Shown one piece after another: positions 1-46,444 of a DNA stretch of 46,444 bases (the stretch's first letter is position 1; each line of letters starts with the position of its first letter). The notes below the pieces were generated by a model that made no database searches, had not been told where the DNA came from, and saw nothing but the letters and a program-made list of their open reading frames with translations. Both the position numbers and the translations under genes were made by a program. The stretch lies in the NCBI GenBank assembly GCA_003695625.1, contig RFIB01000052.1, forward strand, positions 1 to 46,444, read 5' to 3'. This stretch comes from Acidobacteriota bacterium. Lineage in GTDB: Bacteria > Acidobacteriota > Polarisedimenticolia > J045.

Positions 1-12
1 GCCCCCGCCCTG

Positions 13-393
13 GTGCCGTTCTTCGACCGCCTCCGGGTCTGGACCCATCCGCTGATCCTCGGCCTCGAGATCGCCGGCGGGCTCGTCGGCATCGCGGTCG
101 GCGTGCTGCTCTGGCGGCGGCACCGCTGGGCTCCGTGGGCGTTCCTGGTCGCGGGATGGGGCGGGGCGGTCCTGCTCGTCGCGGGCCTGTGGCCCGGCGA
201 CAGGGTCCGCATGGCGATGCGGATGGCCGTGCGCCAGGCCGAGCGCGCCGGGGCCCCGCCGGGGACGACGTTCTACGACCTGATCCCGGACAGCATCCTG
301 CTCGGCCTCGAGGTCGCGGCGAGCCTGCTCCTGCTGCTGCTGGTCGTCGGGACGCTCCACGTCCTGATCGCGCGCCGCCTGTACCGGGCCTGA
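13..393 (+). CDS. hypothetical small integral membrane protein (frame is open to the window edge, so the true 5' end may lie upstream)
   Basis: The ORF-track protein has 3-4 hydrophobic spans (LILGLEIAGGLVGIAVGVLLW, WAFLVAGWGGAVLLVAGLW, ILLGLEVAASLLLLLLVVGTL). Codon position 3 is strongly G/C. No family recognised. Confidence 0.45.
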   Translation: MPFFDRLRVWTHPLILGLEIAGGLVGIAVGVLLWRRHRWAPWAFLVAGWGGAVLLVAGLWPGDRVRMAMRMAVRQAERAGAPPGTTFYDLIPDSILLGLEVAASLLLLLLVVGTLHVLIARRLYRA

Positions 394-580
394 CCGGCCC
401 CGGCGCCCGGGGGCCCTCGGCGCGAACGCCCACGAACGTCCGGGAACACTTACCGCCCAGCGCAGCCTGAACAGACCCTTGCCGGACACTCCGGGGCAGC
501 GTACATCCCCCGCGGCGCGGTCCGCCCTGAAGGGGGGCCGTGTCGTCGGACTCGCTGGTCAGAGGGAAAGGAGACAGGCC

Positions 581-1393
581 ATGAGAAACCTGGTTTACGC
601 GGTCGCCCTGCTGGCGCTCGTCGTGTCGGTGGGCTGCGCGGTGACCGACTACCCGTTCGTCGTGGATTCCCGCGGTGACTTCGACGGGCTGGTCCGCACG
701 GCGCACAAGGCATACATCGTGCCCTCCGCCCAGGTGGCGACGATCTATGCCGACGGCTCCGACGAGCTGTTCTCGATGGTTCTGCAGAACCAGTACGGCG
801 ACCAGACCCTGTACACGTTCAACAACTTCGACCCGACGGGGTCGGTGCTGTTCCTCGATCAGACGTACTGCGACTGGAAGTACGACGGCTGCGAGATCGT
901 CCGCGCGTGGAATCCGCGCCAGAACGACGAGCCGTTCGACTACGAGTTCTTCGGCGACTGCTCCGGGGCCCGGAGCCTGTCGCTGCTGGTCGACTACGAG
1001 AGCCGCATCGGGGAGTGCGGCGACAACATCTTTGCCGGAGATCCCCAGGCGAAGGCGCGGCTGTTCGCCAACCTCGACACAACCACGTGGCGGGGGGGCA
1101 CCGCCTACCTGATGCCGCTCCGGCCGAACAACTTCTGGGTCACGCTGACCGATCCTGCCGGCGACACGACCTGGATGCCGATCTACGGGGAGTACAACCT
1201 CCTCCTGACGGAGCGGCTCCAGCTCGTCGTCCCGGTGACTCCCAACGCGCGCCATCAGATCGCCTGGCTCAACGGCTGGATCGCCGAGCACGGCAACAAG
1301 GCGCGCGTGTGGATGGCCCACAAGGGGGTTCAGGGCTGGATCGACGTGACCTTCCGCCCGGAGGGCCTGACCTACAACGCCGGGCGGCTGTAG
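581..1393 (+). CDS. hypothetical lipoprotein, no family recognised
   Basis: An internal ATG at 581 of ORF 479..1393 is preceded by GGGAAAGGAG (564-573). The signal peptide MRNLVYAVALLALVVSVG-C has a lipobox Cys. The mature part is rich in W/Y/D/N/C and looks like a genuine globular protein. The 34 codons upstream are R/G-rich filler. Confidence 0.6.
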   Translation: MRNLVYAVALLALVVSVGCAVTDYPFVVDSRGDFDGLVRTAHKAYIVPSAQVATIYADGSDELFSMVLQNQYGDQTLYTFNNFDPTGSVLFLDQTYCDWKYDGCEIVRAWNPRQNDEPFDYEFFGDCSGARSLSLLVDYESRIGECGDNIFAGDPQAKARLFANLDTTTWRGGTAYLMPLRPNNFWVTLTDPAGDTTWMPIYGEYNLLLTERLQLVVPVTPNARHQIAWLNGWIAEHGNKARVWMAHKGVQGWIDVTFRPEGLTYNAGRL

Positions 1394-1419
1394 ACGGCCT
1401 GCGAAGGCGAGTCCGACGC

Positions 1420-1457
1420 GCGGCGGGGCACCGATCGCCCCGCCGCCTTTCTTTTCC
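1420..1457 (+). terminator. rho-independent terminator of the lipoprotein gene
   Basis: A 10-bp perfect GC stem, GCGGCGGGGC (1420-1429) pairing with GCCCCGCCGC (1437-1446), has a 7-nt loop and is followed by CTTTCTTTTCC. It lies between convergent genes. Confidence 0.65.
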
Positions 1458-2681
1458 TCACCTGCTGTCGGCGGACAGCTCCGCGGCGACGCGCTCGACC
1501 TCGCTCCACACGCGCAGCAGGTTCTCGCCGGCGATCCGGCGCACCTCGTCCTCGGTGTAGCCGCGGTCGAGCAGCGCCTGGAGCAGGGCAGGGTAGCGCG
1601 AGACGTCCTCCAGTCCGCGCGGGAGCGCCCCGACGCCGTCGAAGTCGGAGCCGAACCCGACGTGGTCGACGCCGACCAGCTCGACGACGTGGTCGATGTG
1701 CGCCACGACGTCCGCGACGGTCGTCTCCGGCACCGGGTGCTCGCGGCGGTAGCGCTCGATGAATTCCCGCGCCTCGTCGCTGCCGCGCTCGAGATGATGC
1801 TCCTCGAGGTAGCGGCCGATCTCCTGCCAGGCGCGACGGCTCGCCTGCTGCGCCTCCGGCTTCAGGAAGGCCGAGCCGAAGTTGATCTGGATCACGCCGC
1901 CGCCGGCGGCGACGGCCCGGATCAGGTCGTCGCTGATGTTGCGCTCGAAGCCGGGCGTCAGGGCCCGGCACGACGAATGGGAGGCGATCACCGGGGCGCG
2001 CGTGACCTCGAGCACGTCGCGCGCCGTCTCGTCGGTGACGTGCGAGATGTCGACCATGATGCCGAGCCGGTTCATCCGCTCGACGACCCGGCGGCCGAAC
2101 GGGCTCAGTCCGTGCCAGCGACGCTCCTCGTCGTACGACGAGTCGCCGATCAGGTTCGCCCGGGAGTGGGTCAGGGTGATGTACCGCACGCCGCGGGTAT
2201 GGAAATGGTCGAGCAGGTCGAGGTCGTCCTCGATCGCGGCGCCGTTCTCGATGCCCAGCGGGAGTGCGATCAGCCCGCGCCGCGCCGCCTCGCGCACGTC
2301 CGCCGGCGATCGCGCCGGCGCGAACGTGTCCGGCGCCGCGGCGATCACGCCCTCGACGAGATCGATCAGCTCGTCAGCCACCTGCCGCGCGCCACCCTCG
2401 TCCTGGTAGCGGGCCGGGACGTAGATCGACATGAACGCCGCGTCGAGGCCGCCTTCGCGGGCGCGCACCGCATCGAAGTGTCCGTCCTCGGTCCTGCGCG
2501 ATACGTCTGCGGGGTGCTCGCGCAGGCGATAGGGGACGTCGATGTGCGTGTCGACGATCAGGATCCGCCGGGCCAGCTCGGTACCCGACAGGGACGCGTC
2601 GCCCTGCGGCGCGCCGCCGGTGCAGCCGGACGACACGACCAGCGCGACGGTGGACAGGACGAGCAGGAGTGCACGGACCAC
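1458..2681 (-). CDS. membrane dipeptidase, peptidase family M19, lipoprotein-anchored
   Basis: Motifs seen: VDTHIDVP (zinc HxD), HSSCRAL, GFGSDFDGV. GTG at 2681 is preceded by GAGGAG and opens a lipoprotein signal (VVRALLLVLSTVALVVSSG-C). The longer ORF-track N-terminus is R/G-rich. Confidence 0.8.
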   Translation of the reverse strand: MVRALLLVLSTVALVVSSGCTGGAPQGDASLSGTELARRILIVDTHIDVPYRLREHPADVSRRTEDGHFDAVRAREGGLDAAFMSIYVPARYQDEGGARQVADELIDLVEGVIAAAPDTFAPARSPADVREAARRGLIALPLGIENGAAIEDDLDLLDHFHTRGVRYITLTHSRANLIGDSSYDEERRWHGLSPFGRRVVERMNRLGIMVDISHVTDETARDVLEVTRAPVIASHSSCRALTPGFERNISDDLIRAVAAGGGVIQINFGSAFLKPEAQQASRRAWQEIGRYLEEHHLERGSDEAREFIERYRREHPVPETTVADVVAHIDHVVELVGVDHVGFGSDFDGVGALPRGLEDVSRYPALLQALLDRGYTEDEVRRIAGENLLRVWSEVERVAAELSADSR

Positions 2682-2754
2682 GGGAGTCTCCTCGGGCCGG
2701 AGCCGACCGCCCCGGGTGACTCCGGCACGGTGCCCGGCCGACGCGCGGCGCACC

Positions 2755-4128
2755 CTACACCGGCTCGAAGCGCGCCGTAAAGTGCCGCAGGAACGGTGCC
2801 TGGTGCACGATCCGGTACCCGCGCAGCTTCTCCCGCTTCCGGTGGACCTCCAGGATCGCCTCGACGACGTAGTCGATGTGGCTCTGCGTGTAGACCCGCC
2901 GCGGAATCGCGAGGCGGACCAGCTCCATCGGTGCCGGCTGCTCGACGCCGGTGTCGGGGTCGCGGCGGGCGAACATCACCGAGCCGATCTCGACCGAGCG
3001 GATCCCGGCTTCGTGATACAGCTCGACGGACAGCGCCTGCCCGGGAAACTCGAGCGGCGGAATCTGGGGCAGCATCGCCTTGGCGTCGATGTAGATCGCA
3101 TGTCCGCCCGGCGGCTGGACGATCGGGACGCCCGCGTCGGCGATCCGCCGCCCGAGGTACGACGTCGAGGCGATGCGGTAGGTCAGATAGTCCTCGTGCA
3201 GCACCTCCTCGAGCCCGATCGCGATCGCCTCGAGATCGCGACCGGCCAGGCCGCCGTACGTCGGGAAGCCCTCCGTCAGGATCAGCAGATCGCGCTCCTG
3301 CTCGGCGAGCCGGTCGTCGTTGGTGCACAGGAAGCCGCCGATGTTGACCAGCCCGTCCTTCTTTGCCGACATCGTGCAGCCGTCGGCAAGGGAGAACATC
3401 TCGCGGGCGATCTCGCGCACCGAGCGATCTGCGTAGCCCGGCTCCCTCTGCTGGATGAAATAGGCGTTCTCCGCGAAACGGCACGCGTCGAGATAGAACG
3501 GAATCCCGTGGCGGTGGGCGATCTCGCTCACCGCACGAATGTTCGCCATCGAGACCGGCTGGCCGCCGCCGGAGTTGTTGGTCACGGTGAGCATGACGAG
3601 CGGGATCCGCTCGGTCCCTACCTCGTCGATCAGGCGCTCGAGCGCCTCGGTGTCCATGTCGCCCTTGAACGGCAGTGGGCGGCCGGTCTCGAGCGCCTCC
3701 GGCCTGAGCAGGTCGCGCGCCTCGGCCCCGCGGTACTCGATGTTGGCGCGGGTCGTGTCGAAGTGGGTGTTGTTCGGAACGACGTCGCCGGGCTTGCACA
3801 GCACGGAGAACAGGATCCGCTCCGCGGCGCGGCCCTGGTGCGTCGGGATCACGTGCCGGAAGCCGAAGATCGAGCGGACCGTCTCGAGGAACCGGTACCA
3901 GCTCCGCGAGCAGGCGTACGCCTCGTCGCCGCGCATGATCCCCGCCCACTGCTCGTGGCTCATCGCGGCGGTTCCCGAGTCGGTGAGCAGGTCGATCAGC
4001 ACGTCGTCCGAGTGGACGAGGAACAGGTTGTAGCCGGCCTCGGCGAGGATCCGTTCCCGCTCGCTGCGGGTGGTCATCCGGATCGGCTCGACGACCTTGA
4101 TCTTGAACGGCTCGATGATCGTCTTCAC
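2755..4128 (-). CDS. tnaA: tryptophanase (PLP-dependent beta-eliminating lyase family)
   Basis: Near full-length resemblance to TnaA/TPL: EPFKIKVVEP, LLTDSGT, PTHQGRAAE, and the PLP-Lys motif SAKKDGLVNIGG. HFDTTR carries Asp where TPL has Thr124, and LRHFTA carries His where TPL has Phe448, which favours tryptophanase over tyrosine phenol-lyase. GTG at 4128 follows a GGAG. Confidence 0.8.
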   Translation of the reverse strand: MKTIIEPFKIKVVEPIRMTTRSERERILAEAGYNLFLVHSDDVLIDLLTDSGTAAMSHEQWAGIMRGDEAYACSRSWYRFLETVRSIFGFRHVIPTHQGRAAERILFSVLCKPGDVVPNNTHFDTTRANIEYRGAEARDLLRPEALETGRPLPFKGDMDTEALERLIDEVGTERIPLVMLTVTNNSGGGQPVSMANIRAVSEIAHRHGIPFYLDACRFAENAYFIQQREPGYADRSVREIAREMFSLADGCTMSAKKDGLVNIGGFLCTNDDRLAEQERDLLILTEGFPTYGGLAGRDLEAIAIGLEEVLHEDYLTYRIASTSYLGRRIADAGVPIVQPPGGHAIYIDAKAMLPQIPPLEFPGQALSVELYHEAGIRSVEIGSVMFARRDPDTGVEQPAPMELVRLAIPRRVYTQSHIDYVVEAILEVHRKREKLRGYRIVHQAPFLRHFTARFEPV

Positions 4129-4298
4129 GGCAGCTCCGGGAGCGCGCGCGGCGCAGGGTGGGCCGCGCCATGTTACCCGGATCGGCGCCGGGGCCGCCTC
4201 CCGTTGCGGTCGGGTCGGCGGCACTCTACCTTCGCAGCGTGCCTGCCCCGGGACGGATGATCCGGCCCGCGGCCCGGCAGGGAGAGACTCGCCCGCCG

Positions 4299-5456
4299 AT
4301 GCGGATCGTCTTCTTCGGACCGGCCTCGTCGTGGCACGTCACGCGCTGGGCCCGGCGGTTCGTCGCGCAGGGGCACGACGTGACGCTCGCGTCGATGCAC
4401 GCCATTCCCGACGAGGTCCGGGCACTCGCCGTGCCGCTCGCCGACGCGCCGGGCGAAGGGGCCACGTCGCCGCGCACGCTGCTCGCGGCGATACGGCGCG
4501 GTCGGCGTCTGGTCGCGCAGGTCCGGCCGGATCTCGTCCTGGCGTACTACATGTCGAGCTACGGGCTCGTGGCGGCGCTGTCCGGCGGCCGCCCGCTCGT
4601 CGGCGCGGCGGCCGGCGGCGACGTGCTGGTCGATCCGTTCGACGGACTCGCGCGGCGGGCCGTCAACCGTGCCGCGGTCGGCCTGGCGCTTGCCCGCTGC
4701 GACGGGATGCTCTGCTGGGCGCCCCACGTCGCCGAGCGTCTCGAGCAGCTCGGCGTCGCGCGCGACAGGATCCTCGTCCAGCCGCGCGGCGTCGATCTCG
4801 GCCGGTTCCGCTACCGCCCGCCGTCCGCGGACGACGCGCGGCCGCTGCGCGTGTTCTCGATCCGGCTGTTCAAGCCGCTCTACCGCGTGGAGACGCTGGC
4901 CGAGGCGCTCGTCGAGCTCGCCGGACGGGGCGTTCCGATCGAGGCGAGGCTGGCCGGCTGGGGACCCGAGCGCGAGCGGATCGAGACGATCCTGCGTCGC
5001 GGCGGGGTGACCGACCGGGTGCGCCTGCTCGGCCGCGTCGCGCCGGACGACGTGCCGCAGGCGATGAGCTGGGCCGACGTGTACGTCAGCACGTCGAGCA
5101 CCGACGGCGCCTCGGCGGCGCTGTTCGAGGCCCTTGCCGTCGGGCTGTTCCCGGTCGTCTCCGACATCCCCGCCAACCGTGCGTTCCTCGAGGAGGGGCG
5201 GACGGCGCGGTTCTTCCCGGTCGGCGACGCGCGGCGGCTCGCCGCGATCCTCGGCGAGCTGGCGGCCGACCGCCGCCTGGTCGTCGAAGGCGTCGAGTCC
5301 GCGCGGCCGCTGGTGCGCGACCGGCTCGACTTCGAGGCAAACATGCGGCGGATCGGTGCGTGGCTCGAGGCGCTGGTCGAGCGGCATCGCGCGGGCGCCG
5401 CCGCGCAGGTCAGCGCGGATCGCGCAGCAGGCGACAAAGCTCCCCGAGGCCGGTGA
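4299..5456 (+). CDS. glycosyltransferase, GT-B fold, family 4-like
   Basis: ATG at 4299 is preceded by GGAGAG. MRIVFFGP opens an N-terminal Rossmann half. The C-terminal half carries the E-x7-E-like region STDGASAALFEALAVGLFPVVSDIP. Confidence 0.75.
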   Translation: MRIVFFGPASSWHVTRWARRFVAQGHDVTLASMHAIPDEVRALAVPLADAPGEGATSPRTLLAAIRRGRRLVAQVRPDLVLAYYMSSYGLVAALSGGRPLVGAAAGGDVLVDPFDGLARRAVNRAAVGLALARCDGMLCWAPHVAERLEQLGVARDRILVQPRGVDLGRFRYRPPSADDARPLRVFSIRLFKPLYRVETLAEALVELAGRGVPIEARLAGWGPERERIETILRRGGVTDRVRLLGRVAPDDVPQAMSWADVYVSTSSTDGASAALFEALAVGLFPVVSDIPANRAFLEEGRTARFFPVGDARRLAAILGELAADRRLVVEGVESARPLVRDRLDFEANMRRIGAWLEALVERHRAGAAAQVSADRAAGDKAPRGR

Positions 5457-6375
5457 CCAGCACGTCGGAGCGGGCGGTCAGCGCGCCGACCAGCCGCCGG
5501 TACCAGCGGCGGATCTCCGGCGTCTGCCGCGAGTAGTAGTTCGGGTGCAGGTTGATCACCAGCACGCGGCCGAGCGACTCGGCACGCCGGGCGAGGCGCA
5601 GCGTCCAGTCGAGCGCGTCGTCCTCGGACAGCCCGAACCCGGTCACCGAGAACAGCGTCGAGTCCATCACGTGCAGCGGCAGCTCGACAAGATCCGTGCG
5701 AAGCCCGCATGGCGCGGCGAGCGGATGGGTGTCCGGGTCGCGATGGTCGCGGTCCATCACCGTCGAGTCGTAGCGCGCACCGCCCTGCGCCATGCCGTCG
5801 ACCACCGCCGCGGACAACCGCAGGTAGTGCATGCGCAGTCCGTCGACCGGTCGCGGGACGATCCGGCGCAGGTCCGCGAACTCCGCGGCGAGCGCGGCAG
5901 GGTCGTCCGCACTCTGCCCGTGCAGGCCGATCTCGAATCCCGCGTCGGCCAGCCTGCGGATCGTCGCGGCCGCGTCCGCGAGCGCGTAGCGGATGCCGAG
6001 TCCGGGACGGGCCGCGAAGAACCACGTGCTGCGGATTCCGGCGGCCTGCTCGAACTCGCGCAGTTCGTCGATCGTGTCCCAGCGATCGCGCCCCAGCGCC
6101 GCCAGCGCCAGACCGGCGAGCTGGTCCGCCGCGCGCCACGGGCGGAATCTCCCGGCGAGGTTCTGGCGCAGCGCGTTGAACGCCGTCGAGAGCAGGAACC
6201 GGTCGACGAGGTGCTCGCGCAGCCCGAGATGGTCCACGTCGTGGCTCAGGCCGACGGCGAGGCGCACGCCGGCGGGCAGCTCGACGGCCAGCTCCGGCAC
6301 CGCCGGCGGTTCCGGCAGCCCGGGACCGGGGCGGCGCGCGCCGCCGGCGACGGGGCGTCGGCGTCCGGGTGTCAC
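5410..6375 (-). CDS. polysaccharide deacetylase-like (CE4 superfamily) protein
   Basis: This is the C-terminal 321 codons of ORF 5410..7335. LAVGLSHDVDH and FEIGLHG motifs fit a metal-dependent deacetylase fold. GTG at 6375 overlaps the upstream stop (ATGTGA) and follows GGGGGA. An alternative GTG at 6300 is not excluded. Confidence 0.55.
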   Translation of the reverse strand: MTPGRRRPVAGGARRPGPGLPEPPAVPELAVELPAGVRLAVGLSHDVDHLGLREHLVDRFLLSTAFNALRQNLAGRFRPWRAADQLAGLALAALGRDRWDTIDELREFEQAAGIRSTWFFAARPGLGIRYALADAAATIRRLADAGFEIGLHGQSADDPAALAAEFADLRRIVPRPVDGLRMHYLRLSAAVVDGMAQGGARYDSTVMDRDHRDPDTHPLAAPCGLRTDLVELPLHVMDSTLFSVTGFGLSEDDALDWTLRLARRAESLGRVLVINLHPNYYSRQTPEIRRWYRRLVGALTARSDVLVTGLGELCRLLRDPR

Positions 6376-7385
6376 ATCGGCATCCCCCGGACGCCGAAGT
6401 AGCTGAACAGCCGTCGCACCATCGCTCCGAGCGCACGCTCGCGCGGCTCGATGCGGAACCGCCGCAGGCGGGCGTTGAAGAACGAGCCGCGCTCCGGAAG
6501 GCTGTGCTCGTCGAGAAACACCCGCACGCACGGCCCGTCGTCCGGGGCCGGCTCGTCCGGGTCGGCGCTGTAGAACAGGTCCGCCTGCTCCGGCCGACCG
6601 GCCTGCCAGCGCACGTGGAACCGGCCCGGGGCCCGCGCGAGCACCTCGACCTGCTGGCCGAGCTGGTCGGCGACCTCGAGGAACTTGTCGAAGATCTCGA
6701 ACAGGCGCCGTTCGCGCTCGGCGTCGTCGGGCGGCGTCCGGTAGGGCTGCTTGATCACGCGGGCGGGGATGCCGACCGCCATCGAGTTCTCCGGATACTC
6801 GCCGCGCAGCAGCGCCTTGGCGCCGATGATCACGTCGTTGCCGATCCGCGTTCCCGGCATGATGAACACCCGCCACGGGACGTACACGCGGTCGCCGATG
6901 ATCACGTCGCCGGTCTGGAACGGAAACCCCTCGAGGTAGGGCAGGAACGAGCCATGGGTGAAGATGTGCGTCGCTCCGCCGATGCTGACGTCGTCGCCGA
7001 TGATCACCTTCTGGCCGCAGTCGATCCAGCACAGCGGGCAGATGTACGAGTTGACGCCGACGCGCAGCTCGGAGCGCGGGAAGAACGGCTCGCGGCCGCT
7101 GACGATCGTCAGCGACCCGATCTTGGCGTAGTCGGCGAGGGTGACCCGGCCGGCCCGCATCAGCGTGAACGGGTGGAAGCGGACATGACGGCCGATCTCG
7201 ATCGTGTCGGCGATGATCGCCGAGAACGGTCCGAGCCGGGCGTGGTCCCCGATCCGGACGATCCGCCCGGCGAGGATCATCCCGAAGCCGATCCTCGCCC
7301 CGGGGCCGACGTCGACCCCGCGGAAGCGCAGCCACGCGACCTTGACGCGGCTCGGCAGCAGCGAGAACAGCAGGGCGCGGATCAT
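6372..7385 (-). CDS. left-handed beta-helix (hexapeptide-repeat) acyl/acetyltransferase with a ~110-aa C-terminal extension
   Basis: Repeated [LIV]-G-x-x-x-x hexapeptides are visible (IGDDVSIGGATHIF, IIGDRVYVPWRVFI, TRIGNDVIIGAKALL). ATG at 7385 is preceded by GGAGA. The C-terminal third has no recognisable motif. Confidence 0.7.
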   Translation of the reverse strand: MIRALLFSLLPSRVKVAWLRFRGVDVGPGARIGFGMILAGRIVRIGDHARLGPFSAIIADTIEIGRHVRFHPFTLMRAGRVTLADYAKIGSLTIVSGREPFFPRSELRVGVNSYICPLCWIDCGQKVIIGDDVSIGGATHIFTHGSFLPYLEGFPFQTGDVIIGDRVYVPWRVFIMPGTRIGNDVIIGAKALLRGEYPENSMAVGIPARVIKQPYRTPPDDAERERRLFEIFDKFLEVADQLGQQVEVLARAPGRFHVRWQAGRPEQADLFYSADPDEPAPDDGPCVRVFLDEHSLPERGSFFNARLRRFRIEPRERALGAMVRRLFSYFGVRGMPM

Positions 7386-7470
7386 GATCGTCTCCGCGGC
7401 ACCGCCGGTCCGGCGCCGCTCCGGGGAACGATAGTGCCGGCGTCGCGCGCCACCAAGCCGGGATTCCGGA

Positions 7471-8466
7471 TCACCGCGCCCGCAGGCGGACGACGACCGA
7501 GCGCTCGTCGAGCCGCTCGCTGTCGAGGAGCGCCAGCCCCCCGGCCGCGGCCTGTTCGGCGATCTCGTCGACCGTGTAGGTGTCGCCTCCCGCGGTCATC
7601 GCGAGCATGTTGACGGCGAACAGCGCGGCGGCCGGCGGGCGCCAGCGCTCGGGCTCGCGTGCGTTCTCGTGGATGACGACGAGCGCCCCCGGGGCGAGCA
7701 GCGGCGCGAGCCGCGCGAACAGCGCGCGGTTGTTCTCGGGCGACTCCGCGTGAAGCACCTGCGAGATCAGCATGCGATCGAACGGCCCGGCGGGGCGTTC
7801 GGGCTCCGGCTCGCGGTAGAAGTCCCAGCGCAGGAAGGCGAGCCGCTCGAGTTCCGGACGGCCGGCGAGCCGCCGCCGAGCCACCTCGAGCGTCAGCGGA
7901 AGGTCGATCAGCGTCGCCCGGAGCCGCGGATGCTCGCGCAGCGCGAGTTCGACGTACAGACCCGGGCCGCCGCCGAGGTCCGCGAGGTGGCTCGCACCGT
8001 CGAGCTCGAGCCGGGCGAGCACCTGCGGCGCGCGCTCGCGGCTCACCGCGGCCATCGCGAGGATGAACGCCTCGTTCGCCTCCGGGTCGTCGAGCGCGTC
8101 CGGCTCGTCGTGCGCGGGGCGTCCCTGCCGGATCGTCTGCTCGAGCACCGCCCACGCGCGGAACAGCCGTCCGCGATGGCGCAGCAGGGCGACGTACTCG
8201 CGATCGGCCAGCAGCGGCGCGAACCGCTCCGCGACCCGCACCCGCGAGCCGTCGACGATCTCGAGCAGGCCGAGCGACGCGAGCGCCCAGACCAGGATGC
8301 CGACGCCGCGCTCGGGGAGCCGGAGCCGCGTCGCCAGCTCCTCCGGGGCGAGTCCGTCGGCGGGCAGCGCGTCGAACAGGCCGAGTTCGACGGCGGCGAA
8401 CAGGATCTTCGCGGGAACGAAGCCCTGGGCGATCCGCTCCAGGATCTCCCGTGGCATCTCGGACAT
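7471..8466 (-). CDS. class I SAM-dependent O-methyltransferase with an N-terminal winged-helix dimerisation domain
   Basis: SAM motif I LADLGGGPGLY is present, and the overall layout resembles COMT/CrtF-type natural-product O-methyltransferases (331 aa). Confidence 0.75.
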   Translation of the reverse strand: MSEMPREILERIAQGFVPAKILFAAVELGLFDALPADGLAPEELATRLRLPERGVGILVWALASLGLLEIVDGSRVRVAERFAPLLADREYVALLRHRGRLFRAWAVLEQTIRQGRPAHDEPDALDDPEANEAFILAMAAVSRERAPQVLARLELDGASHLADLGGGPGLYVELALREHPRLRATLIDLPLTLEVARRRLAGRPELERLAFLRWDFYREPEPERPAGPFDRMLISQVLHAESPENNRALFARLAPLLAPGALVVIHENAREPERWRPPAAALFAVNMLAMTAGGDTYTVDEIAEQAAAGGLALLDSERLDERSVVVRLRAR

Positions 8467-8495
8467 CGGTCACCCCTTCGTCACGCCCTGCCGGA

Positions 8496-8524
8496 TTGGT
8501 CCGGCCCGGGGCTCGCGCTATAGT
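8496..8524 (+). promoter_or_regulatory. sigma70-like promoter for the GNAT gene
   Basis: TTGGTC (8496-8501), a 17-nt spacer, then TATAGT (8519-8524). GGAGG (8550-8554) lies 5 nt before ATG 8560. Confidence 0.45.
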
Positions 8525-8559
8525 CGGACCTGCCCGAGCATAGCCCGACGGAGGCGACG

Positions 8560-9231
8560 ATGGACGATCCGCCGGGGCCGGCGACGAAGCTCCGCTACGG
8601 CGCCGATTACCGCGAGAAGGTCGAGCTGGAGGACGGCAGCGAGGTCTGGCTGCGACCGATCCGCCCCGACGACAAGCAGCGGCTGCTCGAGGCGTTCTCG
8701 CGCCTGTCGGAGACGTCGCGCTACCAGCGGTTCCTGAGCGACCGCGTCACCCTCGACGAGAAGACGCTCCGGTTCCTGACCGAGGTCGACGGGTGGGATC
8801 ACGTCTGCCTCGTCGCGCTCGACGGTCCCGACGACGCGACCGCCCACGGACTCGCCTCGGCACGCTTCGTCCGCGACGCGGACGATCCGCAGGTCGCCGA
8901 GCCGGCCGTCACCGTGATCGACGAATGGCAGGGTCGCGGCCTCGGCCGGGCGCTGCTCGTGCGGCTGATGGAGGCGGCGCGCGAGCGCGGCGTGACGGTG
9001 TTCCGCTCGACGATCCTCGCGTCGAACGAGGCGATCCGGCGCCTGGTCGAGCAGGTCGGCGGCAAGGCGCGCGTGCAGCGCAAGGGTGAGCTGCTGATGA
9101 TCGAGTTCGACCTTCCGGAGGCGACGGAACTCGTGGCGGCCCGCTCGCCGGAGGATCAGTCGCGCTGGGACGCGATCCGCCGGTTCTTCAGGCTCGCGGC
9201 GAGCCGGATCCTGTCGGAACGCGCCGACTGA
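8560..9231 (+). CDS. GNAT family N-acetyltransferase, Pat-type (protein lysine acetyltransferase-like)
   Basis: LRPIRPDDKQRLLEAFSRLSETSRYQRFL matches the signature seen in Pat/PatZ-type GNAT domains. The acetyl-CoA loop WQGRGLGRAL is present. Confidence 0.7.
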   Translation: MDDPPGPATKLRYGADYREKVELEDGSEVWLRPIRPDDKQRLLEAFSRLSETSRYQRFLSDRVTLDEKTLRFLTEVDGWDHVCLVALDGPDDATAHGLASARFVRDADDPQVAEPAVTVIDEWQGRGLGRALLVRLMEAARERGVTVFRSTILASNEAIRRLVEQVGGKARVQRKGELLMIEFDLPEATELVAARSPEDQSRWDAIRRFFRLAASRILSERAD

Positions 9232-9518
9232 GCACCCGCGGGACGGCGGGCCGCACGGAGCGCGCGCCACGATCCGGCCACGTCGAGCGCCGCGGCCGAC
9301 GCGCGCTCGCTGCGGGGAAGCGCGCGATAGCGGTCGACGGCTCCGGGACCTCGCAGCAGTCGGGGCACGGCCGTCCGCGGCACGGCACGCGACGCTGCGG
9401 CGAGCTGCAGCGGCCGCGCGTCCGGCCGCGTCGGCGGTGCGCCGACCGCGACCCCGCACGGCACGACCAGCGCCAGGCAGGCGGCGGCGAGCATGCAGGT
9501 GCGGCGGGTGGCGGACAT
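9156..9518 (-). CDS. hypothetical small exported protein (weak call)
   Basis: ATG at 9518 lies 10 nt after GGAGG and opens a signal-like N-terminus (MSATRRTCMLAAACLALVVPCGVAVG). The rest is R/A-rich and low complexity, and the 3' end overlaps the GNAT gene by 76 nt. Confidence 0.3.
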   Translation of the reverse strand: MSATRRTCMLAAACLALVVPCGVAVGAPPTRPDARPLQLAAASRAVPRTAVPRLLRGPGAVDRYRALPRSERASAAALDVAGSWRALRAARRPAGAQSARSDRIRLAASLKNRRIASQRD

Positions 9519-9666
9519 CGCTGCGGGGCCTCCGGGGTCGCCGGTCGCATCCGGCACGACGTCCCTACGCAAGCTCCGTTCCAGCCGGTGGTCCGGACGG
9601 TGGCGGACCGCGGGAAACGTCGGCGGACCCGGTCCGCGACGGGACGGACCGGACGCTGTCCTGTTT

Positions 9667-9687
9667 CCGGACGCCGCTTGCGTCCGG
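9667..9687 (-). terminator. GC hairpin 14 nt downstream of the cupin stop (possible terminator without a U-tract)
   Basis: CCGGACGC (9667-9674) pairs with GCGTCCGG (9680-9687) around a 5-nt loop. No U-run follows on the minus-strand transcript. Confidence 0.25.
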
Positions 9688-9701
9688 ATCCGGGCCCGGC
9701 C

Positions 9702-10142
9702 TCAGACGCGGATGAAGGCCGCGATGCGCGGGTCGCGCCGCAGGCGCTCGAGGTCCGCCGGGCCGGGGCGCACCGGGCGGTCCCGCTCGCAGTCGACGAG
9801 GCACAGGAATCCGAGCGGCTCGTCGTCGGCACGGAACTGGTGCCACTCGTCCGGCCCGATCTCGAGCAGGTCGAACGGCGCGAGATCGACGATCCGGTCT
9901 CCGGCGAGCGCCCGGCCGCGCCCGCGCAGCACCATCACCGCGTGCGGATGCCGGTGCCGCTCGAGGGTCGAGTGGCCTCCCGGAGCGATCTCGAAATAGC
10001 GCAGCTGGGCACCGAGGCCCCCGGGGCCATCGAACAGGACCTGGCGGGTGATCCCGCGGAAGTGCGTTCCCGCCGGCTTGTAGTCGCGCAGCTCGACGCC
10101 GTCCCACCGGTAGTCGCCCAGACTGCGGCGATGGCGGCTCAT
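9702..10142 (-). CDS. cupin-domain protein (146 aa)
   Basis: The cupin core GGHSTLERHRHPHAVMVLRGRG...EWHQF (His-rich metal motifs) is present. ATG at 10142 overlaps the RLP stop (ATGA). Confidence 0.7.
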   Translation of the reverse strand: MSRHRRSLGDYRWDGVELRDYKPAGTHFRGITRQVLFDGPGGLGAQLRYFEIAPGGHSTLERHRHPHAVMVLRGRGRALAGDRIVDLAPFDLLEIGPDEWHQFRADDEPLGFLCLVDCERDRPVRPGPADLERLRRDPRIAAFIRV

Positions 10143-11251
10143 GGTCCGGTTCCTCCCTCGCCGGCGGATCGCGCCGCCTCGACGAACGCGCGCGTGCGCT
10201 CGACGAGCTCCTCCGGTCCGACGTGCAGGCTGCCGCCGATCAGCAGCATGACGTCGGGGCCGAGATCCCGGGCGAGTTCCGGCACGCGCTCGAGCGTCAT
10301 GCCGCCGGCCGGCACCGGCAGGGCGGGGCGCAGCGGCGGCCACGCGCCCCGCGCACCGTCGAGCAGACGCGTGACCTGGTCGTCGCTCCACGCGAACCGC
10401 CCGGCCACGTGAGGGTAGATCGTCGCGTCGGCCCCGAACAGCCGGAACAGTCTGCCGACGAGCAGCTCCGGCGCGATGGCCGACGATCCGGCGAGTGCCG
10501 GATGCGCGAGCACCGGTCCGTCCCACAGGCGGCGGGCGATGCGGTGGAACGCTGCCGGACCGATCAGCATCGGGCAGCACAGCACGGCGTCCGCGCCGGC
10601 CTGCCGCGCCTGGTCGAGCTGGTGCTCGATCGCGGCCCCGTCGCCGACGACGTGCGGAGCGTAGCGGGTCCGCCGGCCGGTCCGCTGCGCGACCCTGTCC
10701 AGCGCCGCGCAGACCGCGGCGACCCGCTCCGCGAACGGACAGAACGGATGATCGCCGAGTCCGTGGTCGTCCTTGACCAGATCGATGCCGCCGAGCGCGA
10801 GCTGCTCGGCCAGCGCCGCCAGCTCGTCGGGGCCCAGCCCGAGCGGCTTGAGGGCGCTGGCGGTCAGCGGGCCGTCCGGCACGTCGCACAGCGCGCGCAG
10901 GCCGGCGACGCCATGGCGCGGACCGCCGAATCCGATGCGAAGCTCCTCGGGAATCCCGACGTCGACGAGCCGCACGTCCCCGAGCAGCGACGCGTTGCCG
11001 AACAGCAGATTCAGCAGCCCCGCGGCGTCGAGGGCCGAGAGCGCCGCGTCGAACGCCAGCTCGACCGCGAACGCGCCGTCGGGCAGCGGTTCGATCGACA
11101 GGATCCGCGGGATGACCCGCTCGCGAATCCGCGGATCGCGGACCGCCGCGTCGGGCAGCTCGACGCTCTGCTCGAGCGCGAGCGCCTCGGCGCGGGCCTG
11201 CGCCTCCGCGGGGGCCACGTCGAGGCGATAGCGGGCGACGATCGGATCCAT
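10139..11251 (-). CDS. RuBisCO-like protein (form IV RLP), compact 370 aa
   Basis: LALGGIDLVKDDHGL aligns with the RuBisCO large-subunit GGxDxxKDDE motif. LKPLGLG, HPALAGS, VPAGGM and LLIGGSLH align with the KPKLG, His294 and phosphate-site motifs. The start is MDPIVARY at 11251; the upstream 388 codons of ORF 10139..12415 are a shadow frame. Confidence 0.8.
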   Translation of the reverse strand: MDPIVARYRLDVAPAEAQARAEALALEQSVELPDAAVRDPRIRERVIPRILSIEPLPDGAFAVELAFDAALSALDAAGLLNLLFGNASLLGDVRLVDVGIPEELRIGFGGPRHGVAGLRALCDVPDGPLTASALKPLGLGPDELAALAEQLALGGIDLVKDDHGLGDHPFCPFAERVAAVCAALDRVAQRTGRRTRYAPHVVGDGAAIEHQLDQARQAGADAVLCCPMLIGPAAFHRIARRLWDGPVLAHPALAGSSAIAPELLVGRLFRLFGADATIYPHVAGRFAWSDDQVTRLLDGARGAWPPLRPALPVPAGGMTLERVPELARDLGPDVMLLIGGSLHVGPEELVERTRAFVEAARSAGEGGTGP

Positions 11252-11256
11252 CGCGG

Positions 11257-12237
11257 TCAGCTCTCCCGCGGCGCGCCGCCGGGCGGGGACGCCACGAACA
11301 CCTGGACGACGTACAGCCGGCCTTCGTCGTCCTGCGCCGTGCCGATCCCCGTGCGTTCGACGGTCTCGTCGAGCAGGTTGCGGCGATGGCCGGGGCTGGC
11401 GAGCCATCCGGAGACCGCCTCCTCGACCGGGTCGAGCGTCCCTTCGATCAGCGCCAGATTCTCGGACGCGACGCGGTAGCCGATTCCCGCGCGCTGCAGG
11501 CGGTCGCCGAGCGTCGCGCCGTCCGCACCCCGATGGTCGAGCACGCCGCGCCGCGCCAGGTCGCGGGCATGCCCGCCGGCCACGGCGTCGAGCCGGGGGT
11601 CGCGTTGCAGGGCGGGCACACCACGCTGCCGGCGCGCGGCATCGACGGCGGCGGCGATCCCGTCCGCGAGCGCGGCCAGTTCCCGGTCGTCGAAGAGGCC
11701 GCCGGCGCGCGGGGTGAACGCGTCCGCCGGCGCCGCGGCGAGCGCGACGACGACGACGATCCAGCCGTCCGGGGCGCGCGCCGCGCCGACCGCGCCGGCC
11801 CGCGTCCGCGGCGAGAGCGCCAGCGCCCAGGTGTCCTCGAGGGCGCGCAGCAGGCGGAGCGACTCCGCGACCGGGTCGTCGACGTCGCGCAGCAGCAGGA
11901 CCTTCTCCACGTCGCGGCCGGCACGGGGAAGTCCGGCGAGCGCAAGCCAGCGTCCGGGGCGGGCCGGGTGGCGGAGCCGTTCGCGGTGGGCGAGCCGTGC
12001 GAGCTCGAGCGCGCGCTCCCGCGCGGCCGCGCGCAGCGTGTCGTCCGACCGCAGCGCCTCGACGCCCCGGTGCCGGCGCGCCGCATCGATCCGCTCGAGC
12101 ACGGCGCCCGCCAGGTCGTCGAGCGGGCGCGGCGGAATCGGCCGTGCCGGAGTGCCCGCGACGAACGCCACGAGCACCGCGGGCACCGCGAGGGCGCGGC
12201 GGGCGGCGAGCGCGGGGATCCGGCGCGGCCCGATCAT
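11257..12237 (-). CDS. exported tandem CAP/SCP (YkwD-like) domain protein
   Basis: The signal/anchor is MIGPRRIPALAARRALAVPAVLVAFVAG. The C-terminal domain carries the CAP signature GWLASPGHRRNLLD...TGIG. The N-terminal half is a second, more divergent CAP-like repeat. ATG at 12237 overlaps the upstream stop (ATGA). Confidence 0.7.
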   Translation of the reverse strand: MIGPRRIPALAARRALAVPAVLVAFVAGTPARPIPPRPLDDLAGAVLERIDAARRHRGVEALRSDDTLRAAARERALELARLAHRERLRHPARPGRWLALAGLPRAGRDVEKVLLLRDVDDPVAESLRLLRALEDTWALALSPRTRAGAVGAARAPDGWIVVVVALAAAPADAFTPRAGGLFDDRELAALADGIAAAVDAARRQRGVPALQRDPRLDAVAGGHARDLARRGVLDHRGADGATLGDRLQRAGIGYRVASENLALIEGTLDPVEEAVSGWLASPGHRRNLLDETVERTGIGTAQDDEGRLYVVQVFVASPPGGAPRES

Positions 12238-12647
12238 CGCGCGGCCTCGCGCAGCCGGGCCGTGGCGCGGTCGCGGTGTGCCGCGGCCGCCGCCTCGCGC
12301 GTTTGCGCCCGCCGCGTCCAGACGTGCACGTAGACCTGCAGCACGACGTAGAACAGGGCGGCGCCCGCGACGAGCGGGGCGAGCACCGCGGCGGCCTGCC
12401 GCCGGTCCCAGGCAAGCAGGATCAGCGCCAGGCCGGCCGCCGTGGCCAGCAGCGGCCGCACCAGCGACCAGCCGAACCGCCGGAGCCACAGTTCCTCGGC
12501 TCGGGCCAGCCAGCGGCGTCGTTCGGCTTCGAGCGCCGCCTCGATCAGCGGGGCGACCTCGGACCGCCGACCCGGCGGAGCGATCCCGGCGAGCGCCTCG
12601 ACAAGTCGGTCCTCCCGCCGGTCGGGCTTCCCGCGTGCCCCGCTCAT
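12234..12647 (-). CDS. hypothetical 2-TM membrane protein
   Basis: Two hydrophobic spans are present (LVRPLLATAAGLALILLAW, VLAPLVAGAALFYVVLQVYV). ATGA overlaps at both ends (12644-12647 and 12234-12237) tie it into the operon. Confidence 0.55.
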   Translation of the reverse strand: MSGARGKPDRREDRLVEALAGIAPPGRRSEVAPLIEAALEAERRRWLARAEELWLRRFGWSLVRPLLATAAGLALILLAWDRRQAAAVLAPLVAGAALFYVVLQVYVHVWTRRAQTREAAAAAHRDRATARLREAAR

Positions 12648-12772
12648 CGCCGGGTGCGGTCCCCGTCGCGCCGCCCCGGCGAGCCGCGAAGGATGCGCGC
12701 GAAGCAGAAGCCGACGAGTCCGAGAACCCCCGCCCAGGTGATCGCCATGAACGCCAGCGCCCCCGCGCTCAT
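12644..12772 (-). CDS. 42-aa single-TM protein resembling the MetS small subunit of NSS methionine/alanine importers
   Basis: MSAGALAFMAITWAGVLGLVGFCFARILRGSPGRRDGDRTRR forms the last 42 codons of shadow ORF 12644..14620. Its ATG at 12772 overlaps the NSS stop (ATGA), and its stop overlaps the next ATG. Confidence 0.55.
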   Translation of the reverse strand: MSAGALAFMAITWAGVLGLVGFCFARILRGSPGRRDGDRTRR

Positions 12773-14646
12773 CGTGCCGCCTCCGCCGGGCGTCGCCTCC
12801 GGCCCTTCCAGGTCGCCCAGATCATGAACAGGAACGCCGCCGTGATCAGCGCCATGATCGCGCGCGTGATCCAGATCGCCCACGCCCGGTAGCGCACTTC
12901 GACGGCGAGCGTGACCTCGTGAGGGCGCAGCGTCTCGCCGGTCGCGGGGTCGTAGCGCGGTCCGAGCAGGCGCACGTAGCGATTGAGTCGCTCGAGGCCG
13001 ATCTCGTCGAGCACGTCGGGTTGCGTGCCGATCCGGTCGACGCCGATCGGGGAGGACGGATGGATCACGATCTCGAACCAGATCGGGATGTCCCGGTGCC
13101 GGCGCTCGACGGCCGCGCGCAGCCCGGCCTCGATCCGCTCGAGTTCCCGTGCCGCATCGCTGCCTTCGGGGGGGCGTTCGAGCCGGAAGCGGCCCGCGAA
13201 GCCCTTCACGTTGTCGAATCCGGCATGGATCCGCGGTGCGGGAATCAGCCGGTCGTGGATGATCGCGTCGAAGAACCAGGCGCCGAAGATCGCGAACAGG
13301 ACGAGGGGCGTGACGACGCGCATCACCCAGCGGTAGACGCCCGGGACACGGATCTCGGCGCCGCGGTGCATCTCCTTCCAGCCGCGATCGATGCCGAAGA
13401 TCCACGAGAAGATCACGACCTCGATCGTCGTGAACAGCACGAGGCCGATCGTCCCCGCCCAGAAGTCCATCTCGTCGAGAGCGCCGTAGCGGTAGTACAG
13501 GACGATCGGCACGCTGGCCAGCGCCCATACGACACCGAGCACCGCGGCCGAGACGGCCCGCGTCATGCGCATCTCGTCCTGGAAGAACGCCATCACCGGT
13601 TGCGCCACGGCGACCGAGGACGTGAACGCGGCGAAGAACAGCAGCAGGAACCACATGCTGCCGAACAGGTGCACACCGCCCATGCCGCGGAAGATCTCCG
13701 GCATCGAGACCATCCCGATCCGGAACGTCCCGCCGGCTGCGATCTCGGCGATGCGGTCCGGGCCGAAGTAGAGCGCCGCCGCCGGAATCGCGATCATGCT
13801 GCCGAACACGACCTCGACCAGCTCGTTGATCGACGCCGCCGTCAGGCCGGTCAGGACGACGTCGTCGTTCTCGCGCACGTACGAGCCGAAGCACTCGAGC
13901 GCGCCGTAGCCGATGGTCAGCGTGAAGAAGATCTGGCCCGCGGCCGCCATCCACACCTGCGGATCGGACAGCGCGGCGAAGTCCGGCCGCCACAGGAACT
14001 CGAGCCCGGCGAACGCCCCGGCTCCCTGGCCGAGGGTCCACGTGCCGAGCACGATGCAGAACAGGACCAGGATCGGGATCGCGACCTTGGCGAGCAGCTC
14101 GATCCCGCGACTCACGCCGCGCCAGAGCACCCAGACGTTGAGCGCCAGCGCGATGACGAGGAACAGCGCCGCGGTCCCCAGGCCGACGAAGTAGTTCTGG
14201 GTCGGCGCGTTGCCGAGAAACTCCTCGAAGAACACGCCGAGATCGACCGCGCGGTCCTCGTAGCGGCCGGTCAGCGAGAACCACGAGTACGCCAGACACC
14301 AGGCCTCGATATACGTGTAGTAGATCACGAAGACCAGCGGCAGCGCGACGCCGATCACGCCGACGTACTTGCCCCACGGGCGTCCCGTCATCACGTCGAA
14401 CATCCCCGGCGTGGTGCCATGGCCCGCGCGGCCCCCGATCCGTCCGACGGTCCATGCGATCCACATCGCCGGCAGCCCGAGCAGCAGCAGCGAGAGCACG
14501 TAGGGGATCATGAACGCGCCGCCGCCGTGATTGGCGGCCTGCCCGGGAAAGCGCAGCAGATTGCCGATGCCGACCGCGCTGCCCGCGGCGGCGAGGATCA
14601 CCCCGATCCGCGAGCCCCACTGTTCACGTCCACCCGCACCGCTCAC
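12769..14646 (-). CDS. sodium-dependent transporter, neurotransmitter:sodium symporter (NSS/SNF) family
   Basis: The TM1 signature is AAAGSAVGIGNLLRFP. About 12 TM spans are visible. GTG at 14646 is preceded by GGGAGGA. A ~125-aa hydrophilic insert sits between the last two TM spans. Confidence 0.85.
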   Translation of the reverse strand: MSGAGGREQWGSRIGVILAAAGSAVGIGNLLRFPGQAANHGGGAFMIPYVLSLLLLGLPAMWIAWTVGRIGGRAGHGTTPGMFDVMTGRPWGKYVGVIGVALPLVFVIYYTYIEAWCLAYSWFSLTGRYEDRAVDLGVFFEEFLGNAPTQNYFVGLGTAALFLVIALALNVWVLWRGVSRGIELLAKVAIPILVLFCIVLGTWTLGQGAGAFAGLEFLWRPDFAALSDPQVWMAAAGQIFFTLTIGYGALECFGSYVRENDDVVLTGLTAASINELVEVVFGSMIAIPAAALYFGPDRIAEIAAGGTFRIGMVSMPEIFRGMGGVHLFGSMWFLLLFFAAFTSSVAVAQPVMAFFQDEMRMTRAVSAAVLGVVWALASVPIVLYYRYGALDEMDFWAGTIGLVLFTTIEVVIFSWIFGIDRGWKEMHRGAEIRVPGVYRWVMRVVTPLVLFAIFGAWFFDAIIHDRLIPAPRIHAGFDNVKGFAGRFRLERPPEGSDAARELERIEAGLRAAVERRHRDIPIWFEIVIHPSSPIGVDRIGTQPDVLDEIGLERLNRYVRLLGPRYDPATGETLRPHEVTLAVEVRYRAWAIWITRAIMALITAAFLFMIWATWKGRRRRPAEAAR

Positions 14647-14693
14647 CCGTCACGTCCTCCCTGCCGCGGTCCATCGCCGAAGTCTCCGGGAAT

Positions 14694-15440
14694 TCAGGAC
14701 AGATGATCCCCGATCGGTTCCGCGCGCGCGATCGCGTCCCTGATCTCCCGTACCGCGTTCTCGAGGCCGATCAGCACCGCCCGGGCGATGATGCTGTGGC
14801 CGATGTTCAGCTCGACGACCTCGGGGATCTCCGCGATCGGGGTCACGTTGCGGACGGTCAGCCCGTGACCGGCCGCCACGGCGAGGCCCGCCTCGGACGC
14901 CCGGGTCGCGGCTGCGACGAGGGCGTCGTAGGCCTCCGCCTGCTCGGACGCCGTCGTCGCGATGCTGTAGGCGTTCGTGTTCAGCTCGATCATCGCCACG
15001 CCGATGTCGGCGGCCGCGTCGACCTGGGCCGGGACCGGGTCGATGAACAGGCTGCTCGCAATGCGCGAGCGGCGCAGGGCGGCAACATGCCTGGCGAGGG
15101 TGCGGCGATGGCGTGCCGCGTCGATGCCCCCTTCGGTCGTGACCTCGCCGGGACGCTCAGGGACGAGCGTCACGAGATCGGGCCGCACGCGACGCGCGAT
15201 CGACAGCATCTCCTCCGTCGCCGCCATCTCGACGTTGAGGCGTGTCGTGACGACGCGCCGCAGGCGATGCAGGTCCTCGTCCTGGATATGCCGGCGATCG
15301 CCGCGCAGGTGGCACGTGATGCCGTCGGCACCGGCAAGGTCGCAGAGCACCGCGGCGGCGACGGGGTCCGGTTCGGCCGCCCGCCGCGCCTGGCGCACGG
15401 TGGCGACGTGGTCGATGTTCACCGAAAGGCTGGCCGACAT
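14694..15440 (-). CDS. pdxJ: pyridoxine 5'-phosphate synthase
   Basis: LSVNIDHVATVRQAR, ITCHLRGDRRHI and the full-length (248 aa) layout match PdxJ. SD GAGGAGGA lies upstream. Confidence 0.9.
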   Translation of the reverse strand: MSASLSVNIDHVATVRQARRAAEPDPVAAAVLCDLAGADGITCHLRGDRRHIQDEDLHRLRRVVTTRLNVEMAATEEMLSIARRVRPDLVTLVPERPGEVTTEGGIDAARHRRTLARHVAALRRSRIASSLFIDPVPAQVDAAADIGVAMIELNTNAYSIATTASEQAEAYDALVAAATRASEAGLAVAAGHGLTVRNVTPIAEIPEVVELNIGHSIIARAVLIGLENAVREIRDAIARAEPIGDHLS

Positions 15441-15467
15441 GACGACCGGTCCTCCTCGACGGCACGC

Positions 15468-21200
<5,733 letters not shown>

Positions 21201-21301
21201 GGGATGCCTCCGGCTGGCGACACGGTCCCCTCGCGGCGGGCACCGGCCGCGCAAGCGGTCCACGTTACACAAGATCGCGCGACTGCGCAGCGCCCCTCGG
21301 G

Positions 21302-22651
21302 TCAGTTCCCCAGCTCGCGCTCGAACACGGCGGCGAGATCGGCCGCGAGGCGCTGGACGAGCCGCTCGTCGGCGCCCTCGACCATCACGCGGGCCTTGGG
21401 CTCGGTGCCGGAGTACCGCACGACGACGCGCCCGTCGCCTCGCATCTCCCGCTCGGCTCGCCGCACCGCGTCAGCCAGCACCGGGTGCTCCTCGATGCGC
21501 GGCTTGGCCCGCACGCGGACATTGCGCAGCACCTGCGGGAAGCGGGGCAGCTCGCGCCGCGCGATCTCGGGATCGTCCTCCCCGGACGCGAGCAGCCGGC
21601 AGATCATCAGCGCGGTCAGGATGCCGTCTCCCGTCGGCGCGAGGTCGAGGAAGATCACGTGCCCGGACTGCTCGCCGCCGAGGCTGAAGCCGCCCTCGCG
21701 CAGGGCCTGGAGCACGTAGCGGTCCCCGACGGGCGTGCGGTGCAGCTGCAGGCCGTGCCGTCCGAGGGCCTTCTCGAGACCGAGGTTGCTCATCACGGTG
21801 CCGACCACCGTGCGGCCCGGCAGCCGGCCTTCGCGGGCGAGCGCGCGGCCGGCGTAGAACAGCGTGAAGTCGCCGTCGAGGACGGCACCGGCCCGCGAGG
21901 CGCCGATGCAGCGGTCCGCATCGCCGTCGAACGCGAATCCGAGGTCCGCGCCGTGCTCGACGACCGCACGCGCGACCACGTCGGGGTGCATCGAGCCGAC
22001 GCCGGCGTTGATGTTGCGGCCGTCCGGCGCGTCGGCGAGGACGATCACCTCGGCGCCGGCGCGGCGCAGGGCCGCCGGGGCGAGCCGGTAGGCGGCGCCG
22101 TGGGCCGTGTCGAGCACGACGCGCAGCCCGTCGAGGCGCGTTCCGTCGAGGCATCGCTCGAGGAACTCGAGGTACGCCGCCTCGGGCTGCGGATCGTCGT
22201 CGATCGGGCGGTGGCCGAGCCGGTTCTCGTCCGGTGCCGGCTGCTCGTCGATCAGCCGCTCGATCTCCAGTTCCGCGGCGTCCGGGAGCTTCGCGCCGTC
22301 GGCGTCGAGCACCTTGACGCCGTTGTCGTGGTACGGGTTGTGGGACGCGGAGACCATCAGCCCGGCGCGGTAGGGGCCGGTGCGGGTGACCAGGGCCAGC
22401 CCCGGAGTGGGCAGCACGCCGGCGGAGACGGCCCGTGCCCCGCCGTCCTCGAGCCCGGTGGCCAGACAGGCGGCGATGAACGCCCCGGACTCGCGTGTGT
22501 CGCGGCCGAGGCAGACCGTGGGGGGCTGCCCGCCGTCCGCGTCGGCCAGCCAGCGCGCCAGCGCCCGGCCGAGGCGGTACATCGTCGGGCCGTCGAGGGG
22601 GGGGACGCCCGCCTCGCCGCGGATTCCGTCGGTTCCGAACAGTCTGCGCAC
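21302..22651 (-). CDS. glmM: phosphoglucosamine mutase
   Basis: LFGTDGIRG and the phosphoserine loop VSASHNPYHDNGVK are present. GTG at 22651 is preceded by GGGAG. The 67 upstream codons in the ORF track are R/S-rich. Confidence 0.9.
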   Translation of the reverse strand: MRRLFGTDGIRGEAGVPPLDGPTMYRLGRALARWLADADGGQPPTVCLGRDTRESGAFIAACLATGLEDGGARAVSAGVLPTPGLALVTRTGPYRAGLMVSASHNPYHDNGVKVLDADGAKLPDAAELEIERLIDEQPAPDENRLGHRPIDDDPQPEAAYLEFLERCLDGTRLDGLRVVLDTAHGAAYRLAPAALRRAGAEVIVLADAPDGRNINAGVGSMHPDVVARAVVEHGADLGFAFDGDADRCIGASRAGAVLDGDFTLFYAGRALAREGRLPGRTVVGTVMSNLGLEKALGRHGLQLHRTPVGDRYVLQALREGGFSLGGEQSGHVIFLDLAPTGDGILTALMICRLLASGEDDPEIARRELPRFPQVLRNVRVRAKPRIEEHPVLADAVRRAEREMRGDGRVVVRYSGTEPKARVMVEGADERLVQRLAADLAAVFERELGN

Positions 22652-22691
22652 CCGAGGACTCCCTGGTGACCGCCGCCGCGAAGCCGGCCGC

Positions 22692-23624
22692 TCAGCGCCG
22701 GGGGGCGACGCGGACCTTGGCCGGTTCCACCGCGACGATCTCGACGCGCTCGCGCAGCTCGGGGTCCAGCGCCTCGAGATCGACCTGGACCGGCACGTTC
22801 TTCGGGCGGGAAGATACCGCGTCGGCGGGAAGACGGACGACCAGCGCGTCACGGATCTCGGCCAGCCGGCTCGGGGGCGCCTTGACGGTCACCGCCACGC
22901 GGGCCGGGCGCAGGTCGACCTGGACCTCGGGCGGCACGACGACGTCCTCCTCCCACGAGGCCTCGGTCGGCCGCTCGACGATCCGCACGCTGACCTTGAC
23001 CTCGTCCCCCTGGGGGAACTCGACGAGACGGGCCCGCGCCGGCGGGACGACCTTGACGGTCGCGACGACGTCCTCGCTGCGGCCGGCGATGTCGACCGGA
23101 CGCGTGCGTACCGTCTCGAGCGACGCCACGACGCTCTCGGGCCCCCGCAGGGTGACGACCAGCGGCTCGACCGTCACGCCGGCCACCTCGAAGCCCTCGG
23201 CCGGCTCACCGCTCGTCTCCGCCTGGACACGGACGGTCTTCTCGAGTCTCCGCTCGAGCTTGACGACGACCTCGTCGGTGAGGATCTCCTCCACGACGAC
23301 GCCGCGCGGCACGTTGAACACGTCCTGCGGTGTGACGGCCAGCCGATGCTCGCCGGGCGTGTCGATCTGTCCGAGATCGATGCGCGCGTACAGCCGTTCC
23401 GGCACGAGGCGTTCCATCTGCGACTCGAAGCCGCGCAGGCGGACGCGCACCTCCTGGGGCTCGAACGCGATGACCAGCATGTCGACCGGCGGTGTCACGT
23501 CGAGCGGAATCACCAGGTTGCGGATCTGCTGGCCGCGTCCCGCGACGTTGGCCCAGATCAGGAAGGCGATCAGCAGCGCGAACAGCTTGAGGCCGACATT
23601 GCGCCGGAGGATCTCGAGCATCAC
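22692..23624 (-). CDS. cdaR: YbbR-domain protein, CdaA regulator
   Basis: An N-terminal TM span (LFALLIAFLIWANV) is followed by repeated YbbR-like beta modules. The start (GTG 23624 or ATG 23621) overlaps the cdaA stop. Confidence 0.8.
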   Translation of the reverse strand: MMLEILRRNVGLKLFALLIAFLIWANVAGRGQQIRNLVIPLDVTPPVDMLVIAFEPQEVRVRLRGFESQMERLVPERLYARIDLGQIDTPGEHRLAVTPQDVFNVPRGVVVEEILTDEVVVKLERRLEKTVRVQAETSGEPAEGFEVAGVTVEPLVVTLRGPESVVASLETVRTRPVDIAGRSEDVVATVKVVPPARARLVEFPQGDEVKVSVRIVERPTEASWEEDVVVPPEVQVDLRPARVAVTVKAPPSRLAEIRDALVVRLPADAVSSRPKNVPVQVDLEALDPELRERVEIVAVEPAKVRVAPRR

Positions 23625-24457
23625 GAGGCCTCCGCCGTGCGGGCCGCCCGGCCCCTTCGCGCGTCGCGGGACGCCCGCTCCGCGCCCAGATGGCGCTCGA
23701 GAAACGCGCGCAGGGCGCGCGCGTCGAGGTCCTGCTGGAACGCTCCGTCGATCGCGGCCGAGATCACGCCGCGCTCCTCGCTGACGACGACGGCGATCGC
23801 GTCGGACTCCTCGGTGATGCCGATCGCGGCCCGGTGGCGGGTCCCGAACTCGCGCGAGATGTACGGATTGGTCGACAGCGGCAGGAAGCAGCTTGCGGCG
23901 GCGAGGCGTCCTTCGGAGATCAGCACCGCACCGTCATGCAGCGGCGTCTTGGGCGAGAAGATGTTGATCAGCAGGTCGTAGCTCACGCGCCCGTCGATCT
24001 CGATCCCCGTCTCGATGAAGTTGCGCAGGCCCTGGACCCGCTCGATGACGATCAGCGCCCCGATCCGCCGCGAGGCCATCGCGCTGCAGGCGAGGGCGAT
24101 CTCCTCGATGATCTCGCCCGACGCATCCTGCTGGCGCAGGCGCGCGAACGGATAGCGGCCGAAATAGGCCAGCGCCTGCCGGATCGGTCCCTGGAAGATC
24201 ACGATCACGGCGAAGCCGCCGTAGATGAACAGCTGGGTCAGGACGAAGTTGGTCGCCGGCAGCTCGAGCAGGCTTCCCGGACTCGTGATGAACCACAGGA
24301 TGAACACCGCGAGCAGGCCGTAGATCATCTGCACGGCGCGGGTGCGCCGGATCAGGACGAGCAGCTGGTAGATCGCGAACCACAGCAGGAGGATGTCGAA
24401 GATCGCCAGGGGATTGGCCAGCTCGCGCACGTGGAGCAGTTCGAGGAAGTCCTGCAT
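23621..24457 (-). CDS. cdaA: diadenylate cyclase (c-di-AMP synthase), membrane-anchored
   Basis: Three N-terminal TM spans precede a DAC domain with PLHDGAVLI (DGA) and GTRHRAAIG (RHR). ATG at 24457 is preceded by GAGGGA; the ORF-track start at 24460 is a TTG one codon upstream. Confidence 0.9.
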   Translation of the reverse strand: MQDFLELLHVRELANPLAIFDILLLWFAIYQLLVLIRRTRAVQMIYGLLAVFILWFITSPGSLLELPATNFVLTQLFIYGGFAVIVIFQGPIRQALAYFGRYPFARLRQQDASGEIIEEIALACSAMASRRIGALIVIERVQGLRNFIETGIEIDGRVSYDLLINIFSPKTPLHDGAVLISEGRLAAASCFLPLSTNPYISREFGTRHRAAIGITEESDAIAVVVSEERGVISAAIDGAFQQDLDARALRAFLERHLGAERASRDARRGRAARTAEAS

Positions 24458-24485
24458 CAAGTCCCTCGCGCCGTTCCCTGCCGCG

Positions 24486-25649
24486 TCACCGCCGCGGCGC
24501 TCCCGCCTCGCGCACCGCGTCGGCCACCGCGAGCGCGGCCCGCGTCGGGGCCACGTCGTGGACCCGCACCAGCTCGACCCCCTCGGTGGCGGCGATCACG
24601 GCGGCGGCGAGGCTGCCTGCCAGCCGCGCCTCCGGAGGCTCGATGCCGGTCCGGCGTCCGATGAAGCTCTTGCGCGACGCGCCGATCAGCACCGGACACC
24701 CGAGACTGTGAAATGCACCGCTCTGCCGCAACAGCTGTTCGTTCGCTTCCGGGGACTTGCCGAACCCGAGCCCCGGATCGACGAGGATTCTATCACCGGC
24801 GATTCCCGCCGCGCGGGCCGCATCGACGCGCTCGCCCAGAAAATCGAGGATCTCGCCGAGCAGGTCGACGTAGCGCGTGTCCCGCTGCATGGTGCCGGGC
24901 TCACCCCGCATGTGCATCAGCACGACCGGGCAGCCCGCCGCGGCGACCACGCCGGCCATCTCCGGATCGCGCAGGGCCGACACGTCGTTGACCAGGTCGG
25001 CCCCTGCGGCGAGCGCCCGGCGCGCGACCTCGGCATGACGGGTGTCGATCGACAGGCGCGCGTCGGGCAGCCGTGCGCGGATCGCCTCGATCGCGGGAAG
25101 CACCCGGGCCAGCTCCTCGTCGACGGTGACGGGCCGGGCACCGGGGCGGGTCGACTCGCCTCCCACGTCGACGATCTCGGCCCCCTCGGCGACCAGCTGC
25201 TCCGCCCGGTCCGCCGCGTCGGCCGGATCGACGAACCGTCCGCCGTCGGAGAACGAGTCGGGCGTGACGTTGACGATCCCCATGATCCGCGTGCGGCTGC
25301 CGAGCGACCACGTGCCCCCGTCGGCCCAGCGCAGCGTGCGCTCCGCGGTCTCGAATCGGTCGAGGGCCTGGACCAGGTCGCTGCCCTCCGCGCATCCCCA
25401 GCGGTGGGCGGTCTCGCGCAGGCGCGGCGCGGAGCCGAGCAGCGCGGTCTCGCGGGCGCCGGCGAGCACGAGGACGCCCGGGGGTGCGGCGACGGACAGC
25501 GGCGGGGAGGACGCCGACGGGGCGAAGCGGACGCCGACGCATGGAAGCGGCAGCGGCTCGCGGGACGCCGGCACCCCGGCGGGCGCGAGGAACGCCGCCG
25601 CGTCGCGCGGGGTGCGGAGCGTCCAGATCCGGGCGCGACGGGCGGGCAT
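24486..25649 (-). CDS. folP: dihydropteroate synthase with a ~100-120-aa N-terminal extension
   Basis: MGIVNVTPDSFSDGG, VDVGGESTRPG and DPGLGFGK are present. ATG at 25649 lies 10 nt after the ftsH stop. The extension keeps strong G/C at codon position 3, so it is coding. Confidence 0.85.
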   Translation of the reverse strand: MPARRARIWTLRTPRDAAAFLAPAGVPASREPLPLPCVGVRFAPSASSPPLSVAAPPGVLVLAGARETALLGSAPRLRETAHRWGCAEGSDLVQALDRFETAERTLRWADGGTWSLGSRTRIMGIVNVTPDSFSDGGRFVDPADAADRAEQLVAEGAEIVDVGGESTRPGARPVTVDEELARVLPAIEAIRARLPDARLSIDTRHAEVARRALAAGADLVNDVSALRDPEMAGVVAAAGCPVVLMHMRGEPGTMQRDTRYVDLLGEILDFLGERVDAARAAGIAGDRILVDPGLGFGKSPEANEQLLRQSGAFHSLGCPVLIGASRKSFIGRRTGIEPPEARLAGSLAAAVIAATEGVELVRVHDVAPTRAALAVADAVREAGAPRR

Positions 25650-25659
25650 CGGCCGCCGA

Positions 25660-27594
<1,935 letters not shown>

Positions 27595-27710
27595 CGGGGC
27601 TCCTCCGGGTGCATCGGCGCCCGACGATCGGTTGCTCCCGAGGCGATTCTACGGGCCGGGTCCCCGGGGTGCCATCCGGGGCCCGGCCGGTCACGGCGAT
27701 CCGGCGCCCG

Positions 27711-28235
27711 TCAGGGGTTCTCGACGACCCACCCGATGCCGGGAAGATTCCGGTAGAGCTCGTCGTCGTCGAGCCCGTAGCCGACGACCCAGCGGTCCGG
27801 GATCTCGAAGCCGACGTGCTCGACCGGGCACTCCACCTGGCGGCGCGAGCGCTTGTCGAGCAGCACCGCGGTCCGCAGCCGCGCGGGGCGCCGGGCGCGC
27901 AGCCGGTCGAGCAGCGCGTTCATCGTCACGCCGGTGTCGAGAATGTCCTCGATCACCAGCACGTCGCGGCCCTCGATCGGGAACGGATGGGTGAACACGA
28001 ACTCGACCTCGCCACCGTCGTCCGACTGGCGGTGGATCTCGAGGAAGCCGACGCGGGTCGGCCGGCGGATGGCCCGCAGCAGGTCCGCGCCGAACACGAA
28101 CGCGCCCTTGAGGACGATCAGCGCGGCGATCTCGCCGTCCGGCGGCGTCTCGCGCTCGATCTCGCGCGCGAGTTCGACCACGCGGGAGGCGATCGTCTCC
28201 GCCGGGATCAGGATCTCGTCGGCCAGCCGCCTCAT
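27711..28235 (-). CDS. hpt: hypoxanthine phosphoribosyltransferase
   Basis: The PRPP loop VLVIEDILDTGVTM and the GYGLD motif are present. ATG at 28235 overlaps the tilS stop (ATGA). Confidence 0.9.
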   Translation of the reverse strand: MRRLADEILIPAETIASRVVELAREIERETPPDGEIAALIVLKGAFVFGADLLRAIRRPTRVGFLEIHRQSDDGGEVEFVFTHPFPIEGRDVLVIEDILDTGVTMNALLDRLRARRPARLRTAVLLDKRSRRQVECPVEHVGFEIPDRWVVGYGLDDDELYRNLPGIGWVVENP

Positions 28236-29254
28236 CGAACGGTCTCCACCGGGGTCTCGAGCACGAGCAGGCCGCGCTCGCGCCGCGCCGTCACGCCCCG
28301 CGGGAGCTCGATCCGCATGCCCCTGGCGTCCGGCGCGAGCAGGCCGAGGACCGCGTCGACGTGGTCGGCCTCGAGGCGGGTCGTCCCCCGTCCGAGCGCG
28401 GCGACGAGCCGGCGCACGATGCGTCGCGCCAGAGGGCCGGGAAGACCGCGCAGCGCCGCGCGCGAGCACGAGAACCGTCCCGGGGCGGTGGCGACGATCA
28501 CGTCCCCGAGCCGTTCGGCGGCGAGCTGCTCGAGCAGCAGGTCGTCCTCGGCGGCGAGCCGCGCGTGCCGGGCCAGGGCGGCGACGGTTCCCGGCCCGGC
28601 GGCCCGCTCGAGTGCGGGGAGCACGCGTCCGCGCAGCCGCGAGCGGAGCCGGTCGGGCGCGACGTTGGTCTCGTCCTCGCGCCATGCCTGTCCGAGGCGC
28701 TCGAGCAGCGTGCGCAGGTCCCGCCGGCGGACCCCGAGCAGCGGGCGCCACCACGGCGGTCGCCAGCGCCGCATCGCCGCGAGCCCGGCGGTGCCCGCCC
28801 CGCGGGCCAGCCGCTGGAGCACCGTCTCGGCCTGGTCGTCCATCGTGTGGGCCAGCGCCACCGCGCCGGCGCCGTGCCGGCGGGCGACGTCGGCGAGGAA
28901 GGCGAGCCGGGCGCGCCGCGCGGCGTCCTCGCTTCCGGGGACGGCATCGAGGCGCGAGACTTCGAGCGGAACGCCGAGATCGGCGGCCAGCGCCGTCACG
29001 AAGCGGACGTCGTCCGCGGACGACGCGCCGCGGAGGCCGTGGTCGAGCGTGGCTGCCACCAGGCGCCAGCCGCGGCCGGGCGCCAGGCCGGCGAGCAGGC
29101 GCAGCAGCGCCGTCGAATCGCCGCCTCCGGAGACGGCGACGACGACCAGCGATCCGCGCCCGGGGGCCCACGGTCGGGTCAGTTCACGCAGGATCCGCGG
29201 GCCGGCGGCCCGGATCACGGCGTCGGAATCGGGCACGCGGCTGGTACTCATCAT
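28232..29254 (-). CDS. tilS: tRNA(Ile)-lysidine synthase, short form
   Basis: The PP-loop VAVSGGGDSTALL is present. Start candidates are ATG 29254/29251 after GAGG, or GTG 29275. At about 340 aa it lacks the long C-terminal domain of E. coli TilS. Confidence 0.8.
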   Translation of the reverse strand: MMSTSRVPDSDAVIRAAGPRILRELTRPWAPGRGSLVVVAVSGGGDSTALLRLLAGLAPGRGWRLVAATLDHGLRGASSADDVRFVTALAADLGVPLEVSRLDAVPGSEDAARRARLAFLADVARRHGAGAVALAHTMDDQAETVLQRLARGAGTAGLAAMRRWRPPWWRPLLGVRRRDLRTLLERLGQAWREDETNVAPDRLRSRLRGRVLPALERAAGPGTVAALARHARLAAEDDLLLEQLAAERLGDVIVATAPGRFSCSRAALRGLPGPLARRIVRRLVAALGRGTTRLEADHVDAVLGLLAPDARGMRIELPRGVTARRERGLLVLETPVETVR

Positions 29255-29279
29255 GGCCTCGCGGGCGCTGCGCACGGAC

Positions 29280-29354
29280 TGGTAGCGGTGCCCGGATTTG
29301 AACCGGGGACACTGCGGTTATGAGCCGCATGCTCTACCACTGAGCTACACCGCC
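29280..29354 (-). tRNA. tRNA with anticodon CAT (elongator Met or lysidine-dependent Ile2), CCA encoded
   Basis: The reverse complement folds as a cloverleaf: GGCGGTG TA GCTC AGTGGTA GAGC A TGCGG CTCATAA CCGCA GTGTC CCCGG TTCAAAT CCGGG CACCGCT A CCA. It has a G1-U72 wobble. It lacks the initiator features (no GGG/CCC anticodon stem; a C11-G24 pair). Confidence 0.85.
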
Positions 29355-29375
29355 ACGCCGCGCTGGAGAGTCCGG

Positions 29376-29404
29376 ATGCTAGGCCGCGCCCGAACCACCG
29401 TCAA
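29376..29404 (-). promoter_or_regulatory. sigma70-like promoter for the tRNA-CAU/tilS operon
   Basis: On the minus strand: TTGACG (29404-29399, overlapping the stop of the upstream regulator gene), a 17-nt spacer, then TAGCAT (29381-29376). It lies about 20 nt upstream of the tRNA 5' end. Confidence 0.4.
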
Positions 29405-30882
29405 GACGCGGGCGGCTCCCCGCGGCCCGGGGGATCGACCGGCGCGAAGAACGACAGCCCGCGCACGTCGGGATCGATCTGCAGCTCGCTGCGCAGTGGC
29501 GCGAACGCCCGCTGCGCGCAGTCCATCCGCTCGCAGAGCCGGCAGGTGACACCGACGGGGACCGCGGCGGCGGGATCGGCCAGATCCAGGCCGTCGGCGT
29601 AGACCAGGTCGCGCGCCCAGCGGACGTCGCAGCCGACGCCGACGGCGTGGACCGCGAGCGGCGCCCGGTAGCCGCCCCCGTGCCGTCTCGGCAGCGTACG
29701 CGCGATCATCAGGTACGACGTCCCGTCCGGCATCGTCGCGAGCTGGACGTTGACCCGCTCGGGCGTCAGGAACGCCGCGTGGACGTTCCAGCGCGGGCAG
29801 AGCCCGGAAAAGCGCGGGAAGCGGATTCCCCCGGCACCGAACCGCTTGGAGATGTTGCCCGCGATGTCGACCCGCACGAAGAAGAACGGGATGCCCTCGC
29901 GGCCCGGCCGCTTGAGGGTCGTCAGCCGATGGCAGACCTGCTCGAAGCCGGCCCGGAACCGGTGCCCGAGCAGCTCGATGTCCCACCGCGTCTCGCGGCA
30001 CTCGGCAAGAAAGTCGTCGTAGGGCATCACGACCGCCGCGGCGAAGTAGTTGGCCAGTGCGATCCGGCACAGTGTGCGCGAGGCCTCGGAGGTCAGCCGC
30101 GGATCCGAGGCGATACGGTCCAGCTCCGGGCGCAGGGAAAGCAGGCAGATCTGGTGCGCGAGCTGGAGATTCCGGCTGCCGCGGCGCAGGACCTCCGAGA
30201 GCATCAGCTCGCGACGGACGGGGTCGAAGCGGCGCACGGCGCGCCCCATCCGCGCGACCTTCTCGATCCGGACGCGGACTCCGAAGCTCCGGTCGAGATG
30301 CCGGGCGAGCCCGGAGAACAGGTCCTCGCGCTCGAGGCCCGCGTCGCGCCACAGGCGCTCGGCGCACTCCTCGAGCGCCGGAAAGTGGTTGTCGTGGCGC
30401 TGGATCAGGTCGGTGACCTCCTCCGAGGGGAGGCGGGCGCCGGGCACGCCGGGGCGGTCGGCGCCGTCGCTGAGCTGCAGGGCCAGCGCGTCGCTGGTCT
30501 CCCGCGCGCCCCGGTACGCGTGATAGAGCCGCAGCACGAGACGGGCGACGGCGGGATGCGTCGCGACCAGGTCCAGGACGTCGTCCCGGGTGATCTCCTG
30601 GGAGTCGAACGACGGGTCGCCGAAGACCTCGAGCAGGTCGGCAGCCAGCCGCTCGTCCTCCTCGCCGGCGAGGCCGGCCAGGTCGAGCCGGAACACGCGC
30701 GCCAGCCGGACCAGCAGTTCGGCGCTGACCGGCCTGCGGTCGTGCTCGATCAGGGCGAGGTAGCTGGCGGAGATGCCGAGATGCTCGGCGAGCCGGGCCT
30801 GGGTCATCCCCTCGCGGCGGCGCAGGGCCCGGATCCTGCGGCCGAGACGCAGACCGCGACCCCGGGCGGAAGAGCGGGACAT
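29401..30882 (-). CDS. ramB: RamB/PrpR-like short-chain fatty acyl-CoA regulator (XRE HTH plus ImmA/IrrE-like and DUF2083-like region)
   Basis: The HTH is MTQARLAEHLGISASYLALIEHDRRPVS. A long C-terminal region carries a degenerate LAHQICL metallopeptidase-like motif and a Cys cluster, CRLCERMDC. The gene is divergent from aceB-aceA. ATG at 30882 is preceded by GGGAGGA. Confidence 0.8.
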   Translation of the reverse strand: MSRSSARGRGLRLGRRIRALRRREGMTQARLAEHLGISASYLALIEHDRRPVSAELLVRLARVFRLDLAGLAGEEDERLAADLLEVFGDPSFDSQEITRDDVLDLVATHPAVARLVLRLYHAYRGARETSDALALQLSDGADRPGVPGARLPSEEVTDLIQRHDNHFPALEECAERLWRDAGLEREDLFSGLARHLDRSFGVRVRIEKVARMGRAVRRFDPVRRELMLSEVLRRGSRNLQLAHQICLLSLRPELDRIASDPRLTSEASRTLCRIALANYFAAAVVMPYDDFLAECRETRWDIELLGHRFRAGFEQVCHRLTTLKRPGREGIPFFFVRVDIAGNISKRFGAGGIRFPRFSGLCPRWNVHAAFLTPERVNVQLATMPDGTSYLMIARTLPRRHGGGYRAPLAVHAVGVGCDVRWARDLVYADGLDLADPAAAVPVGVTCRLCERMDCAQRAFAPLRSELQIDPDVRGLSFFAPVDPPGRGEPPAS

Positions 30883-30920
30883 CGGGTCGGTCCTCCCATG
30901 GTCGCCGCCATGCGGCAGGG

Positions 30921-30958
30921 TTGACAGACTTTGCAAGTTTACAGTCCCTGTCTGTCAA
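30921..30958. promoter_or_regulatory. candidate operator: 9-bp inverted repeat enclosing a RamB-box-like core
   Basis: TTGACAGAC (30921-30929) and GTCTGTCAA (30950-30958) are perfect inverted repeats 20 nt apart. ACTTTGCAA (30928-30936) matches the core of the Corynebacterium RamB motif A(A/G)AACTTTGCAAA. It lies in the only AT-rich stretch of the window. Confidence 0.45.
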
Positions 30959-30996
30959 GATCCATGCTTCCCAACTCGTTATACAGCATGCGGTTA

Positions 30997-31025
30997 TTGA
31001 TCCCGCCCATGTTCGTTGTAAAGAT
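30997..31025 (+). promoter_or_regulatory. possible aceB promoter
   Basis: TTGATC (30997-31002), a 17-nt spacer ending in TGT, then AAAGAT (31020-31025); alternatively TAAAGA with a 16-nt spacer. The match is weak. Confidence 0.25.
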
Positions 31026-31055
31026 AGCAACGTGATGCCGCAGGGAGACGAAGCG

Positions 31056-32669
31056 ATGGCCGGAACGACCGCAGGAAACGGGATCTCGATCCTCGGCCCC
31101 CCCTGTCCGGGGTTCGAGGAGATCCTTCGTGGCGAGGCGCTCGCCTTCGTGGCGGACCTCGTGCGCACGTTCCGGCCCCGTGTCGAGGAGCTGCGCCGGC
31201 GCCGCCTCGAACGGCGCGCGGGGTGGGATCGCGGCGAGCGGCCCGGCTTCCTCGAGGCCACGCGCGAGATCCGCGAGGGCGACTGGACCTGCGCTCCGGT
31301 CCCGCCCGAACTCGCCGACCGCCGGGTCGAGATCACCGGCCCGCCGGAGCGCAAGATGGTGATCAACGCCCTCAACTCCGGGGCGAACGTGTTCATGGCG
31401 GACTTCGAGGACGCCAACGCGCCGACGTGGGCCAACGTCGTCGCCGGACAGCTCAACCTGGCCGACGCGGTGCGCGGGACGATCACGTGGGACGACCCGG
31501 CGACGGGCAGGCACTACGCCCTGCGCGACGATCCGGCGGTGCTGTTCGTCCGGCCGCGCGGCTGGCACCTCGACGAGGCCCATCTCGACGTCGACGGCGC
31601 GCCGGTGCCCGGCGGCCTGTTCGACTTCGGTCTGTTCGCCTGGCACAACGCGGCCGAGCTCGTCTCCCGCGGAGCGAGACCCTGCTTCTACCTGCCCAAG
31701 CTCGAGGGGCACCTCGAGGCGCGGCTGTGGAACGACGTGCTCTCGGCGGCCGAGGACGCCCTCGGCCTGACGCGGGGGACGATGCGGGCGACGGTCCTGA
31801 TCGAGACGCTGCCCGCGGCGTTCGAGATGGACGAGATCCTGTGGGAGCTTCGCGAGCATTCGCTCGGACTCAACTGCGGGCGCTGGGACTACATTTTCTC
31901 GTTCATCAAGGTCCACCGCGAGGATCCCGCCGCCGTGCTGCCGGACCGGGACCAGGTCACGATGGAGCAGCCGTTCATGCGTGCCTACACGCAGCTCGTC
32001 ATCCGCACCTGCCACCGGCGCGGCGTGCACGCGATGGGCGGCATGGCGGCACAGATCCCGCTGCGCAGCGATCCCGAGCGGACCGCCGCCGCGCTCGAGA
32101 AGGTCCGGGCGGACAAGCTGCGCGAGGTCCGCGACGGACATGACGGCACGTGGGTCGCGCACCCGGGGCTCGTGCCGGTCGCCCGCGAGGTGTTCGATGC
32201 CCACATGCCCGGGCCGAACCAGATCCACCGCAAGCGCGAGGACGTCCGCTGCTCCGCCGCGGACCTGCTCGCCGTGCCGACCGGCACGCGGACGCTCGAG
32301 GGGCTGCGCCACAACATCCGCGTCGGCGTGCAGTACCTCGAGGCGTGGCTCGGCGGCCAGGGCTGCGTGCCGCTCTACGGCCTGATGGAGGACGCGGCGA
32401 CCGCCGAGATCTCGCGCGCCCAGGTCTGGCAGTGGCTGCGGCACCGCGCGTCGCTCGAGTCGGGCGAGGTGGTCACGCCGGAGCTAATCCGCCAGGTGCT
32501 TGCCGAGGAACTCGGACGTGTGCGCGGCGAGGTCGGTGCCGAGCGCTACGACGGCGGCCGGTTCGATCTCGCGTCACGGCTGTTCGACGAGCTGTCGACC
32601 GCCGAGCGCTTCCCCGACTTCCTGACCCTGCCTGCCTACCGCCACCTGGTGACGCGGGTGGACCGCTGA
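31056..32669 (+). CDS. aceB: malate synthase A
   Basis: [26 protein letters not shown] and a ~537-aa length fit malate synthase A. ATG at 31056 is preceded by GGGAGA; ATG at 31035 is an alternative. Confidence 0.9.
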
Positions 32670-32716
32670 ACGATCGCACGGGGCGGCGTGCGCCGCGGCC
32701 CCAGGGAGATCCGCCG

Positions 32717-33964
32717 ATGATCGACGTGACCGGACTCGACAACCGCTGGGACGGGATCCTGCGCCCCTATACCGAGCTGCACGTGGCGCGGCTGCGCGGC
32801 AGTCTGCGCATCGAATACACGCTCGCCGACCGCGGGGCCCGACGGCTGTGGACGATGATCCGCGAGCGGGACTACGTGCACGCGCTCGGCGCGGTGACCG
32901 GCAACCAGGCGATGCAGATGGTGCGCGCCGGCCTCGAGGCGATCTACTGCTCGGGCTGGCAGGTCGCGGCCGACGCCAACGTCGCGGGGCAGGTCTATCC
33001 GGACCAGTCGCTGTACCCGGCCAACAGCGTCCCCGAACTGGTGCGCCGGATCAATCGCGCGCTCGCCCGGGCGGACCAGATCGAGCATCTCGAGGGCGGC
33101 GCGACACGGGACTGGTTCGCGCCGATCGTCGCCGACGCCGAGGCCGGCTTCGGCGGACCGCTCAACGCGTTCGAGCTGATGCGCGCGATGATCGAGGCCG
33201 GCGCCGCCGGCGTCCACTTCGAGGATCAGCTCTCGTCCGAGAAGAAATGCGGCCACCTCGGCGGCAAGGTGCTCGTCCCGACGAGCCAGTTCGTGCGCAC
33301 GCTGGTCGCGGCGCGCCTCGCCGCGGACGTCTGCGGCGTGCCGACGGTGCTGATCGCGCGGACCGACGCCAACGCCGCCGGTCTGCTCACCTCGGACATC
33401 GATCCGCGCGACCACGAGTTCATGACGGGCGAACGAACGCCGGAGGGGTTCTTCCGCACCCGCGCCGGTCTCGATCAGGCGATCGCGCGCGCGCTGTCCT
33501 ACGCGCCCTACGCGGACATGCTGTGGTGCGAGACGGCACATCCCGATCTCGGCGAGGCACGGCGCTTCGCCGAGGCGGTGCACCGCGAGTTTCCCGGCAA
33601 GCCGCTGGCCTACAACTGCTCGCCGTCGTTCAACTGGAAGCGCAACCTGACCGACGACGAGATCGCGCGGTTCCAACGCGAACTCGGTGCGATGGGCTAC
33701 AGGTTCCAGTTCGTGACGCTGGCGGGGTTCCACGCCCTGAACCACGCGATGTTCGAGCTGGCGCGCGACTACCACCAGCGCGACATGGCGGCCTACTCCG
33801 AGCTGCAGGAGCGGGAGTTCGCCTCCGAGGAGCACGGCTACACCGCGACGCGGCACCAGCGCGAGGTCGGCACCGGCTACTTCGACAAGGTGGCGCAGGC
33901 GATCTCGGGCGGGACCGCCTCGACGCTGGCGTGGGAAGGATCGACCGAGGCGGAGCAGTTCTAG
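32717..33964 (+). CDS. aceA: isocitrate lyase
   Basis: The catalytic loop [22 protein letters not shown] and the C-terminal EGSTEAEQF are present. ATG at 32717 is preceded by GGGAGA. Confidence 0.9.
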
Positions 33965-36246
33965 GTCGAAGACGCGGAGGACGGCTGCAGATCGCGTCGC
34001 AGCGACTCGGCGTCGCCGCGCAGCCAGGTGAACACCGTCGTGATCAGCGTGTCGTGATCGACCGGCTTGGCGAGGAATCCGTCGAAGCCGGCGTCGAAGC
34101 ACGCGTGCCGCTCCTCGCTGCCGACGCGGGCGGTCAGGGCGAGGATCGGCAGCGAGCCGTGGCGGGGGTCGGCACGGAGCCGACGGGTCGTCTCGACACC
34201 GTCGAGGCGCGGCATCTCGATGTCCATCAGCACGAGCTGGACCTGCTCGGCGGCGACGATCTCCAGCGCCTCGGCGCCGTCCGCGGCGGTCAGCACCGAC
34301 AGACCGGCCCGTTCGAGCATGTCGGCGACGAGCCGCCGGTTGATCGCCGAGTCCTCCACGACGAGCACGCAGCCGCGCACGGCCCGCCCGCCCGACGAGT
34401 CCTCGTCGCTCGGCACGCTCTCGAGGGCCCGGACCAGCGCGCGCTCGATCTCCTGCAGGGTCGCGGGCAGGGCGACGCCGAAGCGCGCGGGCCGCGGCCA
34501 GCGCGCGCGCGGTGCCGGTGCGATCGCGGCCACCGGGGCGTGCTCGCCGAGGTCGGCCCGCAGGGCGTCCACCTCCTCGCTCTCCTCCTCGAGCAGCGCG
34601 ACGTCGACCAGCGCCGCGTCGAACGGCGTCCCCTCGGTCGCCGTCCTCCGCGCACGCTGGCCGGCGGCGGCCAGATCGGGTACCCCCGCCCCGCGGACAC
34701 CGAGCGTCAGCAGCGACTCGACGAGGCTGGCGCGCACCGCGGCGGATCGGTGGACCACGAGCACCGACCGGCCGGCGAGCAGCGGATCGTTCGCGCGCGG
34801 CTCCTGCGGGTCGCCGCCCGGGCGGAACGGCAGCGCGATCGCCAGCAGCGGGCGGCCGTCCGGGTCGACGCGCTCGTCCCACAGTCCTCCGAGGCTCGCG
34901 ACCAGTTCCCTGGCGAGCATCAGGCCGAGACTCGAGCCGCCGTCGCCGAACGACATGCCGCTCGGCCCGGCCGAGGTCGCCGTGCGCTCCGCGGACTCGG
35001 GCCGCGGCAGGCCGGACACGACGATCTCGAGCGAGGGGCCGTCCGCGCCGAGTGACGGTCCGGGCTGGCAGCAGACCGCGATCTCGTCGTCGTGCCCGAG
35101 CAGGATCGCGCGGCCGACGAGCGCCAGCAGCAACGCCTCGAGCCGTTTCGCGTCCCCGACCCAGATCGACGCGAGATCGGCGCGCACGGTGTCGACCAGC
35201 AGACGCCGGCGCGCCCGCGCGCGCGGCGCGAGCTGGCTCACCGCGTCGGACACGACGCGACGCAGCTCGAACGGCGCGACGTCGACGGTCGGGTCCCCGA
35301 GCGTCATCCGCGACAGGTCCAGCGCCTGCTCGACCTCGAGCAGCAGCGACTGGGCGGCGGTTCCGATCGTCTCGAGCGAGTCCCGCAGCGTCTCGCCGCT
35401 CCCCGGCTCGGCGCGCGCCATCGACACCGCGCCGAGGATCGCGTTGAGCGGGGTGCGCACCTCGTGTCCGAGCTGGACGAGGAACCTGTTCTTGGCGAGG
35501 CTGGCCGCCTCGGCGGCGCGGCGCGCGAGCTCGAGCGACGAGACGTCGTGGGCGGTGATCACGAGGGCCGGCCCCCCGTGGAACACGATCGGCGTCACCG
35601 ACAGCTCGACCTCGAACGGGCGTCCGTCCCGGCGCCGGAACCTGGTGAACCGGTCCGACGGGACCTGCGGGTTCCGTGCCTTCTGGACGATCTCGTCGAC
35701 CGATCCCGCTCCCGGGGCGAGGAACTCGTCGAGGCGGCGGCCGGCAAGCTCGGCGCGGGGCCAGCCGAGCAGGCCGGCTCCCGTGAGGCTGGCCTCGAGG
35801 ATCCCGTATTCCGACGGATCGACGACGAAGATGCCGATCGGCGAGGCCTCGACGATCGCCCGGAAGCTGCTCTCGGTCTCGTCGAGCCGGCGCTGCTGCT
35901 CGTCGAGCCGCCGCCGCAGCCGGCGACGGGTCCCGGTGATGTCGTCGACGATGTAGGCGGCGAGAAGCCCGGCGATCAGTCCGCCGAGCACGACCTGCGC
36001 CGGGAGGACCCAGACCCCGAGCGGGCTCCGCCCGGACAACGATGCCGGCGCGTGCGCCTCGGCGATCCGCCAGGCGACGGTGGCCGACGCGGCGAGGACG
36101 AGCAGCGCGACGCCCGCGGCGGCCCACGGAAGGTCCCGCAGGCCGGCCTGCCAGCCGCGCCGGACGCGTCGCGCGGCGGCCGCGAGCAGTCCCGCGGCGA
36201 GCAGCGCGAGCGCGCCGAGCACGACCAGATCACCGCCCATGCGCAT
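33961..36246 (-). CDS. hybrid sensor histidine kinase (2 TM, PAS, HisKA, atypical HATPase, receiver-like region, canonical receiver)
   Basis: The H-box is [16 protein letters not shown]-like segment ([16 protein letters not shown]) is present. The G2-like motif is [13 protein letters not shown]. The C-terminal REC domain has VLVVEDS...[13 protein letters not shown]...FLAKP. ATG at 36246 is preceded by GGGAG. Confidence 0.85.
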
Positions 36247-36307
36247 GTCCGCTCCCGCCGGCCCCGCGTCCGGCGCGGATCGCGCCCGGCGCGGCCGACC
36301 GCGGTCG

Positions 36308-39300
36308 TCACGGGCAGCCGTCCGGACGCATGTCCTCGACGAGGTAGAAGTAGGTCCCCGCGTCGCCGGCGACCAGATGCCGGGCTTCCGGGGTCGACGA
36401 GACGAGCGCGTCGGGGGAGCCGGACACCCCCTGCGGGCTGGTCGACCATGGGAAGCGCCAGGCGGCCGCCCCGGGGACCGGATCGGCCCGCAGCACGACG
36501 CTGGTCCGGCCGGGAGACAGCGTCACGTCGAGCCGCAGCGCATCGCGGACGGCCGCGTCGAGGTCGCCACAGTCGGTCGCCTCGAGCGCCGCCCGGCTCG
36601 GCGAGCCGAGCGCGCAGCCCGAGCCGGCCCGCGCGATCACCTGGTAGCGGTGCGGCCGGTTCGGCTCGGCAGTGTCGTCGAGATACGACGTCGCCGAGGC
36701 GGGCAGCGAGGCGACGAGCGCGCCGTCGCGCCAGACCTCGAACGTTCCGGGCCCGCCGCCGCCCCAGTCGGACACCGAGCCCCAGCTCAGCTCGATGCCG
36801 CTGGCGAGCGACGGATCCGCGTCCGTGGCGGCGAGCAGGCCGGCGAACTCGGGGGCGGGAAGGCACGGGCCGGGCTCGCAGTGCGTCGGCAGCCGCGCAT
36901 CGCTGACGCTCAGCTCGTCGACGATCGCCGCGCCGCCGGTCCCGCAGTCCGTCGAGAGATTCAGCCGGAACCGCACGCGTGACCCGCTCCACGCCGACAG
37001 GTCGAAGCGCGCCTCCTGCCACCCCGAAAGACCGCCGAACTGCGGGCCGGTGAAGCAGCCCTGCGTCGGCGGGTAGTCGCAGGCGTTGATCCACGACCCC
37101 GTGCCGCCGGGCGCGCCCTGGCACGGCGGGGCGACGGTCTGCGCGAACGTTCCCGGGTAGCCGCCGATCGGGTCGATCGGGAAGAACGGCCCGCCGTCGA
37201 CGGACAGCTCGACGACCAGTCCGTCCCACTCGTACTCGATCTCGTAGTCGAGCCACAGCGAGAGGACGGAAGCCCCTGCGGGGGCGAGCTCGATCTCCGG
37301 GCCGACCAGCGAGATGCAGCTCAGCGCCTCGTAGCGGCCGGTGCCGAGCGGGTCCGGATCGCTCCAGTACGACCACGCCCCGTCGTGGCGGATCGCGATC
37401 GGACTGCGCGACCAGCCGACGCCGGAGCCGTTCTCGTCGACGAGCACCTCGCCGGTCATCTTCACCGCGCCCTGGTCGCCTGCGTTGTCGATCCACGTGC
37501 CGGTCTGGCGCGGACCGCCCACGCGCCCCGTGAACCGCGCGCCCGGCCCCTCGCGTCCCGTCGACGCCTCGAATGCGCGCACCTCCCACGTGTACTCGTC
37601 GCCGAACGGTTCGCCCGCGTCGTTCCAGCCGGAGGTGACGCTCGTGTCGCTGAAGTCCGTCGCCGACACCTCGGCCAGCAGCGTGTCCGGCGAGGGGGCG
37701 AACCCGGGATCGCGCGAGCGGTAGACCCTGTAGGTCAGCGGACCGCCGCAGCCCGACGCGGCGGGCGACCAGCTCAGCGCGGCGCGGCAGGTCGCCTCGG
37801 CGGCGTCGACGACGGCCAGATCGGCGACGGCGCCGGGAGCCTGGCGGCATGCCGTCGGCTCGTCGAACACGACGGGCGTCGAGCGCAGCGACGGGCACAG
37901 GCCGCTCGCGTCGACCGCCTCGACCGTGATCGTCCACGGCGCGGCCTCCGCCGGCGGCTCGAGCACGATCGACGAGTCCGGGGCGTCCGCGCGGCCGACG
38001 AACCGCTCGTTGCCGTCTGCGGCGAGCCAGACGTCGTAGTGGTGCGCCCCCGGAACCGGATCCCAGCCGGCGAGCAGGCGTCCGTCCGGCAGGGCGACGA
38101 CGGTCACCGCGCCGGGGATCCCCGGGGCGCTGCACGCGGGCGTGCAGGGCGTCGCGTCGTCCTGGCGGGCGATGTTGACATAGTCGACGGCCACGTCGTC
38201 GACGCGCCAGCGGAACTCGTCTCCCTGGCTCGAGTTGCAGGTGTCCGAACCCGGCGGATCGCGCCAGGCGGTCTCGAAGATCAGCTGGAACTGCGTGGCG
38301 TCCGGGGCCGGCGGCAGGATCCACTCGGAGACGGTCTCGGGCTCGAGGGTCGGGATCTCGTCCGTCCCGTCGGCCGACAGGTCACGCCAGTAGCCGCTCG
38401 GCAGCAGTCGACTGTCGCGGTTCGTGAACACGAACACGCCGACCCAGTCGCAGCGCTGGCCGTCCTCGTTGATGCGGAAGTGGTAGCTCTCGGTGAACCG
38501 GATCCGCTCGATGATCGTCCGCGATCCCTCCGCGCCGGTGTCGATCTTGGGACTGACCAGCCGGTGGTGCGTCTCGCTCGCGTCGCTCAGGAGCTGCCCG
38601 GTGCAGCTCGGCAGCAGGGCCTGGCGGTCGCCGAAGCACAGGTTGGTGTTCCACGTCGGTTCGCTCGTCATGCAGTCGCCGTCGACGTCGAACCAGTACC
38701 AGCGTCCGGGAGTCGGCGCCGGATCCCCGTCGTAGCACTCGGGGCTGGCTGTCGTGAAGTCCTCGGTCCAGGTGCCGTTGGTGCTGATCTCGTCGACCTC
38801 GGTGACCAGCGTCAGCGGGAGGGAGACCTCGAGCGGAAGGCCGGGCGAGCGCACGCGAAGCTCCGCGCCGATCTCCGTTCCCGCGGGGACGTCGGCGCGC
38901 AGCGAGACGCGGAACGGCGTCGCGGGGTCCGCCGCGGCTCCGGCAGGAAGCGCGCCCCAGCTCGCCGAAGCGCCGATCACGTACAGACGGGGATCGTGCG
39001 AGACGAGCGTCGCGGAGACGTCCTCGAGGTCGCCGACGCCGCCGTTCGCCAGCCGCACCGAGAGGTCGACCTCCTCGCCGGCGTCGACGAACGTGTCGCC
39101 GTCGCAGCCGCCCGAGGCGGTGACCGGGCCGGCGATCAGCTCGCCGCGGCAGTCGACCGTCGCGAACGCCTCGAGCGTCCGCACCGGATCGTCGTCGTCG
39201 TAGCTCGCGACCAGCCGATCCCCGTCGGCGACCTCGAGGGTGCCTCCCTCGACGTCGAGCGGCACGCCCGACGCCAGCGGAACGAACGCCTCGAACCGGC

Positions 39301-42100
39301 CGCCTCCGAGGTCGGTCAGGGCGACCGTCTCGCGGTCGCCCGACCCGGTGGAGACGACCACCGAGAGCGGGCCGCTGCGGCCCGGGTCGGAGACCTCGAC
39401 GCGCGCGGTGCCGGAGCAGGCGTACACCGGCCGGTCGAAGGCGACCTCGCCGGCATCGCCGCGCACCGGGCCGACGGCGACGACGGCGAAGTCCTGGCGC
39501 ATGCCGCCGCCGACCCACGGGCTTCCCGGGACGGATTCGCCGACGACCTCGACGGTCCACGCGCCCGGCGCGACGTCGAAGCTGGCGATCCGCACCATCT
39601 CGACCGTGTCCGGCTCGTCGGCCGGGCGCATGCCGGGCACCGTGTAGGTGACCGTCAGCGGCTCGCGGTCGCGCGGACCCCACGCGTTGCCCCAGTAGAC
39701 CGTGCCGTCGGGTGCGGTCACCTTGAGATCGAGATCGTTGACCAGATAGAACGGCGAGGCGATCAGCGCCGGCGGATCGGGCCAGCTCAGCACGACCTTC
39801 AGGTCCTCCGACCCCGGCTCGACCCACAGCGTCCGGCGCCACGATTCGCCGGTGGCCAGCCCCGCGCTGCGCGGAACGTCCCACGCGGCGAGCCCCCGCG
39901 GATCGCCCGCGAAGAACAGCACGTCGTCGAGATGCAGCCGCCCCCAGCCCTGCTCGTTGTTGGGGGCGTCGTCACGGACGCGCGAGAGATCGCAGTCCCG
40001 GTCGTCGGTGCAGGCGAGATTGGTGTCGAGCGTGCAGCGCCGGCAGTCCGCGTCGTCCTCGCAGAAGGCGAGCGACTGCGTGCATAGCTGGACCGTCACG
40101 TCGCAGGTGTCGATCTGGCACGGGCCGACGTCGCTGCCCGCGGAGCCGACCATCGAGCGGGCGCCGGCGAGGACCGACGCCTTGACCAGCGCCGCCGACG
40201 GCTCGAACCCGTCGCCCGCCGTGCGGGTTCCCGACGGGTAGAAGCCGGTCCGGAAGTACTCGCGCACCAGCGACGCGTAGCCCGCCACGAGCGGCGCGGC
40301 GAACGAGGTCCCCGTCACCTCCGCGGTGGTGCAGGTGCGTCCGGTCTCGGCGTGGTCCGAGTCGCCGGTGACGACGCGGTGGCCGGAGAACATCACGTCC
40401 GGCTTCGTCCGGCCGTCGATCGTCGGGCCGCGGCTCGAGAACTCCCACACGTTGTCGGGGTCGAGACCGGATCCCGAATCGAGCCGCGCGTCGCTCGCTC
40501 CGACCGCGAGCACGCTCTTCGCGGTGGCGGGCGAGTCGAGCGTGCCGGCGTAGGGTCCCTCGTTGCCGGCGCTGACGATGACGAGGAAGTCGGGGTGCGT
40601 CCAGGTCATCCGGTCGGCGAAGAACGCCGTCGTGTCGTACTGGTTGCCCGGGATGCCCCACGAGTTCGTCGCGATCCGCGCGCCGGCCCCGTACATCTGC
40701 TCGAAGATCGCGTCGAGGATCAGCCAGTCCGTGCGGCCGAGACCCACGAGCGCGCCGGCGTCGTCGGCGAAGTCCTCGACGATCAGCCGGGCGCGCGGCG
40801 CCATGCCGTCGGCGAAGTCGTGGTGCGGCGCGGTCGGATTCGACTCGTCGGCGGGCCGGTCGGGGTTGTCGCCGACGGCGGAGACCGCCGCCCAGGTGCC
40901 GTGCGGGTCGCCGGTGCGGACGTCGTACGCCGTCGCCGTTGCCTGGAACGACGACAGCAGGTTGTACGCGACGATCTTGCGGCGCGTGTCGTCGACCGGC
41001 AGCGGTCCGGCGCCGCTGCCGACCGGCGGGACGCTGGAGACCGCAGGCAGGCCCGCGGCGTCCTCGAGCCAGCACACGTCCGGGTCGACGCCGGTGTCGA
41101 GCAGGCCGATCAGCTCGCCCTCGCCCATCAGGCCCTGGTTCCAGATCGTCGCCGAGACGTCGTAGTTCTGCCGGGCGAACACGTCGTAGGACTGGCCGAT
41201 CCACGCGGCGTCGTCGTTGTGCAGCCGCACGCGCCCCCGCGGCTCGACGGCGACGACCGTGTCGAGATTGGCGATGCGCGCCAGGTCGACCCGCAGCCCG
41301 GCGAGCGGAACCGACACGGCGAGCAGCTCCGGACCGGGGTCGCCGTGGGCCGTGCCCTCGACGACCAGCCCCGGGATCGCCCGGCTCAGCTCGCTGCCGA
41401 CCGCACCCGGATCGGTCCCGGGTACCAGCATCAGCGCGAGGTGGATCGCGTCCTGGTCCTCGCCCGGCAGCCGGCCTCCCGTCGGCAGGCCCGCGGCGAG
41501 CAGCCCCAGGCGCCGGTCCACCTTGTAGCCGGGCCGGTAGCGGCCGACCCAGCGGACCCCGGCGAGGCCTGCCGCGTCGGCGAGCGCGGGGGCGGGCCCG
41601 CGGACGAGCCACGCCCGATGGGGCACGTAGGCCAGCAGCTCGAGCCCCGCCGCGGCGAGGCGTGCGGCGTCGGACGGACCCGGCGCGTGGTCGAGCTGGA
41701 CGATCGCCAGGCGCGGTGCGTCGACCGGCAGGTCGTCGAACTCCGGAAGCTCGGGAACGAAGGCGGACAGCTCCGGCTCGCCGTGGGCCAGCGGATCGAA
41801 GCGCGCGCCGTCGAACAGGAGCGCTCCGCGGACACCGCGCCACCGGTCGACGCTCGCCTCGCGGGGAAACACCTGCGCCGCGGGAAGGGCCGACGGAACC
41901 GCGCCGGTGCGCGGGGGGGCGGGGGCGTCCGCCGCGCCGTCCGCCGGCCCGCGCCCCTCGAACAGGGGGGAGGGGGATCGGCGGCCGGCGGCGAGCGCCG
42001 GGGCGAGCGCCGCCAGCAGCAGCGCGAGAAGGACCGTCCCCGCCCGGGACGGACCCGTGTTCGACCGGGGGATTGCCCGGGAGGGGGGTGCCGCAGCCAT
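36308..42100 (-). CDS. giant secreted subtilisin-like serine protease (peptidase S8) with multiple C-terminal beta-sandwich modules
   Basis: The signal peptide is RAGTVLLALLLAALAPALAAG. The catalytic triad motifs are LLDTGVD, HGTWAAVSAVG and GTSFAAPLVAG (Ser codon at 40304-40306). A P-domain-like segment is YLVNDLDLKVTAPDG. Further FN3-like and jelly-roll-like segments follow. Total length is 1,930 aa. Confidence 0.85.
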   Translation of the reverse strand: MAAAPPSRAIPRSNTGPSRAGTVLLALLLAALAPALAAGRRSPSPLFEGRGPADGAADAPAPPRTGAVPSALPAAQVFPREASVDRWRGVRGALLFDGARFDPLAHGEPELSAFVPELPEFDDLPVDAPRLAIVQLDHAPGPSDAARLAAAGLELLAYVPHRAWLVRGPAPALADAAGLAGVRWVGRYRPGYKVDRRLGLLAAGLPTGGRLPGEDQDAIHLALMLVPGTDPGAVGSELSRAIPGLVVEGTAHGDPGPELLAVSVPLAGLRVDLARIANLDTVVAVEPRGRVRLHNDDAAWIGQSYDVFARQNYDVSATIWNQGLMGEGELIGLLDTGVDPDVCWLEDAAGLPAVSSVPPVGSGAGPLPVDDTRRKIVAYNLLSSFQATATAYDVRTGDPHGTWAAVSAVGDNPDRPADESNPTAPHHDFADGMAPRARLIVEDFADDAGALVGLGRTDWLILDAIFEQMYGAGARIATNSWGIPGNQYDTTAFFADRMTWTHPDFLVIVSAGNEGPYAGTLDSPATAKSVLAVGASDARLDSGSGLDPDNVWEFSSRGPTIDGRTKPDVMFSGHRVVTGDSDHAETGRTCTTAEVTGTSFAAPLVAGYASLVREYFRTGFYPSGTRTAGDGFEPSAALVKASVLAGARSMVGSAGSDVGPCQIDTCDVTVQLCTQSLAFCEDDADCRRCTLDTNLACTDDRDCDLSRVRDDAPNNEQGWGRLHLDDVLFFAGDPRGLAAWDVPRSAGLATGESWRRTLWVEPGSEDLKVVLSWPDPPALIASPFYLVNDLDLKVTAPDGTVYWGNAWGPRDREPLTVTYTVPGMRPADEPDTVEMVRIASFDVAPGAWTVEVVGESVPGSPWVGGGMRQDFAVVAVGPVRGDAGEVAFDRPVYACSGTARVEVSDPGRSGPLSVVVSTGSGDRETVALTDLGGGRFEAFVPLASGVPLDVEGGTLEVADGDRLVASYDDDDPVRTLEAFATVDCRGELIAGPVTASGGCDGDTFVDAGEEVDLSVRLANGGVGDLEDVSATLVSHDPRLYVIGASASWGALPAGAAADPATPFRVSLRADVPAGTEIGAELRVRSPGLPLEVSLPLTLVTEVDEISTNGTWTEDFTTASPECYDGDPAPTPGRWYWFDVDGDCMTSEPTWNTNLCFGDRQALLPSCTGQLLSDASETHHRLVSPKIDTGAEGSRTIIERIRFTESYHFRINEDGQRCDWVGVFVFTNRDSRLLPSGYWRDLSADGTDEIPTLEPETVSEWILPPAPDATQFQLIFETAWRDPPGSDTCNSSQGDEFRWRVDDVAVDYVNIARQDDATPCTPACSAPGIPGAVTVVALPDGRLLAGWDPVPGAHHYDVWLAADGNERFVGRADAPDSSIVLEPPAEAAPWTITVEAVDASGLCPSLRSTPVVFDEPTACRQAPGAVADLAVVDAAEATCRAALSWSPAASGCGGPLTYRVYRSRDPGFAPSPDTLLAEVSATDFSDTSVTSGWNDAGEPFGDEYTWEVRAFEASTGREGPGARFTGRVGGPRQTGTWIDNAGDQGAVKMTGEVLVDENGSGVGWSRSPIAIRHDGAWSYWSDPDPLGTGRYEALSCISLVGPEIELAPAGASVLSLWLDYEIEYEWDGLVVELSVDGGPFFPIDPIGGYPGTFAQTVAPPCQGAPGGTGSWINACDYPPTQGCFTGPQFGGLSGWQEARFDLSAWSGSRVRFRLNLSTDCGTGGAAIVDELSVSDARLPTHCEPGPCLPAPEFAGLLAATDADPSLASGIELSWGSVSDWGGGGPGTFEVWRDGALVASLPASATSYLDDTAEPNRPHRYQVIARAGSGCALGSPSRAALEATDCGDLDAAVRDALRLDVTLSPGRTSVVLRADPVPGAAAWRFPWSTSPQGVSGSPDALVSSTPEARHLVAGDAGTYFYLVEDMRPDGCP

Positions 42101-42106
42101 GTGCCG

Positions 42107-42135
42107 GAGATACGGACAAGCGCCCCGCGGAGCAA
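42107..42135 (-). promoter_or_regulatory. possible promoter placing the protease mRNA start at or near its ATG (near-leaderless)
   Basis: On the minus strand: TTGCTC (42135-42130), a 17-nt spacer, TATCTC (42112-42107), then 6 nt to ATG 42100. No SD is visible before this ATG. The hexamers are weak. Confidence 0.2.
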
Positions 42136-42218
42136 GCCCGGGCGGGTGGTCGCCCGTCCGGCGCCGACCCTAGATTCCCCACGGGCAAGCGCCGGCGGGC
42201 GCTCCCGGGAGCGGGACC

Positions 42219-43418
42219 GTGCACATCAACGATCTGCTCAAGTCCGCCGCCGAGAAGGGCGCCTCGGACCTCCATCTGAAGGTCGGCTCGTATCCCGTGA
42301 TCCGCGTCGACGGGCGCCTGATGGCGATGACCGAGCATCCCCGCCTGATGCAGGAGGACACGATCGCGCTCGCCTTCTCGATCATGAGCGCCCGCCAGAA
42401 GCAGCGGTTCAAGGAGAACCTCGAGATCGACATGGCCTACTCGGTCCCCGGTCTCGGGCGCTTCCGTGTCAACGTGTTCCAGCAGCGCGGGACCGTCGGG
42501 CTGGTGCTGCGCGTGATCCCGGTCAAGATCGCGACGATCCGCGAGCTCAACCTGCCGCCGGTGATCGAGCAGATCGCCGACGAGCAGCGCGGGCTCGTCC
42601 TCGTCACCGGCTCCACGGGCTCGGGAAAGTCGACCACGCTGGCGTCGATGATCGATCACATCAACGCCGTGCGCTGCGAGCACATCATCACCATCGAGGA
42701 CCCGATCGAGTTCCTCCACCGGGACAAGAAGTCGATCGTCAACCAGCGCGAGGTCGAGGTCGACACGCGATCGTTCGCCGATGCCCTGCGCGGGGCGCTA
42801 CGTCAGGATCCGGACGTGATCCTGGTCGGCGAGATGCGCGACCACGAGACGATCGAGACGGCGCTGCTTGCCGCGGAGACCGGTCACCTCGTGCTCTCGA
42901 CGCTGCACACGCTCGACGCCACGGAGACCGTCAACCGGATCATCTCGGTCTTCCCGCCGCACCAGCAGAAGCAGATCCGCATCCAGCTCGCCGCCGTGTT
43001 CCGGGCCTGCATCTCGATGCGACTCGTCACGCGGGCCGACGGCACGGGGCGGGTCCCGGCCGTCGAGGTCCTGCGGGCCACCCCGTTCGTCAAGGACTGC
43101 ATCGAGAACAAGGAGAAGACCAAGCAGATCCGCGCGGCGATCCAGCAGGGCACCTCGCAGTACGGCATGCAGACGTTCGACCAGTCGCTCTACTCGCTGT
43201 GGCGGCAGAACCTGATCACCCGCGAGGAGGCGCTCAAGCGCGCATCGAATCGCGACGAGCTGCGGCTCCGGATGGAGGGGATCGAGTCGACCGCCGATGC
43301 GGCCCGCGGCGAGATGCAGCATGCGCTCGACGGCGCCGGGGTGGCGGCGGGTGACGAGGCGCTGCGCGGCGAGGGGGGCGGCATCCCGGGAATGGTCCGG
43401 CTCGGCGACGACCTCTGA
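42219..43418 (+). CDS. pilT: PilT-family type IV pilus retraction-type ATPase paralogue
   Basis: Walker A GSTGSGKST, Walker B DVILVGEMRD and His box TGHLVLSTLHT are present, with GTG start 42219. FVKDCIEN sits in place of the canonical AIRNLIRE motif, and there is a ~35-aa C-terminal tail. Confidence 0.85.
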   Translation: MHINDLLKSAAEKGASDLHLKVGSYPVIRVDGRLMAMTEHPRLMQEDTIALAFSIMSARQKQRFKENLEIDMAYSVPGLGRFRVNVFQQRGTVGLVLRVIPVKIATIRELNLPPVIEQIADEQRGLVLVTGSTGSGKSTTLASMIDHINAVRCEHIITIEDPIEFLHRDKKSIVNQREVEVDTRSFADALRGALRQDPDVILVGEMRDHETIETALLAAETGHLVLSTLHTLDATETVNRIISVFPPHQQKQIRIQLAAVFRACISMRLVTRADGTGRVPAVEVLRATPFVKDCIENKEKTKQIRAAIQQGTSQYGMQTFDQSLYSLWRQNLITREEALKRASNRDELRLRMEGIESTADAARGEMQHALDGAGVAAGDEALRGEGGGIPGMVRLGDDL

Positions 43419-43511
43419 CGCCGGCACGCTCCGCCAGGGCGTCCCGCACCCGCACATCGTCTCGCGCGGCGGCTGGCGCATCGTTCCGGCGCCGGGGCTA
43501 TCCTTCGCCCG

Positions 43512-44004
43512 ATGGGCGGAGCGAAGCGCAGCGCCTGGGACATCGCCACCGCCGCGCTGGCTCGGCGCGCGCTGACGCGGGCCGAGCTGGTGCGCCGGCT
43601 CCGGCGGCGCGAGGTCCCGCAGGCGGAGATCGACGCCACGCTGGCGCGGCTCGAGCGGCTCGGCTTCGTCGACGACCGCCGCGTCGCCTATAATCACGCC
43701 GCGCATCGCGCCGAGCAGGGCCGGCGCGGTCGTCTTCGCGTGCGGCGCGAGCTTCTCGCGCGAGGCATTCCCGAGCCGCTGGTCGACGAGGTCCTCGCGG
43801 AGACCTTTCCTCCGGAAGACGAACGGGACCGCCTCGAGAGACTGTTCGCGCGGCTCACCGCGGGGTGCGGGGTTCCCGGAGACGAGCGGGAACGTGCCCG
43901 GCTGGCGCGGCGGCTGCTGCGCGCCGGGTTTCCCGGTGCGCTGGTCAGGGCGCGGCTCGAGCAGGCGGATGCGGAGCCCGGCGCCCCGCAGGAGACCGAC
44001 GACG

Positions 44005-44018
<14 letters not shown>
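43512..44018 (+). CDS. recX: RecX-like regulatory protein
   Basis: It is a 168-aa helical-repeat protein (ALTRAELVRRLRRREVPQAEIDATLARLERLGFVDDRR) in the conserved position directly upstream of alaS, which it overlaps by 14 nt. No clear SD is visible. Confidence 0.7.

Positions 44019-46444
<2,426 letters not shown>

Follow-up and report, generated by a model that had tools for sequence, protein, structure and literature searches.

The window, a 46,444-nucleotide stretch of acidobacterial DNA, carries six closely linked minus-strand genes coding for an NSS transporter, a very small protein, a protein with two predicted transmembrane helices (2TM protein), a CAP-domain protein, a RuBisCO-like protein (RLP), and a cupin (Table 1), and the region appears to make up the 3' end of a long string of co-directional genes. 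Four of the junctions are ATGA start/stop overlaps (12769-12772, 12644-12647, 12234-12237, and 10139-10142) and the CAP stop codon is separated from the RLP ATG by 5 nt (CCGCG), all exactly as located in the original prediction. GC3 ranges from 0.88 to 0.92 in the six frames (0.88 in the 42-codon ORF), as against 0.48–0.65 for GC2, which is a coding signature for DNA of 72% GC; the Pfam families matched within the set are SNF, CAP, RuBisCO_large, and Cupin_2.

Table 1. Genes and other features at the six-gene locus.
Feature	Position	Strand	Description
NSS gene	12769-14646	minus	GTG start, GGAGGA 8 nt upstream
42-codon ORF	12644-12772	minus	single-TM small subunit of NSS
2TM protein, 137 aa	12234-12647	minus	two predicted TM helices
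CAP protein, 326 aa	11257-12237	minus	exported tandem CAP/SCP-domain protein
RLP, 370 aa	10139-11251	minus	form IV RuBisCO-like protein
Cupin, 146 aa	9702-10142	minus	predicted methylsulfurylase
pdxJ (pyridoxine 5'-phosphate synthase)	14694-15440	minus	upstream neighbour of NSS
Two GC-rich hairpins	9630-9700	minus	directly 3' of cupin stop

Overlaps of 4 nt are ordinary junctions both in this lineage, where folP and cdaA likewise overlap by 4 nt (L171 and L174), and in RLP/cupin pairs, so that the ATGA chain indicates co-transcription and nothing unusual; judged from the overlaps, co-transcription and translational coupling of the six genes are likely. The transcription unit is probably larger still, with pdxJ on the same transcript, since the 47 nt between the pdxJ stop and the NSS start contain no stable hairpin, 27 nt separate pdxJ from the end of the gene before it, which codes for a carboxylase of 1934 aa, and the minus strand is co-directional over the whole interval between about 29.3 and 9.7 kb. 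The hairpins that follow the cupin gene (minimum free energy -40.1 kcal/mol, z-score -2.4 against shuffles) are a possible 3' end of the transcript; they have no U-tract, and a consensus terminator scan gave no match there.

The NSS protein is 625 aa long, matches Pfam SNF (2.4e-50), and aligns with LeuT structures over residues 7–459 (1e-121, 47% identity), a region spanning TM1–TM11 of the Aquifex aeolicus protein, with TM12 aligning weakly at residues 588–620. The residues that we take to be the Na1 and Na2 ligands (A22, N27, T254, N286, A351, T354, and S355) are all kept, as are most of those that presumably line the substrate pocket, and a LeuT-like Na+-coupled symporter is predicted, with neutral amino acids as its probable substrate class. 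The differences from LeuT are five pocket substitutions (L25I, V104F, S256T, F259Y, and I359V), an insert of ~125 aa between TM11 and TM12, and the presence of accessory subunits.

The 42-aa ORF is a real and widespread single-helix partner of NSS transporters. A profile built from five homologues, with the conserved motif FM.l.W..v..L..FCF, places such an ORF directly 3' of the NSS gene in 32 of 83 NSS loci, and three relatives (L095, L117, and L147) have it as an N-terminal fusion to the NSS. It had been described as MetS-like; the co-occurrence and fusions support its partnership with the NSS, and the arrangement is like that of MetPS of Corynebacterium glutamicum, in which an NSS permease is also followed by a tiny single-TM ORF, but the NCBIfam model MetS_like_NSS gives no match to it. 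The locus differs from MetPS further in that the permease is of the long type carrying the TM11–TM12 insert, and in having the 2TM protein as a third membrane component together with an associated CAP protein.

The 2TM protein, whose helices were assigned by inspection, has no family match in Pfam or NCBIfam and matches only 22 representative clusters among 1.84 billion proteins. Its gene follows the small ORF in all long-type NSS loci seen (L001, L086-L093, and L169-L174), which suggests an uncharacterised accessory of the long-type NSS. The CAP protein has a signal-peptide-like N-terminus (by inspection) and, like bacterial secreted proteins of the CAP/SCP/YkwD type, a domain matching Pfam CAP (PF00188; 5.2e-22), which in this case is confined to the C-terminal part (residues 197–314); the YkwD subfamily domain is matched too, though below cut-off, and the protein falls below the cut-offs for DalA and YkwD. 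The tandem architecture claimed for it is borne out by alignment of the N-terminal to the C-terminal half (34% identity, E 3e-7), and this duplication, with a degenerate first domain, sets it apart from those relatives. It evolves fast, with 56% identity where the NSS has 85%, and an orthologue lies near the NSS block, though unjoined, in L172 and L174; the CAP gene appears to be an older neighbour of that block.

On alignment scores the RLP is a member of the DeepYkr/RrRLP clade of form IV, narrowing the form IV assignment of the original prediction to the R. rubrum type: its best PDB hit, 3qfw, scores 308 bits (1e-90), and no YkrW- or Photo-type RLP exceeds 151 bits. As MtnW, form III, or OiaX it is below every NCBIfam cut-off. 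It has the K135 and K160-D-D-H163-G motifs that are invariant in the clade, and the protein is a predicted 5-methylthioribulose-1-P 1,3-isomerase by homology, being 49% identical to the R. palustris RLP, for which this activity and the role of the neighbouring cupin were demonstrated in vivo and in vitro (PMC5893883). The cupin is similarly a predicted 1-methylthio-D-xylulose-5-P methylsulfurylase: the suggested kinship with the RLP-partner cupin of R. rubrum proves close, with 58% identity (E 6.8e-47) to Rru_A2000 (PDB 3jzv), the MTXu-5P sulfurylase (PMC4958253), and ERHxHxH and WHQF motifs common to both in the alignment. The product of the cupin reaction is 1-deoxyxylulose-5-P (DXP; PMC5893883).

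The pairing of RLP and cupin genes and their conserved organisation are already in the literature (PMC4958253, PMC5893883). A scan of GTDB species gave at least 594 RLP matches, of which 80 were fetched, and in the 85 RLP loci analysed a cupin adjoins the RLP in 77; the junction is an overlap of exactly 4 nt in 32 retrieved loci, the commonest junction in the family. The remaining neighbours are heterogeneous. The pairs of R. rubrum and R. palustris (RLPs Rru_A1998 and RPA2169; cupins Rru_A2000 and RPA2170) belong to the same RLP clade and cupin family and have the same RLP-then-cupin order and tight coupling, and the pair described here differs in being joined on, in an acidobacterium, behind a CAP gene and a block of transporter genes. 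In agreement with the original prediction, no mtnP, mtnA, or mtnK family member occurs among the 22 other ORFs of the window. MtnP and MtnA are required for making the RLP substrate, but the absence of their genes here says little because R. rubrum and R. palustris, too, have mtnP and mtnA at other genomic loci, far from the RLP (PMC4958253, PMC5893883).

The conservation that had been anticipated in relatives is seen in one clade, with the six-gene order recurring in six independent contigs (the window, L001, L086, L087, L169, and L173) with junctions from an 11 nt overlap to an 8 nt gap. The six RLP-linked loci form a single clade in an NJ tree of NSS proteins, as do five of them in the RLP tree (also NJ, both without bootstrap), from which L173 was omitted because its sequence ends at the RLP start; branching is largely congruent, fitting one insertion followed by vertical inheritance. 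The transporter genes have a broader distribution. pdxJ lies directly upstream of the NSS gene in L001, L088, L169, L171, L172, L173, and L174, and long-type loci without the RLP-cupin pair include pdxJ-NSS-small ORF-2TM (L171, L172, and L174) and NSS-small ORF-2TM (L090-L092, counted irrespective of pdxJ). The genes for the NSS, its small subunit, and the 2TM protein, with pdxJ before them, seem to be an older block ending a housekeeping gene string, and this block occurs in sister lineages without the RLP-cupin pair.

We favour, with some reserve, the view that two separately conserved modules have been placed side by side in one acidobacterial lineage, a reading that draws on the observed gene structure, family and clade assignments, modularity, and distribution. 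The first would be an uptake module made up of a LeuT-like symporter with a TM11–TM12 loop domain, its single-helix subunit, and a 2TM accessory. The second would be the enzyme pair of the MTA-isoprenoid shunt, with activities predicted at about 50–58% identity, in which the DeepYkr RLP would convert 5-methylthioribulose-1-P to 1-methylthioxylulose-5-P, and the cupin would use this and a thiol such as glutathione to yield 1-deoxyxylulose-5-P and a methanethiol adduct. In one sublineage the RLP-cupin pair would have been inserted a single time, 3' of the CAP gene, and inherited since then, and the six-gene locus would be a context variant of known systems. A point against the two-module view is that the CAP-to-RLP junction stays between a 1 nt overlap and a 5 nt gap while the RLP has diverged to 50%, which could reflect selection for co-expression instead of inertia. 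Flanking genes for a GNAT protein and an O-methyltransferase are likewise kept in L001, L086, and L087, so that conserved synteny is not peculiar to the six-gene set and is ambiguous either way.

A shared methionine or sulfur function of the two modules is plausible and is required by no evidence. Methionine is carried by both LeuT-type and MetPS transporters, and a functional link between the NSS and sulfur salvage is thus not far-fetched. In its full form, this is the single sulfur-amino-acid uptake and salvage unit originally proposed, in which methionine or a methylthio compound would enter through the NSS with help at the membrane and periplasm from the CAP and 2TM proteins, the RLP and cupin would salvage MTA sulfur, and all would be co-regulated by methionine/SAM demand. 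We regard this as rather unlikely. It accords with an RLP and cupin of methionine-salvage type, with a LeuT-like transporter whose two-subunit form resembles MetPS, a methionine/alanine importer (PMC3219685, citing Trotschel 2008), and with a gene order and tight junctions that the six contigs retain even where identity falls to 50% in the RLP and 61% in the NSS. The association is nevertheless restricted to one clade: NSS, 2TM, and CAP genes are absent from the 85 RLP loci except L001 and L009, which are one acidobacterial contig retrieved twice, and six long-type NSS loci lack the RLP-cupin pair. Moreover, the NSS gene is tied to pdxJ and a housekeeping string, not to sulfur genes, CAP proteins have no known role in sulfur metabolism, the MetS model does not recognise the small ORF, and an Rfam search found no SAM or other riboswitch in the window.

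It is improbable that the RLP and cupin have drifted in substrate, acting on an imported sugar-phosphate precursor or another 5-deoxy or 5-thio pentulose phosphate in the catabolism of what the transporter and CAP module would bring in. The RLP is just about 47–50% identical to characterised members, RLP clades differ in chemistry (the window RLP being below the NCBIfam cut-offs for MtnW and OiaX), and there are long branches inside the acidobacterial RLP clade. However, about 50% is a normal spread among equivalent DeepYkr RLPs, those of R. rubrum and R. palustris being just 53% identical to each other (PMC5893883), and the intact catalytic motifs of the RLP, the close match and kept motifs of the cupin, and an NSS that imports amino acids, not sugar phosphates, all argue against such a drift.

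A link through DXP, coupling the recycling of MTA to the supply of precursors for vitamin B6 and isoprenoids, would have the RLP-cupin pair make the compound that PdxJ consumes. PdxJ uses DXP, as is established biochemistry, and all RLP-linked loci that reach far enough (L001, L169, and L173) contain pdxJ, which stands in the same string four genes upstream across the short hairpin-free gap. We consider this the most improbable of the readings, as the 80 other RLP loci have no pdxJ close to the RLP, the adjacency of pdxJ to the NSS gene is older than the RLP-cupin pair and exists without that pair in L171, L172, and L174, and the proximity is most simply read as coincidence.

The six-gene arrangement represents known kinds in a variant context, with the enzyme pair already known and the transporter module (insert, small subunit, 2TM protein and CAP neighbor) the less charted part. 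Coordinates, overlaps and gap read exactly as described in the original prediction, with ATGA overlaps at 12769-72, 12644-47, 12234-37 and 10139-42, a 5-nt gap between the CAP gene and that of the RuBisCO-like protein (RLP), and a GC3 of 0.88–0.92 in all six frames. The cupin gene lies directly downstream of the RLP gene with a 4-nt overlap, which is also the junction seen most often between RLP and cupin genes elsewhere (32 retrieved loci), and overlaps of the same kind occur between folP and cdaA, unrelated housekeeping genes of the same lineage; the overlap chain by itself is therefore nothing unusual.

Genes of the cluster and the two genes upstream of it
Feature	Coordinates	Strand	Remarks
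NSS	12769-14646	-	GTG start; GGAGGA 8 nt upstream
Small ORF, 42 codons	12644-12772	-	no Pfam match
2TM protein, 137 aa, two hydrophobic helices	12234-12647	-	no Pfam match
CAP protein, 326 aa	11257-12237	-	Pfam CAP
RLP, 370 aa	10139-11251	-	Pfam RuBisCO_large
Cupin, 146 aa	9702-10142	-	Pfam Cupin_2
pdxJ	14694-15440	-	stop 47 nt upstream of NSS
Single-chain carboxylase, 1934 aa	15468-21272	-	stop 27 nt upstream of pdxJ

The RLP contains the RuBisCO catalytic domain (Pfam PF00016, 1.4e-21) and its closest solved structure is 3qfw (1e-90, 308 bits), compared with no more than 151 bits for the MtnW-type structures 4nas and 2oek, and 91 and 81 bits for the Photo-type 2qyg and 1ykw. Identity between the window RLP and the RLP cluster of R. 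palustris is 49%, and NCBI gives the name RLP_RrRLP to one relative. The residues K135 (the lysine of ALKP.GL), K160, D161, D162, H163 and G164 are invariant in 13 clade members including R. palustris, with the motif K-D-D-H-G standing where RuBisCO has K-D-D-E. By structure-match scores, identity, NCBIfam cut-offs and motifs, the RLP belongs to the DeepYkr/RrRLP clade of form IV proteins, and it is predicted to be a 5-methylthioribulose-1-phosphate (MTRu-1P) 1,3-isomerase. The DeepYkr RLP Rru_A1998 of R. rubrum isomerizes this compound (PMC4958253). Identity as a true RuBisCO or an MtnW enolase was rejected, the RLP scoring well short of the MtnW, form III RuBisCO and OiaX cut-offs of NCBIfam.

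The cupin (Pfam Cupin_2, 1.1e-9) is closest to the solved structure 3jzv, 'Rru_A2000' (E 6.8e-47, 58% identity over 135 residues), matches 3ibm and 3kgz at 1e-38 to 1e-42, and has ERHxHxH and WHQF motifs in common with Rru_A2000. It is predicted to be a 1-methylthioxylulose-5-phosphate (MTXu-5P) methylsulfurylase of the Rru_A2000 family, which would release the methylthio group in a thiol-dependent manner, and the comparison with the R. rubrum enzyme suggested in the original prediction thus comes out in its favor. Rru_A2000 converts MTXu-5P to 1-deoxyxylulose-5-phosphate (DXP) and methanethiol (PMC4958253), and the adjacent RPA2169 and RPA2170 of R. palustris, which share no more than 53% and 56% identity with their R. 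rubrum counterparts, catalyze the same two reactions in vivo and in vitro (PMC5893883); RLP and cupin genes are similarly organized in Meiothermus, Nitrococcus and Halorhodospira (PMC4958253). Belonging to the same RLP clade and cupin family as these R. rubrum and R. palustris proteins, the RLP–cupin half of the cluster adds one more case to a pair already in the literature, and would extend a characterized methionine-salvage route to Acidobacteriota. The RLP motifs retrieved at least 594 homologues in a scan of GTDB species, and we regard the pair as a very widespread, portable two-gene cassette (present in at least that number of species), of value for annotation and not as new biology.

A complete methylthioadenosine (MTA)–isoprenoid shunt also includes MtnP (or MtnN plus MtnK) and MtnA to supply MTRu-1P, and an O-acetylhomoserine sulfhydrylase to recapture methanethiol. 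None of the families PNP_UDP_1, IF-2B and APH is among the top families of the 22 other ORFs in the 46-kb window; the lack of mtnP and mtnA there says little, since both are unlinked to the RLP gene in the R. rubrum and R. palustris genomes (PMC4958253, PMC5893883).

Among 85 RLP loci, the cupin gene adjoins the RLP gene in 77. DeepYkr-type RLP loci with no detectable cupin nearby (L015, L034, L040, L052, L056, L069, L074 and L081) are mostly from Eremiobacterota/Vulcanimicrobiota and Verrucomicrobiota/Opitutales; L034 stops at the RLP gene and the remainder have 1.4–10 kb of downstream sequence, and the RLP of these loci may work without a cupin or with an unlinked one. Apart from the partner gene, the neighbors of RLP–cupin are heterogeneous. 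Clustering of the ORFs in the 6 kb around the RLP gene at 80 loci gave recurrent clusters that are heterogeneous and lineage-bound, none in more than 18 loci, which we take to mean that the pair has no conserved third partner; the output is muddied by antisense shadow ORFs, and the clusters were identified by inspection (ABC ATPase, SDR, enoyl-CoA hydratase, 2-hydroxyacid dehydrogenase and ABC-2 permease). On two unrelated contigs a Xan_ur_permease gene (a nucleobase permease family) is found upstream of RLP–cupin (L002 2562-3983, L005 145-1557), immediately so in L005 and with a 1300-aa uncharacterized protein between in L002/L003; its position may have to do with the adenine that MTA breakdown sets free.

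The NSS protein (Pfam SNF, 2.4e-50) is 47% identical to LeuT over TM1–TM11 (E 1e-121), with conservation of all Na1/Na2 ligands (A22, N27, T254, N286, A351, T354 and S355) and five conservative changes in the substrate pocket. It belongs to the LeuT-type Na+:amino-acid symporter family. An insert of ~125 residues (aa ~460–588) separates TM11 from TM12 and would face the periplasm if the LeuT topology applies. The same long architecture is seen in thousands of relatives of 620–640 aa, including those of Acidobacteriota, Polyangiaceae and Ignavibacteriae, and a metagenome scan with the NSS alignment recovered mostly short-type NSS at 45–50% identity and only six of these long-type loci. An exact look-up of the window's own NSS in the contig index gave no entry.

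Using a profile of the 42-aa ORF, a homologue was found directly 3' of the NSS gene in 32 of 83 NSS loci, and at three loci (L095 742-2418, L117 7839-9554 and L147 7830-9539) its helix is fused in frame to the permease N-terminus. These natural fusions support a physical partnership of the two proteins and, together with the adjacency, predict that the small ORF encodes a real subunit; the three NSS genes with the fusion are more distant ones, and the single-TM subunit fused in them carries the motif W..v..L..FCF. In the passage of PMC3219685 that cites Trotschel 2008, MetPS is described as a two-subunit NSS importer of methionine and alanine. The window resembles that system in having an NSS gene followed, with a 4-nt overlap, by a tiny single-TM ORF, but differs in that the small ORF has no NCBIfam MetS match. 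Searches of NCBIfam at E up to 10 gave no match for either the small ORF or the 2TM protein, and the MetS model NF033493 gave one faint match among ten small-ORF relatives (E 0.058; 13 bits, where the cut-off is 25). The MetS-like subunit originally proposed is thus a genuine adjoining single-TM partner, but not one that the MetS model recognizes. At all long-type NSS loci examined, the 2TM gene comes directly after the small ORF; its family is tiny, a search of 1.84 billion proteins yielding 22 representative clusters. The transporter side is the less expected result, comprising a large LeuT-like subfamily with an insert, a single-helix subunit and a dedicated 2TM partner; if these are true accessory subunits, they would widen the precedent that MetPS sets for bacterial NSS transporters of several subunits.

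The CAP protein was correctly described at the outset as a tandem: its C-terminal domain (PF00188, 5.2e-22) spans residues 197–314, and the N-terminal half aligns to it (E 3e-7, 34% identity). A word-indexed homologue search returned only 12 matches because the protein evolves fast. DalA- and YkwD-type identities were rejected, the protein being below both cut-offs. Orthologous tandem-CAP genes are found near the NSS block in L172 (through a profile built from syntenic copies) and L174 (from the Pfam gene table), beyond an antisense aminotransferase gene, and an exported tandem-CAP protein is a recurring neighbor of long-type NSS in Acidobacteriota. The antisense gene (Aminotran_1_2) is situated 3' of the 2TM gene at loci that lack RLP–cupin (L090 2943-3857, L172 11098-12288 and L174 10481-11671, all minus strand; the L090 gene is Kbl/BioF-like by inspection), separates 2TM from CAP in L172 and L174, and is missing from the RLP-containing clade.

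The transcription unit is probably longer than six genes. From ~29.3 kb the minus strand of the window is co-directional through tilS, ftsH, folP, cdaA, ybbR, glmM, the carboxylase gene and pdxJ, and the 47-nt pdxJ–NSS gap is without stable structure. Directly 3' of the cupin stop codon is a pair of GC-rich hairpins with stems of 9 and 8 bp (window 9630-9700, minus strand; -40 kcal/mol, z-score -2.4). They have no U-tract and may mark the transcript 3' end, by terminating transcription or by stabilizing the mRNA at its 3' end. A promoter and terminator scan of 9000-15600 gave no match and is uninformative in DNA of 72% GC, and an Rfam search of the whole window reported one tRNA only and no riboswitch.

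The order NSS–small ORF–2TM–CAP–RLP–cupin recurs in loci L001, L086, L087, L169/L170 and L173, the last of which breaks off just after the RLP start (MDPILATYRLDV...); L089, which ends inside the CAP gene, is probably a further case. MAGs with this order include GCA_024276295.1 and GCA_964586535.1. Among these loci the lowest identities are 61% for NSS and 50% for RLP, and the junctions range from an 11-nt overlap to an 8-nt gap. The four upstream genes are found in only one of the 85 RLP loci, an acidobacterial MAG with an RLP 73% identical, and neighbor-joining trees of RLP and of NSS each group the RLP-linked loci in one clade, with largely congruent branching; the co-occurrence of RLP, cupin, CAP and NSS, for which the original prediction proposed a search, is confined to one clade among the retrieved loci. 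NSS–small ORF–2TM is present without RLP–cupin in L090, L091, L092, L171, L172 and L174; sister genomes with an NSS block of this kind include CP070706.1, GCA_003696075.1 and GCA_030949355.1. The pdxJ gene is directly upstream of the long-type NSS gene in L001, L088, L169 and L171–L174, and this adjacency holds in every acidobacterial locus extending far enough, with or without RLP–cupin; the string tilS-ftsH-folP-cdaA-ybbR-glmM precedes pdxJ in L171 and L174 as in the window.

The simplest history is one of insertion and vertical inheritance. An ancestral housekeeping string would have ended in pdxJ–NSS–small ORF–2TM with a CAP gene close by, a single insertion in one sublineage would have put the portable RLP–cupin cassette behind the CAP gene, and the resulting arrangement would have been inherited vertically. 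The best-supported reading, and the one we consider probable, is that of two modules that are co-transcribed yet mechanistically independent. The first would consist of an importer of neutral amino acids coupled to Na+, its accessory subunits in the membrane and the exported CAP protein, and the second would be the MTA–isoprenoid shunt pair, taking MTRu-1P to DXP and a methanethiol adduct. Present evidence favors a lineage-specific juxtaposition of the transporter and RLP–cupin.

The original prediction is supported in part: its family calls are right, but its single undescribed system, an integrated unit for methionine uptake and salvage, is not established and seems unlikely: although the tight CAP–RLP junction is kept through deep divergence, and methionine is carried by LeuT-type and MetPS transporters, no evidence requires such a unit, the association does not recur outside the clade, the window has no riboswitch, and downstream synteny (GNAT, O-methyltransferase) is equally well conserved. 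A functional link between transporter and RLP–cupin, if there is one, would illustrate how import of a nutrient can be hard-wired to its salvage. A fuller version, which we think decidedly improbable, has the shunt enzymes recruited in one acidobacterial clade into a translationally coupled operon that lies downstream of pdxJ and also encodes a LeuT-type importer of three components and a tandem-CAP protein of the periplasm. Uptake of methionine or methylthio compounds, recycling of the sulfur of MTA and the supply of DXP to PLP and isoprenoids would then be expressed together, and the CAP and 2TM proteins would be hitherto unrecognized NSS accessory factors. There is only a slight chance that the acidobacterial RLP clade has shifted to another substrate, its motifs being intact. 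PdxJ consumes DXP, the product of the cupin reaction, but a pathway in which RLP–cupin feeds PdxJ is barely credible, as the pdxJ–NSS adjacency is older than the arrival of RLP–cupin.

Some further features are seen at the flanks of these loci. The carboxylase upstream of pdxJ has biotin carboxylase, biotinyl and carboxyltransferase domains, in the architecture of a eukaryote-like fused acyl-CoA carboxylase; an ACC_central domain is seen in the L088 homologue. Downstream, 183 nt 3' of the cupin gene, is a small ORF (9156-9518, minus strand) with a signal-peptide-like N-terminus, 52% identical over 113 aa to an ORF at the same position in L001 and absent from L086 and L087, the 3' end of which overlaps the convergent GNAT gene (8560-9231) tail to tail. 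The L088 contig ends after its 2TM gene in ~360 nt of repeats (12460-12820), the translation of which repeats an ARPRAGF/PPAGRV-like motif.
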